Shown: positions 1-64,000, numbered from the stretch's first letter. The stretch: 64,000 nucleotides of DNA from Hyphomicrobiaceae bacterium (GCA_041397805.1 JAWKWD010000017.1:8234-72233), one strand, 5' to 3'. Notes: generated by a model not told the origin, from the sequence alone. Numbers and translations are program-made.

Positions 1-1
1 C

Positions 2-343
2 TTGCCCCGGTTGCTGCTCGTTGTGCCGGCTCGCATCGTGGCCAGCCCGAGAAGAACAGTGCCCGCGGTGGATCCGACCGGACTGCTTGTCGTCGCTGCC
101 GTCGCCAGCCGCACTCCAGCGGACGTCGCAATGGTCCGCGTGCAAGGAGAGGGGCCAGGCAGCCTCGCGCCTGCTTCCCAACCCGACGACGAGGCTGCTG
201 CTCTTGTGGCAGCCCTCGCGGCACGCGTGCTCTCGGCCGAGCTGGACCTGTCGGGAGCCCGCCTGCGAGCCCGTATTCTGGCCCTTGCCGAGCCTGGTCC
301 GGACGGCATTCCACAGTTGAACAACAGGGTCCGCGCACCATGA
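2..343 (+). CDS. Possible 3' end of a CDS running in from upstream (hypothetical, Ala/Leu/Pro-rich)
   Basis: Open frame from the window edge to a TGA at 341-343. No family recognised; could be a GC-driven spurious ORF. Confidence 0.2.
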   Translation: MPRLLLVVPARIVASPRRTVPAVDPTGLLVVAAVASRTPADVAMVRVQGEGPGSLAPASQPDDEAAALVAALAARVLSAELDLSGARLRARILALAEPGPDGIPQLNNRVRAP

Positions 344-460
344 CTGCGAATTGGGCAAGATGCCTGGAAAACTGGCTTGCTTGCAGCCCTCGTTTCCGGC
401 CAGCTCGAGTTTCGGGCGTTCGTGTCGGTCGGAAGTGTCCGGTGCACCGGAGAAGCTGCA

Positions 461-805
461 ATGGGCGACAGGGTCGAGGTCAGCCGGCTCGTGAGGGGAC
501 CGCGTGCACCCTGGTTTCGCGGCCGGCGTCCGCCGGAGATTATTGCTTGGGGGCTGGCAGAGGCTCCCACCGCCGGGATCGGGCATAACAACGGCCCGCC
601 GCTGGAGGAGCCTGTCAACGACGCCTTCGTGCGCTACCGCTGGCGCAAAGCGCACGCACAGGCGTGGAAGAACCCTTCGATGTCGATTTTGCGCTTCCGC
701 GTCGCCCGCGCCGAGGCGGCCGGAGTCACGTACGAGGAGTATGTGAGCGAGCTTCTGGATACTGGCCGCCATCTCCAGAAGGGTGACAAGCCCCCATCCC
801 CGTAG
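461..805 (+). CDS. Hypothetical protein (114 aa)
   Basis: ATG at 461 preceded by GGAGAAG about 6 nt upstream. C-terminal part (FVRYRWRKAH..SILRFRVARAEAAGVTYEEYVSELLDTGR) looks like a folded small protein. No family assigned. Confidence 0.4.
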   Translation: MGDRVEVSRLVRGPRAPWFRGRRPPEIIAWGLAEAPTAGIGHNNGPPLEEPVNDAFVRYRWRKAHAQAWKNPSMSILRFRVARAEAAGVTYEEYVSELLDTGRHLQKGDKPPSP

Positions 806-852
806 CCGACGAGTTGAGGCAGGTCCGCTGTTCGTCGGCAGCAGTCCCGCAC

Positions 853-2223
853 CTACTCGGCCGCCGTGTCGGTCGAGCCGTCAGCGGCTGTCGAGACGCC
901 GTTCGTGTCCCACGGAATCTCTTCCTCGCGCTTGTCGATCAGCTTTCTGTAGGGCAGTGCGAACTTGAGGCTGGTCTCGCCCATCTGGCGCTTGAACTGG
1001 ATCGTCCGGATCATCTCCCGGATGCGCGGCTGGATCTCGGTGCGCCAGCGCGTGCCGTTGAAGACGCCGTAATGCCCGACCCCGGGCTGGACGTAATGAT
1101 AACGCTCATCGATCGCGACGTTCGGGCAAAGGTCGTGCGCCGCATCCGTCTGGCCGAGACCGCAGATGTCGTCGCGCTCGCCCTCGATGGTGAGCAGTGC
1201 TGTCTTGCGGATCGCCGAGCAGTCGACGATTTCGCCGCGGTGGCGCATCCGCTTGTCAGGTAGGTCGTGCTTCTGGAAGACGGTCTCGACCGTCTGCAGA
1301 TAGAACTCCGCAGTAAGGTCCATGACCGCGAGGTACTCGTCGTAGAAGCGAGAGTGAGCCTCCACCGAATCGCAGTCGCCCTTCACCAGGTTACGAAAGA
1401 GCTCGACGTGCGCGGTCGTGTGCCGGTCGAGGTTCATGGTCATGAACCCCGTCAGCTGGATGAACCCGGGGTACACTTTCCGCATCATGCCGGCATTCGG
1501 AAACGGCACGAAGTTGATGACGTTGCGCTGGAACCATTCGATGGGGCGCTTGCGCGCCAGCTCATTGACGGCAGTCGGATTGCGCCGCGTATCGATCGGG
1601 CCGCCCATCAATGTAAGCGAGGCGGGCTGGCATGGGCTGTCACGCTGGGCCATCACGGCGGTCGCGGCAAGCGCGGGCACCGAGGGCTGGCACACCGCGA
1701 TGACGTGCGTGTTGGGGCCGAGGAACTCGACGAACTCGATGATGTAGTCGATGAAGTCGTCGAGATCGAAGCTGCCAAGCGCGAGCGGCACGTCGCGCGC
1801 GTCCTTCCAGTCCGTGATGTAGACGTTGTGTTCCTGGATCATGGCATCGACGGTGCCACGAAGCAGCGTCGCGTAATGGCCCGACATCGGCGCGATCAGA
1901 AGCACCTTGGGGTCGTACCGCTTGCCGATAACCTTCTCGTCCCGATTGAAATGCAGCAAATCGCAGAACGTCTTCTCGAGAACCACCTCTTCGGTCACCG
2001 GCACGGGGAAGCCGTGGACGCGCGTCTCGCTGATGCCGAACTCCGGCTTGCCGTAGCGCCGCGTGACCATGTCGAACAGTTCGCAGGCGGCCGAAATGTT
2101 CTTGCCGACGTATGTATGCCCGAACGGATTGAACGGCAGGTCCAGCGTCCGCTTCACGCTCTTGGCCGCTAAGCGCAGCGGCATCGCCATGGCATGTGCC
2201 GCTTCGTAGGCATAGTACTGCAT
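853..2223 (-). CDS. phaZ: Intracellular polyhydroxyalkanoate (PHB) depolymerase PhaZ
   Basis: About 456 aa. N-terminus MQYYAYEAAHAMAMPLR is typical of intracellular PhaZ. Length and overall similarity to the PHB depolymerase family recognised by eye. Start moved to the internal ATG at 2223. Confidence 0.8.
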   Translation of the reverse strand: MQYYAYEAAHAMAMPLRLAAKSVKRTLDLPFNPFGHTYVGKNISAACELFDMVTRRYGKPEFGISETRVHGFPVPVTEEVVLEKTFCDLLHFNRDEKVIGKRYDPKVLLIAPMSGHYATLLRGTVDAMIQEHNVYITDWKDARDVPLALGSFDLDDFIDYIIEFVEFLGPNTHVIAVCQPSVPALAATAVMAQRDSPCQPASLTLMGGPIDTRRNPTAVNELARKRPIEWFQRNVINFVPFPNAGMMRKVYPGFIQLTGFMTMNLDRHTTAHVELFRNLVKGDCDSVEAHSRFYDEYLAVMDLTAEFYLQTVETVFQKHDLPDKRMRHRGEIVDCSAIRKTALLTIEGERDDICGLGQTDAAHDLCPNVAIDERYHYVQPGVGHYGVFNGTRWRTEIQPRIREMIRTIQFKRQMGETSLKFALPYRKLIDKREEEIPWDTNGVSTAADGSTDTAAE

Positions 2224-2459
2224 GTCGACCCCGCGCGAGTCGGTTGTCATAAAGTTGCTGCATTGCAGCATGGCGCGGCCGAGTTAACAAGTCGGATTTC
2301 TATGCTTCCGCGATGTTCCCCTAAAAGCTGTATTGCCTGAAAAGCGCGCAGCTTCCGCTCTTTGCCATGCTGTCCTGGTCCCTTGCCGAGGATCAATGGA
2401 GCGCTCCGGCTCTTGTGGCACAGCAAGCCTGACGAGGCTCCAATGGCGTGGAGGCACAC

Positions 2460-3032
2460 ATGTCACGGATTGCGGTCATCGTAGGCCACCCTCGCCAAGG
2501 CACGTATTGCGATGCGCTGGCAGAGGCTTATGCAACCGGCGCCCGCTCGGCCGGCCATCAGGTCGAGGTCCTGAAGACCGCTCGGATGACGTTCGATCCC
2601 ATCCTGCGAGAGGCCTATGTCAGGGCCCAGCCCCTGGAGCCCGACCTTGCCGATGCCCATCGTGCCATCATGGCGGCCGACCACCTCGTCATCGTCTTCC
2701 CGCTTTGGCTCGGCGCCATGCCGGCTCTCTTGAAGGGCTTCTTCGAGCGGCTTCTACAGCCGGATTTGATCGAGCCGCATCGCGCCGGCAAGTTCGTCCA
2801 GCTCCTGAGGGGAAAATCCGCGCGGGTGATCATGACGATGGGAATGCCCGGCATCGTCTATCGTTGGTGGTACGGTGCCCACGCGCTCCAGGCCCTGAAG
2901 CGCAACGTCCTCGAGTTCATGGGCGTCTCGCCTGTGCGCTCGTCGCTCTTCGGGATGATCGAGACCGTGAGCGCCGAGAAGCGCCGCGAGTGGCTCGACG
3001 AGGTCGAGGCGCTGGGCCGCGAGGCAGCTTGA
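2460..3032 (+). CDS. NAD(P)H-dependent oxidoreductase, flavodoxin-like fold (NQO1/KefG-type quinone reductase)
   Basis: MSRIAVIVGHPRQGTYCDALAEAY... and HLVIVFPLWLGAMPALLKGFFERL are typical of Flavodoxin_2 family quinone reductases. GGAGG sits 5 nt before the ATG at 2460. Confidence 0.75.
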   Translation: MSRIAVIVGHPRQGTYCDALAEAYATGARSAGHQVEVLKTARMTFDPILREAYVRAQPLEPDLADAHRAIMAADHLVIVFPLWLGAMPALLKGFFERLLQPDLIEPHRAGKFVQLLRGKSARVIMTMGMPGIVYRWWYGAHALQALKRNVLEFMGVSPVRSSLFGMIETVSAEKRREWLDEVEALGREAA

Positions 3033-3092
3033 CGGGGAGTTTTCGGCTCGGGCGGAACGCTCTGCGAGAAGCGACTCCGCCCTTGGCTCCCC

Positions 3093-4217
3093 TCAGCGGC
3101 GCCGGAAGGTGAGTAGCCCGCCCACGTCCCTGTGGCGCTCGGCACTACCCGTCTCGAGCAGGTAATGCGCATGCGCCAGCGTCTCGGCGAACGCGTGGCG
3201 CCCCTGGCCCTCGGCAACGGGCTTCGGGAAGAGGCCGCGCGCCAGCGCCATGGTGGTCGATGGTGCCGCCATCAGGCCGAGCAGCGTCGTCAGCCGTACC
3301 TCGTGGTGATAGGCGAGTTCCTCGACGCGGACGCGCAATCCATGGAACGGCAATCCGTGCGAGGGGAGCACCAGCGCGTCGGCGGGAAGGTGGCGAAACC
3401 GATCGAGCGATGCGAGGTATTCCGCAAGCGGGTTGGCCTCCGGTTCCTGCGGGAACACGCCGATCATTGGCGAGATCTTCGACAGCACCTGATCCCCCGC
3501 GATGAGGATCTTTTCCTCCGCACACCAGAACGAGGCATGCGCTGCGGCATGGCCGCCGCAGATCATCACCTCCCATTTGCGCCCGCCGAACCGTACCGTG
3601 GCCCCGTCGCGCAATTGAATGAATTCCTCCGGCAGCGCCCCCATGTACGTCCGCGTGCGGATCCGCTCCTCGCCGAACGAGGCGATGGTGTCCGGGTCGC
3701 ACCCGTGCTGTTCGAGAAACTGGATGGCGCACGGCCCGAGTGGCGACTTGGCCTCCTCGACGCGGAGCTGGGCGGAGAGCCATTCGGTGAGCGTGATGTG
3801 ATAAGGCACGCCCCCGGAGCGGTCGAACAGCCATCCGGCGAGACCCACATGATCCGTGTGACCGTGCGTCGCTACGAGGCGTACGATCGGTGCCCCCGAA
3901 AGCGGCCCGGCGAGCAGTTGGTCCCAGACAGCCCGTGCCTGGTCGTCCGAAGTGCCCGTGTCGACGATCGTCCAGCCGTCGTGCTCACGCATCAGCCAGA
4001 CATTGACGTGGTTCAGCCGAAAGGGGAGGGGGATCCGGGCCCAAAGGATGCCGGGCGCCACTTCGATGGTCTCGGCGCCGACTGGGTGTTGCTCGTAGAG
4101 ATAGCGTATCGAGCGGGGATGGTCGCGCACCTCGAGGTCGGTCAAGGCGTCGCCGTTGCCCCTGAACTCGGCGTCGGTCGCGGCGTTACCCTGGCCCGTG
4201 TCTCGCGTGCTGTGCAT
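3093..4217 (-). CDS. MBL-fold metallo-hydrolase
   Basis: HGHTDHVG metal-binding motif (HxHxDH) and later GHAAAH/SHG motifs. 374 aa. Confidence 0.8.
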
Positions 4218-4431
4218 CGGCCTCTCTCCTTGGCGCCCCTTGTCCGGACAGGCTCTTACCGCAGCGCACCAAGATTGGCTACCTCGCGCGGCCGTTAACG
4301 TGACGGGCGCCCTTGTCCGCGACCGGCACTTCGGCTATGAACGCCACTTTCCACATGGATGCCCGTCCGGCCGGTGGCGCCACCGCTCGTCGACGCGTCC
4401 GGCCGCGAGCCACCAGGAAAGGGCGAGCCCC

Positions 4432-4656
4432 ATGAAGACCACTGAGGATTTTCATCCCGACTACCACATGGTCAAGGTCGTGATGACGGACGGCACCGAG
4501 TTCCAGACCTACTCGACCTTCGGCAAGGAAGGCGACGTCATCACCCTCGACATCGATCCCCGCACGCATCCCGCGTGGACCGGTGGCAACCAGCAGGTGA
4601 TGGACCGCGGCGGTCGCGTCTCGCGCTTCAAGAAGAAGTTCGAAGGGCTCTTCTGA
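4432..4656 (+). CDS. rpmE: 50S ribosomal protein L31
   Basis: [24 protein letters not shown]...RVSRFKKKF is clearly L31-like. 74 aa. The upstream part of the longer ORF was rejected. Confidence 0.9.
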
Positions 4657-4691
4657 TCCGTCGCCGCGCGACGCCCTCCGCAGACATGATG

Positions 4692-4720
4692 AAGGCCGCC
4701 CCGGGGTCCGGTGCGGCCTT
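4692..4720. terminator. Stem-loop between convergent rpmE and the rcdA-like gene (possible bidirectional terminator)
   Basis: AAGGCCGC (4692-4699) and GCGGCCTT (4713-4720) form an 8-bp stem with a 13-nt loop, followed by TTCGCATTTAT. Confidence 0.4.
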
Positions 4721-4772
4721 CGCATTTATGTCACGGCTGGCGCCCGTCGACGGATGCCCAGCGAGCCTTGGC

Positions 4773-5312
4773 TCAGCCGCTGGCCACGCGCCTTGGAGCG
4801 GCAAAAGCCGCCGAAAGGCGATCCACCTGCTCGGCGACGGGGTTCGGCACGATGTCGCTGACCACCGGTTCCGGCCGCTCGAGAGCGCGGTCCAGAAGCA
4901 CGATCCGGTCGTGCAGCGCGAAGCTCGCGGAGATCAGCTCCTTCAGCTTGTCTGGAAGGCTTGCGAATTCCCTCACGTGCTCGGGCCGACCGATGGCCGT
5001 GAGCTTGAGACGCCGCCGCTTGACCTGCGCCTCCTCGAGTGTGATCTCGCCGGCTTTGAGCGCCCGCCGGATCACCAGCCAGGAGGCCAGCTCCAGAAGC
5101 CGCGTCGTTAACCGCATGCTCTCCGAAGCGTAAAGCACGCTCGCCGTTGCTCCGACGGCCTTGGCATCGCGCCGACCCTGGCCTTCAAGATAGTTGGCGG
5201 TCGCCTCGACAAGCGACATGCCCTCGCGGAACACCTGATCGAACTGCTGCGAGGACGCAAATCTCTCCGCGAAGCAGATTGTCTCGCCAATCCCCGTTCC
5301 CACGCTACCCAC
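4773..5312 (-). CDS. rcdA: DUF1465 family protein (regulator of CtrA degradation, RcdA-like)
   Basis: LYASESMRLTTRLLELASWLVIRRALKAGEIT matches the conserved core of DUF1465/RcdA proteins of alphaproteobacteria. Confidence 0.65.
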   Translation of the reverse strand: MGSVGTGIGETICFAERFASSQQFDQVFREGMSLVEATANYLEGQGRRDAKAVGATASVLYASESMRLTTRLLELASWLVIRRALKAGEITLEEAQVKRRRLKLTAIGRPEHVREFASLPDKLKELISASFALHDRIVLLDRALERPEPVVSDIVPNPVAEQVDRLSAAFAAPRRVASG

Positions 5313-5460
5313 TGCTCACCTCACACCTTGACCATGGCCCGAACGGGGCACCGATTGGATTACTCGTCCTCGACGCTCCTGTGAAGGGGAGGATCGCCGA
5401 GAGGGGTTAAGGAGCTGTCTCGAAATGAGCACTCCGAATACGGGATTTCTGAGGCATCGG

Positions 5461-5488
5461 AAAAAATAGAGCCGCCCGGAGGCGGCTC
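5461..5488 (-). terminator. Rho-independent terminator (minus strand)
   Basis: GAGCCGCC-CGGA-GGCGGCTC is a perfect 8-bp GC stem (5469-5488). On the minus strand it is followed by TATTTTTT (5461-5468). Confidence 0.55.
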
Positions 5489-5669
5489 GTGAAGTCAAAC
5501 AGGGAGGCGTCAAACAGAGTGGTCAGGAGCCACTCGAATCCAGGAAGTCTGGATGAGCACCACCCTACGCCTGCAAGGTAAACGCGCACTTAATGGCAAA
5601 CGGATCGTTGCCAGCACCGGCTTAAGCTTTGCCAGCGCGGAACAGGGCTCGCGCCGGGCACCGGCGTGC

Positions 5670-5861
5670 TCATGAATTCTTGAACAGAGCGCTTGCCGCC
5701 GCCGTGTGCGCCTTCTTCGCGGCGATCTCGGCCTTGATGCGCACGATCTCCTGCTCGAGCGCCGCCACGCGGGCTTCGAGCTCTCCGACCGACAATCGCG
5801 CGAGCGGCTCGCCGACCGTGATCGCGCGCTGCTGTTTCGCCTGTGCTTCGTCCCAGTCCAT
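5670..5861 (-). CDS. DUF1192 family protein (short coiled-coil)
   Basis: MDWDEAQAKQQRAITVGEPLARLSVGELEARVAALEQEIVRIKAEI is the typical DUF1192 pattern (LSVxELxxRIxxLxxEI). Internal ATG at 5861 chosen as start. Confidence 0.6.
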   Translation of the reverse strand: MDWDEAQAKQQRAITVGEPLARLSVGELEARVAALEQEIVRIKAEIAAKKAHTAAASALFKNS

Positions 5862-5995
5862 CCGAGCCTCCGCGATCGGGTTGGCTGCCCGAGGAAAGCA
5901 CGCCGCTCCGCTTGTCTCAAGCCGCGCCGCAGGGCACACAAGCAGAAACGCCGCCGCGCGCTCGGCCTCTGGCCTGCGCGCGCCCAAGCTGGAGC

Positions 5996-7000
5996 ATGCC
6001 CATGACTGCGCTTCCAACGACCATGACCGCCGTCGCCATCGACGGAAAGGGCGGCCCGGAGGTGCTGGTACCGCGTGAGGTTCCGGTCCCCAGGCCCGGA
6101 TCGGGCCAGATCCTGGTCAAGGTTGCGGCCGCCGGCGTCAACCGGCCGGATGTGCAACAGCGCATGGGCGCCTACCCGCCGCCCCCCGGACATTCCCCCT
6201 TGCCCGGCCTCGAGATTGCCGGAGAGGTCGCGGAAGTCGGAGACAAGGTCACGCGCTGGCGCCCTGGCGACAAGGTTTGTGCACTCGTCAATGGCGGCGG
6301 CTACGCCCCCTACTGCGTCGCGGAGGACGTCCAGGTCCTTCCCGTCCCTTCCGGGATCACCATGGTCGAGGCGGCAGGCTTGCCCGAAACGGTCTTCACG
6401 GTCTGGAACAATGTCTTCGAGCGCGGGCGGCTCGCTCCCGGCGAGTGGTTCCTCGTCCATGGCGGCACGAGCGGCATCGGCACCACCGCGATCCAGATGG
6501 CCAAGGGCTTCGGCGCCCGCGTCATTGCCACCGCCGGTAGCGCCGACAAGGTAGCCTTCTGCAAGAGCCTCGGTGCCGATGTCGCGATCGACTACCGCAC
6601 CCAGGACTTCGTGAAGGAGGTCCGCGAGGCGACCGGTGGGCGCGGCGTCGACGTGGTTCTCGACATGGTCGGTGGCGACTACACGGAGAAGAACATCGTC
6701 GCTGCCGCCGAGGATGGCCGCATCGTCCAGATCGCGGCCCTTGGCGGCGCCGAGGCGAAGATCAATGTCGCCCGCCTGATGATGAAGCGCGTCACCTTGA
6801 CCGGCTCGACCCTTCGCCCCCGCACGCGCGACGTGAAGGCCCGCTTCGCGCGCGACATCGAGGCCCGCGTCTGGCCATTGATCGACGCCGGCCGCCTCAA
6901 GGTCGTCGTCGATTCCGAGTTTCCGTTCGCCGCCGCGGCCGACGCCCACCGGCGCATGGAGACGAGCCAGCACATCGGCAAGATCGTTCTCGTCGTATGA
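5996..7000 (+). CDS. qor: NAD(P)H:quinone oxidoreductase (zinc-independent MDR family, PIG3/Qor type)
   Basis: ILVKVAAAGVNRPDVQQRMGAYPPPPG..PGLEIAGEV and the WFLVHGGTSGIGTTAIQ Rossmann motif. 334 aa from the ATG at 5996. Confidence 0.85.
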   Translation: MPMTALPTTMTAVAIDGKGGPEVLVPREVPVPRPGSGQILVKVAAAGVNRPDVQQRMGAYPPPPGHSPLPGLEIAGEVAEVGDKVTRWRPGDKVCALVNGGGYAPYCVAEDVQVLPVPSGITMVEAAGLPETVFTVWNNVFERGRLAPGEWFLVHGGTSGIGTTAIQMAKGFGARVIATAGSADKVAFCKSLGADVAIDYRTQDFVKEVREATGGRGVDVVLDMVGGDYTEKNIVAAAEDGRIVQIAALGGAEAKINVARLMMKRVTLTGSTLRPRTRDVKARFARDIEARVWPLIDAGRLKVVVDSEFPFAAAADAHRRMETSQHIGKIVLVV

Positions 7001-7305
7001 GGCATCCGGAATTCCCGGGCAAAGCAAGTTGGGAGTGTCCGTCGGCGCAGGCCCGCTGCAGGCCGGGGGAGCGGTTATGAGATCGCCGTGGTCACAGGTG
7101 GCGGCGGATTGGATTTCGGCGCCTTCAGGCCGAACCGGGCTGGCATATCGCGGCTTCTGGGAGCCGCAACGCCCGCAGTTTCAGCGGCTTCGACGCGTTG
7201 CGGCCGACGCAGAGATCCTCCGCTTGCGAACGCCGCTCGAATCCAATGTGGACGTGCGAGGCTGAGTTGGTGATTGCGACGGTAGGCTCTATGCAGTGAG
7301 GTGAA

Positions 7306-8823
7306 ATGTCTTTGCGGCCGGAGATACACGAGGAGATCGGCGTCGGTCGCCGCTATCTCATCTTGTTCTCGTGCGTGTTGACCGTTGCCCTCTACTTCAC
7401 CTCGATCCTGGTTGCCTCCACGGTCCTGCCGCAGATGCAGGGCTCGTTCTCGGCGACCCCCGACGAGATCTCCTGGTCGGTGACCTTCAACATCCTCGCA
7501 ACGGCCATCGCCATGCCGATGACCGGCTGGTTGGTCGCCCGATTCGGCCGCTCGACGGTGATGATCTGGTCGACAGCCATTTTCGCCGTCAGCATGATCC
7601 TATGTGGTCAGGCCTCCTCCACCGAGGAACTGGTGCTTTGGCGCATCGTGCAGGGGGCGGCAGGCGCGCCGAGCGTACCCCTCGTGCAAACGATCCTGCT
7701 TGATGTCTTTCCTCCGCGGCAGCACCGCATGGTGCTCGGCATGTACGGCATGGGTGTTACGCTTGGGCCGATCATCGGCCCCGCTCTCGGCGGTTACCTG
7801 GCCGAGCTGGCCACCTGGCGCTGGGCCTTTTACGTCCTTTTCCCGGTCGGTACCGTGGCCATGCTTGGCCTATCGGCCTCCCTTCCGCGCGACGGGAAGA
7901 AGGGCCCCCTTTATTTGAGCTGGACTGGTTTCCTGCTTCTCTCCGTATCGATCGGTGCCTTTCAGTGGATGCTGGCGCGGGGGCAGCGCCTCGACTGGTT
8001 CCAGTCTGTTGAGATCCAGCTGTCGTTGGCGGTCAGCCTGCTCACACTCTACCTGTTCATCGCCCACAGCCTGACGGTCTCGCGACCGTTCCTCGATCTG
8101 CGCCTGCTCCTCAATCGCAATTATCTCTTCGGCATCCTGCTGATCACCGCATTCGGCATGCTGAATTTCACGCCGATGGTGCTCTTGCCGACCTTGATGC
8201 GCGTTCACCTCGGTTTTCCCGATGCGCTCGTCGGGCAGGTGATCGGCTCGCGCGGTGTGGGCGGACTCGTCGGCTTCTTTGCGGTGATCTTCATGTCGCG
8301 CCTCGATCCGCGCGCCACGATTGCGATCGGATTTCTTCTGCAGGCGCTGGCGGGCTATGGCCTGATGCAGATGGACGTCAACGTATCGGCTTGGCAGCTC
8401 GAGCTGAACGGTATGGTGCAGGGCTTGTCGAGTGGCATTCTCGTCGTCGCGCTGACGCTGGTGTCCTTCGACGGCATCCCACGCGAGAAGATGCCCGAAG
8501 CCCTGTCGCTCTATCACCTGCTCCGTAACATTGGTGCCAGCTTCTTCATCTCTCTGTCGGTAGCCGAGGTCATCCGCCACACGGGCATCAACTACGCCCA
8601 ACTGTCGGAGCACGTCAGCCCTTACAACCGATCCCTCGAGCTGCCGTGGGTCACCGGACTCTGGGAGGTCGGAACGGCGCCGAGCCTGCAGCGCCTGAGC
8701 CGCGAGATCACGCGCCAATCGGCCATGATCGCCTACATCAACACATTCGGCCTTTTCACGGTGGTGTCCGCGGCAGCAGTTCCGCTGGTCATCATGCTCA
8801 GGCGACCGCAGAAGGCGGCGTGA
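7306..8823 (+). CDS. MFS transporter, DHA2 (EmrB/QacA-like, 14-TMS) drug efflux family
   Basis: 505 aa, many hydrophobic spans, DHA2-like N-terminal motifs (LPQMQGSFSATPDEISWSVTFNILATAIAMPMTGWL). Confidence 0.8.
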   Translation: MSLRPEIHEEIGVGRRYLILFSCVLTVALYFTSILVASTVLPQMQGSFSATPDEISWSVTFNILATAIAMPMTGWLVARFGRSTVMIWSTAIFAVSMILCGQASSTEELVLWRIVQGAAGAPSVPLVQTILLDVFPPRQHRMVLGMYGMGVTLGPIIGPALGGYLAELATWRWAFYVLFPVGTVAMLGLSASLPRDGKKGPLYLSWTGFLLLSVSIGAFQWMLARGQRLDWFQSVEIQLSLAVSLLTLYLFIAHSLTVSRPFLDLRLLLNRNYLFGILLITAFGMLNFTPMVLLPTLMRVHLGFPDALVGQVIGSRGVGGLVGFFAVIFMSRLDPRATIAIGFLLQALAGYGLMQMDVNVSAWQLELNGMVQGLSSGILVVALTLVSFDGIPREKMPEALSLYHLLRNIGASFFISLSVAEVIRHTGINYAQLSEHVSPYNRSLELPWVTGLWEVGTAPSLQRLSREITRQSAMIAYINTFGLFTVVSAAAVPLVIMLRRPQKAA

Positions 8824-8898
8824 GCGATCAATGAGAACTGTGCGGTTCGCCCACCAAGCCCCGCCCAGGTCCGTTGCCGCGCCAGGAGTCCAAGGGCT

Positions 8899-9534
8899 CT
8901 AGAGAGGCCGGGCGAGCTCCTTCAAGCCCCGTCGGATCAGTTTCGCCGTATCGGCATCCTCGCCGAGCTCTCCGCCCGCGGTCGCGACGGCGGCAGCCGC
9001 CTGTTGCGGCGGATACCCGAGATTGACCAGTGCAGAGATCGCCTCGGCCGCGGCGCTGTGGGTCAGGCTCGCCGCTACCCCACTGTTCGCAGCGGGCTTG
9101 CTCGTGACGGGTACGTTGAGCCCCGCCATCGTGAGCGCCGGGGCCTTGTCCTTGAGTTCGAGCACGATGCGCTGAGCAAGCTTCTTTCCGACGCCAGGCG
9201 TCGCCTCCACCGCGCCCCAGTTGCCGAGCGCGATGGCCGAGGCGAGATCGTGCGGAGAGAGCGTGCCCAGCACGCTGAGCGCCACCTTCGAGCCGACTCC
9301 CTGGATCTGCTGCAAGATGCGGAACCAGGCGCGCTCCACCTCGCTGCGGAAGCCGAACAGTCTGATGGCATCCTCCCGCACGTGCGTATCGATCGTCAGT
9401 GAGATGTCTTGGCCAAGCTCCAGTCCGCGCAATGTTCGTGCGGAGCACTGCACCTCGTACCCGACGCCGTTGACGTCGATGATGGCGTGAGCCTCGCCGA
9501 CCGCGTCCACCTTGCCTCTGAGTTTGCCGATCAT
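8899..9534 (-). CDS. ruvA: Holliday junction branch migration complex subunit RuvA
   Basis: MIGKLRGKVD...VNGVGYEV N-terminus, HhH region GVGKKLAQRIVLELKDK. 211 aa. Confidence 0.95.
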   Translation of the reverse strand: MIGKLRGKVDAVGEAHAIIDVNGVGYEVQCSARTLRGLELGQDISLTIDTHVREDAIRLFGFRSEVERAWFRILQQIQGVGSKVALSVLGTLSPHDLASAIALGNWGAVEATPGVGKKLAQRIVLELKDKAPALTMAGLNVPVTSKPAANSGVAASLTHSAAAEAISALVNLGYPPQQAAAAVATAGGELGEDADTAKLIRRGLKELARPL

Positions 9535-9692
9535 GTGGACCTCCGTGAAAGGCCGAGCGGAGGAAGCTGAGGGCAGAGGAAGTAGGCAGCTTCGGCTGGG
9601 CCTCGAGAGAACATGACGCCGGTTTCCCTGCGCCGACCCGAGGAGGGATGCGATTGCCTATAGCCCAGCCTGAGTTGCCTACTTCCTCCGAC

Positions 9693-10241
9693 CTAAGTTC
9701 TTCGCCCCGCTGTTGCCGTTTGTCCGCCGCCCCCGGCTGCCGCGAGACGTGCCGCCGGGCTCGATCTGTGGTTTGCGTGGCAGATTGCGATGGCCAATGC
9801 GTCGGCTTCGTCGGCGGATTCGAACTTCGCCTTCGGCAGCAGCATCGAGACCATCATCTGGATCTGGCGCTTCTCGGCATGTCCGGCCCCGACCACCGTC
9901 TTCTTGATCAGATTGGGCGGGTACTCGGCGATCCTGAGCCCTTTCATGGCAGGCGCGAGGAGGGCCATGCCGCGAGCCTGGCCGAGCTTGAGCGTGGCCC
10001 GGGCGTTTTCGTTGACGAACGTTTCCTCGACGGCTGCCTCCAGCGGTCGCCATGCCGCCAGCACTTCGGCAAGCCCTTCGTACAGCTCGCGCAGCCTGTA
10101 GGCGAGGTCGCTGTCGCTGCTCGACATGATATGCCCGCTCGCCACATAGACGAGCCGCACGCCGTCGGTCTCGATGACACCCCACCCGGTACGCCGGAGC
10201 CCGGGATCTATGCCGATGATGCGAATCGCTGCGCCCTTCAT
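9693..10241 (-). CDS. ruvC: Crossover junction endodeoxyribonuclease RuvC
   Basis: [19 protein letters not shown] catalytic N-terminus and [11 protein letters not shown] near the C-terminus. Confidence 0.95.
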
Positions 10242-10483
10242 GCGCTCGCGGTAGCACGCCGCTCCGCCGTTCGCTGCTGCGTCGTGAACTGAGTCGGGGA
10301 TAAACCGTGCGCGTTAGCGCGAGCGGATTGGAAGGCCGCCGCTTTTGGCCTGCAGCTGCTGGCAGCGGATGGTCTGAACTTCGCCACACGGGCGAATTCG
10401 TCAGAGCTGGCGCGCTCTGTGTCTTCGGAAGTGCGCTTCAGGCGCGCGTCGAATCGCGGCGTGCGGGATCCGAGGTCGGAAAC

Positions 10484-10699
10484 CTACCGGCCCGAGCCTC
10501 CGACCGTCCCCGCCGCCCTGAACCTGCAGACGCCCATGTCCGCGATGGTTGCGGCGTAGGGATTTCGCACGAGGGTGCGCATGGGACGGGTATCCACGAC
10601 GTTGCCCTTGAGTTGCGCTCCGACCGAGTATGTTTCGACCGCCTGGCGCAGATTGCGCACGTAGAACTCGAAGTCCTCCGTGCCTTTGCCGAGTTTCAT
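10484..10699 (-). CDS. Hypothetical small protein (71 aa)
   Basis: ATG preceded by GGGAGGG about 9 nt upstream. No family recognised. Confidence 0.35.
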   Translation of the reverse strand: MKLGKGTEDFEFYVRNLRQAVETYSVGAQLKGNVVDTRPMRTLVRNPYAATIADMGVCRFRAAGTVGGSGR

Positions 10700-10833
10700 T
10701 CCGAAAACCCTCCCGCAAGCTCCGAGACGAAGCCGAGTCAGGCTAGCGCAAGCTCATTAAGCCGGGCTTTCGGCGACTGCTCGGATTGGTTCGACTGCTT
10801 CCGGGTTTCGTTAACCGTTGCGACGCGTCGCAC

Positions 10834-11583
10834 CTAGGCCGCGGTGAGTCGGGCCATAGTTGCCTCGTCCACCTCGAAGTTGGAGAACACTGCCTGCACG
10901 TCGTCATCGTCCTCGAGGGCTGCGATGAGCTTGAGGATCGTCTCGGCCCGCTCCTCGTCGACTTGGGTCGTGAGCGTCGGCTTCCACACGGCCTTGACCT
11001 GTTCCGGCTCGCCGAACTTGCTCTCAAGTGCGCCTGCAACCTGGCCGAGCGCTTCGAACGTCGTGACCACCAGGTGGCCGTCGTCGCCGCTCTCCACGTC
11101 GTCGGCTCCGGCTTCGATGGCCGCCTCGAGCATGGCGTCGGCAGTCGCCGCTTCGGGCTTGAAACGAATCTCGCCGATCCGGTTGAACATGTGGCCCACC
11201 GAGCCTGTCGCCCCCATGTTCCCGCTGTACTTCGTGAAGACCGCTCGCACAGCTCCGCCGGTCCGGTTCCGGTTGTCCGTCAGAGCCTCGACGATGACGG
11301 CGACGCCACCCGGACCGTAGCCTTCGTAGCGCACCTGCTCGTAAGTCTCGGCATCTCCGCCCGCGGCCTTCTTGATGGCCCTCTCGATGTTGTCCTTCGG
11401 CATGTTCTCGGCTCGCGCGTTCTGGATGGCCAGCCTGAGGCGAGGGTTCATGTCGGGATCGGCAATACCGGTCTTTGCAGCGACCGTGATTTCGCGCGCG
11501 AGCTTGGCGAAAAGCTTGGAGCGGACAGCATCCTGCTTGCCCTTGCGGTGCATGATGTTCTTGAATTGCGAATGTCCGGCCAT
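10834..11583 (-). CDS. yebC: YebC/PmpR family DNA-binding transcriptional regulator
   Basis: [37 protein letters not shown] is a near-invariant YebC N-terminus. 249 aa. Confidence 0.95.
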
Positions 11584-11769
11584 GGCTCGTTCTCGGAGTG
11601 TTCGTCAGCGCTGAATGGGAAAGGGGGGCGGCCGCTTGCGCCGCTCCTTGCGCCCTTATAGGCGAAAGCTAGGCCGTTAATCCAGTTGCCGGCGATCCCG
11701 ACCGATGGCGACCAGGAAGGCCCATTCGTGGGGCGCTGGCGGACGGGCGATCGAGGAGAGCGCGAGCAC

Positions 11770-13038
11770 ATGAACGACTGGGGTGAGGGCGCCATCGCGG
11801 AGAGGGCCGAGCGGCGCTCGTGGCATTTGGCCGCCATCGTCGTTGTTCTCTTCCTGCTCGCCTTTATGAACCTGTTTCTGAGGTCCAGCCTGGGCGTGAT
11901 GGCTCCCGAGCTGGCACGCGAGATGACGCTCTCTCCCGCTGCGCTATCCACCGTTGCCAGCGCCTTCTTTCTCGCCTACGCCGTCATGCAGCTTCCGACC
12001 GGTATGCTGCTCGACCGTTTCGGCCCCCGCCTGACGCTTTCGGGCATGTTGCTCTTCACCACGGCCGGCGCGGCAACCTTTGCCTCCTCGGAGTCCGTCG
12101 CCATCCTCTCCCTCGGTCGTGTCCTCATGGGCATCGGCTGCGCGGGCATCTTCACCGGCGCCTACTACGTGCTCGCGCGCTGGCTCACTCAGGAGCGTGT
12201 CGTGACGCTGATGGGCACGCTCAACACCTTCGCCGCGTCCGGAACGCTCTCCGCCACAACCCCTCTGGCTGCCTTGATCGCGCTCATCGGCTGGCGCGAA
12301 TGCTATTGGATCTTCACTGCCGCGGTTGCCGCCCTGCTTGTCGCCGTCGGCCTCGTCATCCGCGACGCTCCTCCGGGTGGAGGATCCGCGCCCTCTCGCT
12401 CGGAAAGCTTGGCCGGCGTCATCGGAGGCGTGGGTGAGGCGCTGCGGCAGCCCGGCATGGTGCGCTTGTTGCTGGCGGGCCTGCCCATCTCGGCGTCGAC
12501 GACGGTCACCGGCGTGTGGGGTGCCCCCTACCTCCGCCAGGTGCACGGATTGGACGTCATCGCCAGTGGCAACGTCTTGCTCGCCATGGCGCTGTGCTCG
12601 ATGGCCGGCCACACCGCCCTGGGCCTTGTCGCGAGGAGCATGAACTCGGTCAAGGCCGCCATGCTGGTTGGCATGTCTGGCGTGCTCTGCGCGATGACGG
12701 GCCTGGCCGCCCTCGATCATCCGCCGGTTGCTGTGGTCACGGCCCTGTTCTGCCTGCTCGGCCTTTCCGCGTCATTTCCCATGATCGTCTTTGCCCACGC
12801 CCGTGGCCTCGTTGCGCCGCATCTCATGGGGCGGGGCCTATCCGCTGCGAACATGGGCCTGATGGCCGCCATCGCGCTGATGCAACTCGCCTTCGGCTGG
12901 ATCGTCGGCACCGTTTCGGGGCCTGGATCGGTGCCGACGGAGCTCGCCTATCGCACAGGCTTTGCCGTACAGGCTACCGCCGCGCTGCTCGCCCTGCTGG
13001 TCTACTTGCCCATCCGCGACGTGAGGCCGAACGGCTAG
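11770..13038 (+). CDS. MFS transporter (12-TMS type)
   Basis: Hydrophobic 422-aa protein with an MFS-like loop 2-3 (LPTGMLLDRFGPR). Start set at the ATG at 11770. Confidence 0.75.
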   Translation: MNDWGEGAIAERAERRSWHLAAIVVVLFLLAFMNLFLRSSLGVMAPELAREMTLSPAALSTVASAFFLAYAVMQLPTGMLLDRFGPRLTLSGMLLFTTAGAATFASSESVAILSLGRVLMGIGCAGIFTGAYYVLARWLTQERVVTLMGTLNTFAASGTLSATTPLAALIALIGWRECYWIFTAAVAALLVAVGLVIRDAPPGGGSAPSRSESLAGVIGGVGEALRQPGMVRLLLAGLPISASTTVTGVWGAPYLRQVHGLDVIASGNVLLAMALCSMAGHTALGLVARSMNSVKAAMLVGMSGVLCAMTGLAALDHPPVAVVTALFCLLGLSASFPMIVFAHARGLVAPHLMGRGLSAANMGLMAAIALMQLAFGWIVGTVSGPGSVPTELAYRTGFAVQATAALLALLVYLPIRDVRPNG

Positions 13039-13138
13039 ACGCAGGCAACGGACACGCCGCAAGCTGGCCGCACGAGGTTGGCAAGCCTTCCCTCCCGAGC
13101 CTAGGCTCTCGCCCAAATCAGAACGCAAGGAGACGCCG

Positions 13139-14374
13139 ATGCCGTTGAACGCCAAGCCGCTCGAGTGCCTGAAAGGGCTTCGCGTGCTCGACCTTTCGCA
13201 ATTCGAGGCGGGCCCGTCATGCACCGAGGCGCTCGCCTGGATGGGGGCCGAGGTCGTCAAGGTCGAGAACCCGAAGCTGGGCGATCCGGGACGCGCCGCC
13301 ATCTTCGGCAGCCCTGAGAAGGACAGCACCTACTTCCTGATTTTCAACGCCAACAAGAAATCGATGACGGTCGATCTCAAGTCGCCCGAAGGCAAGAAGC
13401 TGGTTCTCGATCTCGCCGCGAAGGCGGACGTGATGGTCGAGAATTTCGCCCCTGGCGCAATCGAGCGCCTTGGCCTCGGCTGGGAAGTCGTCTCGAAGAT
13501 CAACCCGGGCCTCATCTACGCGCAGGTCAAAGGCTTCGGCGAGGGGAGCCCCTACGAGAAGAATCTGGCCTTCGATATGATTGCGCAGGCGTGCGGCGGC
13601 GTCATGTCGATCACCGGGATGCCCGACGGCCCGCCGGTCAAGCCGGGTGCCACCATCGGCGACACCGGCACCGGCATGCTCCTCGCCATCTCGATCCTCT
13701 CCGCCTACGTCGAGAAGCAGCGGACGGGCAAAGGCCAGCGCCTGCAGGTCGCCATGCAAGACGCGATGCTGCACTACATCCGGATCGCCTTCGCGACCCA
13801 GGCCCGCACGGGAGTCGTCGCCGGACGCGCCGGTGCCAAGATGCTATCGGGCGTCACCTCGCCGGGAGGTATCTATCCCTGCAAGCCTGGAGGACCGAAC
13901 GACTGGGTCTATATCTACACGAGCCGGGGCAACGAGGAGCACTGGAAGCGGCTCGCCCGCGTCATCGGCCGGCCCGAGCTTGCCGATGATCCACGCTTCG
14001 CGACGACGGCGGCCCGTGCCGAGCGCGAGGCCGAGGTCGACCAGATTGTCTCGACCTGGACCAGGACCCAGACCAAGCACGACGCCATGCGCATCGTGGG
14101 CGAAGCCGGAATTCCCGCCGGCGCCGTGCTCGACACCATGGAGCTGGTCGATGACACGAGCTTTGAAGAGCGCGGCATCATGCAGGTGATGGATCATCCC
14201 AAGGTTGGCCCCCTGAAGGTGCCGGCTTGGCCTGTTCGTCATGACGGCAAGCCAGCCGAGGTCAAGGCATCTCCCCTGCTGGGTGAGAACACGGCCGACG
14301 TCCTGAGGAGCTGGCTGGGGAAGAGCGAGGACGAGATCAGCGCCCTCAAGACAGCCCGCATCGCCGGCGCCTGA
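13139..14374 (+). CDS. CoA transferase, family III (CaiB/BaiF/Frc-like)
   Basis: LKGLRVLDLSQFEAGPSCTEALAWMGAEVVKVE N-terminal signature of family III CoA-transferases. 411 aa. Confidence 0.85.
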   Translation: MPLNAKPLECLKGLRVLDLSQFEAGPSCTEALAWMGAEVVKVENPKLGDPGRAAIFGSPEKDSTYFLIFNANKKSMTVDLKSPEGKKLVLDLAAKADVMVENFAPGAIERLGLGWEVVSKINPGLIYAQVKGFGEGSPYEKNLAFDMIAQACGGVMSITGMPDGPPVKPGATIGDTGTGMLLAISILSAYVEKQRTGKGQRLQVAMQDAMLHYIRIAFATQARTGVVAGRAGAKMLSGVTSPGGIYPCKPGGPNDWVYIYTSRGNEEHWKRLARVIGRPELADDPRFATTAARAEREAEVDQIVSTWTRTQTKHDAMRIVGEAGIPAGAVLDTMELVDDTSFEERGIMQVMDHPKVGPLKVPAWPVRHDGKPAEVKASPLLGENTADVLRSWLGKSEDEISALKTARIAGA

Positions 14375-14553
14375 TACGCAGGGTTGAGGCCGGGCCCGCT
14401 CGCCGGGGCCCGGCAACGGCCGGGGTGCGATGATCGCTGGCAGCCGGCCGTCCCCTTGCGCCGGACAAGGACCTCACCCGAGAGTTCCGCCGCCGTGCGG
14501 GTTCCGTAGCCGTGCCAGCGGAGCTTCATCCGCCAGTCGTGCGCGACGCTTTC

Positions 14554-14814
14554 TCACTCGTCTTGCAAGCTGCTGAGCGAATCGATGGCCCAGTTGATTC
14601 GATCGAGAAGCTCGCGGCGCTGCGCCTCGAGCGCCTCGATCCGTGCCTCCGCCGCAGCCAATTGCTCCCTGAGCCGCGCGCATTCCGCCGCCAGCCCGCC
14701 GCTTCCGGTCGCGGCGCGCGTCTCCCCCTTTGCCCGGGTTGAGCGGCTGGGCGCCTTCTTTGCCTGCTTTTTTGCCTTGCCGGCTGTCCGGTCCGCCATT
14801 CGCCGCTCCGCCAA
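14554..14814 (-). CDS. Hypothetical coiled-coil protein with Lys/Ala-rich N-terminus (86 aa)
   Basis: Heptad-like ECARLREQLAAAEARIEALEAQRRELLDRINWAIDSL. No confident family. Confidence 0.35.
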   Translation of the reverse strand: MAERRMADRTAGKAKKQAKKAPSRSTRAKGETRAATGSGGLAAECARLREQLAAAEARIEALEAQRRELLDRINWAIDSLSSLQDE

Positions 14815-15093
14815 CCCTCGGACGCAGGGCCAATCAAGTCATAAACCAACAAGATTAAGACGACTGGTCGCAAACATCGCGCTGGTGCATCGCCTGTGCA
14901 ACCATCTCGACCATCTCCCTTAAGAAAGCAAGTGCGTGACGCATTGACAGCGGACGCTTCACTGCACAATTTCCTGCCACCGAGACGCACGATCCACACT
15001 CACTCTGGCCATAAGGGATCGCGCTCGTTCGCTCCGGAACGGGATTCCGGGAGTCACGAACGCTTTTTATCATCCGACGCGAGAGGACATCCT

Positions 15094-16101
15094 ATGACAG
15101 TGAAGGTCGCCATCAACGGCTTCGGCCGGATTGGCCGTAACGTGTTGCGCGCGATCATCGAATCCGGTCGTACCGACATCCAGGTCGTGGCCATCAACGA
15201 CCTGGGGCCGGTCGAGACGAATGCCCATCTGCTGCGGTTTGACAGTGTTCACGGCCGCTTCCCGTACGAGGTCAAGGTGTCGGGCGATTCGATCGATGTC
15301 GGCCGCGGCCCGATCAAGGTGACGGCTGAGCGCGACCCTGCCAAACTGCCGCATAAGGAAATGGGTGTAGAGATTGCTCTCGAGTGCACTGGCATCTTTA
15401 CCTCGAAGGAGAAGGCCTCCGCCCATTTGACGGCCGGCGCCAAGCGCGTTCTGGTCTCTGCGCCCGCCGATAATGCCGACCTGACCGTCGTTTACGGCGT
15501 CAACCACGACAAACTGACGAAGGAGCATTTGGTCGTCTCGAACGCTTCGTGCACGACCAACTGCCTGGCCCCGGTCGCCAAGGTGCTGAACGACAGCGTC
15601 GGCATCGAGAAGGGCTTCATGACGACCATTCATGCCTACACGGGCGACCAGCCGACACTCGACACGATGCACAAGGATCTCTACCGGGCGCGCGCTGCGG
15701 CGTTGTCGATGATTCCGACCTCGACCGGTGCCGCCAAGGCAGTGGGTCTGGTGCTGCCCGAGCTCAACGGCAAGCTCGACGGGACTGCCATTCGCGTGCC
15801 GACCCCCAACGTATCGGTGGTCGACTTCAAGTTCGTCGCCAAGAAGAAGACGTCGAAGGACGAGATCAACGAGGCGATCAAGCGCGCCTCCGGACAGGCA
15901 CTGAAAGGCATCCTCGGCGTGACCGACCAGCCGAATGTGTCGACCGACTTCAACCACGACAGCCACTCGTCGGTATTCCATCTCGACCAGACCAAGGTCA
16001 TGGACGGCACGCTCGTCCGCGTCCTTTCCTGGTACGACAACGAGTGGGGCTTCTCGAACCGCATGTCCGACACCGCGGTGGCCATGGGCAAACTGCTCTA
16101 A
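15094..16101 (+). CDS. gap: Type I glyceraldehyde-3-phosphate dehydrogenase
   Basis: [20 protein letters not shown] and the [12 protein letters not shown] active site. GAGAGGA RBS before the ATG at 15094. 335 aa. Confidence 0.97.
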
Positions 16102-16256
16102 GGCTGGCCTTTTCCAGCTCAAGCACGTATCCGGAGGGCCTCACGTCGCGAAGACGGCGTGAGGCCCTTCGCACGTCCACCTGTGAGCGTGCTCTGACGA
16201 GCCGCTCGTTGCGGGCGCCCGAGGCTCCACGCGCAGCGATCGAGGCCCCACCACTC

Positions 16257-16796
16257 ATGTCAGACGGCGGCAAGCCACGTACCCGGAAGCCCGCCGGTCC
16301 CCGCCCGGTGACGCCATCCTATCTTCGGAACGCCGCGCTGCATTACGTCTCCCAGAGGGCCGCGAGCAGAACCATGGTTCGCCGCCTCCTCGAGCGCAGG
16401 GCGATGCGGCGACTGGCCGTCCGTCGTCTCGACGAAGCGACGGAAAAGATGATCGCCGATGCCGTGTCCGAGCTTGCCGATCTCGGCCTCATCGATGATG
16501 CCCGCTTTGCCGAGGCCCGCGCCGCGAGCCTTGCCGGGAGAGGTCTGTCGGGTAGGCGCATCCGGATGGGTCTGCGCGAGAAGGGCATCGCGCCCGAGAC
16601 GATCTCCGAGGCCGTGGGCGATGGGATCGACGAGCTGGCCCAGGCCCGGGTTTTCGTCGCCCGCAAGCGGCTCGGCCGTTGGAGGCGTGGCGGCATGACC
16701 CCGGAAACGCGACGCAAGGACCTCGCGGCGCTGGCCCGAGCCGGTTTCGCGTTCCGTATAGCGAGCCAGGCTCTCGACGACCCGGACGAGCCCTGA
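16257..16796 (+). CDS. recX: Regulatory protein RecX
   Basis: SYLRNAALHYVSQRAASRTMVRRLLERR and LGLIDDARFAEARAASL repeats are typical of RecX. The upstream part of the ORF overlaps gap in another frame and was rejected. Confidence 0.75.
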   Translation: MSDGGKPRTRKPAGPRPVTPSYLRNAALHYVSQRAASRTMVRRLLERRAMRRLAVRRLDEATEKMIADAVSELADLGLIDDARFAEARAASLAGRGLSGRRIRMGLREKGIAPETISEAVGDGIDELAQARVFVARKRLGRWRRGGMTPETRRKDLAALARAGFAFRIASQALDDPDEP

Positions 16797-16911
16797 CGGG
16801 AACCGCGGTGGTTGCAACGGGCGACCGGGCTGAGGCATGATTTGCGCGCCGGCGGCGGACTTGGCCCTGCCGGCATTTTTCTGCGCCCGGCAGACCCGAA
16901 GGAAGCACGCT

Positions 16912-17724
16912 ATGACCGACGCCGCCGACCTCGCTGATCCAAATCCTTCGCGGCCGTCGGCCACGATCATGCTCGTTCGTGACGGCATGGAAGGCATCGA
17001 GATCTTCATGGTCGTGCGCGACCGTCCCATGGACGGTGCGATGGGCGCCGTCGTCTTCCCCGGTGGGAAGATCGACGAGGAGGATCGCCATCCCGAGAGC
17101 TGGGGTCACTTGTCGGCGCCGCAGTCTCATCCGGACCTGCCGTACTGGCTGGCCGGTATGCGCGAGACCTTCGAGGAGGCGGGCGTCGTCATCGCGCGGC
17201 CCAAGGGGGCGACCAGCGGCGATATCGCGCCCGAACGGGCTCGCGAGATGGTAGCAAAGCATCGCGACAACCTGCTCGACCGCAAGGTCACGTTCGCCGA
17301 GATCATCAAGTCGGAGGGGCTGGACCCGGCGCTCGACCACATGGTCCACTTCGCCCATTGGCAGACGCCGCTGGGCCTGCCGAAGCGTTTCGACACGCAC
17401 TTTTTTCTCGTCTCTGCGCCTGATGGCCAGGAGCCCATCCACGACGGCCGGGAGATGGTCGACTGCTTCTGGATCTCGCCCGCCAAGATCGTCGCGGAGG
17501 CCGCATCCGGCAAGCGGACGCTCGTCCCGGCAACGCGCATGAACCTCGAGCTTCTCGCCGAGAGCCGCACCGTCGCCGAGGCCATGGAGCGTGCCCGCGG
17601 CCGCAAGGTCATGATGGTCCGGCCCGAGCGCTTCAAGACCGGAGACGGCAAGTGGGCGGTACGCATTCCGGCCGACGCCGGCTACCGGACCACGGAGATC
17701 GCCTCGTCGAGCCAGCGCAGCTAG
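16912..17724 (+). CDS. NUDIX-fold hydrolase
   Basis: FPGGKIDEEDRH...AGMRETFEEAGV resembles the Nudix box GX5EX7REUXEEXGU. Confidence 0.7.
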   Translation: MTDAADLADPNPSRPSATIMLVRDGMEGIEIFMVVRDRPMDGAMGAVVFPGGKIDEEDRHPESWGHLSAPQSHPDLPYWLAGMRETFEEAGVVIARPKGATSGDIAPERAREMVAKHRDNLLDRKVTFAEIIKSEGLDPALDHMVHFAHWQTPLGLPKRFDTHFFLVSAPDGQEPIHDGREMVDCFWISPAKIVAEAASGKRTLVPATRMNLELLAESRTVAEAMERARGRKVMMVRPERFKTGDGKWAVRIPADAGYRTTEIASSSQRS

Positions 17725-17770
17725 GTCGAGGCGCAGCGCCGAGGTCAGGGTCGCCGGTTGGCGAGCACGG

Positions 17771-18157
17771 CTATACGAGCTGCACCAGGATGATGAAGAG
17801 CCCGAGGATCGACACGGCCCACACGCCGGTTCTCAGCCACGGGATGCCGATCGTGTAGACGACTGCGTAGACGAGCCGCGCCCAGAAGAAGATCGCAGCG
17901 CCGAGCGCCGTTTGCGCGTTCGCCCGCTGTGCCAGGTGGGCGACGAGGACCAGCACCGCGAAGAGGACGAGGCTCTCCAGCATGTTCCTGTGGGCACGCG
18001 CCGCCCTGCCAGCCCATCCCTCGATGGCCGGCAGGCCCTCGCGGTTGCCGGCAAGAGCCGGTAGCCCAACCGCACCGACGGCTCCGAGAACGGCGACCAC
18101 CGCCTGAAGAAATGCAAGTACGGCCGCCCATACGAGATAGCTGAGATCCGGGGTCAC
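17771..18157 (-). CDS. MAPEG family membrane protein
   Basis: 128 aa with 3-4 hydrophobic helices. RAHRNMLESLVLFAVLVLV and FFWARLVYAVVYTIGIPWLRT resemble MAPEG. GTG at 18157 with GGAGG 7 nt upstream. Confidence 0.65.
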   Translation of the reverse strand: MTPDLSYLVWAAVLAFLQAVVAVLGAVGAVGLPALAGNREGLPAIEGWAGRAARAHRNMLESLVLFAVLVLVAHLAQRANAQTALGAAIFFWARLVYAVVYTIGIPWLRTGVWAVSILGLFIILVQLV

Positions 18158-18315
18158 GACTTTGCCTCCGCATGGAATATGATGCCGCCCGAAGCCCGGG
18201 CCGCGTTCAACCATTGAGTTGGAAGTAGACGTCCGCATTGCACGTGCGCAGCCGCCGACTGGGAAGGGTGCAGTAACCGGGTGCACAGCGTCAATCCGGC
18301 ATCAGCAGGCAACGT

Positions 18316-19002
18316 ATGGCCGATCTTCCAGATATCCCGAGAGCCGAGGCGGCCATCGTCGACCGCACCAACGTCTTCCGCCAGACCGAGGGTCTCGGTA
18401 CAGTACGGCGAGACCCCGCGCTTGACCGGGCCGCGAAAGCCTTTGCTCGCTATCTGGCAAGGACGGGTCGCTTTTCACACGAGGCCGACGGACGCAAACC
18501 CGCTGACCGCGCTCAGGCGGCAGGTTACTGGTTCTGCACGATTGCCGAGAATCTGGCGCTCAATCTCGACAGCCGCGGTTTCACGGTCGAGAAGCTCGCG
18601 CGCGAGACCATGGAGGGCTGGAAAAACTCTCCTGGCCACCGCAGGAATCTCGAGCTCCCCTCCGTCACCGAGATCGGAGTCGGCATTGCCCAGGCCGAAG
18701 GTGAACCGAAATTCCTCAGTGTCCAGTTGCTCGGCCGCCCCCGACGCCTCGCTTACGAGTTCAAGGTCGTGAATACGAGCCGCGTCGCAGTCTCCTATTC
18801 GTTTGCCGGCCAGGACTATGATCTGCCTGCGCGCGCCACCGTCACGCACAAGGCGTGCGAGCCTGGCGGCATCCACTTCAAGAGCGCTGGCGGCTGGTTG
18901 GGTGGCAAGCGCATCGACGCGCGCTATCAGGCGGCCGACAAGGCCCGGTACGAGGTGCACGTCGACGCGGGCGGCAAGCTTCGTGTCGAGGCGAGCCGTT
19001 AG
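18316..19002 (+). CDS. CAP (SCP/PR-1-like) domain protein
   Basis: NVFRQTEGLGTVRRDPALDRAAKAFARYLA...GWKNSPGHRRNL is typical of bacterial CAP domains. It carries an extra C-terminal region of about 90 aa. Confidence 0.7.
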   Translation: MADLPDIPRAEAAIVDRTNVFRQTEGLGTVRRDPALDRAAKAFARYLARTGRFSHEADGRKPADRAQAAGYWFCTIAENLALNLDSRGFTVEKLARETMEGWKNSPGHRRNLELPSVTEIGVGIAQAEGEPKFLSVQLLGRPRRLAYEFKVVNTSRVAVSYSFAGQDYDLPARATVTHKACEPGGIHFKSAGGWLGGKRIDARYQAADKARYEVHVDAGGKLRVEASR

Positions 19003-19007
19003 CGACT

Positions 19008-19745
19008 TCAGTTGGCCTTTTCACGCAGCAGCAGTGTCACCATCCGCGAACGTACTTCCGGCATCGCGATTCCGTGCGGAGCCAGCACACGCGTTTCGAG
19101 AAAATGGCCCGTTAAAGCGAACCCTGCGGCGAGCTCCGTGTTGGCCACCCCGCCGTGAACGCGTCCGGCCAGGAATCCGGGCAGCGCAAGCAATCGGTCC
19201 TTGTAGGGCTCGCCTGCCGAAGCCGAGACCGCGCGCCCCGTTCGCGGCGAGACATAGATCAGGTGGTCGTTGCTTCCCGTCGCGGCGCACTGCGCGAGGT
19301 CGAGCCCGTACCCGAGCTCCTCAAGGAGCGCCAGCTCCCACCGGACGATCAGCGCCGGCCACACCGTCGGATCGTCGAGGAACCCCAAGACGAACAGCGT
19401 CACCTCGAAGAGTGCGGGATGCGGGTCGCGCTCGGGAAGCAGCCTTGCCATCGTCGCGAGTGACGAGAGCGCGGCGAGGCGTGCAGGATCTGCGGCCGCC
19501 ATCGCCTCCGCAGCAAACCCGCGCCTGAGCTCGATCGCGAAGTGCCCGAGTTGGTCGGCAAGCCGCCCCTTCCATTCGACGTCCACATGGTTGCCGGTCT
19601 GCAATGTCGGCCGCAGCCGGCGCGAACGCCCGCCGTGCACGAAGCCCAGATATCGCCCATGCTCGCGCGTCAACAGCTCTGCCACCGCCGCCGTCTCGCC
19701 GTGCGCGCGCACCGAGAGCACGATCGCCTCGTCGTTCCAGTTCAT
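19008..19745 (-). CDS. recO: DNA repair protein RecO
   Basis: MNWNDEAIVLSVRAHGETAAVAELLTREHGRYLGFV is a typical alphaproteobacterial RecO N-terminus. The long upstream extension of the ORF was rejected. Confidence 0.9.
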   Translation of the reverse strand: MNWNDEAIVLSVRAHGETAAVAELLTREHGRYLGFVHGGRSRRLRPTLQTGNHVDVEWKGRLADQLGHFAIELRRGFAAEAMAAADPARLAALSSLATMARLLPERDPHPALFEVTLFVLGFLDDPTVWPALIVRWELALLEELGYGLDLAQCAATGSNDHLIYVSPRTGRAVSASAGEPYKDRLLALPGFLAGRVHGGVANTELAAGFALTGHFLETRVLAPHGIAMPEVRSRMVTLLLREKAN

Positions 19746-19889
19746 GGCAGGACTTGTACCACGTCGCGCGCCCCAGGCCCTCGCGCCTCGCGGCGCCGTT
19801 CTGCCACGTCGATAGCGCGGACCCGGTGTCCGTTGCCAACGGCTCGCGGCTGCGCTCTGATCGGCACGCCAGCTATGTGGAGGACGTCC

Positions 19890-20201
19890 ATGATAATCGC
19901 CGTTGTTCAGATCCCGATGCCGAAGCGTCCTAAGGAGGCGGCCGTTGCGGCCCAGACAAAATCGGCACCCACGTATCGCGGCCTCGCCGAGAAGGGCCTT
20001 CTCCGCAAGGATTATCTGAATGGCGATGCGGGCGGCGGCGGCATCTACACCTGGGTGTCGCGCGAGGCGGCCGAGGCCTTCTACAACGCCGACTGGTTCG
20101 CGAAGGCCGAGGCCACGTTCGGTGCCCGCCCCTCGGTCACCTACTATGAAACGTACGTCACAGTGGACAACGTCAAGGGCGAGACGGTCGTTCGCGACTA
20201 G
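19890..20201 (+). CDS. YdhR-like putative monooxygenase (dimeric alpha/beta barrel)
   Basis: MIIAVVQIPMP...GLLRKDYL....GGIYTWVSREAAEAFY resembles the YdhR family. GGAGGA RBS before the ATG at 19890. Confidence 0.55.
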   Translation: MIIAVVQIPMPKRPKEAAVAAQTKSAPTYRGLAEKGLLRKDYLNGDAGGGGIYTWVSREAAEAFYNADWFAKAEATFGARPSVTYYETYVTVDNVKGETVVRD

Positions 20202-20279
20202 CGCATTGTGACGAGACGCGTGCAAGAGGCCTTGCTCGCGGCCTGATCATCGCATTGGAAACGCAACGCTGATCTCCTA

Positions 20280-20465
20280 CATTCTGAGTCGCAGGGCTGC
20301 GGGGTGCGTCAGGGCATATTCGACCCGGGGGCCTATACTCTTCGCATGGGAGCTGTCCCTGACCGGGCTCGTGGGCTTGGTCACACGGCGCCCACCTACA
20401 TAAGTAGGGACCACGCGGGGACGACCGCTCAACGGCCATCGCGGCTCTGCACTGCGACAAGGGGC
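20280..20465 (+). ncRNA. ssrS: Candidate 6S RNA (ssrS)
   Basis: Non-coding stretch of about 185 nt directly upstream of, and co-oriented with, the 5-formyl-THF cyclo-ligase gene, the classic ssrS-ygfA synteny. Long-range closing stem: GTCGCAG (20288-20294) pairs with CTGCGAC (20451-20457). This is extended by GGGCUGCG with CGCGGCUC (two G-U pairs). Boundaries are approximate. Confidence 0.55.
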
Positions 20466-20500
20466 CGGGCTAGGATGATCCCGCACCTGCGGAGGGCCCC

Positions 20501-21094
20501 ATGACTGCGACCGACGCCGTCGTTCACGCCAAGCGCCAGCTTCGCGACGAGGCCAAGAAGCGCCGTGCAGAGCTGTCGCTGGCCGACCGCACCGCAGCAG
20601 CGGCAAGCCTCGCCGCCCAAGGGTTGGGGTTCCTCCCTCCGGACACGCCCGCAAAGGTCGTCTCCGCGTTCCTGGCCATCGGTGAGGAGATCAACCCGGT
20701 ACCGCTGATGAGCCGTCTCCACCGTGAGGGCGCGACGCTTGGTCTACCGGTCATGGTGGGCAAGGGCCTGCCCCTCGCTTTTCGTGCCTGGTCGCCGGGT
20801 GCCCCATTGCGCACCGTCGTCTGGGGAATCCGCGAGCCTGAGGAGACCGCCCCGTTGGTCGAGCCGGACGTGCTTCTGATGCCTCTCCTGGCTTTCGATC
20901 GCAGCGGAATGCGCCTCGGCTACGGAGGCGGCTTCTACGACCGCACGTTGTGCGACTTGCGCGCCCGCAGGAGCGTGCTCGCCATCGGACTGGCCTTCGC
21001 CAGCCAGGAGGTCGACGAGGTCCCCCATCTCGATTATGACGAGCGGCTGGACTGGGTGCTCACGCCGGAGGGCCCCATACGTTGTAAGGATTGA
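20501..21094 (+). CDS. ygfA: 5-formyltetrahydrofolate cyclo-ligase
   Basis: LLMPLLAFDRSGMRLGYGGGFYDRTL is the family signature. 197 aa. Confidence 0.85.
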   Translation: MTATDAVVHAKRQLRDEAKKRRAELSLADRTAAAASLAAQGLGFLPPDTPAKVVSAFLAIGEEINPVPLMSRLHREGATLGLPVMVGKGLPLAFRAWSPGAPLRTVVWGIREPEETAPLVEPDVLLMPLLAFDRSGMRLGYGGGFYDRTLCDLRARRSVLAIGLAFASQEVDEVPHLDYDERLDWVLTPEGPIRCKD

Positions 21095-21110
21095 TGGAAA
21101 GCGGCCGCTG

Positions 21111-21935
21111 ATGCGCATTCTTTTTCTTGGCGACGTCGTAGGGCGTGCCGGCCGCAAGGCAGTTGTCGAGAGACTGCCGAGATTGATCGCGCGCTACAAG
21201 CTCGATTTTGTCATCGTCAACGGGGAGAATGCCGCCGGCGGCTTCGGCATCACCGAGACGATCCTGCAGGAGTTCCTGGATGCGGGCGCGGACGCCGTGA
21301 CGCTCGGCAATCACGCCTTCGACCAACGCGAGGCGCTCGTCTTCATCGAGCGCCATGACAGGCTGATCCGTCCCGTCAACTATCCTCGCGGAACCCCAGG
21401 TCGGGGTGTCGGGCTCTTCAAGGCCAGGAACGGCGCCGAGGTCCTCGTCGCCCAGGCCATGGGGCGCGTCTTCATGCCGGAACTGGATTGTCCGTTCCGG
21501 GCACTGGAGGCCGAGGTCGCCGCGTGCCCTCTGGGCGCAGGTGCCGACGCCATCGTCGTCGACTTTCATGCCGAGGCCACCAGCGAGAAGCAGGCCATGG
21601 GCGCCTTCCTCGATGGACGGGTGTCCTGCGTCGTCGGGACGCACACTCACGCCCCCACGGCCGACGAGCGCGTTCTGAAGAATGGAACGGCGTTCATGAC
21701 TGATGCCGGCATGTGCGGCGACTACGAATCGATTGTCGGGATGGATGCTGATGAGCCTATCAATCGCTTCTTGACCCGCATCCCGCGGGGCCGCTTCGAG
21801 CCGGCCATCGGCGCTGCAACTCTTTCGGGTCTGGCGGTCGAGACGGACGATGCGACCGGCCTTGCACGGCACGCAAAAGCAGTACGGCTCGGTGGTGCGT
21901 TGGCACCGACCGAGCCGCTGTTCTGGGTCGAATGA
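21111..21935 (+). CDS. ymdB: YmdB-like metallophosphoesterase (TIGR00282 family)
   Basis: MRILFLGDVVGRAGR...FVIVNGENAAGGFGIT...GTHTHAPTAD motifs. Confidence 0.85.
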   Translation: MRILFLGDVVGRAGRKAVVERLPRLIARYKLDFVIVNGENAAGGFGITETILQEFLDAGADAVTLGNHAFDQREALVFIERHDRLIRPVNYPRGTPGRGVGLFKARNGAEVLVAQAMGRVFMPELDCPFRALEAEVAACPLGAGADAIVVDFHAEATSEKQAMGAFLDGRVSCVVGTHTHAPTADERVLKNGTAFMTDAGMCGDYESIVGMDADEPINRFLTRIPRGRFEPAIGAATLSGLAVETDDATGLARHAKAVRLGGALAPTEPLFWVE

Positions 21936-22354
21936 GAGAAAGAGGCTGGCTCCTTCATTTTGGCCCCGACAGCGTGAGCCGTCGGGCAGCAGGTTGGAGC
22001 ACCCAAACTCGCGGCGCTCGAATGGTCCCAGCCGTTGGGCGACGGCTGCAACCGGCGATGCGACTCGTGTCCACCAATGCTTCGAGCATCGCGCCACACT
22101 CGTAAACAAAGTCTTAAAGTTGCCGCGGCCTCCCGGAGCACGGTTGGCCGCCGGGTGGCTCTTCCCGCGCCTGCCGGCAGGCACGCGACATATCGCGCCG
22201 TCGCCCCGAAGACCCCGGCAATAGGGCTTCTGCGGGTTGCGCGGCGCGGGGCAGTGCGATAACTCAGAACGGCACAATCGCGCCGCTCTCGGCCGACCGC
22301 GTGGTCGCAGCGAGGTCGGCGACGCACGCACGCACGCCAAGCCTCGGATCGCGC

Positions 22355-22720
22355 ATGACCCTGCTCATCAACGACTATTTGCCGATCGCGGTCTTCATTG
22401 CCGTTGCGCTCTTCATCGGTGGTGCGCTGATGGTTGCGCCCTGGCTCGTGGCGTATCGCAATCCGGATTCCGAAAAAGTGTCGGCCTACGAATGCGGCTT
22501 CAACGCGTTCGACGACGCGCGCATGAAGTTCGACATTCGCTTCTATCTCACGGCCATCCTGTTCATCATCTTCGATATCGAAGCGGCGTTCCTCTTTCCG
22601 TGGACCGTCGCCTTCAACTCGGCGGGCGAGGCAGGGTTCTGGGCCGTGATGGTCTTCATCGCCGAGCTTCTGCTCGGCTATGTCTACGTCTGGCGCAGGG
22701 GAGCGCTCGAATGGGATTGA
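22355..22720 (+). CDS. nuoA: NADH-quinone oxidoreductase subunit A
   Basis: [41 protein letters not shown] is an invariant NuoA core. Confidence 0.95.
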
Positions 22721-23280
22721 TCACATCGGGTGGGCCCGTCTTCGACAAGCCCGGCGAAGGCTCGGCCACGGCTCTGGCAAAGCCCGGCGATCGCGGCATG
22801 ACCGAGATCAATAACGCGCTCGCTGACAAGGGCTTTCTCGTCACGACGACGGACGATCTCATAAACTGGGCTCGTACCGGCTCGTTGATGTGGATGACGT
22901 TCGGCCTTGCCTGCTGTGCCGTCGAGATGATGCAGGCCTCGATGCCTCGCTATGACGTGGAGCGTTTCGGCTTCGCGCCGCGGGCGAGCCCTCGCCAGTC
23001 CGACGTCATGATCGTCGCGGGCACGCTCACCAACAAGATGGCGCCGGCGCTCCGCAAGGTCTACGACCAGATGCCGGAGCCCCGCTACGTCATCTCTATG
23101 GGCTCGTGCGCCAATGGCGGTGGCTACTATCACTACAGCTATGCCGTCGTTCGGGGTTGCGATCGTATCGTTCCTGTCGACGTCTACGTTCCCGGCTGTC
23201 CGCCGACGGCCGAGGCGCTCGTCTACGGCATTCTGCTCCTCCAAAAGAAAATCCGGCGGACAGGGACCATCGAGCGGTAG
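22711..23280 (+). CDS. nuoB: NADH-quinone oxidoreductase subunit B
   Basis: [23 protein letters not shown] and [11 protein letters not shown] are the N2 cluster ligand motifs. The ATG overlaps the nuoA stop. Confidence 0.95.
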
Positions 23281-23323
23281 GGCCTTGCCTGACGCCGGTT
23301 CGACAAGCAGGGGAACGGGACAC

Positions 23324-23926
23324 GTGGAACACCTCGGCGCACAGGCAGAAGCGGCGGTCGGCAGCTCACTGGTGGCTTCCAGGATTGCCTACGGTGAAGT
23401 GACATTGACTGTCGCGCGCGAGCGGATCGTTGATGTGCTAACTAGGCTGCGCGACGATCCCGCGTTGCAGTTCGAGGTGCTGCTCGACATCACCGGCGTC
23501 GACTGGCCCGCGCGCGAGAACCGCTTCGACGTCGTCTATCACCTGCTCTCGATGCGCAAGAACCAGCGCATTCGGATAAAGCTCGAGACGGATGATGCGA
23601 CACCCGTCCCGAGCGTCGTATCGGTCTTCCCGACCGCCAACTGGCTCGAGCGGGAAACCTACGACATGTACGGCATCTTGTTTTCGGAGCATCCGGATCT
23701 GCGCCGCATCCTCACGGACTATGGCTTCGAGGGCCACCCGCTCCGGAAGGACTTCCCGCTCACGGGCTTCAAGGAGGTCCGCTACGACGACGAGGCCAAG
23801 CGCGTCGTCTACGAGCCGGTCCGCCTGACGCAGGAGTTCCGTCAGTTCGACTTCGAAAGTCCTTGGGAAGGCGTCGACTACATTCTCCCCGGCGACGAGA
23901 AGGCGAAGGAGCCGCCGAAGTCGTGA
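23324..23926 (+). CDS. nuoC: NADH-quinone oxidoreductase subunit C
   Basis: [50 protein letters not shown] start at 23324 inferred from the usual length of about 200 aa. Confidence 0.9.
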
Positions 23927-23942
23927 TGTACGGCCTTGCGCG

Positions 23943-24368
23943 ATGAAGCCCACTCTCGTTCCCGGCCTGGCTGACACGCACAGCTACGCGGTCACCGCTG
24001 AGAACACCGTTCCGCACCTCGCCATGGACCGCTCGACCTTCGACGACATCCCGGAGGTGCTGGCCACCGCCTACATGGTTGTCATGATGGAGGGCGCCTG
24101 CACGAAGCTGCTGAGGCCCCACCTCGACGACGGCGAGGGCTCGCTCGGCATCGCCGTCAACGTCACCCACCTCGCCGCCACCATTCCCGGCCAGACGGTC
24201 ACCGTGACGGCCACCATCGAAGAGGTGGAAGGCCGCAAGATCACGTTCCATGTCGTGGCCCACGACGGCCTCGACAAGATCGGCGAGGGGATGCACCAGC
24301 GCGCTATCGTCCCTTGGCAGCGCTTCAAGGCCGGCGTCGCAGCGAAGGCGGCCAAGGCTGCCCGCTAG
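23943..24368 (+). CDS. Hotdog-fold thioesterase, fluoroacetyl-CoA thioesterase (FlK)-like family
   Basis: PEVLATAYMVVMMEGAC...GEGSLGIAVNVTHLAATIPGQTVTVTA...GRKITFHVVAHDG aligns by eye with Streptomyces cattleya FlK (PEVFATGFMVGLMEWAC...VTHTAAT), including the Thr/Glu/His positions. Confidence 0.75.
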   Translation: MKPTLVPGLADTHSYAVTAENTVPHLAMDRSTFDDIPEVLATAYMVVMMEGACTKLLRPHLDDGEGSLGIAVNVTHLAATIPGQTVTVTATIEEVEGRKITFHVVAHDGLDKIGEGMHQRAIVPWQRFKAGVAAKAAKAAR

Positions 24369-24397
24369 CAGCATGGCCTCCGTCGCGAGCCATCTGT

Positions 24398-25276
24398 TCA
24401 GCCCCTCGAAGAGAAGGAGGGCCGTTGCCGTCCACCGGACGTGCGCGATGAAACGCCGGATTGCCCGAACGTCGCGCGCGGGGCGCGAGCCGGTACGGCT
24501 GCCCGAGTGAGACGCTCTGCTGGAGGAGAGGCGCCCGGTGGCGTTCCACTGCCCCCGCCGAGAAGGCGGCGAGCCAGTCTCCAGACGAGGCGGACGGCCC
24601 ACAAGATGGCCACGCCCATCAAGGCGATGATGATCCACGCCACCGTGTTGGCGAAAATCTCGAGCCCGCCCATCGGCTCGCCATCCTTCGCTCGCTCGAA
24701 CTTTGTTCGTGTGTCGCCGGCTCTCACCTTGGCGGCCTCGGCGCTTCTCTTTGCCACCGCCTTGGCCCCGTCATAGCGCCCTGCAGCCGTCAGTGCGAAC
24801 GGATGGTCGGCGAGGCGTTGCACACGTCCGGGCTTTTCCGGATCGTACTGGATTGCAAGCGTCTGACCGAGCTGGAGATCGGCAACGGCTTCTTCCCGAA
24901 CGTCGAACGAGGTCTTGTAGGGCGTGCCGTCGACGCTCTCGAACGCGACGCTCACGACCGCAACGCGCACGATTTCGCCCATGACGTGATCTATTCGCGC
25001 GGCTTCTGCTTCCGCCGTCGCGCAGTCGACCAAGCCCGTCACCTGCGCCGGACCGCGTTTGCTCAGCCGCTTGATCTGGTACTGACAGAGCGTGTCGATC
25101 GCTGTCACACGCGCCTGCACGGCAACGAACGTGTAATGCCGCCACGCATATGGCCCCACGAAGGCTCCCGCGGCACCGAATCCGATCACCAGGATGCAAC
25201 CGAGCGCGATCCAGGCAACGCGTCGCTGCTGTTCGCGGGAGGCAATTCTCAGGCCGAGGGTGTCTTTAAGGCTCAT
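24398..25276 (-). CDS. Membrane protein, TM - beta-rich domain - TM (DUF3592-like), with Arg/Gly/Ser/Pro-rich tail
   Basis: Two clear hydrophobic helices (VAWIALGCILVIGFGAAGAF and VAWIIIALMGVAILWAVRLVW) flank a soluble domain of about 170 aa. Antisense to the nuo genes. Confidence 0.5.
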   Translation of the reverse strand: MSLKDTLGLRIASREQQRRVAWIALGCILVIGFGAAGAFVGPYAWRHYTFVAVQARVTAIDTLCQYQIKRLSKRGPAQVTGLVDCATAEAEAARIDHVMGEIVRVAVVSVAFESVDGTPYKTSFDVREEAVADLQLGQTLAIQYDPEKPGRVQRLADHPFALTAAGRYDGAKAVAKRSAEAAKVRAGDTRTKFERAKDGEPMGGLEIFANTVAWIIIALMGVAILWAVRLVWRLARRLLGGGSGTPPGASPPAERLTRAAVPARAPRATFGQSGVSSRTSGGRQRPSFSSRG

Positions 25277-25739
25277 CGAATATCATTCCTTGACGAGTCG
25301 GCTTCTCGCTCAGGGTACGCATGAAGAATTAACGAAGATTGCGCGCGGCGACCCGGCACGAGGCGGCTCGGGGAGAAAAGCGAGCTTCCCGGCTGCTACA
25401 GCTTTCCCGGACCCTGCAATTCGAAGCGCCAGGCTGACGCCGTCCGCCCGATGCGATCCGATGCGCGGGTTGTGAAAATCTCGCGTACGCGCTCGGGCCG
25501 CTTCTGGGGGGCGGGCTTCCTCCGCCTCGCCTGAGTTCAAGGAGCGATAGCGCAGTTGCTTTGGTGCCCTTGGCTTGAAGAGCTCGAGTTACTGGGCGAC
25601 CGGCGATGGAAGCTCTCCCCTCGGATTGTGCCTCCCGCGTCATCGTGGGGGACTAGCATCCGCGCCCGGACCTCTCTATTGACTACTCGACGAATTGCTT
25701 CCCCGGCACGGCACCGCCGTCCGCGACGAGAACTGATCC

Positions 25740-26930
25740 ATGGCCGAGACCGAGATCCGTCCCTTCACCATCAACTTCGGGCCCCAGCACCCGGCGGCGC
25801 ACGGCGTGCTGCGCCTCGTCCTGGAGCTCGACGGCGAGGTCGTCGAGCGGGTCGACCCGCACATCGGGCTCCTGCACCGCGGCACCGAGAAGCTGATCGA
25901 GGCGAAGACCTACCTGCAGGCGATCGGCTACTTCGACCGCCTCGACTACGTCGCTCCGATGAACCAGGAGCATGCGTTCTGCCTGGCGGCCGAGAAGCTG
26001 CTCGGGCTCGAGGTGCCGAAGCGCGGCCAGCTCATCCGCGTGCTCTATTCCGAGATCGGCCGAATTCTGTCGCATCTCCTGAATGTCACGACGCAGGCCA
26101 TGGACGTCGGCGCGCTCACGCCTCCGCTTTGGGGCTTCGAGGAGCGCGAGAAGCTGATGGTCTTCTACGAGCGTGCCTCGGGCAGCCGCATGCACGCCAA
26201 GTACTTCCGCATCGGCGGCGTGCACCAGGATCTGCCGCCCGAGCTCATTCAGGACATCCACGATTGGTGTGATCCGTTCCTGAAGGTCTGCGACGACATT
26301 GAGGGCCTTCTCAGCGGCAACCGCATCTTCAAGCAACGCAACGTCGATATCGGCGTGGTCAGCCTCGAGGACTGCATGCGGTGGGGGTTCTCCGGCGTCA
26401 TGGTGCGCGGTTCCGGAGCCGCCTGGGATCTGCGCAAGGCCCAGCCCTACGAGTGCTATGAGGAGATGGAGTTCGACATTCCGGTCGGCAAGAACGGCGA
26501 CTGCTACGACCGCTATTGCATCCGCATGTTCGAGATGCGCGAATCGGTCCGCATCATGAAGCGTTGTTGCGAGCTTCTGATGAGCACCGAGGGCCAGGGC
26601 CCTGTCTCCGCTCAGAACAAGAAGGTGGTGCCGCCGAAGCGTGGCGAGATGAAGCGCTCGATGGAAGCGCTCATCCATCACTTCAAGCTCTACACTGAAG
26701 GCTTCCACGTGCCCGAGGGCGAGGTCTACGCCTGCGTCGAGGCGCCGAAGGGCGAGTTCGGCGTCTATCTCGTCGCCGACGGCTCCAACAAGCCCTACAA
26801 GTGCAAGATCCGCGCGCCCGGCTACGCCCACCTCCAGGCCATGGATTTCATCTGCCGCGGCCACATGTTGGCCGACGTCTCCGCAATCCTCGGCTCCCTC
26901 GACATCGTGTTCGGGGAGATTGATAGGTAG
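25740..26930 (+). CDS. nuoD: NADH-quinone oxidoreductase subunit D
   Basis: [44 protein letters not shown]. 396 aa. Confidence 0.97.
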
Positions 26931-26933
26931 GTC

Positions 26934-27170
26934 ATGCTGATCACCAACGTCGCCTCGATCATCGGCGGCGTGTTGCTGATGGCGGCGGTCGCTGTCGCTG
27001 GTCGTTCAGGCAGGACCACAGGACGCGGCGTTCTTCTAGGGATTGCAGTCGGCCTGGTTGGGTCGTTCGTGCTCTTTGCGGTCGGTGGTGCGGCCCGCTA
27101 CCTCCTGCCGGTGGGACAGATGGAATTCTACCTCTATCAACTGCTCGTCCGGCTCGGGCTGGCTGGGTAG
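26934..27170 (+). CDS. Small membrane protein (78 aa, 2 predicted TM) embedded in the nuo cluster
   Basis: ATG 3 nt after the nuoD stop. Two hydrophobic helices. No family recognised. Confidence 0.45.
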   Translation: MLITNVASIIGGVLLMAAVAVAGRSGRTTGRGVLLGIAVGLVGSFVLFAVGGAARYLLPVGQMEFYLYQLLVRLGLAG

Positions 27171-27376
27171 CAGGCGCTGTAGGCTGGGTTAACTGGCCAC
27201 GGCGCCCGCCGGAGGCTTTCGGTGTTCGAACCGGCGTAATTCAACAACGACGTGCCGGTGAGCGCTGGATTGCGCGCGGGGTCGCAAAAACGCTCTCGAC
27301 GCGGTGCCTCGGCCGACGCTAATCCAGCCTACCGTCTTCGAGCGCAGTTCCTACAATGGAAGCAGAAAGCTGAGCG

Positions 27377-27727
27377 ATGTCCGACCTTCCCCACTGCCCG
27401 AAATGCTCCTGTGAATACACCTACGAGGATCGGGGGCTTTGTGTGTGCCCGGAGTGCGCACACGAATGGGCGCCGGGCGGCGAGGCGGCAGCCGACGACG
27501 ACGCCCCACGCATCATCAAGGACGCCAACGGGACGCCACTCGCTGACGGCGATAGCGTCACAGTCATCAAGGACCTCAGGGTCAAGGGCTCGTCCTCGGT
27601 GGTCAAGGTAGGAACCAAGGTGCGCAATATCCGCCTCGTCGACGGGGCTGGCGGGCACGACATCGACTGCCGCATCGACGGCATCGGCCAGATGGCGCTC
27701 AAGTCCGAGTTCGTTCGCAAGGCGTGA
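27377..27727 (+). CDS. phnA: Zinc-ribbon protein YjdM/PhnA
   Basis: [28 protein letters not shown] zinc ribbon plus C-terminal [29 protein letters not shown]...[19 protein letters not shown] is diagnostic of PhnA/YjdM. Confidence 0.85.
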
Positions 27728-27837
27728 GCCGGGCTGCCCTGACAATCTCAGGACTGGCGCATTTCCTCGGAAGAAACCATAAAGGGCCTCGGGTTGGGAT
27801 GCTGGCGCCCGCCGTCGGCGCCTGAAGGGAGCGTATC

Positions 27838-28341
27838 ATGCCCGCAGATCCGATGTTCTGGCTCGCAATCGCAGCCTTCGCGTGGGGATTGTCTCTGGCC
27901 ACCTACCGCTGGTTCGCCGTCTACAACGGCTGGCCCATGGGGGAATGGCAGGCGCATCGCCCCGGCTTGCCCATAGCGATCGGCCTTTTCTCGATACTTT
28001 TTGCCATGCTTTTCGCCATCGCCCGCGGCGGTCCGGCAATTGTGGTGGTCCCGCTGCTCGGCTTCGTCTTCGCCGTCGCCTGGATCATGATGATGCGCGT
28101 AGCGGCACAGGTCGCGCTCTTGCTGGCGCCCGCCTCGGTCGTCGCGCTGTTGATCATGTGGATGGCAGCCGCCTCTCACGTTCCGGTTGCCGACGCCTCC
28201 TTCTATCGCCCCGACGGCACCCTCGTCGCCGACCCGGCTACGGCTCCTGCGGCAACTGATCGCGAGGCTGACATTGCCGACCGCGATCGTGGTATTACCC
28301 GCACCGAGCCGGGGGGCGTCGTCGCGCCCCTCCCCCGCTGA
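27838..28341 (+). CDS. Hypothetical membrane protein (167 aa, about 4 TM, acidic/Ala-rich tail)
   Basis: GGGAG RBS before the ATG at 27838. Hydrophobic helices. No family recognised. Confidence 0.5.
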   Translation: MPADPMFWLAIAAFAWGLSLATYRWFAVYNGWPMGEWQAHRPGLPIAIGLFSILFAMLFAIARGGPAIVVVPLLGFVFAVAWIMMMRVAAQVALLLAPASVVALLIMWMAAASHVPVADASFYRPDGTLVADPATAPAATDREADIADRDRGITRTEPGGVVAPLPR

Positions 28342-28366
28342 CGAGATTGCGCCCGAGAAGGACACC

Positions 28367-29077
28367 ATGGCCGTCCGCCGCCTCTATCCTGAGCAGCCTG
28401 CAACGTTTGCCTTCACGCCCGAGAATATGGCCTGGGTGAAGGCCAAGATCGCCGAGTATCCTCCGGGCAAGCAGGCCTCGGCGGTCATTCCGGTGCTCTG
28501 GCGCGCTCAGGAGCAGGAAGGCTGGACGACCGAGCCGGCGATTCGCGCTGTCGCCGACCTGCTTGGCATGGCCTACATTCGCGTCTACGAGATCGCGACC
28601 TTCTACACCATGTTCCAGCTTTCGCCGGTGGGTAAGAAGGCCCATTTCCAGGTCTGCGGCACCACGCCGTGCATGCTACGCGGCTCTGAGGGGCTGATGG
28701 AGGTTTGCCGCGCCCGAATCCACCACGACCAGCACCACCTGTCGGCCGACGGCAGTTTCTCGTGGGAGGAGGTGGAATGCATCGGCGCGTGTGCCAACGC
28801 CCCTGTGGTCCAGGTCCTCAAGGACGTTTGGGAGGATCTGACACCCGAAAGCTTCGAGAAGGTGCTCGACGGCTTCGCGGCGGGTAATCCGCCGCCGCCG
28901 GGCAGCCAGACCGGCCGAAAGGCGTCCTCGCCGGTGGGCGGAGCTTCGACGCTGACCGATCCCAAGCTCTACGACGGATCGGCGATCGGCGGCTGGCAGC
29001 AGGCCTTCGCCGAGCGCGAGAAGGCAGCCGCAGAGGCGGCGGCCAAGGCCGCGGCCGAAGCCAAGGCGAAAGCCTAG
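28367..29077 (+). CDS. nuoE: NADH-quinone oxidoreductase subunit E
   Basis: YPPGKQASAVIPVLWRAQEQEGW, VCGTTPCMLRGS and ECIGACANAP 2Fe-2S ligands. Ala/Lys-rich C-terminal tail. Confidence 0.92.
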   Translation: MAVRRLYPEQPATFAFTPENMAWVKAKIAEYPPGKQASAVIPVLWRAQEQEGWTTEPAIRAVADLLGMAYIRVYEIATFYTMFQLSPVGKKAHFQVCGTTPCMLRGSEGLMEVCRARIHHDQHHLSADGSFSWEEVECIGACANAPVVQVLKDVWEDLTPESFEKVLDGFAAGNPPPPGSQTGRKASSPVGGASTLTDPKLYDGSAIGGWQQAFAEREKAAAEAAAKAAAEAKAKA

Positions 29078-29164
29078 TCCGAGGGCGGGACCCGAAGTGG
29101 GGAGGCGATCATTCGGGGGCAGGATCGAACGACGTCGAGTGATCCGGAATTCCGGCGTCGGCTC

Positions 29165-29366
29165 TTGCTCTTCGTGCTGTTCGATGCCGTGGCGGTCCTG
29201 CTGGTGCTGTTTCCCGCCCTCATCTATCTCTTCGTTATGGAGAACGGGTTGAGTGAACGGGATCTGTTGCTCTATGTCATAGGTCTCCTCGCCGTTCAGG
29301 CCGCCATCACCGGCCTTCTTCTTTGGAAATTCAGGATCCTTCGCGGACCGCAGGCGGAAAAACGAG

Positions 29367-29377
<11 letters not shown>
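29165..29377 (+). CDS. Small membrane protein (about 70 aa, 2 TM) between nuoE and nuoF
   Basis: TTG/GTG start only. Hydrophobic. Its end overlaps the nuoF start by 11 nt. Confidence 0.35.
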
Positions 29378-30653
<1,276 letters not shown>

Positions 30654-30666
30654 CAGGGCCTGGGCC

Positions 30667-31929
30667 TTAGGGCTGGGACGCTGGCCGCACGCTGGCAAGC
30701 CGTGCGAGACCACGCCGGATGGGCAGCGGCAGCGCCTCGATCATAGCCTTGAGGCGGCGGCGCAGCCTGAGATAGGCCTGCAGATAGAGCCATCCTTTGG
30801 TTGAGAGCGCCATTGCGAAGTCGTGCACGACCTCGCAGTCATCGGCGAAGTCGAGCTTGTAGGCGTGCCGGGGGGGAAGCAGATCCAGGACGCCCCTTCC
30901 TTCCTCGATCGTCCGTGCGACGGCATGCTCGAGCAGCAGGGCTCCCGCCCCACACCTCTCGAAGCGCGGCTCGAACACGGCGATGTGGAGGAAGGCTGCG
31001 TCTTTCGTTTCGATCAGCACCTTCAGGGCCGCGGGCGCACCTCCGCATGTGATGGCGAGCACAGTGACGCCAGCCGGCCGGCCACGCCCGTGCGCAGCGT
31101 CGGCGAAGAAGGCCTCGAATCGTGCGTCGGAAAGGGCCGGGGAAATCGAACCCTTGTCCGGAAGCAGGTCTCGCTTGAGGCGAATTGCGTGGGCAGCGAG
31201 GGCTGCCGCTTCCTCGCTTCCCGAAAGAGAGACAAAGGCGGTTTCGCCCAGGTCGGCGAGGCGGCGGGCTTGGCGGCGTCGGTTCTTGCGGGCCCGCGGC
31301 TGGCGCCGCGCCTCCCATCCTTCGAAGGTCTGATCGGCGCCCAAGGCCAGGAATGGCGCCTCCTCCGTTGCCGTGATCGTCGCTCCGATGCGATCGAGCA
31401 ATGGCTTCACAACGGCGTCGGACCTGACGCGCCGCAGGTTTGCCACATCCGCACCGGTTTGGGTGACGGCGAACTGCCAGGCTGCCTCGAGTGCCTCGAG
31501 ACCGGCAGCCTCGCGCGAGGCCAGCACATCTCCGTACTGCGATACGGGCTCTCCCAGCCAGGTAAGCTCGTTCAGCATCGCCCGTCTCTGGACGACGAAG
31601 GGCATGATGAGAACCAGCCTGCCGCCCTTGCGCGCAGCCACGATCGCGAGCCGCAGCCCCCCGTCTCGTGTTTCGAGATAGTGACGGCACCAGTGCCAGC
31701 ACCAGTTGAAGGCTTGAAAGGCTTGCGTCGACTTGGCAGCCTCGGCGTAAAGGGCGTTCCAGCCGTCCTCGAGCGCCTCAAACCCCGCCAGAGTCGTAAC
31801 GAGTTCGAAATCCAGCGTCCCGCGCCCTGAGTCCGCGTACCGGATCCCGCTGTCACGTTCGCTTCCTGCCGTGTCAGGAAGCGCTGCGATATCACCAAAC
31901 GCGCGATCGCGAAGGAGGGGCTGGTTCAT
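30667..31929 (-). CDS. GNAT-fold acetyltransferase, CelD/BioF2-like (Acetyltransf_6) family
   Basis: FEALEDGWNALY...FQAFNWCWHW and the C-terminal GAGALLLEHAVARTIEEG..VLDLLPPRHAYKLDFA resemble CelD-like GNAT proteins. Start at the ATG at 31929. Confidence 0.65.
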   Translation of the reverse strand: MNQPLLRDRAFGDIAALPDTAGSERDSGIRYADSGRGTLDFELVTTLAGFEALEDGWNALYAEAAKSTQAFQAFNWCWHWCRHYLETRDGGLRLAIVAARKGGRLVLIMPFVVQRRAMLNELTWLGEPVSQYGDVLASREAAGLEALEAAWQFAVTQTGADVANLRRVRSDAVVKPLLDRIGATITATEEAPFLALGADQTFEGWEARRQPRARKNRRRQARRLADLGETAFVSLSGSEEAAALAAHAIRLKRDLLPDKGSISPALSDARFEAFFADAAHGRGRPAGVTVLAITCGGAPAALKVLIETKDAAFLHIAVFEPRFERCGAGALLLEHAVARTIEEGRGVLDLLPPRHAYKLDFADDCEVVHDFAMALSTKGWLYLQAYLRLRRRLKAMIEALPLPIRRGLARLASVRPASQP

Positions 31930-32107
31930 TCTGGGACGCGTCCGCTGCGGCTGCCGATAAGTGCAAGCCGAGCTGCAAACGCCGTGCCTCCACAGGCCCC
32001 ACGAGTACGGTCCCTCTATGGGTTCACGGAAGCGGCCTCCCGAGGGTGTTCGGCCCGGCGCGGTCACGTGCGCGGGTGATGCAACTGTGACGGCTGTGAA
32101 AAGCCGT

Positions 32108-32473
32108 TCAAGCCCACGCAAGTTCGACCAGCGCGAGCACCGAGAGCGCCCCTGCAGCGAGCACGACGAATGCGCGCCCACGTCGCGTCGCCCCGGCCCG
32201 TCCCATGATCAGCAGCGCGACAAGCGTCATCGCTATTGCGAGATTGATCGCGACGTGGCCGGCAAGTCCCAACCCGTTCTTAGCTGCCAGGCGTCCCTCG
32301 AGGAATGTTGCGGCGGCGAGGCCTGCGAGCAAAGCCCCGACGAGCCGTGGCCAGAACGTCTCGACGACCGACGGCAGGCCGAGCAGTCGGGAGAGAGTGC
32401 GCGGAAAGCAGAGCACGATTATTCCGCTCAAGCCCTTGAGACCCATCTCGATCAGCAGGAGATCGTTGAGCAT
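32108..32473 (-). CDS. Hypothetical membrane protein (121 aa, about 4 TM)
   Basis: Uniformly hydrophobic ORF immediately downstream of the GMC oxidoreductase gene. Confidence 0.4.
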   Translation of the reverse strand: MLNDLLLIEMGLKGLSGIIVLCFPRTLSRLLGLPSVVETFWPRLVGALLAGLAAATFLEGRLAAKNGLGLAGHVAINLAIAMTLVALLIMGRAGATRRGRAFVVLAAGALSVLALVELAWA

Positions 32474-32493
32474 AGCTGGCCCCGTCCCACAGG

Positions 32494-34131
32494 TCAGGCC
32501 GACACGACCACCGGCTCGGGCGCGCTCTTGCCGAGGATCAGATCCGAGGCCTTGTCCGCGATCATCATCGTCGCTGCATTCAGGTTGGCGGACAGCATCG
32601 TCGGCATCACCGAGGCATCGATCACGCGAAGCCCCTGCACTCCGTGCACCCTGAGCTGATCGTCGACGACGGCCAGGCGGTCGCTTTCCGGGCCCATCCG
32701 GCAGGTGCCGTTGGGATGGAACGTGGTCGTGCCTCTCTCCTTGGCAGCGCCCAGAAGCTCGTCGTCGCTCTGCACTTTGGGACCCGGAAAATCCTCGTAG
32801 TCGAAATAGGGCTCGAGCGGTTTCGAGGCTAGCAGGCGCCGCGCGAGCCGCATGGCGGCGAGCAGGACGCGTCGATCGCTGTCTTCGGCTAGATAATTCG
32901 GCTGGATGATCGGCGCGTCGAACGGATCAGCGCTGCGAATCCGCACATAGCCTTTGCTGTCCGGCCGTTGCTGCCACGAGGCGACGGTCATGCCCGGTAC
33001 CCTCTCGAGCTCGCCCTGTACCCCCTCGAGATAGCTCGCGGGCGTGAACGTCAACTGGATATCGGAATTCTCGATGTCGGGGTTGGAGCGCCAGAAGGCA
33101 TAAACGAGGGTTGGCGAAAGCGACAGGACGCCCTTTCGCTGAAACATCCATTTTGCAACCTCCGAGGCAAGCTTCAGCCCGCGCACCCTCTCGTTGATCG
33201 TCTCGATGTTCTTCACCCGCGCGACGAAGCGTGGCGCGTAGTGATCCTTGAGGTGCTCCCCGACCCCTGGCAGGGCGTGGCGCACCTCGATCCCATGCTT
33301 GGCGAGGACGTCGGGCGAGCCGATTCCCGAAAGCTGCAGCAGCTGCGGCGAGTTATACGTTCCACCCGAGAGGATCACCTCGCGCGACGCTTTGAGCTCG
33401 ACGACTGCGCCGCCTCGCCCTCCTTTGGCGTAGCGGACACCCCGCACCCGCTTGCCCTCCATGATGAGGCCGGTCGCGTGGGCCTCGGTAACGACGTGAA
33501 GGTTGTGGCGTTTGCGCGCCGGATACAGAAAAGCCCGAGCCGCCGACACGCGCCGGCCGTTCTGGATAGTGCGCTGGGCGTAGGCGACACCCTCTTGCTT
33601 GGCACCGTTGTAGTCGGGATTCCGAGGAATACCGGCCTCGACCGCACCTTGGATGAACGCCTCGCAGAGCGGATGCACCCAATCGATGTCAGACACCGTG
33701 AGGCTTCCGTCTCGGCCGCGGAACGTCTCGTCACCCTCTCCCGTCCGCGCTTCGAGCCGCTTGAAATAGGGCAGCACGTCGGCATAGCCCCATCCCCGGT
33801 TGCCCATCTGCGCCCAGGTGTCGAAATCGAGAGGTTGTCCGCGATTGTAGATATGGCCGTTGATCGACGACGAGCCGCCGAGCGTCTTGCCGCGGGGAGC
33901 ATGGATCCGCCTGCCGCCAGTCCATTCGGAAGGCTCCATGCTGTAGAGCCAATTCACCGCCGGGTGATAGAATGTCTTGATGAAGCCGGCCGGGATGTGG
34001 ATCCAGGGGAGCCAGTCGGGAGGACCCGCTTCGAGCACACACACGCGAGTGAGGCCATCCGCCGTCAGACGGTTGGCCAGCACGCAACCGGCCGAGCCGG
34101 CACCGACGATTACGTAGTCGAAGGTCTCCAC
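32494..34131 (-). CDS. GMC family oxidoreductase (choline dehydrogenase-like), copy 1
   Basis: FDYVIVGAGSAGCVLANRLT FAD motif and C-terminal GTCRMG...VDDQLRVHGVQGLRVIDASVMP GMC signatures. Confidence 0.9.
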   Translation of the reverse strand: METFDYVIVGAGSAGCVLANRLTADGLTRVCVLEAGPPDWLPWIHIPAGFIKTFYHPAVNWLYSMEPSEWTGGRRIHAPRGKTLGGSSSINGHIYNRGQPLDFDTWAQMGNRGWGYADVLPYFKRLEARTGEGDETFRGRDGSLTVSDIDWVHPLCEAFIQGAVEAGIPRNPDYNGAKQEGVAYAQRTIQNGRRVSAARAFLYPARKRHNLHVVTEAHATGLIMEGKRVRGVRYAKGGRGGAVVELKASREVILSGGTYNSPQLLQLSGIGSPDVLAKHGIEVRHALPGVGEHLKDHYAPRFVARVKNIETINERVRGLKLASEVAKWMFQRKGVLSLSPTLVYAFWRSNPDIENSDIQLTFTPASYLEGVQGELERVPGMTVASWQQRPDSKGYVRIRSADPFDAPIIQPNYLAEDSDRRVLLAAMRLARRLLASKPLEPYFDYEDFPGPKVQSDDELLGAAKERGTTTFHPNGTCRMGPESDRLAVVDDQLRVHGVQGLRVIDASVMPTMLSANLNAATMMIADKASDLILGKSAPEPVVVSA

Positions 34132-34244
34132 AAACGCCCCCGGGTTCTCGAACTCGTTTCCCGAGGCGATGCCACACTAAGCTAAGTATCCGCAAGGAAA
34201 AGGTTCTGCTGCCGGTTCGCGCATCAAATCGCTTTGGCGCCCGT

Positions 34245-34454
34245 TCAGGATCCGACGTGGGCGCTCGCCAGGCGGATCAACGACGCATTGATTGACTCGA
34301 TCCGGGCAAGCCATCCCTGCACCTCCGACCCGCTCCCATTGGCCTCCAGAGCCGCCGTCAAGCGGGCGACGCACTTGGCGCGCTCGTCGCGAAGGCTCTG
34401 CAGGGCGAGTTCGAACGCCGATCCTGAACGGTCGATGATGGTGGACATGGCCAT
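34245..34454 (-). CDS. Hypothetical small helical protein (69 aa)
   Basis: ORF upstream of, and co-oriented with, the GMC gene. Weak RBS. No family. Confidence 0.25.
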   Translation of the reverse strand: MAMSTIIDRSGSAFELALQSLRDERAKCVARLTAALEANGSGSEVQGWLARIESINASLIRLASAHVGS

Positions 34455-34669
34455 GACGTTGCTGCTCGGGGGAGCCCCGCGGGGCGGACCCTTGCATAAT
34501 TATCATCGACCCGCTTCCGTTCCCGAAAGTTCGTGCCGAGATTTTCGTTAAATTGCGTTGCATTGCTTCGCGCGACCGGCGCGCCCGAAATTTAGGCGTT
34601 GTCGGTGCTGTCCGGACATGTCAGCGTCCTGGGGATGCTTCGGATCAGCGGCGAACAGGATGAACCGCA

Positions 34670-35542
34670 ATGAGAACCGTCAACGTCGGCGATGTGACCA
34701 TCACCTCGATTGTGGAGCGCGAAGGCCCCTGGCGGCGCCCCGTTGACATGTTCCCCTCCTACGACCACGAAACCGCGAAGACGCACCTCGAAACGCTCGA
34801 GCCCGAGGTTTTCGATCCGGCGACGGGCCTCATGTGCATCACCTACCAGACCTTCGTCGTGCGTACGCCGAAGCATCTGGTCCTCGTCGATACCTGCACG
34901 GGGGCTGACAAGGGCCATCCCGCTCCGTTCGATTTCGACACGACGCCATGGCTCGACAATTTCAAGAGGGCGGGTCTTTCTTTCGAAGAGATCACCCACG
35001 TCTTCTGCACCCATCTCCATATCGACCATACGGGTTGGAATACGCGGCTGGTGAACGGCCGATGGGTCCCGACGTTCCCCAACGCCAAGTACATCTTCCA
35101 CAAGGATGAGTACGCTTACTGGGAAGCGGCCACGAAAGAGGGACGCAATCCCCCCGGCAACGTTTGGACCTACAACTGTCGGCCGATCGTCGAGGCAGGG
35201 CAGGCGATCCTCGTCGACAACACGTACGAGCTGGACGACACCTTCTCTCTAACACCCACGCCCGGGCACTCGCCGCGCCACGTCTGCATCAACATCAAGT
35301 CGAAGGGCCAGCGCGCTGTCGTGACGGGTGACATGATGCATCACGCCCTGCAGTGCCGCGAGCCCGAGTGGTCCACGATTTTCGACGTTGATCGAGCCGA
35401 GGCTGCACAGTCTCGGCGCAGTTTTTTGACGCGCGTCTGTGACACGCCGACCTTGGTCCTGCCGATCCACTTTCCCAGCCCGACGGTGGGTGTGATCAAG
35501 CCACACGGAAAGAACGGATTCGACTATCGCTTCGTGCGCTAG
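34670..35542 (+). CDS. MBL-fold metallo-hydrolase (lactonase-like subgroup)
   Basis: CTHLHIDHTGWN (HxHxDH), TPGHSP and GDMMHH metal ligands. 290 aa. Confidence 0.8.
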   Translation: MRTVNVGDVTITSIVEREGPWRRPVDMFPSYDHETAKTHLETLEPEVFDPATGLMCITYQTFVVRTPKHLVLVDTCTGADKGHPAPFDFDTTPWLDNFKRAGLSFEEITHVFCTHLHIDHTGWNTRLVNGRWVPTFPNAKYIFHKDEYAYWEAATKEGRNPPGNVWTYNCRPIVEAGQAILVDNTYELDDTFSLTPTPGHSPRHVCINIKSKGQRAVVTGDMMHHALQCREPEWSTIFDVDRAEAAQSRRSFLTRVCDTPTLVLPIHFPSPTVGVIKPHGKNGFDYRFVR

Positions 35543-36057
35543 CTCGTCAGGATGTTGCATCGGTGCCGGCGCGATGCGCGGCAACGATGGGCGCCGATCC
35601 CGGTGCTATGCGCCACTTTCGCATACGAGAACGCGCAGGACCCGGCGCCAGGCTGCCGCCGCGAGCCTTTCTCGTCGCCCGTAGATGTGGAATTGCTCCG
35701 CACGCCACACGCGCGATGGCCTTGCCTTCGAGTTCGATCCAGACCAGATGATGGCCGGACCGAGGCACGATGCCCGAGCCTCGAAAATTCTGGAAGTGGC
35801 GATGCCGAACCGGGTCGTAGATCAGCCAGCTCCTGCCAGACTAATCCCTGGGCCCCTCCATCAAGCGAAGCTCTTGCCTCAGCTCCGGCACGCCGCTACG
35901 GCTTCCTGTGCATGGATGCGCTGCTGGTAGAGTCCTTGCGAACCGCTCGAGCAGGCGTAACGCGCCCGCGGCGGCGAAATCGGTGAAGAACCGGTCGGGG
36001 CATCTGAGCGTAATCACAAGGGGAAACGCCTCTCGCTATAAAGGAAGCGCTCCGCGC

Positions 36058-36843
36058 ATGGTCGCCAGAAGCCGCAATCGGATAGTCAAGTCGAGGCCAG
36101 GTCCTCAGGGTGCGCAGGAGATCCCGTGTGAATCATGTCCGCTCCGGCAGATGGAGACGTTCCGGAAATTCACCAAGGAGGAGCTGGCATTCATTTCGAA
36201 CTTCAAGATCGGAGAGATGACGGTCCAGGCCGGATCGACGATTTTTCTCGAGGGGCATAACAGCCCGCACCTGTTCACCGTCCTCGACGGCTGGGCAATG
36301 CGGTTCAAGATCCTTCAGGATGGGAACCGGCAAGTCTTCAACTTCGCGTTCCGGGGCGACCTGCTCGGCTTGCAGAGTGCACTCTTCGACAAGATGCTTC
36401 ATTCGGTGGAGGCATTGACCGATATGCGCCTCTGCGTGTTTCCGAGAGAGCGCATTTGGGAGCTTTACCATGAGCAGTCCAATCTGGCCTACGATATGAC
36501 TTGGATGGCAGCTCGCGAGGAATCCATCCTGGCCCAGCATCTCGCAGCCGTCGGTCAGATGCCTGCGTTGGGACGAATAGCATACCTTATAGTTTTCTTG
36601 CTGCATCAGGTCCGTCGCGGGGGACGCGGAAACGAATCCGTCATCAGCGCCCCGATAACGCAAGAGCATATCGGCGATGCCATGGGCCTCTCACTCGTCC
36701 ATACGAACAAGACGATTAGGAAGCTCCAGGCGATGGGCTGTATCGAATGGCAGCGTCAAGTGCTTCGGGTTCTGGATGAAAAGAGACTGATCGAGCTCTC
36801 CGGCTACGATCGTCAGGAACGCGAGGAACGCCCATTTCTCTGA
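36058..36843 (+). CDS. Crp/Fnr family transcriptional regulator
   Basis: cNMP-binding-like beta-roll (GSTIFLEGHNSPHLFTVLDGWAMRFKILQDGNRQVFNFAFRGDLLG) and C-terminal HTH (TQEHIGDAMGLSLVHTNKTIRKLQ). Local GC visibly lower than the surroundings. Confidence 0.8.
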   Translation: MVARSRNRIVKSRPGPQGAQEIPCESCPLRQMETFRKFTKEELAFISNFKIGEMTVQAGSTIFLEGHNSPHLFTVLDGWAMRFKILQDGNRQVFNFAFRGDLLGLQSALFDKMLHSVEALTDMRLCVFPRERIWELYHEQSNLAYDMTWMAAREESILAQHLAAVGQMPALGRIAYLIVFLLHQVRRGGRGNESVISAPITQEHIGDAMGLSLVHTNKTIRKLQAMGCIEWQRQVLRVLDEKRLIELSGYDRQEREERPFL

Positions 36844-36947
36844 TCCCGGCGCCGCTGGGATTGTTGGCCCCGAAAGGCCTGCGTGCCACCGGTCCCGCTC
36901 AGGCGACCCATCCCGTTTGATCTTCGGTCCTGAATCCCCGCTTCCCT

Positions 36948-38915
36948 CTACGACGCCGTGGCTTCCGCCCCAAGGGTGCTCGTCTCGTTGCTTGCATCGA
37001 CAGGCTTCTCGCCACTGAGTGCAGGATCGTCCTTCCGCGTGGCGACCGTGACCAGAGAAATGATCTCGCGCACCGTCTGCGTCTTTTGCTTGCGGTGGCG
37101 CGACGCGCTTGGGCGAAGATCGGCGACGAGCCCATCGGCCAGGCACATCACCCTTGTCGCCGGCAGGTCACGTTCGGCGCGCTCCGCCAGGATGGCAAGC
37201 TGCGCCGAAGTCACGCTGGCCTGTGCCACGATAATCAGGATCTCGAGGGGCAACTCGCGGTCGCTGGACAGCCCCGAAATCGCGGACATCCCCGAGAGGA
37301 CATCTATGGCGCGAGCGGGCTTGCCTGAACGATCGGCGATGATGCGGGCAACGGTCTTCGCACACGCAGCGTCGATCTCCCCGCGGGCGCCCACAACAAC
37401 GATCCGCGCGTTATCGGTGAGAGGCGCCTCGAGCTCATTGCGCCGGAGCCACTGAGCCGAAGCATCGTCGAGCGTCTGCGCGATCGAGGTCACCCGCTCG
37501 GCCTGGAGGCGACCGAACCTGATATCTCGAGCTGCCAACTGCAACGCAGGAAGTATGATCTCGTCCGCGGTCCTGGATGTCCCGATCGACCCCGACGCGT
37601 CCTCCAGCTCTTCGAGTGCCCCGAGCGAATCCTTTGCGAGCAAGCGCTGATAGAACGCCTGAGCAGGCGTCAGCGGCTCCTCGTTTCCCAGCAGGACGCT
37701 CACGATCTCGAGTGATGGAACGTACCGCCCGATCACTACGAGGGCCATCGCGATGGGGGCAGCCAGAAGTAAACCTATGGGACCCCAGACCAGTGTGCAT
37801 AAGGCCGCCGCCGACACCATTGCGAAGGGCGTAAGGCCCACTTGGCGACCCAGGAAGTGCGGCTCGACGAAGTTCCCGATGACGAGCTCTCCCAAGACGA
37901 AGAAGATTGTCGTGATGGCAACCGGTGTCCATTCCGCCGAGACGCCAGCCGATAGGACGAGCGGCGGCAGGACAGCGATGAGGACGCCGATGAACGGGAC
38001 AAATCGCATGCAAGCCGCCAATATGCCCCAGACCAGCGCGCCTGGAACGCCGACGCTCGCCAGAACGACCGTAACGATCGCGCCCCAGCTTGCGGCAATG
38101 ATGCCCTGAGCAAGGAACAGTCTGGAAAGTCTCGCGCCGGCCTCGCTCATCGCACTCGTTGTTTCACTGAGATTGTCGACTCCGAGGACGCGGACAAGGC
38201 GGTCTCGCAAGTCTTCGAATTGAATGAGCAGGAACAGAACGAAAAGCAGCGTAAGGCCGGCCATGGTCAGTGGCTCGAGATAGGCTTCGATCAGCGCCGA
38301 AAATCCCTTGCTTTTCTCGTCGCTGACAACGACCGCCGGCTTCTCGGCCCCTGTCGCTGCGGATGAGGGCGCTCCCCACCCCTGTTCGCCGGTTTTCAAT
38401 TCACGGCTTATCCCGTCGCCTATACGTTCGATCGACTTGGACGCGCGCTGGAAAAGGCCACCGTCCCGGCCCACGGAGGAAATGGAGCGCACTTTTACGA
38501 GGATATTCTCCCCGTACCGATCGAGCTGCGCTGTCATGGATAGCATTTCGGCGCTGATGAGCAGCGCCAAACCAGCAATTGCTGCGACCACTGCCGCTAC
38601 GACCCCGCTTGCGGCCACGCCTCGGTGCAAGCCCCAAAGCTCCAGACGCCGGACGATCGGAGCCAGCATGAAAGCGATGATCACCGCAATGGCGAGAGGT
38701 ATGAGCACTTCTCGCCCCAAGACGAGAGCGATCAGGACAAGGGCGATTACAGTCAGTCTGGCCGCGAGCTGCAGGGCGGTATCCGACACCAAAGACACGT
38801 TCTTGATCTCCCCCAGGCGTTGGGCGCAGGCATCCGAGAATTCATAGAGCCCGACCCAAGCAAACCAACCGGCGGCGATTCCGTTCCATGAGGGCCCGTG
38901 GTCGAAAGACCGCAT
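36948..38915 (-). CDS. AI-2E family transporter (PerM/UPF0118) with a cytoplasmic C-terminal extension of about 250 aa
   Basis: LIPLAIAVIIAFMLAPIVRRL..., ...FVPFIGVLIAVLPPLVL... and GNFVEPHFLGRQVGLTPFAMV are typical AI-2E motifs. Start uncertain. Confidence 0.75.
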   Translation of the reverse strand: MRSFDHGPSWNGIAAGWFAWVGLYEFSDACAQRLGEIKNVSLVSDTALQLAARLTVIALVLIALVLGREVLIPLAIAVIIAFMLAPIVRRLELWGLHRGVAASGVVAAVVAAIAGLALLISAEMLSMTAQLDRYGENILVKVRSISSVGRDGGLFQRASKSIERIGDGISRELKTGEQGWGAPSSAATGAEKPAVVVSDEKSKGFSALIEAYLEPLTMAGLTLLFVLFLLIQFEDLRDRLVRVLGVDNLSETTSAMSEAGARLSRLFLAQGIIAASWGAIVTVVLASVGVPGALVWGILAACMRFVPFIGVLIAVLPPLVLSAGVSAEWTPVAITTIFFVLGELVIGNFVEPHFLGRQVGLTPFAMVSAAALCTLVWGPIGLLLAAPIAMALVVIGRYVPSLEIVSVLLGNEEPLTPAQAFYQRLLAKDSLGALEELEDASGSIGTSRTADEIILPALQLAARDIRFGRLQAERVTSIAQTLDDASAQWLRRNELEAPLTDNARIVVVGARGEIDAACAKTVARIIADRSGKPARAIDVLSGMSAISGLSSDRELPLEILIIVAQASVTSAQLAILAERAERDLPATRVMCLADGLVADLRPSASRHRKQKTQTVREIISLVTVATRKDDPALSGEKPVDASNETSTLGAEATAS

Positions 38916-38921
38916 CGGTGC

Positions 38922-38946
38922 GGAACCAGCATGCGCATTTCGAGTT
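38922..38946 (+). promoter_or_regulatory. EcfG (sigma-EcfG, general stress response)-type promoter
   Basis: GGAAC (38922-38926), 17 nt, then GTT (38944-38946). Read the other way this is GGAAC-N16-AGTT, against the consensus GGAAC-N16/17-CGTT. It lies about 40 nt upstream of the DUF1328 start codon. Confidence 0.5.
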
Positions 38947-38984
38947 ATGGCTGCAGGATCGGCTGGACTTTAAGGAGTGTCCAA

Positions 38985-39158
38985 ATGGGTAGCCTTCTGC
39001 ACTACGCGATCGTTTTTTTGGTGGTTGCTCTGGTTGCTGCGTTTTTCGGTTTCGGTGGTGTGGCCGGCACGGCAATGGAAGGGGCGCGCATCCTCTTCTG
39101 GGTGGCCATCGTGCTCTTTGTCGTCTCACTCATCGTCGGATTTGTCAGGCGAGCCTAG
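38985..39158 (+). CDS. DUF1328 (UPF0391, YtjA-like) small membrane protein
   Basis: MGSLLHYAIVFLVVALVAAFFGFGGVAGTA...ILFWVAIVLFVVSLI is essentially the family consensus. AAGGAG RBS. 57 aa. Confidence 0.85.
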   Translation: MGSLLHYAIVFLVVALVAAFFGFGGVAGTAMEGARILFWVAIVLFVVSLIVGFVRRA

Positions 39159-39767
39159 CGACTACGCAGAGGGCTATCGAAATGAGCCGGTAGCGGAACT
39201 CCCGTACCGGCTCACCTTCATCGTTCGTGGCCGGAACCGGTCAGCCCATAGGCGGCTAGTGCAGCGGTGTTCAGAACCTTGGACAGACAGAGGTGTGACG
39301 AGGCGGAGAGCGCCAACAACGGCGGTGATAGATCGACCGTGATGAAGCCGTCCCAGTTTCTGAGTGTTGCGCTGGTGAAGGGGCGCGGTCTGCCGGCGAT
39401 GACGCTGAGAACGAGTGTGCAGAAGCCGGCGCGCGATCAGCGTCTGGCGGCGTTGCCAGTTTAGTTGGGGAGGCCTTGGACCGTGTTGTCAAACATGCAA
39501 CATCGCGTCGGCTTTCGTAGGTCGGAGAGAGCACTGAGATCATACAAGTCGACTTGCCGCCTTTGGTCCCGTCCTTACTGCCGGGAGACTTGAACGTGGA
39601 GGTTAGGTTGAGGCCTTTTGGATACAACCGCGCTGTTTTTGCGCGGGCGTTTGTGCGTCGACAGGCCCCTTGTCCGCACCCCTTGTCAACGTCCAGTATG
39701 AGGTGTCCAGATCTCGGGAAGGTTGATAATGTCATGCGAAGAAGACGGGAATAAGCCTGGAAGAGCT

Positions 39768-39974
39768 ATGGCAGGCGATCGTAAATCCATCACTGGCTCT
39801 TCGCCGGAGACGCAAGAGACACGTCTGCCATCGGAGGCGCGGGATCGCATTGGTCAGGAACTCCGCAGACTCTACAATGGTATGATGGCTGAACCGATGC
39901 CCGAGCAATTCGCAAGGCTGCTGGCCGAACTTGCTGACTCTGAGAAGTCTGAAAAGATCAAAGGGTCCGAATGA
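39768..39974 (+). CDS. nepR: Anti-sigma factor NepR
   Basis: RDRIGQELRRLYNGMMAEPMPEQFARLLAEL matches the NepR core (IGxxLRxxYxxxxxEPxPxxFxxLLxxL). The start may instead be at 39723. Confidence 0.75.
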   Translation: MAGDRKSITGSSPETQETRLPSEARDRIGQELRRLYNGMMAEPMPEQFARLLAELADSEKSEKIKGSE

Positions 39975-40089
39975 AGCGTCCATGGGGCGGATGAGGCCCC
40001 CCCCGGCACGGCTGTGGTCGTACGCGCGCTTCGGCCTATCGAGCATCGCAGCAGCCTTATCGTGGTGGATGCGCGCCAAGGAGTGAAAA

Positions 40090-40920
40090 ATGACCGCGTC
40101 GATTGCTGATCTCATTGCGCCTCAGCTACCGCCGTTGCGGATGTTCGCGCGAGCCCTGACGGGATCTCAAGATAGCGGTGATGGCTACGTAGTGGCGACG
40201 CTCGAGGCACTCCTGGCAGACGCAAGAATTTTTCGTCGCGATCTGCCCGCCAAAACGGCGGCATTCCGAGCCTTCATGAAGGTGTGGATGGCATCTCCGA
40301 TCAATCACACCACGGAGAGCGTCGAGGAGGGAGGGGCTACGACTGCCGACCGCCGGATTGAGACATTGTCGGTTCAGCCGCGCCAAGCGTTTCTGCTGGC
40401 CGCGCTCGAGGACTTCGGACCTGCCGACATTGCGCAGATCATGGATATCGACGAGAACGCCGTGGCGCGCTTGATCGACCAGGCCGGCCGGGAGATTGCC
40501 GAGCAGATTGCGGCACGTGTCCTGATCATCGAGGACGAGGCGCTGATTGCGATGGATATTGAAGGCATCGTGACCGACATGGGACACGAGGTCATCGGCA
40601 TCGCCCGGACCCGTGCAGATGCCGGGGCACTCGCTTCGCAGAAGAAACCGGGTCTCGTACTCGCCGATGTGCAACTGGCCGACGGCAGCTCCGGCATCGA
40701 CGCGGTAAATGACATTCTTCAGTCGATCAATGTGCCCGTAATTTTCATTACGGCCTATCCTGAGCGCCTGCTGACTGGCGAGCGTGCGGAGCCGACGTTC
40801 CTCATCTCGAAGCCCTTCCGCTCGGAGATGGTGAAGGCCGTCATAAGCCAGGCATTGTTCTTCGACGTGAAAGCAGGTGGCCCCGATAGACGTCCAGCGA
40901 AGGGTAAGGTGTCCGGCTGA
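40090..40920 (+). CDS. phyR: PhyR, sigma-factor-mimic response regulator (anti-anti-sigma factor of the general stress response)
   Basis: N-terminal ECF-sigma-like domain (LRMFARALTG..., QPRQAFLLAALEDFGPADIAQIMDIDENAVARLIDQA) fused to a receiver (RVLIIEDEALIAMDIEGIV...LVLADVQLADGSSGIDAV...PVIFITAYPE). AAGGAG RBS. Confidence 0.9.
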   Translation: MTASIADLIAPQLPPLRMFARALTGSQDSGDGYVVATLEALLADARIFRRDLPAKTAAFRAFMKVWMASPINHTTESVEEGGATTADRRIETLSVQPRQAFLLAALEDFGPADIAQIMDIDENAVARLIDQAGREIAEQIAARVLIIEDEALIAMDIEGIVTDMGHEVIGIARTRADAGALASQKKPGLVLADVQLADGSSGIDAVNDILQSINVPVIFITAYPERLLTGERAEPTFLISKPFRSEMVKAVISQALFFDVKAGGPDRRPAKGKVSG

Positions 40921-41059
40921 CATGGTGACGGAGCGGGAGAGTTCCGCGAAGTTCGCCGGTCGATCAAGGCGCATTGGCGAGCGTCCCCGCTTTCGCGCGT
41001 TTTGGAGTGAAACAGAGTTCCGCATCTTCCCTTCGGCCTTCGGCTGCTGAGGCTCGGGC

Positions 41060-44000
41060 ATGATGTCTCCTGCGGATCGGTCCGAGCCTTCCCACCGCCT
41101 GGTGCTGCCGGCGGAGGCCGGGTTTGCGCTCGCTGTCTCTTTCGCTTCAGCGTGGTTGCTTCCCTCGCTTGGGCGCGGTCTCGCTGACGGGCTGTTCTTC
41201 TCGTTTTCAGCGGGAGTGGTACTTGGGCTGCTCGCCGCAGCGAAAGGCAGTCGCCGGCCGGTTGTCGGCTTCGCGCTGTTCTTGGGGACTGCATTGGGCG
41301 CCGTCGCATCCGGCGATCATCTGCCCGGAGCGGCAGGCCTGGCGGCGGCACAGCTCGTAGAGGCGGTGCTCGTCCTCTGGCTACTCCGCCACTTTGACGT
41401 CGAACCCGCGCTCCTGGACCGGCTTGGTTCAGTAGCGGTGTTCGTGTTGGCGTGCTTCGCGGCGGCAATGGCCACGGGCGCCGCAATGGCTCTCCTCGCT
41501 CGCCTGGCCGCGCCGGGAGAGCCTTTGAGCATAGTCGCCGTCGCGTGGCGGTCGTGGCTGCTGTCTCAGCTCGTTGGCTCGGTCGCCATCGCACCGCTCA
41601 CCGCGCAACTCCGGAGCAGGCTGGTCGAGCGCCCCGGCGTGAATTACACCCATCTTGCCAACGTATTGATAGTGGTCACGGGCGTTCTCGTACTGATCGG
41701 AACGATCGCGCCCGACGCTGATGTGCTCGTCCTGTACGCTTCCTTGTTCATCCTGCCACTGGTGGTCTGGGTGGGAGTTGCGAACGGTGTGCGCCGAGCG
41801 GCGGCCGCCACGGCGATCCTGGCGATCGTCACGTCGTCGCTTACGCTTGGCTCGGCAGGTCTCTTGGGAAGGAACGTGGTCGTAGGACAGGCTGTCACAC
41901 TCGCAATGTCGGGCTTTCTGCTTGCGCTCGGGGCCATGGCGCAGCGACTTGTCGTCCCTGGTTCGCGTCGTGATGGAGAGAGGGAGCTTGGTAGCGCGAG
42001 AGCCTTGATGGTCCTCGTACCCGTGATGCTCTTCGCAGCCTTCGCTTGGTGGTCCTGGCGCGACGTCGCGGCTCAGCTCGATGAAAGGGTCGAGCGGGCC
42101 TCCGCAGCAATGGTCGAGCATGCCCGGCGGGTTTTCGATGTGCAGGAGTCGTTGTTGCAGGCGGCCATTGCGAGCCTCAAGGGGCGCGATGCCGAAACTC
42201 TTGCGAAAGATGCCAGCGTCCACAGCCTGCTCCGTCATCTGCAGCTGACGAGCCCTACGTCACGGCTGCTGGCCATTGTGCGGCTCGACACGCAGAGGCT
42301 CGTCGCCTCGTCTGCGGAGTTGCCGGCACCTCCAGTCGACCTGTCGCAGCGCGAGTACGTGCGGATGCATATCGAGAGGAACATTGAGACTGCCGTTGGC
42401 GGAACCATCGAGACGGCCTCGAGCGGCCTCACTGGATTCACATACAGCCGCCGGATCCCGGATACCGATCTCGTTGTCGTGTCGCTCGTGGCGAAGCCGG
42501 ACTTCGAACGGCTCTACAGAGGGCAGATCGATTCCAGAGACGACGTCTTGTTGCTGCTCCGCAGTGATGGTGCGGTGCTCGCCGGCTATCCTGAAGCAAG
42601 GCAGGTCGAGCCGGCGTCGGCCATCAAGCAACTTCTGACCAGCCATCCTCGAGGCATCGTCGCGGCCCTGGATAGCGATGGAGTGCACCGTCATTTTGCG
42701 ATCAAGGAACTCGGTGAGTACCCGGCGGCGATCGTTTATGGTCTTGCCACATCGGCAATTCGGTCCGCCTGGCTCAAGCGGTTGGCGCCGTTCGCCCTCT
42801 TCACATTGATTGCTGCAATCCTGCTTCAGAGGCTTGCGGCCCGGTTGCAGGCGCTCGCCTCCGAGGCGGAAGCGGCTCGGAGTGAGGCCGCTGCCCAACG
42901 CGCGATATCGGCCGCCGGCACAGCGGCGGAAACGGCCCGACGGGAATCGCTCGAGAGCGCCGCGAGGTTGGCGGCAATCGTGGATTCCTCGACGGACGCC
43001 ATCGTCGGCAAGACGCTCGAAGGTGTCGTGACAAGTTGGAACGAGGGCGCCGAGAGGCTTTTTGGATATGCTGCAGCGGAGATGATCGGACAGCCGATTC
43101 ATCGTCTGATTCCGTTTGAGCGGCGGAGCGAAGAGGACGACATCCTCGCGCGCTTGTCGCGGGGTGAGCGCATTGCCAGCTTCGAGACGCAACGCCTTCA
43201 CAAGTCCGGCCGACGGCTTGAGGTCTCGCTCGCCATATCTCCCGTGCGGGACTCGTCGGGCCGGATCATCGGCGCGTCGAAGATTGCGCGGGACATCGGC
43301 GACCGGAAACGAGCCGAGGCACGCCTCCGCGGGAGCGAGGTGCGGTTCCGGAGCGTCTTTGAGAATGCAGCGACGGGCATCGCCATTACCGACGCGCGCG
43401 GCCAGATCGAGGACAGCAATCCCGCCCTAGGCGAGATGCTGGGATTTTCATCCGCTCAGCTCGTCGGCCGCTGCATGATCGAGTTCTTCCATCCCGACGA
43501 GCTGACCAGACGCAAGCCTGAGCTCGATCGCGTCTGGTCCGGCGAGGTGGACGAGTTCGTCGATCAGTGCAGATGGCAGCGTTCCGGTGGTGAGGACGTT
43601 TGGACACGGCTGCAGGTCGCACCTCTGGGCGATGGCGACAATGGGGCGACCCGCTTCGTCGTTCTCGCGAGCGATATGACAGAGCAGCGGCAAGCCGTAG
43701 AACGGCAAAAGCTCATGATGCGAGAGCTGGCCCATCGGGGAAAGAACCTGCTGGCGGTCATCCAATCGATCGCGACGCGCAGTATGTCGGGCAACATCCC
43801 CCTTGCTGACGCCAGAAAGGCATTTCAGGGACGCTTGCAGGCTTTGGCCCGCACCTACGGAACGCTGACGGACGAGGCGTTCGCCGGGGCCGATCTGGCA
43901 CAGCTCATACGGTCGGAAGTCTTGATCTACTCGCCGCGCGCGCGAATAGAGGGCCCGCCGATCATGCTGTCCGCGCGTGCGGCTCAGACGATGTCACTGG

Positions 44001-44788
44001 TCATCCACGAGCTCGCGACCAATGCCGCGAAATACGGAGCTTTGTCCCATTATGGTGGCCGTTTGCAAATTACGTGGTTGACGCGTAGTGCCGACCCTGA
44101 GCCTCGCTTCGTACTCGAGTGGCGCGAATCCGGTAGCCGCGCGGGCTCGGAGCCGCGTGGACGTGGCTTTGGGGCAGTTCTGATATCTGAAGTGGCAGGT
44201 TCTGAATTTCAGTGTCAGCCAGAGCTGGAATTTACGCCCGACGGTCTGGTTTACCGGCTCGACGCACCGCTCGGTGCAATTGGCAGGGTGCGACCCTCCG
44301 ATCTCGGCCAGCGGTTTGAGAGCGGGGCCCTGCGGCAGCTCTACGAGCTCTGGCAGGAAGACAAGAGGACGCCCGCCGGCGTCCCACCGTTCGAGAATTT
44401 TCGTCGAGAACGGCTTTCGAGCCCCGACAACCTGACAATAGTCGAGGTCCCTGCGAAGGGCGCTATGCGAGTTCTGGAGCTCGGTGAGATGCTCGTGCGC
44501 AATCTCGGTGATGCCGCTGAGATGGTTGGCGCGGGCACAGAGCATCCGGATGCTGTTGCAGAGGCCTATCGGAGATGCGCCGACGACCGCAGGCCCGTAT
44601 TCGAGCACGCCCGCTTCGATTTCGGAGACGGCGCTCCCGTCACCTTCGAGCGGCTGCTCGTCCCCTACGAGAATGAGAGTGGACTGGTGGTCGTTGTCGG
44701 CGTAGCGGTGATTACGGGACATCCTGGGGGCCGCCGTCTGCCCGCCGCCGCCGGCGCGGCGTCTGCAATCTCGCCACTTCCAGAATAG
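41060..44788 (+). CDS. Membrane-bound multi-domain HWE-family sensor histidine kinase
   Basis: 1242 aa. Domain order: MASE1-like polytopic N-terminus; Cache-like periplasmic segment (LSQREYVRMH...) flanked by TM helices; two PAS domains; HWE/HisKA_2 H-box ELAHRGKNLLAVIQSIA (His codon at 43733); HATPase (HELATNAAKYGAL...GFG); and a C-terminal PAS_5/DUF1457-like module. Confidence 0.85.
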   Translation: MMSPADRSEPSHRLVLPAEAGFALAVSFASAWLLPSLGRGLADGLFFSFSAGVVLGLLAAAKGSRRPVVGFALFLGTALGAVASGDHLPGAAGLAAAQLVEAVLVLWLLRHFDVEPALLDRLGSVAVFVLACFAAAMATGAAMALLARLAAPGEPLSIVAVAWRSWLLSQLVGSVAIAPLTAQLRSRLVERPGVNYTHLANVLIVVTGVLVLIGTIAPDADVLVLYASLFILPLVVWVGVANGVRRAAAATAILAIVTSSLTLGSAGLLGRNVVVGQAVTLAMSGFLLALGAMAQRLVVPGSRRDGERELGSARALMVLVPVMLFAAFAWWSWRDVAAQLDERVERASAAMVEHARRVFDVQESLLQAAIASLKGRDAETLAKDASVHSLLRHLQLTSPTSRLLAIVRLDTQRLVASSAELPAPPVDLSQREYVRMHIERNIETAVGGTIETASSGLTGFTYSRRIPDTDLVVVSLVAKPDFERLYRGQIDSRDDVLLLLRSDGAVLAGYPEARQVEPASAIKQLLTSHPRGIVAALDSDGVHRHFAIKELGEYPAAIVYGLATSAIRSAWLKRLAPFALFTLIAAILLQRLAARLQALASEAEAARSEAAAQRAISAAGTAAETARRESLESAARLAAIVDSSTDAIVGKTLEGVVTSWNEGAERLFGYAAAEMIGQPIHRLIPFERRSEEDDILARLSRGERIASFETQRLHKSGRRLEVSLAISPVRDSSGRIIGASKIARDIGDRKRAEARLRGSEVRFRSVFENAATGIAITDARGQIEDSNPALGEMLGFSSAQLVGRCMIEFFHPDELTRRKPELDRVWSGEVDEFVDQCRWQRSGGEDVWTRLQVAPLGDGDNGATRFVVLASDMTEQRQAVERQKLMMRELAHRGKNLLAVIQSIATRSMSGNIPLADARKAFQGRLQALARTYGTLTDEAFAGADLAQLIRSEVLIYSPRARIEGPPIMLSARAAQTMSLVIHELATNAAKYGALSHYGGRLQITWLTRSADPEPRFVLEWRESGSRAGSEPRGRGFGAVLISEVAGSEFQCQPELEFTPDGLVYRLDAPLGAIGRVRPSDLGQRFESGALRQLYELWQEDKRTPAGVPPFENFRRERLSSPDNLTIVEVPAKGAMRVLELGEMLVRNLGDAAEMVGAGTEHPDAVAEAYRRCADDRRPVFEHARFDFGDGAPVTFERLLVPYENESGLVVVVGVAVITGHPGGRRLPAAAGAASAISPLPE

Positions 44789-44871
44789 CCAGTATGTCAT
44801 TTATTATAGAGGCTGAAACTCCAACTCTGTAATCCATCTGCCGGATCAGTCGGGAACCTCGAGGACGTACA

Positions 44872-45285
44872 ATGGTGGTCAGCCCACTCTTCGATCAGCC
44901 CGACCTCGGTCGGGTGTTGGATGGTTTTACGCCCGCGCAGCTGGACGAGATTCCGATCGGCGTGATTGGGCTAGCCGCCGACGGGCGCGTCCGCGCATTC
45001 AACAAAGCAGAAGCCGAAGGTTCTGGTTACGGCATGCGTCCCAGCCTCGGCCTCGATTTTTTTGGCGAGGTGGCTCCCTGCATGAACAATCCGTTGTTCA
45101 AGGGACGCATCGAGAGAGCCATCTCCGCCGGCACGCTGGATATCGTGTTCAATTACGTGGGCGATTTTGACGACGCTGAGCGCGAGCTGCGCTTCCGGGT
45201 CGTGTCGGCGAGCGACGGGGGGCTCTGGATCCTGACCGACCGGTCCACCGGCCGCTCGCCCGAGAGTGCACGAACCGCATCCTGA
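44872..45285 (+). CDS. pyp: Photoactive yellow protein (PYP)-like PAS photoreceptor candidate
   Basis: Gapless by-eye alignment over about 95 residues with Halorhodospira halophila PYP: QLD, G.I.L..DG, FN.AE (Asn43, Glu46), FF..VAPC (chromophore Cys69 equivalent), P.F.G, G.L...F.Y..D. GAGGA RBS 7 nt before the ATG. Confidence 0.75.
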   Translation: MVVSPLFDQPDLGRVLDGFTPAQLDEIPIGVIGLAADGRVRAFNKAEAEGSGYGMRPSLGLDFFGEVAPCMNNPLFKGRIERAISAGTLDIVFNYVGDFDDAERELRFRVVSASDGGLWILTDRSTGRSPESARTAS

Positions 45286-45657
45286 GGCTTCCCACGAGCC
45301 AACGAAGCGAGCCTGATGGTGCCGGTTCGGCGGGCTCGCTCCGGAGCGGTATGTCATTGCTGACGCAGAGAGCATGCATGGATGGTCGCGTCGCCGGCCT
45401 GTCGCGTCAGGTCCTCAAGAGGGACCTAACCCGAGCGAAGTGCTCGCGATCTCGAACCGGATGTACGATCCAGCATGGCCAAATATCCAGCAGAATGATG
45501 CCTCTCTTGCCGTAACTTCGGTCATCCCATTTCGCAAATGCGAGATAGTGTCGATCAGGAGACGTGACTGTCGCCGGGCCCAGCGAGCAGCACTGGCTCA
45601 GCTGACGATCACGCGATCACGATCATCTGGTCGCCACTGCAGGGAGAACCGCGTTTC

Positions 45658-47265
45658 ATGAAGATCAGAGCGTTGCGCAACTATTTTGCTGCCGTCTCGT
45701 TGGCCGCGTTGGCCTGCTCCTCCGTTACGCCGGCACTCGCGCAAGGCACGCTGCGCATCGGCATGACGGCCAATGACGTGCCTTTGACATGGGGTCAGCC
45801 CGACAACGGGTTCGAAGGCTACCGTTTCGTCGGTCTCACGATCTATGACGCCTTGATCAACTGGGATTTGACCACATCCGACAAGCCGTCCGGCCTTATC
45901 CCCGGCCTTGCGGAAAGCTGGAGCGTTGACGAGGCGGACAAGACGAAGTGGACTTTCAAACTCCGGAAGGGCGTGAAGTTTCACGATGGGTCTGAATTCG
46001 ACGCCGACGCCGTCGTGTTCAATTTCGAAAAGCTGTTCGATGCGAAGTCCCCCCAGTACAACGCCCGTCAGGGGTCGCTCGTCAACTTCCGCATGCCCGG
46101 CTATCAGGGCGTCAAGAAGATCGACAAATACACGGTCGAGTTTACGACCAAGGAGCCCGACAGCTTCTTTCCGTTCCAGATCTGCTATTTCCTGATTGCC
46201 TCCCCCGCTCAATGGGCAAAGACGAAGGACTGGAACAAGTTCGCCCAGGAGCCCTCCGGAACCGGACCCTTCAAGCTCGAGAAGCTTGCGGCACGCGAGC
46301 GGGCGGAGTTCGTCCCTTTCAAGGAGCATTGGGACAAGAGCCGTGTGCCAAAGCTCGACAAGCTCATCCTGCTACCGCTGCCTGACCCTAGTGCGCGGAC
46401 GGCTGCGCTGTTGTCCGGTCAGGTGGATTGGATCGAGGCGCCAGCACCTGATGCTATCCCGCGCATCAAGAGCCAAGGTATGACGGTTGTTTCCAACGTC
46501 TATCCGCACGTTTGGCCATGGCACTTCAGTCGCGTCGAGGGCTCACCCTGGAATGACATCCGTGTGCGCAAGGCAGCCAACCTTGCGGTTGATCGCGCCG
46601 GCATCGTGCAGCTTCTCGGCGGGTTTGGCGTTCCCGCGACGGGACATGTCGTGAAGGGAAGCCCCTGGTACGGCACCCCCAAATTCGAGATCAAGACAGA
46701 TGTGTCGGCCGCCAAGAAGCTCATGGCCGAAGCGGGATACGGTCCCGGCAAGCCGCTGAAAGTCAAAATGACGATCTCGGCCTCGGGCTCCGGCCAGATG
46801 TTGCCTCTGCAGATGAACGAGTACATTCAGCAGAACCTCAAGGAGGTCGGGATCGACGTCGAGTATAAGGTCGTGGAGTGGCAGGCGCTGCTCGACATCT
46901 GGCGCGCCGGCGCCAAGGCGCCGCAGGCCGAAGGCACCCATGGGGTCAATGTCTCGTACACGACGCAAGACCCCTTCAGCGCCTTCACGCGCTTCCTGCG
47001 CTCAGACGTGCACGCGCCTAAGGGCGTCAATTTCGGGTTCTATGCCGACCCCGCCATGGACGCCCTGTTGAAGGAAGCGCAGGTCACCTTCGATGCGAAG
47101 GGTCGCGACGCCGTCCTTGCCAAGGTCCACACCAAGGAGGTGGACGATGCGCTCTTCCTGTGGGTCGTGCACGATGTCGCGCCACGGGCGATGTCGCCGA
47201 AGGTGAAGGGCTTCGTTCAGTCCCAGAATTGGTTCCAGAGCCTGAGCGGCGTCTTCATCCAGTAG
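45658..47265 (+). CDS. ABC transporter substrate-binding protein, family 5 (peptide/nickel/opine type)
   Basis: Signal peptide (AAVSLAALACSSVTPALAQG), SBP_bac_5-like sequence, 535 aa. Confidence 0.9.
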   Translation: MKIRALRNYFAAVSLAALACSSVTPALAQGTLRIGMTANDVPLTWGQPDNGFEGYRFVGLTIYDALINWDLTTSDKPSGLIPGLAESWSVDEADKTKWTFKLRKGVKFHDGSEFDADAVVFNFEKLFDAKSPQYNARQGSLVNFRMPGYQGVKKIDKYTVEFTTKEPDSFFPFQICYFLIASPAQWAKTKDWNKFAQEPSGTGPFKLEKLAARERAEFVPFKEHWDKSRVPKLDKLILLPLPDPSARTAALLSGQVDWIEAPAPDAIPRIKSQGMTVVSNVYPHVWPWHFSRVEGSPWNDIRVRKAANLAVDRAGIVQLLGGFGVPATGHVVKGSPWYGTPKFEIKTDVSAAKKLMAEAGYGPGKPLKVKMTISASGSGQMLPLQMNEYIQQNLKEVGIDVEYKVVEWQALLDIWRAGAKAPQAEGTHGVNVSYTTQDPFSAFTRFLRSDVHAPKGVNFGFYADPAMDALLKEAQVTFDAKGRDAVLAKVHTKEVDDALFLWVVHDVAPRAMSPKVKGFVQSQNWFQSLSGVFIQ

Positions 47266-47342
47266 ACCGGAGCTGGGGCGGGCGCGTCGACCGACCGGCT
47301 CGCCCCGAGCTCCGATGATCCGGCTAGAGGGGCCAACGCATC

Positions 47343-48296
47343 GTGTTCGGATATATTCTCCGGCGGCTGCTTTATGCAGTGCCGATCTCGCTCGGTGTAA
47401 CGGTTCTGGTCTTCGCGCTCGTGCACATTGCGCCCGGTGACCCACTAAATGCCGTCGTGGGGGGCGACGCCCCGGCAGACGTGGTCGAGAAGCTGAAGGC
47501 CGATTACGGCTTCGACAAGCCGTTGCCAGTTCAGTACGCGCGCTGGCTCGGCCGGGCGGTGTCTGGGGATCTGGGCTTATCGGTAGTCAACAATCAACCT
47601 GTCGCGAACGCGCTCGCGAACGCGATCCCGAACACCTTGATGTTGGCAGTTGTGGCGACATCTTTTGGATTTGTGCTCGGTGCGCTGCTTGGTGGTCTCG
47701 CCGGCTACTATCAGGGAACATGGATAGATAAGCTCGCAACCGCATTCGGCGTGGCCGGGGTGTCAATTCCGCACTACTGGCTCGGCATCGTCCTCGTCAT
47801 CATTTTCGCGGTTGAGCTGCAATGGCTGCCGGCGACTGGCATCGGGCCGGGTGGCTCGGAGGGCTGGGCATGGGATTGGTTGCACGTTCGCCATCTCGTA
47901 TTGCCGGCGATCACACTCTCGGTCATCCCCTGCGGGATCATCACGCGCACGGTGCGCGCGACTGTAGCGGAAATTCTCAGTCTGGAGTTCGTGCAGGCGC
48001 TGAGCGCGAAAGGGCTGCTGCATCGAAGAATCATGATGCACATAGTAAAGAATGCAGCTCCCACGGTCCTGGCGGTCATGGGATTGCAGCTCGGCTATCT
48101 CCTAGGAGGCTCTATCCTGGTCGAGACCGTCTTCAACTGGCCGGGAACGGGCTATCTCCTTAACGATGCAATCTTCCGGCGGGACATCCCGATGCTGCAG
48201 GGGACAATCCTCGTTCTGGCGCTTTTCTTCGTCGGATTGAACCTGCTTGTCGACGTGGTGCAGACGCTCGTCGATCCGCGCATGCGCAGGAGCTGA
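47343..48296 (+). CDS. ABC transporter permease (DppB/OppB-like)
   Basis: MFGYILRRLLYAVPISLGVTVLVFALVHIAPGDP is the canonical N-terminus. Confidence 0.9.
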   Translation: MFGYILRRLLYAVPISLGVTVLVFALVHIAPGDPLNAVVGGDAPADVVEKLKADYGFDKPLPVQYARWLGRAVSGDLGLSVVNNQPVANALANAIPNTLMLAVVATSFGFVLGALLGGLAGYYQGTWIDKLATAFGVAGVSIPHYWLGIVLVIIFAVELQWLPATGIGPGGSEGWAWDWLHVRHLVLPAITLSVIPCGIITRTVRATVAEILSLEFVQALSAKGLLHRRIMMHIVKNAAPTVLAVMGLQLGYLLGGSILVETVFNWPGTGYLLNDAIFRRDIPMLQGTILVLALFFVGLNLLVDVVQTLVDPRMRRS

Positions 48297-48300
48297 CCCC

Positions 48301-49200
48301 ATGAATATCGTCACGCCTGCTGCTCCCGCCCAGATCGACGCCGGCCAGGTCGCGATGCACTCGCGGGGCTATTGGACAACGGTGCTCCAGAGGCTCGGTC
48401 GCGATCGAGTGACGCTGTTCTTTGCGAGCATCGTTTTGATAATCATTGCGAGCGCGCTCATGGCCGACGTGCTCGCGCCGCTGGATCCGCACAAGGCCAG
48501 CATGATCAAGCGCCTGAAACCCGTCGGTACCCCGGGTCACATCCTTGGAACGGACGAGACCGGACGAGACATGCTGAGCCGGCTTCTGTTCGGCGGGCGC
48601 TTGTCCCTCTTCATGGGAATTACGCCCGTCTTGGCAGCGCTTCTGATCGGTGGAGCCTTGGGAATCATCGCCGGTTTCGTTGGCGGTATCACCAACATGC
48701 TGATCATGAGAACGATGGACGTGTTCTATGCGTTTCCGTCCGTGCTCCTGGCGATTGCCATATCGGGTGCTCTCGGCGCGGGCATCTTCAACGCAATTCT
48801 GTCTTTGACGCTGGTATTCATACCGCCGCTTGCGCGCGTCGCGGAGAGCGTCACGACCCAGGTTCGCAATCTTGACTATGTTGAGGCCGCTCGCGCGTCA
48901 GGCGCCAAGGCCGGCACCATCATTCGCGTGCATGTGCTCGCCAATGTGCTCGGCGCTATATTCATCTATGCGACGAGCCTCATCAGCGTTTCGATTATCC
49001 TGGCGTCGGGTCTTTCGTTCCTCGGACTGGGCGTAAAGCCGCCAGAGCCGGAATGGGGACTGATGCTCAACACGTTGCGTCAGGCGATTTACGTAAATCC
49101 GGTGCTGGCGGCGCTGCCCGGTGTGATGATTTTCGTCACGTCGCTCAGCTTCAACCTGGTGAGCGATGGGCTGCGCTCGGCCATGGACATTCGGATGTGA
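48301..49200 (+). CDS. ABC transporter permease (DppC/OppC-like)
   Basis: GTDETGRDMLSRLLFGGRLSL and the EAARASGAK EAA-loop. Confidence 0.9.
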   Translation: MNIVTPAAPAQIDAGQVAMHSRGYWTTVLQRLGRDRVTLFFASIVLIIIASALMADVLAPLDPHKASMIKRLKPVGTPGHILGTDETGRDMLSRLLFGGRLSLFMGITPVLAALLIGGALGIIAGFVGGITNMLIMRTMDVFYAFPSVLLAIAISGALGAGIFNAILSLTLVFIPPLARVAESVTTQVRNLDYVEAARASGAKAGTIIRVHVLANVLGAIFIYATSLISVSIILASGLSFLGLGVKPPEPEWGLMLNTLRQAIYVNPVLAALPGVMIFVTSLSFNLVSDGLRSAMDIRM

Positions 49201-49211
49201 GGGCAAGAACC

Positions 49212-50261
49212 ATGGTCACGACCGCTGCTGCGGCGCCGCCGGGAGGTGCCGCGACGAGTGTCCTCAAAGTCAACGATTTGAAGAAGCATTTCCCGATCCG
49301 GGGCGGCCTCCTGAATCGCAGGATCGCTAGTGTCCAGGCGGTGGACGGCGTGAGCTTCGAGGTCCGCAAGGGAGAGACGCTCGGAATCGTGGGGGAGTCC
49401 GGATGCGGAAAGTCTACGACCGCGCGCTTGCTGATGCGTCTGATGGACCCGGACTGGGGCGACGTTCTCATCGACGGCGAGAAGGTCGGGCCTGCCGGCC
49501 TTTCGCTTCGCGACATGCGGCGGCGCATGCAGATGGTGTTCCAGGATTCGTATGCTTCGCTTAACCCTCGCTTGACGGTCGAGGACACGATTGCATTCGC
49601 GCCCATTGTTCACGGCGTACCCGCTGCCCAGGCACGGCAGCGCGCACGCGATCTTCTGGCCCGCGTCGGGCTCGAGCCGAACCTGTATATCCGCCGCTAC
49701 CCGCACGAGCTGTCCGGTGGTCAGCGCCAGCGCATCAACATCGCGCGCGCCCTGGCACTCGAGCCCGAGATCGTCATTCTGGACGAGGCCGTTTCTGCGC
49801 TCGACAAATCGGTCGAGGCCCAGGTGCTCAACCTTTTGATGGATCTGAAGCGCGAGATGTCGCTCACCTACATTTTCATTAGCCACGACCTCAACGTTGT
49901 GAACTACGTGAGCGACCGTGTTCTGGTGATGTATCTGGGCAAGGTGGTGGAGATCGGGACGGTCGAGGCGATCTACGACGCACCGCGGCATCCCTATACG
50001 AAGGCTCTGCTGTCGGCGATGCCATCCATGGACCCGGATCGCCGCGCGACCGTGGCGCCGCTCAGCGGTGATCCGCCGAACCCGATCAATCCTCCCCCCG
50101 GATGCCGTTTCCACACGCGCTGCCCTTTGGCAGAGCCGATCTGCCGTTCGAAAGAGCCGCTTCTGTTTCACTCGACCGAGAGACCGGGCGCGATGGTCGC
50201 GTGTCACGCGGCCGACCCAACATCTTCCCACTCTTCCGCTCGCGCAAAGGCTCAGTCATGA
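49212..50261 (+). CDS. ABC transporter ATP-binding protein (DppF/OppF-like)
   Basis: Walker A GESGCGKST, signature LSGGQRQR, Walker B ILDEAVSALD, oligopeptide C-terminal domain. Confidence 0.9.
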   Translation: MVTTAAAAPPGGAATSVLKVNDLKKHFPIRGGLLNRRIASVQAVDGVSFEVRKGETLGIVGESGCGKSTTARLLMRLMDPDWGDVLIDGEKVGPAGLSLRDMRRRMQMVFQDSYASLNPRLTVEDTIAFAPIVHGVPAAQARQRARDLLARVGLEPNLYIRRYPHELSGGQRQRINIARALALEPEIVILDEAVSALDKSVEAQVLNLLMDLKREMSLTYIFISHDLNVVNYVSDRVLVMYLGKVVEIGTVEAIYDAPRHPYTKALLSAMPSMDPDRRATVAPLSGDPPNPINPPPGCRFHTRCPLAEPICRSKEPLLFHSTERPGAMVACHAADPTSSHSSARAKAQS

Positions 50262-51280
50262 CGATAGACGAGCGTGCCTTGGTCGAGGTGCACGACCTTC
50301 ACGTGGCGTTTCATGGGCAGGACGCCATTGCACACGCTGTCAACGGCGTGAGCTTCGATCTGCTACGTGGCGAGGTCCTTTGCATTCTCGGCGAGTCGGG
50401 TTCGGGCAAGTCTGTGACGATGAGGGCGCTCATGCGTCTTCTTCCAGCGCGAAAAACCCGCATCTCTGGCCGGATCCACGTCGATGGCCACGACATCCTC
50501 GCCCTCGATGACGCGGCCATTGCCGACTTGCGGGGACCGACAGTGGCCATGATCTTTCAGGAGCCGATGACTGCCTTCGATCCGGTTTTCACGATCGGCG
50601 ACCAGATTGCGGAAACGATCCGACGCCATGAGCACGTCACGGATCAGGAGGCGCGCCGCCGGGCTCTTGAGTTGCTCGAGATGGTGCAGATACCGTCGGC
50701 CGCGCGTCGCCTCAACAATTATCCGTTCGAGATGTCGGGTGGGATGCGCCAGAGGGCGATGATTGCGCTGGCCCTCTCCTGTCGACCGAGCTTGCTGTTG
50801 GCCGACGAGCCGACGACGGCTCTCGATGCAACCGTGCAGATACAGATCCTTCTTCTGCTCAGACAGCTCCAGAAAGAGCTCGGCATGGCCGTGATATTCG
50901 TCACGCACGATATTGGCGTCGCGGTGGAGATTGCCGACCGCATTGCGGTCATGTACGCGGGTCGCTTCGTCGAGACAGGGGGGCTGCGCCCCGTTCTTCA
51001 GTCGCCGTCCCATCCTTATACCCGCGGCTTGATGGCCTCGACCGTGAAGCGCGGTATGCGGGGCTCTCGCCTGCAGGCGGTCGATGGCGCTCCGCCCGAC
51101 TTGACGCGCTTGCCGCAGGGCTGTGCGTTCGCTGCCCGATGCGGTCAGGTCGCGCCGGTCTGTCTCGCCGATCAGCCTGGCCACACGGCGATTGCACCCG
51201 GTCATGTCGTCGCATGCGCGATGGCGGGTGCGAACAAGGTGCCTGGCTGCCAGACGAAAATCGGCGACTTGGCCAGGTGA
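50258..51280 (+). CDS. ABC transporter ATP-binding protein (DppD/OppD-like)
   Basis: GESGSGKS, MSGGMRQR, LLADEPTTALD. Its start overlaps the preceding stop (ATGA). Confidence 0.9.
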   Translation: MTIDERALVEVHDLHVAFHGQDAIAHAVNGVSFDLLRGEVLCILGESGSGKSVTMRALMRLLPARKTRISGRIHVDGHDILALDDAAIADLRGPTVAMIFQEPMTAFDPVFTIGDQIAETIRRHEHVTDQEARRRALELLEMVQIPSAARRLNNYPFEMSGGMRQRAMIALALSCRPSLLLADEPTTALDATVQIQILLLLRQLQKELGMAVIFVTHDIGVAVEIADRIAVMYAGRFVETGGLRPVLQSPSHPYTRGLMASTVKRGMRGSRLQAVDGAPPDLTRLPQGCAFAARCGQVAPVCLADQPGHTAIAPGHVVACAMAGANKVPGCQTKIGDLAR

Positions 51281-51340
51281 TTGGCACTACAGTCCGAATA
51301 CACCCATCAGATCGCGATATTCGGACTCCTGGACAAAAGC

Positions 51341-51760
51341 ATGAACCAGCTCCGCATCAAGGCCGGTCCCTTCACGTTCCTCGGCAGCTTCGAGGAAGAG
51401 GCTGCGCCGAAGACATGCCAAGCCTTCCGGAGGCACCTGCCGTTCACGGGCCGGCTCGTTCACGTCAGATGGAGCGGGGAGGGTGTCTGGGTCCCTCTCG
51501 GCGACCTCGACTTCGGCATCGGCTTCGAGAACAACACCTGCTACCCATCGCCGGGGCAATGCATCCTCTACCCCGGTGGCGTGAGCGAGACGGAGCTCCT
51601 GTTCGCCTACGGCAATGTCAACTTCGCCTCGAAGGCAGGCCAGCTTTCGGGCAATCACTTCCTGACCCTGCACACCGGTCTGGAAAATCTCGCGACGCTC
51701 GGCCGCAAGACGCTTTGGGAAGGCGCACAGGATTTGCTGATCGAACGGGCAGGAGTTTAG
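51341..51760 (+). CDS. DUF3830 family protein (cyclophilin-like fold)
   Basis: APKTCQAFRRHLPFTGRLVHVRWSGEGVWVPLGD matches the DUF3830 core as remembered. Confidence 0.65.
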   Translation: MNQLRIKAGPFTFLGSFEEEAAPKTCQAFRRHLPFTGRLVHVRWSGEGVWVPLGDLDFGIGFENNTCYPSPGQCILYPGGVSETELLFAYGNVNFASKAGQLSGNHFLTLHTGLENLATLGRKTLWEGAQDLLIERAGV

Positions 51761-51844
51761 AGGTAGGCACGCTTGACCGGATCGGTGCCGAAAGTGCTGA
51801 GCATCCGGACGTCCACCGTCGCGCATCGCGACGATGCGGATATC

Positions 51845-53506
51845 TCAGGCGACCGTCACCTCTCGCACGATGATGGCCTCGAGAGGCGTCTTGCCGAGCA
51901 CCATGTCCGAGCCCTTCTCGGCGATCATCATGGTCGCGGCGTTGAGATTGGCCGAGAGCATCGCTGGCATGATCGAGGCGTCGATCACGCGCAAGCCCTC
52001 CATGCCGCGCACGCGCAACTGATCGTCGACGACAGCCGTCGGGTCCGACGCCGGCCCCATGCGGCAGGTGCCCATGACGTGGAACGTGGAGTTGCCCCAA
52101 AAGCGGGCGGCCTCCAACATCTCATCGTCGGTCTGGACCTCATCCCCCGGATAGTTCTCGCTGACCACATAGCGCTGCATGGCGCGCGTGTGGATCAGTT
52201 GCCGGGCGAGCCGCATGGCGGCGATGGTCGTCCGTTGGTCAACCTCTTCGGCTAGGTAGTTGGGTTGGATGATGGGCCGGTCGAAGGGATCGGCCGAGCG
52301 CGCGCGCACCCACCCTTTGCTCTGGGGGCGGTGCTGCCAGGCGGCGATCGTGAAGCCCGGATGGTCGGAAAACTCCCGCAGCGGCCCGTTCGGCCCCTTC
52401 GCGTAGCTCGCTGGCACGAATAGGAACTGGATATCGTTGCTGTTCGCTGCCGGATCTGAATGCCAGAAGCCGTAGACGAAGCTCGGCGTGAGGCCGACGA
52501 TGCTCTTCGCACCGATCAGATATTTGGCGATCTCGCCGGCCAGCTTCAGGCCTCGCGCGCGCTCGTTGATGCTCTCGACACCCTTCACGCGCACGCTGAA
52601 GCGCGGCGCATAATGGTCGCGCAGATTTTCGCCGACACCCGGCAGGTCGTGCACCACCTCGATCCCGAGAGACTGGAGCAGCGCGGGCGACCCGATGCCA
52701 GATTGCTGCAGGAGGATCGGCGAGTTGATGGTGCCGCCGGAAACGATTACCTCACGCCGCGCGCGTACCTCCACGGGCGCTCCGCCCCGCCCCCCCTTCA
52801 GATAGCGCACACCGACAGCGCGCTTGCCGTCGAGCAGCAGTCCGGTCGCGTGTGCGTTCGTACGCACGGCAAGGTTGGCGCGCTTCTTGGCCGGATTGAG
52901 AAAAGCACGCGCTGTAGAGACGCGGCGGCCGCGATAGGTCGTGCGCTGCACGTAGGAAACGCCCTCTTGGCGCTCACCGTTGTAATCGGCGTTGTGCGGA
53001 ATGCCGATTTCCTGCGCCCCTTCGATGAAGGCGTCGGCCAGGGGATGGCGATAGTCGAAGTCGGTCACCTGCAGCTGCCCCGAGCGGCCGCGGAAAGTGT
53101 CGTCGCCGGGCCCGATCCGCTGCTCGCAGCGTTTGAAGTAAGGGAGCACGTCGGAATAGCCCCAGCCTCGATTACCCTGTTGCGCCCAGCTGTCGAAATC
53201 CATGCGCTGGCCGCGGTTGTAGATGTGGCCGTTGATGGAGCTAGAGCCCCCGAGTGTCTTGCCCCGCGGAACTGCGACGGCGCGCCCGCCGATGCCGGGG
53301 CCGGGTTCGGACTCGTAGAGCCAATTGATGGAGGGGTTGGTCAGTGTCTTCAGGAAACCCGCGGGGATGTGGATATAGGGGTGCCAGTCGGGCGGGCCCG
53401 CCTCCAGAAGGCACACGCTGTGACGTCCGTCTGCGGTGAGTCGGTTCGCCAGGATGCAGCCGGCCGAGCCCGCGCCGACAATGATGAAGTCGAAGATATC
53501 CGGCAT
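51845..53506 (-). CDS. GMC family oxidoreductase (choline dehydrogenase-like), copy 2
   Basis: FDFIIVGAGSAGCILANRLT. Collinear similarity with copy 1 along the full length. The upstream extension of the ORF was rejected. Confidence 0.9.
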   Translation of the reverse strand: MPDIFDFIIVGAGSAGCILANRLTADGRHSVCLLEAGPPDWHPYIHIPAGFLKTLTNPSINWLYESEPGPGIGGRAVAVPRGKTLGGSSSINGHIYNRGQRMDFDSWAQQGNRGWGYSDVLPYFKRCEQRIGPGDDTFRGRSGQLQVTDFDYRHPLADAFIEGAQEIGIPHNADYNGERQEGVSYVQRTTYRGRRVSTARAFLNPAKKRANLAVRTNAHATGLLLDGKRAVGVRYLKGGRGGAPVEVRARREVIVSGGTINSPILLQQSGIGSPALLQSLGIEVVHDLPGVGENLRDHYAPRFSVRVKGVESINERARGLKLAGEIAKYLIGAKSIVGLTPSFVYGFWHSDPAANSNDIQFLFVPASYAKGPNGPLREFSDHPGFTIAAWQHRPQSKGWVRARSADPFDRPIIQPNYLAEEVDQRTTIAAMRLARQLIHTRAMQRYVVSENYPGDEVQTDDEMLEAARFWGNSTFHVMGTCRMGPASDPTAVVDDQLRVRGMEGLRVIDASIMPAMLSANLNAATMMIAEKGSDMVLGKTPLEAIIVREVTVA

Positions 53507-53963
53507 GATCCGACGCCCGTGTCGTTTGCGCATCCCGCGAGGTTCGCTTGTGAAGACCATATGCTGGCTCAGACGAGGGCCGAAATCCAGCCAATCTGCT
53601 GGCGTGCAAGAGGCTGAGTAGATCGCGGAGCTGATACATCCCATCTTGTCGACGCGAAGCTTCGCTACGGTCTCCATGGTCAAGCCGCGTGGTCGGCAGG
53701 CCCGAGCGTGCTTGCCGAAGCTTGGACGGGCGCCCCCGCTGCGGACCGCGGCCCGAAGTCGACGATTTGACGAATTTGCCAATGTCGCCGGCCGGCGGCA
53801 TCATCAGAAGTGCGCAGTTGGCCTCATTGATCGCCTGCATCGGGATGAATGTGTTTGCGCTATCGCCGACCGATGCGTGACCTCTAGACCTCCGGGCACG
53901 GCTCAGGAAGGGGCAAGAGGGATGGCATCGCCGGAAGGAAAAAGAGCCATAAGGGAAAAGAGC

Positions 53964-54911
53964 ATGAGATACGCGTTGGCAACGGTATCGCGGGATGGGT
54001 GCTCCGTTCCGGTCATGGAGGTCGGTGGGTCGTACTACAGGCTCGAGCAGGTTGCCTCCGAGTTGCTCGACGCAAACCCGGGTCGAGGCCTCTTGGCGCT
54101 TTTCGTTGATTGGGAGGACGCGGACCGCAAGCTCGGCGCGATTGCCGAGAGGCTCACAGCTGCGAGCCCCGCTAGGCTCGATCCTGCACCGAGAGACGAC
54201 GAGTTCCAGACGCCGTTGCAGTATCCAAGTAAGCTGCTTCTGGGAGGCGCGAACTACTACGAGCACATGCGCAAAGAGGCGAATAAGCCGGATTTTCGCA
54301 AGCAGGATGGCACGCCTGTCTTCTTTTTGAAGCCGCCGACGACGAGCCTGGTAGGCTGCGGCCGCACGGTTCGCTATCCCGCGCAATCCAGTAAATTCGA
54401 CTGGGAGATAGAGCTCGCAGTCGTGATGGGCAAGAGATTGCGCCGCGTCTCCGAGGCAGAGGCGATGCAGGGGATCGCCGCCTACGCAGTTGGCATCGAT
54501 CTTTCGGCGCGAGATTGGCAGATGAACCCGCGCCACCCCTGGAAGTTCGATCTGTTTACAGGCAAGGCCTTTGATACGTCGTGTCCGCTCGGACCAAAGC
54601 TTGTTCCTGCGCGCTTTGTCGATCCGAGCGACCTCCGCCTGTGCCTGAAGGTCAATGGCGAGATCAAGCAGGATGCGCATACGTCCGATATGATATGGAG
54701 CGTTGCCGAGCAGGTATCGGTCCTATCCGAGCATGTGACCCTGGAGCCGGGCGACATTCTCCTCACTGGCACGCCTGCTGGCGTCGGCATGGCAACTGGC
54801 TCCTATCTTAAGGTCGGCGACAGGATCGAGGCGGAGATCACGGGGCTCGGCGTGCTCAAGGTCGAAATCTTGCCCGGCGAGAAGTCGCCCCGCACACCTA
54901 CACCTGGCTGA
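53964..54911 (+). CDS. Fumarylacetoacetate hydrolase (FAH) family protein
   Basis: FDWEIELAVVMGK, IDLSARDWQ, GKAFDTSCPLGP and LEPGDILLTGTPAGVG are typical of FAH-family hydrolases/isomerases. Confidence 0.85.
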   Translation: MRYALATVSRDGCSVPVMEVGGSYYRLEQVASELLDANPGRGLLALFVDWEDADRKLGAIAERLTAASPARLDPAPRDDEFQTPLQYPSKLLLGGANYYEHMRKEANKPDFRKQDGTPVFFLKPPTTSLVGCGRTVRYPAQSSKFDWEIELAVVMGKRLRRVSEAEAMQGIAAYAVGIDLSARDWQMNPRHPWKFDLFTGKAFDTSCPLGPKLVPARFVDPSDLRLCLKVNGEIKQDAHTSDMIWSVAEQVSVLSEHVTLEPGDILLTGTPAGVGMATGSYLKVGDRIEAEITGLGVLKVEILPGEKSPRTPTPG

Positions 54912-55176
54912 GGCAGCGGCGGAATTGATCTCGCCTACTCCAAGAGCCTCCCTAGCATGAGGCCCGATGGAGGCGGAACGAGCGCCACCGACTGGTTCCG
55001 GCCTCCGAGAAATTCGTACGACACTCAAACTCGATAGTGTCGGCGATGCCGGTTGCAAATGAGATCGGCTCTTCAGAGCCTGGATCTGCTCTCCGAGGGC
55101 GGTGAAACGCTTCTGTGGCGGCCCCGTGCCCCAGTTCCCCGAAGCTCGTAGTGCCGTCGGCATCGCCCCGGAAGCC

Positions 55177-57666
55177 TCAGCGCGCATGGACTGTACGCTC
55201 CGTGCCTGTCAGATGCGCGCGTTGTGGGTCAGAGTCGAAGTCGAGCAGTCGTCGTACGGCGACGGCAATCGCGCCTTCAATTGGCAACCACGCAAGCACG
55301 TAGACCCAGACGAGCAGTGCATACTCCCAGCCGATCGGCGTAATGAACACGCCATAGACGGCAACCAGCGTGCCGATGACCTGCGTCGTCTCCGTAGTCA
55401 GGAAGAGCTTGAGGCTTGGATACGGAGGCATCCAGAACCAGCGCTGGTTGCGCGTCACGTAGATGGTGAGGTGACCGGCAACGAGCAGCTTCAGGAAGAT
55501 TACCGTCTGCAGAACGTCGCGAGGCAGGCCCAGGACGACGTCGGCGTACCAGAACAGCAGAAAACTCTCCACGACGCCGATCAGGCCGAGGCATGTGGCG
55601 ATGGTGAGCACTCGACGCATGTTCCACCGCACGGGCTTGGGAGCAACAAGGGCATTGTCGTAGGCGATCATCATGATCGGAAAATCGTTCAGGATCGCGA
55701 GCAGCACGATCATTATGGCGGTCACCGGATAGAAGTCGAACACGAGGATCGACAACGTCATGAAGACGAGCACCCGGATTGTCTCGGCGATGCGGAACGT
55801 CGCGTAGCTGGTCATCCGTTCGAAGATCTTGCGTGCCTCCTCGATCGCTGTCGTGATGACCGCCAAGCCTGAACCGGTCAGCACGACGTCAGCGGCAGCG
55901 CGCGCGGCGTCAGTGGCGCCACTCACCGCGATCCCCGCATCTGCCTGTTTCAGAGCCGGAGCATCGTTGACCCCATCGCCCGTCATGGCGACGATATGCC
56001 CATCGCGCTGCAATGCCTTCACGATGTTGAACTTGTGCTCCGGAAGGACGCGCGCGACTCCGTCGGCCGCCTCGATCCGCTCGGAAATCTCGCTGTCGCG
56101 CACGTGGTCGAACAGTGTCGTCGCAGATTGGATGTTCGATCCGAGGCCGAGCTTGCCGGCGATCTGGCGGGCAATCGCCTCGTGATCACCTGTGATCATT
56201 TTGACATCGAGGCCCATGCCGCGCGCTTTCGCTATCGTGGTCTGTGCGTCCTCGCGAGGCGGATCGAAGATCGGGATCAGTCCGAGGAACTGCCAGCTCT
56301 CGCCCTCCGTCTTGCGTGCGACGCCGAGCGCGCGATAGCCGTCTGCTCCGAGCTTATCGACCTGCGTCTCTATGGCGGCCCGCAGCTCCTGAGCCGGGTC
56401 GACGAGGTCGAGGATCACCTGGGGAGCACCCTTGCTGAAGAGCACGCTGGTGCGAGCGTCCACGATCTTGGCTTCCGTCCGCTTCGAGACGGGATCGAAT
56501 GGCGTAAACGACGTAATTTCACGAGCAGAAGAAATACCCTCGGCGGCAGCCGCTGCGAGGACCGCCTTGTCGATGGCATCGGGGTCGTTGCGGTTGCTGG
56601 CGAGACTGGCAGCGAGCAGGAGATCGCCCGTCGCCACGCCAGACGCGGGACGCAGAGGAGCAATTGTCAGCTCATTTCGGGTAAGCGTGCCGGTTTTGTC
56701 GGCACACAACACGTCGACGCCAGCCAGTTCCTCGATGGCGACGAGGCGGGAAATGATTGCCTTCAGTCGGGCGAGTCCTTCAGCTCCGACGGCCATCGTC
56801 ACCGACAGCACCGCCGGCAATGCCACCGGGATCGACGCAACCGTCAGGATCAGCGCGAACTCCAGCGTCTTCAGGAATGGTGTCTCGCGGAAAATGGACG
56901 CCGTCAAAATGATAACGACCAGGACGACAGTCGCGAGGATGAGGAAGTTGCCAATGTTGAGCACTGCACGCTGGAAATGAGAGTGCTTTTCGGCAGATTG
57001 AACGAGTTGTGCGGTCTTGCCGAAATAGGTTCGCATGCCTGTCGCCGTGACGATCCCGGTCATCTCTCCGAGCTTGATCACGGAGCCCGAATAGGCGGTC
57101 TCACCTAGCTTTTTCTCGGCTGGCAGAGACTCGCCCGTCAGCGCAGATTCATCTGCGCTCAGATAGTCGCCCTTGACGAGGAGAATGTCGGCGGGCGTCA
57201 CATTTCCGAGCCTCAGCAGCACAACGTCGCCCGGCACCAGTCCGCTCGCAGGGATAGTCTGCCAGCGGCTGTCGCGCAGCACGCGGGCCGAGAGTGCGAG
57301 CCGCTGTTTCAAGAGCGCGATAGCATTGCCCGCCTTCGTCTCTTGCCAGTAAGCCACGGCGGCGTTGACCACCAGCATGGTTACGATGATTGCAAAGTCC
57401 GCCCAGTCGCCGAGAAATGCCGACAAGACTGCGGCTGCCTCGATCATCCACGGGATCGGCCCCCAGAAATAGCCGGCGAGCTTCTTGAGCAGGCTGTCCT
57501 GTGTCTCGACGAGCGCATTGGGACCGGATTGAGCGAGCCGCTCGCGCGCCTGCACGGCCGTTAGGCCCTTTTCGATATCCGTGTTCTGAGCCTCGACAGG
57601 GATTGCCGCGTCCGGCTTGCCCGACTGTTCCTCTTCAAGTGCTTTTGACCGCATCGGCTGGTTCAT
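55177..57666 (-). CDS. P-type ATPase, P3A (plasma-membrane H+-ATPase-like) subfamily
   Basis: CADKTGTLT phosphorylation site and MITGDH. MTGDGVNDAPALKQADAGIAVSGATDAARAAADVVLTGSGLAVI closely parallels plant/fungal H+-ATPases (AHA2/PMA1) from memory. Confidence 0.85.
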   Translation of the reverse strand: MNQPMRSKALEEEQSGKPDAAIPVEAQNTDIEKGLTAVQARERLAQSGPNALVETQDSLLKKLAGYFWGPIPWMIEAAAVLSAFLGDWADFAIIVTMLVVNAAVAYWQETKAGNAIALLKQRLALSARVLRDSRWQTIPASGLVPGDVVLLRLGNVTPADILLVKGDYLSADESALTGESLPAEKKLGETAYSGSVIKLGEMTGIVTATGMRTYFGKTAQLVQSAEKHSHFQRAVLNIGNFLILATVVLVVIILTASIFRETPFLKTLEFALILTVASIPVALPAVLSVTMAVGAEGLARLKAIISRLVAIEELAGVDVLCADKTGTLTRNELTIAPLRPASGVATGDLLLAASLASNRNDPDAIDKAVLAAAAAEGISSAREITSFTPFDPVSKRTEAKIVDARTSVLFSKGAPQVILDLVDPAQELRAAIETQVDKLGADGYRALGVARKTEGESWQFLGLIPIFDPPREDAQTTIAKARGMGLDVKMITGDHEAIARQIAGKLGLGSNIQSATTLFDHVRDSEISERIEAADGVARVLPEHKFNIVKALQRDGHIVAMTGDGVNDAPALKQADAGIAVSGATDAARAAADVVLTGSGLAVITTAIEEARKIFERMTSYATFRIAETIRVLVFMTLSILVFDFYPVTAIMIVLLAILNDFPIMMIAYDNALVAPKPVRWNMRRVLTIATCLGLIGVVESFLLFWYADVVLGLPRDVLQTVIFLKLLVAGHLTIYVTRNQRWFWMPPYPSLKLFLTTETTQVIGTLVAVYGVFITPIGWEYALLVWVYVLAWLPIEGAIAVAVRRLLDFDSDPQRAHLTGTERTVHAR

Positions 57667-57857
57667 GAGAGCTGGCCCTTCTCGGTGATCCAAGTGCGCG
57701 TCGCCTCGGAATCGGAATTCGAGAAGTTGCGAACCTGGTGATGGAAGAACGGTGCAAATCGGCAGACTGCATTTCGGGGTATTGCGGACGTCCGAAGACG
57801 GCGATGCGGCCGAAATTGCTCCAAGCTACTATTCGGGGGCGCCTTTCATTATCTGGA

Positions 57858-59015
57858 TCATGGATGAGCCCTCTCGGGCTCGCGGCCGTTGGCCTTGATC
57901 CACGCGCCGATGGAGGGCCACGCATCAGCCAGCGTTCGCGAACCCATGAACAGGCCGATATGGCCGCCGGGCACGAGTCGTTTCTCAATGCGGTCTGCCG
58001 GCGTGCCCAGCAGGCCCTCGGCCTCGAAGACCTGTTCTTTCGTCGTGATGTCGTCGTCAGCGCCGGCCAGCAGAAAGACCGGTGCCGTAATCGTCTTCAA
58101 CGACAGTTTCCGCCCGAGCCCTATGAACTCGCCCTTGGCGAACTTGTTGCCCTGGAACAGCTCTCCGATTGCCTGAAGATAATAGCGGCCCGGCAAATCA
58201 AGGGGGTTCTCATACCAGCGCTCGAAGCGTTCTGTGCGCTCGATGTAGCTCTTGTCCTCGATGTGCTCATAGAGATCGATGAACTTCCCGAGATAATTCT
58301 CTCCAGGGTGCATGTTTTTCCAGCCAGCCAGCATGTACTGTCCGAGCATGCGCCCGCCGCCCGCATTCACCATCTCCTCGTAGAAGCTGAACGGCAGTTC
58401 GTGCGCGATATGCTTGATCGAGCCGTCGCCGGCGTCGGTATCGATCGGCGACCCGGCCAGCACGAGGCTCGCGACCTTGGCCGGAAACCGGCAAGCATAC
58501 ATGGCCGACATCCAACCACCTTGACAGAGGCCGACCAGATTGACGCAACCACCCAGGTCATCGATCGCGACATTGAGTTCTGCCAGATACGTGTCGATGT
58601 CGAAGTCGCGCATAGCCTCGGTTGCGCTTTTCCAATCCGTCACGAGCACACGCTCGAGGCCCGCGCCAAGCAACGTCTCCACGAGACTTTGGCCTTTGGC
58701 GTAGTCGGCGATGGTAGAGCTATGGCCGGCATATGGAGCGTCGACCAGCACAGGCAGCGCGCTCGATGTGGAATTCTGCGAGAAATCTCGCAACCGCATC
58801 GTTTCGAGTTCGAGGAGAATTCGGTTCGGCGTCGCCCATTCGGGGCGATCCGGCATCTCGATGCGCGCCGCCTCCGAGAGATAGCGCAAGTTGTCTTCAA
58901 ACAGCCTGAGATCCCTCGCTTCCATCTCGATCGTGGCGGCCATCGGCCAGAACCACGGAACGGTGTGCTCCTGCCTTGGAGTGGTCGCCTTGCGCGAACG
59001 ATGAGCGGTTGTCAT
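57858..59015 (-). CDS. Alpha/beta-hydrolase-fold protein resembling class III PHA synthase (PhaC-like)
   Basis: GLCQGGW (G-x-C-x-G-G lipase-box variant with Cys, as in PhaC) and C-terminal PGGHIGLF resembling the catalytic His region of class III PhaC. 385 aa. 4-nt overlap with the ackA stop. Confidence 0.65.
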   Translation of the reverse strand: MTTAHRSRKATTPRQEHTVPWFWPMAATIEMEARDLRLFEDNLRYLSEAARIEMPDRPEWATPNRILLELETMRLRDFSQNSTSSALPVLVDAPYAGHSSTIADYAKGQSLVETLLGAGLERVLVTDWKSATEAMRDFDIDTYLAELNVAIDDLGGCVNLVGLCQGGWMSAMYACRFPAKVASLVLAGSPIDTDAGDGSIKHIAHELPFSFYEEMVNAGGGRMLGQYMLAGWKNMHPGENYLGKFIDLYEHIEDKSYIERTERFERWYENPLDLPGRYYLQAIGELFQGNKFAKGEFIGLGRKLSLKTITAPVFLLAGADDDITTKEQVFEAEGLLGTPADRIEKRLVPGGHIGLFMGSRTLADAWPSIGAWIKANGREPERAHP

Positions 59016-60238
59016 GTGGGTGTTCCCTTCTTGTCGGGGTTTGGTACGAGGCTGCCGGTCTGCGGCAGCGCAAGGGCCCGCGTGTGGCCTGCCACCATCA
59101 GTTCCTCGTTGGTCGGGATGACGAGTACCGACACGGGGCTGTCAGCGGTGCTGATGCACTGCGCGTTCGCTGCATTGGCATCATCGTCGATGCGCACGCC
59201 GAGCCACCCGAGCCGCTCGCATACCGCACCGCGGATGCTTGCTGCACGCTCGCCGATACCGGCAGTAAACACGAGGGCGTCGAGCCCTCCCAATGCCGCA
59301 ACGAGCCCGCCGCACTCGATTGCGATGCGATACACGAAGAGTTCGACCGCCTCCCGCGCCTGCGAGCAACTGTTCGCAAGCAGCTCGCGCATGTCGCTCG
59401 ATAAGCCAGAGACGCCTTTCAAACCGCTCTCGTGGTAGAGCATGTGTTCGACTTGATCGATGCTCATGCCTCGATCGCGAATCAGCCAGATCATCAGGCC
59501 CGCATCGAGCTCGCCGGGCCGCGTTCCCATGACGAGGCCGGAAAGCGGACTGAATCCCATTGTCGTGGCGATGCTCCGCCCCGAACGAAGGGCGCAGAGG
59601 CTCGACCCGCTGCCAAGGTGCGCGACGATCGTACGACCGGTGGCCGCGGCGGGTTGGATCTCGGACAGACGGCGCGCGATGTATTCGTAGGACAGGCCGT
59701 GGAAACCGTAGCGGCGTGCCCCCGCCTCGGCGAATTGGCGAGGCAGGCCGTAAGTGCAGGCGACTTTGGGCATGCTTCGATGAAAGGCAGTGTCGAAGCA
59801 GGCGACCTGAGGCAAATGAGGATGCAGCCGGGCAAGGCTTTCGATTGGCTCAAGATTGCGGGGCAAATGCAGGGGGGCGAGCGCCTTCAGCGCCCGGAGC
59901 CTGTCGAGCACCTCGGGCGTGATGAGCGTTGGAGCAGAATGCGACAAGCCGCCGATCGCGACACGATGGCCGATCGCAGCCAGCTTGCCCTCGCCGAGAT
60001 GGGATTCAAGCCACACGGTCAGCGCTGAAATCAGCGCGTGCGTGTCGGACAGATCGCGCGGATACCAGCTCCTGTCTATGACTGTTGAGCCGTCGGGGCA
60101 TCGAGCCCAGAGTCTGGGCAGAGTGCCGATACCTTCGAGTTCGCCGTGAACCTGAGGGGCAAGATCGGCACCGTAGACTGCAAATTTGATGCTGGACGAT
60201 CCCGCGTTGACGACGAGTATGCTCTTGTTCGCGGGCAT
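59012..60238 (-). CDS. ackA: Acetate/propionate-family kinase
   Basis: ILVVNAGSSSIKFAVY N-terminus, GFHGLSYEY and TAGIGE motifs. Confidence 0.9.
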   Translation of the reverse strand: MPANKSILVVNAGSSSIKFAVYGADLAPQVHGELEGIGTLPRLWARCPDGSTVIDRSWYPRDLSDTHALISALTVWLESHLGEGKLAAIGHRVAIGGLSHSAPTLITPEVLDRLRALKALAPLHLPRNLEPIESLARLHPHLPQVACFDTAFHRSMPKVACTYGLPRQFAEAGARRYGFHGLSYEYIARRLSEIQPAAATGRTIVAHLGSGSSLCALRSGRSIATTMGFSPLSGLVMGTRPGELDAGLMIWLIRDRGMSIDQVEHMLYHESGLKGVSGLSSDMRELLANSCSQAREAVELFVYRIAIECGGLVAALGGLDALVFTAGIGERAASIRGAVCERLGWLGVRIDDDANAANAQCISTADSPVSVLVIPTNEELMVAGHTRALALPQTGSLVPNPDKKGTPT

Positions 60239-60244
60239 GGAACG

Positions 60245-61666
60245 TCACCGGGCTGTGAGTGCTGCCTGGACCTTGTCGTCTGGCTGTCGAATAGCGTTGG
60301 AGAGCAGCACGGCGATTGCGCTGGATGCGAGCCGGGTCTTGGCACTATCGGCGCGGCTCGTGAGGATGATAGGCACCCGGGCGCCAAGCACGACGCCCGC
60401 CGCCTCGGCGTCTGCTAGATATTCAAGCTGCTTGGCGAGCATGTTGCCCGCTTCGAGATCCGGCACCACGAGAATATCCGCCTGCCCGGCGACTGCCGAA
60501 TGGATGTGCTTGATCTGAGCCGCCTTGAGGTTCACCGCGTTGTCGAAGGCAAGCGGGCCATCGACGATGCCGCCGGCTATCTGCCCTCGGTCAGCCATCT
60601 TGCAGAGCGCCGCAGCTTCCAGGGTAGACCGGATCTTCGCGTTCACAGTCTCGACCGCGGATAGGATCGCGACTTTCGGACTTGGTACGCCAAGCGCGTG
60701 GGCGAGACGGATGGCGTTGTCGATGATGTCTCGCTTGGTGTCGAGGTCGGGATAGATATTGATCGCAGCATCCGTGATCAGCAGCGCGCGCGGATAGCTC
60801 GGCACATCCATCACGAAGACGTGGCTGATGCGCCGCTCCGTGCGAAGATTGGGAGCGCTTGCAACAACGGCGTGCATCAGCGCGTCCGTGTGCAACGCGC
60901 CCTTCATCAGTGCGTCGACTTTCCCGGTGGCGGCCAGCTCCACGGCTTTGCTGGCCGCGAGGTCGTTCGTAGCGGTCGGCACGATCTCGAAGGCCAGGAT
61001 ATCGAGCTTCGCGGCCCGGGCCGCCTGGCGGATCGCCTCCGCCGGACCAATCAGAGTTGGGATGATGAGGTGCTCCCGCGCACTTTCGACCGCGCCAGAG
61101 AGAGAAACTGTATCTGTTGGAGCGACGACCGCCGTCCGCATGGGTGGGGACTTTTGAGCCTCGATGATGAGCTTGCGGAGGCGCGCGCCTCGCTCCTCGA
61201 TCCTGATGTCGGGAAGCACCACACGCGGCCGGGCAACCTTTTCGGTGGGCGCCAGAACGGTTGCCGTCCCCGCGATGACCTGCTTCCCCGCTTGATCAAC
61301 GACTGAGCAATCAAGCTTCACGTGGCGCCTGCCACCGTCCTTTTCCCGCACGACAACCGTGACGACCACCGTGTCGCCGGGAGCGACCGGATGACAAAAA
61401 TGCAGGCTTTGATCGACATAAATAGTGCCGGGCCCAGGCAGCTCCGTGCCCAGCACCGTGGAGATCAATGACGCCGCCCACATGCCGTGAGCGATAATCT
61501 TGTGGAACATGTCGCTTCGGGCAAATTCGTCATCGACGTGCGCCGGGTTGACATCGCCGGACATGACGGCGAACAGCTCGATGTCGCGGCGGCTCAGCGT
61601 CCGGCTCAGGCTCGCGCGGTCTCCAACTTTGATCTCGTCCCACGTCCTGTTTTCGATCAAAGTCAT
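60245..61666 (-). CDS. Bifunctional MaoC-like enoyl-CoA hydratase / phosphate acyl-transferase (PTA_PTB)
   Basis: N-terminal hotdog (SGDVNPAHVDDEFARSDMFHKIIAHGMW) fused to a PTA/PTB domain (...DAAINIYPD...GPLAFDNAV...ADILVVPDLEAGNMLAK). Confidence 0.88.
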   Translation of the reverse strand: MTLIENRTWDEIKVGDRASLSRTLSRRDIELFAVMSGDVNPAHVDDEFARSDMFHKIIAHGMWAASLISTVLGTELPGPGTIYVDQSLHFCHPVAPGDTVVVTVVVREKDGGRRHVKLDCSVVDQAGKQVIAGTATVLAPTEKVARPRVVLPDIRIEERGARLRKLIIEAQKSPPMRTAVVAPTDTVSLSGAVESAREHLIIPTLIGPAEAIRQAARAAKLDILAFEIVPTATNDLAASKAVELAATGKVDALMKGALHTDALMHAVVASAPNLRTERRISHVFVMDVPSYPRALLITDAAINIYPDLDTKRDIIDNAIRLAHALGVPSPKVAILSAVETVNAKIRSTLEAAALCKMADRGQIAGGIVDGPLAFDNAVNLKAAQIKHIHSAVAGQADILVVPDLEAGNMLAKQLEYLADAEAAGVVLGARVPIILTSRADSAKTRLASSAIAVLLSNAIRQPDDKVQAALTAR

Positions 61667-61678
61667 GTCGCACTCCGA

Positions 61679-62443
61679 TCAGCCGAGGACGTGATACCCG
61701 CCATCGACGTAGCTGATGTTGCCTGTGACCGCCTTTGCTGCGTCGCCGACGAGGAAGCCCGCAAACGCGCCGACGTCGTCCGGTGTCACCGGCATATGCG
61801 TGGGTGCGGCTGCGAGAGCGCGCTGTAGCAATGCGTCGAATTGGTCGATCCCCGACGCCGCCCTCGTCCTGACTGGACCCGGCGAAAGAGCATTGACGCG
61901 GATGTGCTTCGGTCCGAGCTCTACCGCCAGGTAGCGCACTGCGGCTTCGAGCGCCGCCTTGACCGGCCCCATGACGTTGTAGTGCTCAACAGCCTTTTCT
62001 GCGCCGTAGTAGCTCATGGCGAGCAGCGCGCCACCGCAGGGCATCAGCGGCTCGGCCAACCTCGCCATCCGTATGAAGGAGTGTACCGAAACCTGCATGG
62101 CGAGCGTGAAGCCGTCGGCCGAGCAGTCCGTCAAGCGGCCATGCAGGTCGCCCTTGGGCGCAAAGGCGATCGAGTGAAGTGCGAAATCGAGCTGTCCCCA
62201 ATCTCTGGCAATGCGCTCATAGACTGCCTCGAGCGCGCCCGGCGCCATCACATCGCATGGCATGACGATCGGATGACCGAGTGAACCGACAAGCGGCCGA
62301 ACGAATGGCTCTGTCTTGGCATTGAAGTAAGTGATTGCGAGATCGGCACCGGCCTGGCGAAAATGGCGGGCGCAGCCGTAGGCCAAGCTGTCTTCGTTGG
62401 CGATGCCGACGACCAAGCCCTTCTTACCGCTGAGTTGGCCCAT
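61679..62443 (-). CDS. fabI: Enoyl-[acyl-carrier-protein] reductase (NADH), FabI-like SDR
   Basis: GKKGLVVGIANEDSLAYGCA, SIAFAP, MGPVKAALEA and RVNALSPGP motifs. GGGAGG RBS before the ATG at 62443. The 230-codon upstream extension of the ORF runs across a tRNA gene and was rejected. Confidence 0.88.
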   Translation of the reverse strand: MGQLSGKKGLVVGIANEDSLAYGCARHFRQAGADLAITYFNAKTEPFVRPLVGSLGHPIVMPCDVMAPGALEAVYERIARDWGQLDFALHSIAFAPKGDLHGRLTDCSADGFTLAMQVSVHSFIRMARLAEPLMPCGGALLAMSYYGAEKAVEHYNVMGPVKAALEAAVRYLAVELGPKHIRVNALSPGPVRTRAASGIDQFDALLQRALAAAPTHMPVTPDDVGAFAGFLVGDAAKAVTGNISYVDGGYHVLG

Positions 62444-63027
62444 GCGAGCCTCCCGGGTTTGCTTCGTGGGAACCGGGTCCACCGCCCGACTTGGCGGCGG
62501 GCTCTGCTGCATTGCAACATGGAGTTCTGCGGCGTTCATTTCAAGAGAGGAGGCCTGTGCGAAGGCGGACTTGATTCCTTCGCCGCTGTGCCAAGACCCT
62601 CGAGGTCTGCGCGCGGCTCCCTGTTGCCATCGACGCAACTTGTGCGGGGGCCGGGCACACGAGTGACGCAATTCGTGTCGGAGCCGCCGTATTCTTCTGG
62701 CGCGCGTCACTTCCCCAAAGGCAAACACGGGTCCGGCGATTTCCGGGACGCTCAGCGGCGCCGGACCGATCGCGGATCTCAACGGACAGCACGGCCCCGC
62801 GCGATCGCGGCTGCCCGAACCGTCACGCCGGCGCTTCTCGTTACCGTGGTGGCCTCGTGTGTGCTGCTCGGGGCATCGACGAGCGGGGAGCAGCGGTGGT
62901 CGTGGTGGTGGCGTGGCACGCCCCGCCGGAGTTGGCAGTGGAAGCCCAGCACGTACGGAGTACTTCGGCGGCGCAACAAGCGCTGGCCCGAGGCAAAGAA
63001 ATGCGACAGCCGCGCTGCAAGAGAAGT

Positions 63028-63104
<77 letters not shown>

Positions 63105-63413
63105 TCACCTGCCGCGCAGAACGCTCTGTTCCGAAGCATGAGCCCCGGGACAACGCCTCCGAACCATCCAAAATCGGATTTGGCGACACCCCAGAAGGGA
63201 CGTCGATAGGAGAGAAGAGCGCCTTGCGACGGCCGTCTTATAGCAGGTTTTGTGACGAGGGAAACACCCGTCGTGAAGGAAATTTCCCGAGCCTTCCGGA
63301 CAACTGTACGGATGACGACTGGGAGTGCCGCCGCGCGGCCGTCAGGCCGCAGCCCGTCATGTTGGCAAAGGCGGCCAAGTCAAGGGAGAGAGGGCCGGAG
63401 GCCGCCACCTCAC

Positions 63414-63926
63414 CTATCCAGAGGCCGCGGCCGGTGGAAGAGAGCACTCGAGGGCCAACACGATGGACGAGCTTTGCTGAAGCAGGAGCCGCGTGCATAG
63501 CCACTGCTCGCGCGCATTCGCGGTTTCGGCCGCGAGGATCACGGCACCGTCCTGCACATTTCGCTCGAGATCAGCAGCGAGCCGCGGCGCTTCCCCGCCG
63601 CTCGGAGCGTCGCCCCATAGTGCCGGGAGCCGCGAGCCCGACCGCCAGGGCTCCAAAAGCCTTGGACTGGCGAGTATTCCGCGCCCCTCATAGGCTTGCG
63701 AAAGCGGGGTGAGCTTGCGCACCAGGTCGAGCATGCTCGCGCCGTCCCCTGGACTTGCCCGTGAAGCATCCGCTGCCAGACGCTCGGCAGTCGCCGCCTG
63801 CAGAATGAGGCCGAGCCGTCCGATCGGTATCCCTTCACGAAGCAGCGAAGCAATCGCGGAGCCCAGCGGCCCGGCTAGGTCGAAAACGGCAAGGGCAATT
63901 CTGAGTTTGCGATCCTTGACGCACAT
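63414..63926 (-). CDS. Hypothetical protein (170 aa)
   Basis: ORF with plausible composition from the ATG at 63926 (MCVKDRKLRIALAVFDLAG...). No family recognised. Confidence 0.3.
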   Translation of the reverse strand: MCVKDRKLRIALAVFDLAGPLGSAIASLLREGIPIGRLGLILQAATAERLAADASRASPGDGASMLDLVRKLTPLSQAYEGRGILASPRLLEPWRSGSRLPALWGDAPSGGEAPRLAADLERNVQDGAVILAAETANAREQWLCTRLLLQQSSSIVLALECSLPPAAASG

Positions 63927-64000
63927 GCCTGCTCGTCCACGTCTGTCGACGCCACTGCCGCGCCGCGGCTGTGTCGCCCGTTCCGGCACGGCGACCCCCG

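Follow-up and report, generated by a model that had tools for sequence, protein, structure and literature searches.

A PhaC-superfamily, phosphotransacylase, acyl kinase and FabI operon beside a proton ATPase gene, with a possible role in PHB-linked fermentation

Why should a bacterium that already encodes a canonical PhaC, a second class I-like PhaC and a PhaZ also carry a short PhaC-like hydrolase in one tight gene group with a hydratase::phosphotransacylase fusion, an acyl kinase and a second FabI? The question is raised by a locus in the window, as we call the whole 64,000-nucleotide stretch of Hyphomicrobiaceae DNA that was analysed. An earlier reading of the sequence alone had proposed that the group might generate ATP from PHB-derived acyl-CoA. 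The genes and their surroundings are as follows.

55177..57666, minus strand: P3A plasma-membrane-type proton-efflux P-type ATPase (TIGR01647)
57858..59015, minus strand: PhaC-superfamily Cys-Asp-His alpha/beta hydrolase or acyltransferase, 385 aa, unnamed subfamily
59012..60238, minus strand: acetate/propionate-family acyl kinase (ackA), 408 aa (TIGR00016, Pfam Acetate_kinase)
60245..61666, minus strand: PhaJ/MaoC::phosphotransacylase fusion, 473 aa (NF006045, Pfam MaoC_dehydratas and PTA_PTB)
61679..62443, minus strand: FabI paralogue, first gene of the operon, 254 aa, a PRK07533-type NADH enoyl-thioester reductase
62444..63027, minus strand: leader between tRNA-Met and fabI, 584 nt
63028..63104, minus strand: tRNA-Met (CAT), the upstream operon boundary (ARAGORN; Rfam tRNA 64.9 bits)

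The four genes from fabI to the hydrolase, all apparently intact, are one accessory operon, a module of PhaC-superfamily protein, phosphotransacylase, acyl kinase and FabI. The ORF list and translations place them in a single minus-strand run with spacers of 12, 6 and -4 nt, exactly as the sequence-only reading had given them, the last being an ATGA overlap of 4 nt between the hydrolase start and the ackA stop. Co-transcription had been considered very likely on these grounds. Contigs from two runs of one wastewater metatranscriptome study cover fabI, the fusion and the hydrolase, and in each run one contig bridges the fabI/fusion junction; these contigs agree with co-transcription but do not prove a single transcript. 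A reading frame extending to 63139 was rejected as spurious, since it crosses the tRNA-Met gene.

Within the 584-nt leader, no FNR/FixK box (TTGAT-N4-ATCAA, up to two mismatches) and no Pho box (up to three mismatches) was found, and an Rfam scan of the leader gave nothing reaching threshold. The FNR/FixK/Anr or Pho box that would mark the promoter of a ‘stress operon’ of this type was thus not seen in this leader. Contig ends from the RNA libraries fall at 62465-62477 within it and are a weak hint only. About 1 kb beyond the boundary tRNA gene, on its upstream side, is a gene for a FixK-like regulator, a link of position only.

The gene identities read from the sequence agree with the family profile scores. 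The fusion protein matches NF006045 at 724 bits (cut-off 282) over positions 4-462 of the 467-position profile, and both domains lie in one chain: a PhaJ/MaoC hot-dog (R)-specific enoyl-CoA hydratase at about residues 1-156 and a short PTB-type phosphotransacylase at about 160-460. The chain contains SGDVNPAH, which we take to be the hydratase-2 signature. Its best solved relatives are the phosphate butyryltransferase 7vg9 (226 bits) and the (R)-hydratase 5cpg (120 bits), the phosphotransacylase domain scoring only about 50 bits with Pta structures. The phosphate butyryltransferase equivalog TIGR02706 gives this domain 300 bits, under its cut-off of 410.5. Judged by sequence similarity, the phosphotransacylase domain is of the butyryl type and the hydratase domain is PhaJ-like. 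The PTA domain is also 64% identical to the Pta of the Sinorhizobium meliloti orfA-pta-ackA-fabI operon, an enzyme that presumably has phosphotransacetylase (acetyl-CoA) activity. The hydratase and phosphotransacylase are fused although the steps proposed for them below would be non-consecutive.

The kinase, whose gene follows that of the phosphotransacylase after 6 nt in the order typical of the stress operons, scores 363 bits with Pfam Acetate_kinase and 350 bits with TIGR00016 (cut-off 293). Identity as a butyrate kinase was rejected, TIGR02707 giving only 46 bits against a cut-off of 289. The closest solved structures are propionate kinases, and in the motif GHRVAIGG the kinase has Ala at the position of Salmonella TdcD A88, as in wild-type TdcD, a propionate kinase. 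This residue is the one altered in deposited TdcD variants, and most fusion-linked kinases have Val there, as in the A88V variant, which we take to represent an acetate-kinase state. No pta-ackA pair other than this one was found in the 75%-complete assembly, so a plain acetate role is possible.

The FabI paralogue scores 416.7 bits with NF005717 (cut-off 337), and its sequence displays HYNVMGPVK, presumably the FabI Tyr-X6-Lys active-site motif. A housekeeping FabI is encoded separately, on contig C4 (NF006019, 499 bits, cut-off 452), and is 46% identical to the operon protein, which is thus an additional, dedicated copy of the kind seen in stress operons. The reductive branch is not core to the module, since only about 20 of 80 fusion loci (about a quarter) include fabI and several hydrolase loci carry a PTA without a MaoC domain.

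The hydrolase belongs to an unnamed subfamily of the PhaC superfamily that lies between class III PhaC and intracellular PhaZ. The Cys-type GLCQGGW box claimed for it was found at residues 162-168, and C164, D321, H352 and W267 are invariant in 23 homologues. The PHB_depo_C profile aligns end to end (55.8 bits against a cut-off of 27), while the match to DUF3141 (PF11339; 62.4 bits, cut-off 29.7) spans only positions 71-318 of a 582-position profile; true DUF3141 partners score 754-944 bits. In an AF2 model (pLDDT 82), the top PDB matches are all PHA synthases (E ~1e-17 to 1e-18), with lipases next at 5e-11. Assignments to class III PhaC (TIGR01836, 135 bits) and to intracellular PhaZ (TIGR01849, 102 bits) were both rejected, the scores lying far under the curated cut-offs of 365 and 300.75, respectively. 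The window has a true PhaZ at 853-2223, where the sequence-only reading had placed it, which scores 599 bits with TIGR01849 and is only 27% identical to the hydrolase. A search for PhaE in the 75%-complete assembly found no match, but nor did the search’s control.

Among metagenome loci of the hydrolase, 31 of 72 (43%) have ackA directly upstream on the same strand, and a thiolase is present in 11 hydrolase loci. A canonical class I PhaC is encoded in all seven of the sampled genomes with a short hydrolase, compared with 181 of 301 overall. A PhaC-superfamily protein with a Cys nucleophile is present in the operon, as in the stress operons, and differs from the published partners in subfamily and position.

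The P3A ATPase gene (950 bits with TIGR01647, cut-off 615.5) begins 191 nt downstream of the operon on the same strand, and no terminator-like site was found in the 191-nt spacer between it and the hydrolase gene. A similar ATPase directly follows the hydrolase in Roseibium and in 7 of 62 metagenome loci, and one adjoins pta/ack in loci L096, L012, L021 and L065. The ATPase is possibly part of the functional unit.

The sequence-only reading had noted similar gene sets in other alpha- and betaproteobacteria. A gene-neighbourhood check found them there and extended the range to gammaproteobacteria, Chloroflexi and Acidobacteria. At least 592 species contain a relative of the fusion, and in about 60 of the best 80 loci the fusion is directly followed by ackA on the same strand. 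Of 80 fusion loci, 29 have a class I PhaC-like gene, in many cases as the gene just upstream of fabI or of the fusion, and the order phaC-fabI-fusion-ackA is found in Rhodobacterales (loci L033, L069, L050 and L023). Three types of PhaC-superfamily partner fill the slot: a class I-like PhaC, a DUF3141 protein with a GNCQAGW box, and the short type present here. Also near the fusion are genes for class II ribonucleotide reductase (13 loci), NAD-reducing hydrogenase (12 loci), P-type and N-type ATPases, and USPs. In those other genomes, then, the surroundings indicate low-oxygen energy metabolism with a tie to PHB. The earlier suggestion of an oxygen-limited setting with a PHB connection is backed by the linkage to PHB enzymes, by the genomic neighbours and by published regulation; the accompanying remark that such gene sets have no defined physiological role holds for their biochemistry but not for their regulation, which is already in print.

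The best explanation, to which we give a little less than an even chance, is that the operon manages energy and redox balance by fermentation, in connection with the PHB cycle, when respiration is restricted. The gene identities, the intact catalytic motifs, the recurrent linkage and the published induction of homologous operons by low oxygen or Pi stress are established, whereas which substrates are used, which way flux runs and what the ATPase does are inferred. The specific route would lead from PHB to butyrate and ATP. The Cys-Asp-His enzyme would exchange (R)-3-hydroxybutyryl units between polymer and CoA, and the PhaJ domain would dehydrate (R)-3-hydroxybutyryl-CoA to crotonyl-CoA. Reduction of crotonyl-CoA to butyryl-CoA by the FabI paralogue with NADH would both take up electrons and, as the exergonic step, pull the route forward. 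The PTB-type domain would convert short acyl-CoAs (acetyl, probably also C3/C4) to acyl phosphates, from which the kinase would produce ATP and the free acid. Together with a thiolase and a 3-hydroxybutyryl-CoA dehydrogenase encoded elsewhere, these steps would dismutate 3-hydroxybutyryl units in redox balance, giving acetate, butyrate and a gain of ATP, which the adjoining proton ATPase could spend on membrane potential or pH.

A somewhat unlikely alternative is that PHB is not the fuel and no C4 acyl phosphate is made: Pta-AckA would turn acetyl-CoA into acetate and ATP under limitation of respiration or phosphate, the PhaC-like enzyme would polymerise (R)-3-hydroxybutyryl-CoA as an electron sink, and PhaJ and FabI would only trim the enoyl/hydroxyacyl-CoA pool. 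The 64% identity to S. meliloti Pta, the Val residue of most linked kinases and the single pta-ackA pair found in the assembly all fit such acetate overflow. PHB synthesis is at least possible, because overexpression of the Rhodobacter sphaeroides class I PhaC gene phaC2 (RSP_1257) raised polymerase activity from 0.7 to 3.4 U/g and increased PHB (PMC6390342), and Sass et al. have proposed, for the lxa genes of Burkholderia cenocepacia, that PHA synthesis takes up electrons as a sink (PMC3721108). However, overflow to acetate leaves unexplained why PhaJ is fused to a phosphotransacylase in at least 592 species and why the module is accompanied by an additional NADH enoyl reductase. It also sits poorly with a phosphotransacylase far nearer to solved Ptb than to Pta structures, with the Ala of wild-type propionate kinase in the window’s kinase, and with the canonical PhaC, second class I-like PhaC and PhaZ that the organism already has.

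Quite improbable, in our estimation, is an assimilatory direction, in which the kinase and phosphotransacylase would activate external acetate, propionate or butyrate to acyl-CoA, and the PhaJ domain and PhaC-like enzyme would channel this into PHA. Pta-AckA is reversible, which speaks for this direction. It has been proposed in a Burkholderia review (PMC8231600) and in a paper on Cobetia and Halomonas (PMC8686332). FabI would be without a role, however, since its reduction of enoyl to acyl leads away from PHA precursors, and the class II ribonucleotide reductase, hydrogenase, USPs and ATP-consuming ion pumps nearby, like the published induction by low oxygen, indicate energy stress rather than storage under carbon excess.

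That the module mainly sets the pool of acetyl phosphate as a phosphodonor for response regulators, or spares Pi, with the PHB-type genes as incidental passengers, is very improbable: control of the S. meliloti operon by PhoB, as cited in the Burkholderia review (PMC8231600), and the link between acetyl phosphate and PhoB discussed for Herbaspirillum (PMC8222739) would suit it, but three kinds of PhaC-superfamily partner, FabI and the PhaJ fusion kept across phyla are hard to square with passengers, and no Pho box was found in this leader.

In weighing the preferred reading, a fermentative role in energy and redox balance connected with the PHB cycle, we counted in its favour the operon structure and gene families, the recurrence of the linkage, the PHB links of the fusion and hydrolase, the low-oxygen neighbours and the published regulation, as well as the Ptb-like and PhaJ-like domains, the Ala of the kinase, the FabI paralogue and the wastewater RNA contigs. 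Counted against it were the identity to S. meliloti Pta, the Val in most linked kinases and the unmatched butyrate-kinase models, together with the patchy occurrence of FabI, the fusion of non-consecutive steps, the synthase behaviour of phaC2, the single pta-ackA pair found in the 75%-complete assembly and the lack of an FNR or Pho site in the leader.

A bolder version of the preferred reading, which as a whole we judge unlikely, credits aerobic PHB accumulators with a ‘PHB-to-ATP’ pathway of their own that is dedicated to this end and horizontally mobile. The Cys-type enzyme would cleave the polymer with CoA (or even phosphate), keeping the ester energy as 3-hydroxybutyryl-CoA or 3-hydroxybutyryl phosphate, and PhaJ::Ptb, the FabI paralogue and the AckA-type kinase would then turn the C4 units, by dismutation or reduction, into acetate and butyrate with substrate-level ATP, which the P3A ATPase would spend on keeping the membrane energised in the absence of respiration. 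Entry into the route, by cleavage of the polymer, would fall to the short 385-aa hydrolase.

The matter bears on how strictly respiratory bacteria draw energy from stored PHB without oxygen in soil, nodules, activated sludge and the cystic-fibrosis lung; in three model organisms, low oxygen or phosphate stress strongly raises the expression of homologous modules. If PHB is indeed converted to acids and ATP, this would be a new endogenous fermentation, would explain the ‘extra’ PhaC, DUF3141 and short-hydrolase genes, and would have a bearing on how Burkholderia persists under anoxia and how PHA is turned over in wastewater processes. The variant in the window is compact, with a short hydrolase and a proton ATPase, and reconstitution may be simplest with this form.

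The gene set itself is not new, being homologous to four published clusters. The local difference is the PhaC-superfamily partner, which is of the short subfamily and lies after ackA and before the P3A ATPase gene, whereas in the published clusters the gene for a class I-like PhaC or for a DUF3141 protein comes first. The S. meliloti orfA-pta-ackA-fabI operon was reportedly the subject of work by Summers, Denton and McDermott in 1999 (J Bacteriol 181:2217). In strain Rm41 all four components are homologous to those here, with identities of 64% for PTA, 54% for AckA and 57% for FabI. OrfA is likewise a Cys-box PhaC-superfamily protein, its GNCQAGW aligning with GLCQGGW, but it is a full-length DUF3141 protein (944 bits, about 600 aa) encoded first, in contrast to the 385-aa short type encoded last here. 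The S. meliloti Pta is without the MaoC/PhaJ domain that is fused to it here, and fabI is last in that operon and first in this one. The S. meliloti operon is co-transcribed and stress-induced and, as cited in the Burkholderia review (PMC8231600), PhoB-controlled; a Pho box is reported for it, whereas none was found here.

The RSP1257-1254 genes of R. sphaeroides (phbC/phaC2, fabI and two further genes) open with a PhaC-type gene and fabI and are under positive control at low oxygen, being a direct target of FnrL, with an FnrL ChIP site preceding them (PMC2908626), and a target of MppG (PMC4263372). Their FnrL box, TTGAGcaagATCAA, has no counterpart in this leader, and their partner is an upstream class I-like PhaC rather than a short hydrolase encoded last and followed by a proton ATPase. 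The gammaproteobacterial phaC1-fabI-bi-pta-ackA cluster of Halomonas and Cobetia has the same trio of FabI, bifunctional hydratase/Pta and AckA, beside a class I PhaC1, and was interpreted as an acetate-to-PHA route (PMC8686332). In B. cenocepacia BCAM0293-0299 and in phaC groups D1/D2 of Burkholderia s.l., a PhaC gene forms a cluster with a phaJ::pta fusion, ackA and either fabI or phaB (PMC3721108, PMC8231600), and the B. cenocepacia lxa genes rise 75-242-fold at low oxygen (PMC3721108). The same lxa locus includes a cation-transporting P-type ATPase, much as a proton ATPase adjoins the operon here. This betaproteobacterial system differs in having a class I PhaC and in forming a 50-gene island with USPs and class II ribonucleotide reductase, and the function suggested for the Burkholderia clusters is PHA synthesis as an electron sink or acetate feeding.

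In the clostridial butyrate branch, Hbd-Crt-Bcd/Etf-Ptb-Buk, 3-hydroxybutyryl-CoA passes through crotonyl-CoA, butyryl-CoA and butyryl phosphate to butyrate and ATP. The chemistry of this branch, and of the dismutation of crotonate and 3-hydroxybutyrate by anaerobes, would be the same as that proposed here. The predicted route would differ in its catalysts, with an (R)-specific PhaJ in place of the (S)-specific crotonase, a FabI-type NADH reductase in place of Bcd/Etf, and an AckA-family kinase in place of Buk.

The four genes of the operon lie where the sequence-only reading had placed them; its observation (genes, coordinates and spacing) is borne out by the ORF list and translations, while its interpretation is only partly supported. 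Spacers of 12 and 6 nt separate the first three, and the kinase and hydrolase genes overlap by 4 nt (ATGA); all four are given here with other features:

62443..61679, minus strand, fabI-like gene, 254 aa (ORF list and translation)
61666..60245, minus strand, MaoC::PTA_PTB fusion, 473 aa (ORF list and translation)
60238..59012, minus strand, acetate/propionate-family kinase, 408 aa (ORF list and translation)
59015..57858, minus strand, alpha/beta hydrolase, 385 aa (ORF list and translation)
191 nt downstream of the operon, same (minus) strand, P3A proton-efflux ATPase (TIGR01647, 950 bits)
63028-63104, tRNA-Met(CAT) gene, which bounds the operon leader
853-2271, true PhaZ (599 bits)

An extension of the fabI frame to 63139 is spurious because it passes through the tRNA-Met gene. 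Neither Pfam nor NCBIfam matches any of three minus-strand ORFs on either side of the operon and ATPase gene (63414-63989, 191 aa; 53241-54680, 479 aa; 54723-55187, 154 aa). The source assembly is alphaproteobacterial, 4.2 Mb and 75% complete (window, C17:8234-72233). DNA near-identical to that of the window is present in wastewater metagenomes, and metatranscriptome contigs from two libraries of one study span the fabI, fusion and hydrolase genes, with one contig in each library bridging the fabI/fusion junction. These contigs agree with expression and with the co-transcription predicted from the tight spacing, but do not prove a single transcript; their cover excludes the ATPase gene and most of the leader, and gives no evidence there either way. 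No terminator-like site was found in the 191 nt between the hydrolase and ATPase genes, and a contig look-up for the exact fusion protein sequence gave no record.

The encoded families named from sequence are upheld by curated models. The operon FabI, a paralogue beside a separate housekeeping FabI, scores 416.7 bits against NF005717 (cut-off 337), and the kinase 350 bits against the TIGR00016 acetate/propionate kinase model (cut-off 293). The hydratase-2 signature SGDVNPAH is found in the fusion and the FabI Tyr-X6-Lys signature HYNVMGPVK in the operon FabI, and the kinase has the motifs GHR, GFHG, MGTRPG and PTNEE. The nearest relatives of the fusion's hot-dog domain are (R)-specific PhaJ hydratases, and its phosphotransacylase domain matches a solved phosphate butyryltransferase at 226 bits, versus about 50 bits for Pta structures. 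In the kinase motif GHRVAIGG, Ala aligns with Ala88 of the Salmonella propionate kinase TdcD, a position changed to Val (4xh4) or Gly (4xh5) in deposited variants. Ala was rejected as a family-wide marker of longer-chain substrates because most fusion-linked kinases have Val at this position. Kinases linked to the short hydrolase have Leu or Ile in place of the usual His of GHRVVHGG (GHRVVLGG, GHRVAIGG, GHRVALGG), and fusion-linked kinases elsewhere retain GHRVVHGG (window site 59900-59990, kinase residues ~88-95); the substitution may define a kinase subfamily. An AckA-hydrolase fusion (P0089, 628 aa) was discarded as Rosetta-stone evidence, since frameshifts scramble its kinase part, which makes it an assembly artefact.

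The hydrolase contains the GLCQGGW box picked out in the sequence-only reading. It scores 135 bits against class III PhaC (cut-off 365), 102 against PhaZ (cut-off 301) and 49 against class I PhaC (cut-off 623), each far under the threshold. Pfam PHB_depo_C, by contrast, is matched from end to end, and DUF3141 in part. An alignment of 23 homologues (42-79% identity) shows no change at C164, D321, H352 or W267. Its AlphaFold model (pLDDT 82, pTM 0.81) has as top solved neighbours only PHA synthases (PhaC of Aeromonas caviae, Chromobacterium and Cupriavidus; E ~1e-17 to 1e-18, TM 0.60-0.66), with lipases next at 5e-11. On its profile scores, invariant triad and modelled fold, the protein is a Cys-Asp-His enzyme of the PhaC superfamily, in a subfamily without a name; public databases label it just ‘alpha/beta fold hydrolase’ or a guessed ‘PHB depolymerase’. 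PHA synthase and thiolytic depolymerase catalyse the forward and reverse of one reaction, and the triad does not distinguish between them. The source genome also carries a canonical class I PhaC (740 bits), a second class I-like gene (510 bits), PhaR and, as had been noted near the window start, an intracellular PhaZ; a PhaE search of the genome gave no match, but its control likewise matched nowhere.

The chain proposed for this operon, from PHB to a short-chain acid and ATP, is chemically coherent, and the Ptb-like domain, PhaJ-like hydratase, extra FabI and kinase Ala speak for parts of this putative route. The FabI step would act as an NADH sink drawing (R)-3-hydroxybutyryl-CoA toward butyryl-CoA; FabI-type reduction is effectively irreversible. 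With thiolase and dehydrogenase, a balanced dismutation to acetate and butyrate with ATP formation could follow, as textbook energetics and the known crotonate and 3-hydroxybutyrate fermentations would permit. Methylocystis reportedly converts PHB to butyrate anaerobically, a report associated with Vecherskaya that is not counted as evidence here. Several results count against treating the C4 route as established: the PTA domain shares 64% identity with S. meliloti Pta, which is reported to have phosphotransacetylase activity; linked kinases mostly have Val at the pocket position, and the operon kinase matches no butyrate-kinase model; many related loci dispense with FabI and even with the MaoC domain; the fused hydratase and phosphotransacylase would serve non-consecutive steps; the operon pta-ackA pair is the only one found in the 75%-complete assembly; and the leader has no FNR/FixK or Pho box. 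Weighing support and contrary results, a fermentative, PHB-coupled function with mixed acetate and C4 products is favoured tentatively, at somewhat below even chances. Acetate-only overflow, with PHB serving as the sink, would suit the identity to S. meliloti Pta and the Val of most linked kinases but has the Ptb-like domain against it, and is somewhat less likely.

FNR/FixK and Pho sites elsewhere in the window fall only inside coding sequence, and their window-wide number equals chance (12 seen vs 11.5 expected). Upstream regions of related loci share no common motif, and the tRNA was the sole match of an Rfam scan of 57000-64000. An imperfect palindrome, TGTTGCAATGCAGCA (62505-62519, 12 of 15 positions self-complementary), lies ~62 nt upstream of the fabI start and ~30-40 nt upstream of the RNA-library contig ends (62465-62477); it does not fit the FNR consensus. 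Just past the window end, ~1 kb upstream of the tRNA-Met gene and on the same strand, is a CRP/FNR-family gene, with a second MaoC-type gene just upstream of it:

C17:72300-73757 of the source genome (locus L008:1301-2758; real gene ~window 64067-64800), minus strand, FixK-like regulator (FixK 139, Fnr 127 bits)
C17:73898-74953 of the source genome (L008:2899-3954), minus strand, stand-alone MaoC/(R)-specific enoyl-CoA hydratase-like gene, 351 aa, possibly a double hot-dog

Both regulator scores are below cut-off, and the protein has no N-terminal Cys cluster. It was dismissed as a conserved neighbour, similar regulators being found in only 3 of ~170 related loci.

At least 592 species have relatives of the fusion; they include the alpha- and betaproteobacteria named in the sequence-only reading, and also Gammaproteobacteria, Chloroflexi and Acidobacteria. 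The linkage recurs: among the best 80 fusion loci, ackA follows the fusion gene in ~60, FabI of the operon type is nearby in ~20, and a class I PhaC-like gene is present in 29, often directly upstream of fabI or the fusion (531-551 bits, under the 623 cut-off). Class II ribonucleotide reductase (13 of the 80), subunits of an NAD-reducing [NiFe] hydrogenase (12) and, in 6 loci, an alternative F-type ATPase are found near the fusion as well and make up a low-oxygen, ATP-spending setting; P-type ATPases also recur there. Loci with fusion-ackA beside class II (B12) ribonucleotide reductase, Hox-type NAD-reducing hydrogenase or alternative F-type (N-type) ATPase include L022:12709-15756, L075:7391-9511, L072:7832-9793 and L079:15975-19638.

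The short hydrolase is uncommon: of 301 alphaproteobacterial genomes sampled evenly, only 7 carry it. Canonical PhaC accompanies it in 7/7, versus 181/301 overall, a weak enrichment. In metagenomes, 31 of the 72 informative loci have ackA immediately upstream in the same orientation, and a P3A-like ATPase comes next downstream in 7 of 62; thiolase (11), pyruvate kinase (7), a STAS-domain gene (5) and USP (4) recur among 80 loci. None of these counts is independent, because some loci are near-duplicates. Pyruvate kinase precedes the short hydrolase, thiolase faces it and a SpoIIAA-like STAS gene follows (L168:2578-4017, L172:1982-3166 and L155:1538-1915, respectively); the STAS gene also follows it in Hoeflea (L103:11170-11538). 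Roseibium has the ATPase after the short hydrolase without pta-ackA, and Hoeflea has the hydrolase with neither.

Within the genus, the family was matched in 3 of 23 other genomes, with a full-length fusion in only one. This patchy occurrence, the adjoining tRNA-Met gene and the slightly lower G+C of the region (55000-63400, ~0.60-0.63 vs 0.65 nearby) mark the operon as accessory and suggest horizontal acquisition. One congener (G308) has three PTA-only genes lacking the MaoC domain (C13:19138-20061, C11:239300-240220, C12:379284-380204); at the two loci examined, on C13 and C11, these are paired with ackA.

The S. meliloti Rm41 megaplasmid carries, in order, DUF3141 (944 bits), pta, ackA and fabI, with identities to the operon of 64% (pta vs PTA domain), 54% (ackA) and 57% (fabI). 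Summers et al. 1999 described this set as the orfA-pta-ackA-fabI operon, and PMC8231600, citing them, gives it as PhoB-induced. GNCQAGW, FERWW and GDNIT of its DUF3141 protein align with GLCQGGW, FERWY and DDDIT of the hydrolase here. Three subfamilies of the PhaC superfamily thus fill one slot, the short type, DUF3141 and class I-like PhaC, and their shared occupancy argues that the slot is functional. In R. sphaeroides, FnrL ChIP places a site at RSP1257-4 (phbC fabI ...), which is under positive control (PMC2908626); MppG targets these genes too (PMC4263372), and overexpression of RSP_1257 gives higher polymerase activity and more PHB (PMC6390342). In B. cenocepacia, lxa genes that encode acetate kinase, phosphate acetyl/butyryl transferase, PhaC and PhaB are 75-242-fold up at low oxygen (PMC3721108). 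The same synteny, phaJ::pta fusion included, appears in a review on Burkholderia and in a Cobetia/Halomonas paper. Earlier papers already describe the operon-type gene set, with its regulation by stress and its tie to PHA genes, and the arrangement here, fabI, fusion, ackA, short Cys hydrolase and then a proton ATPase, is rated a local variant of the published set.
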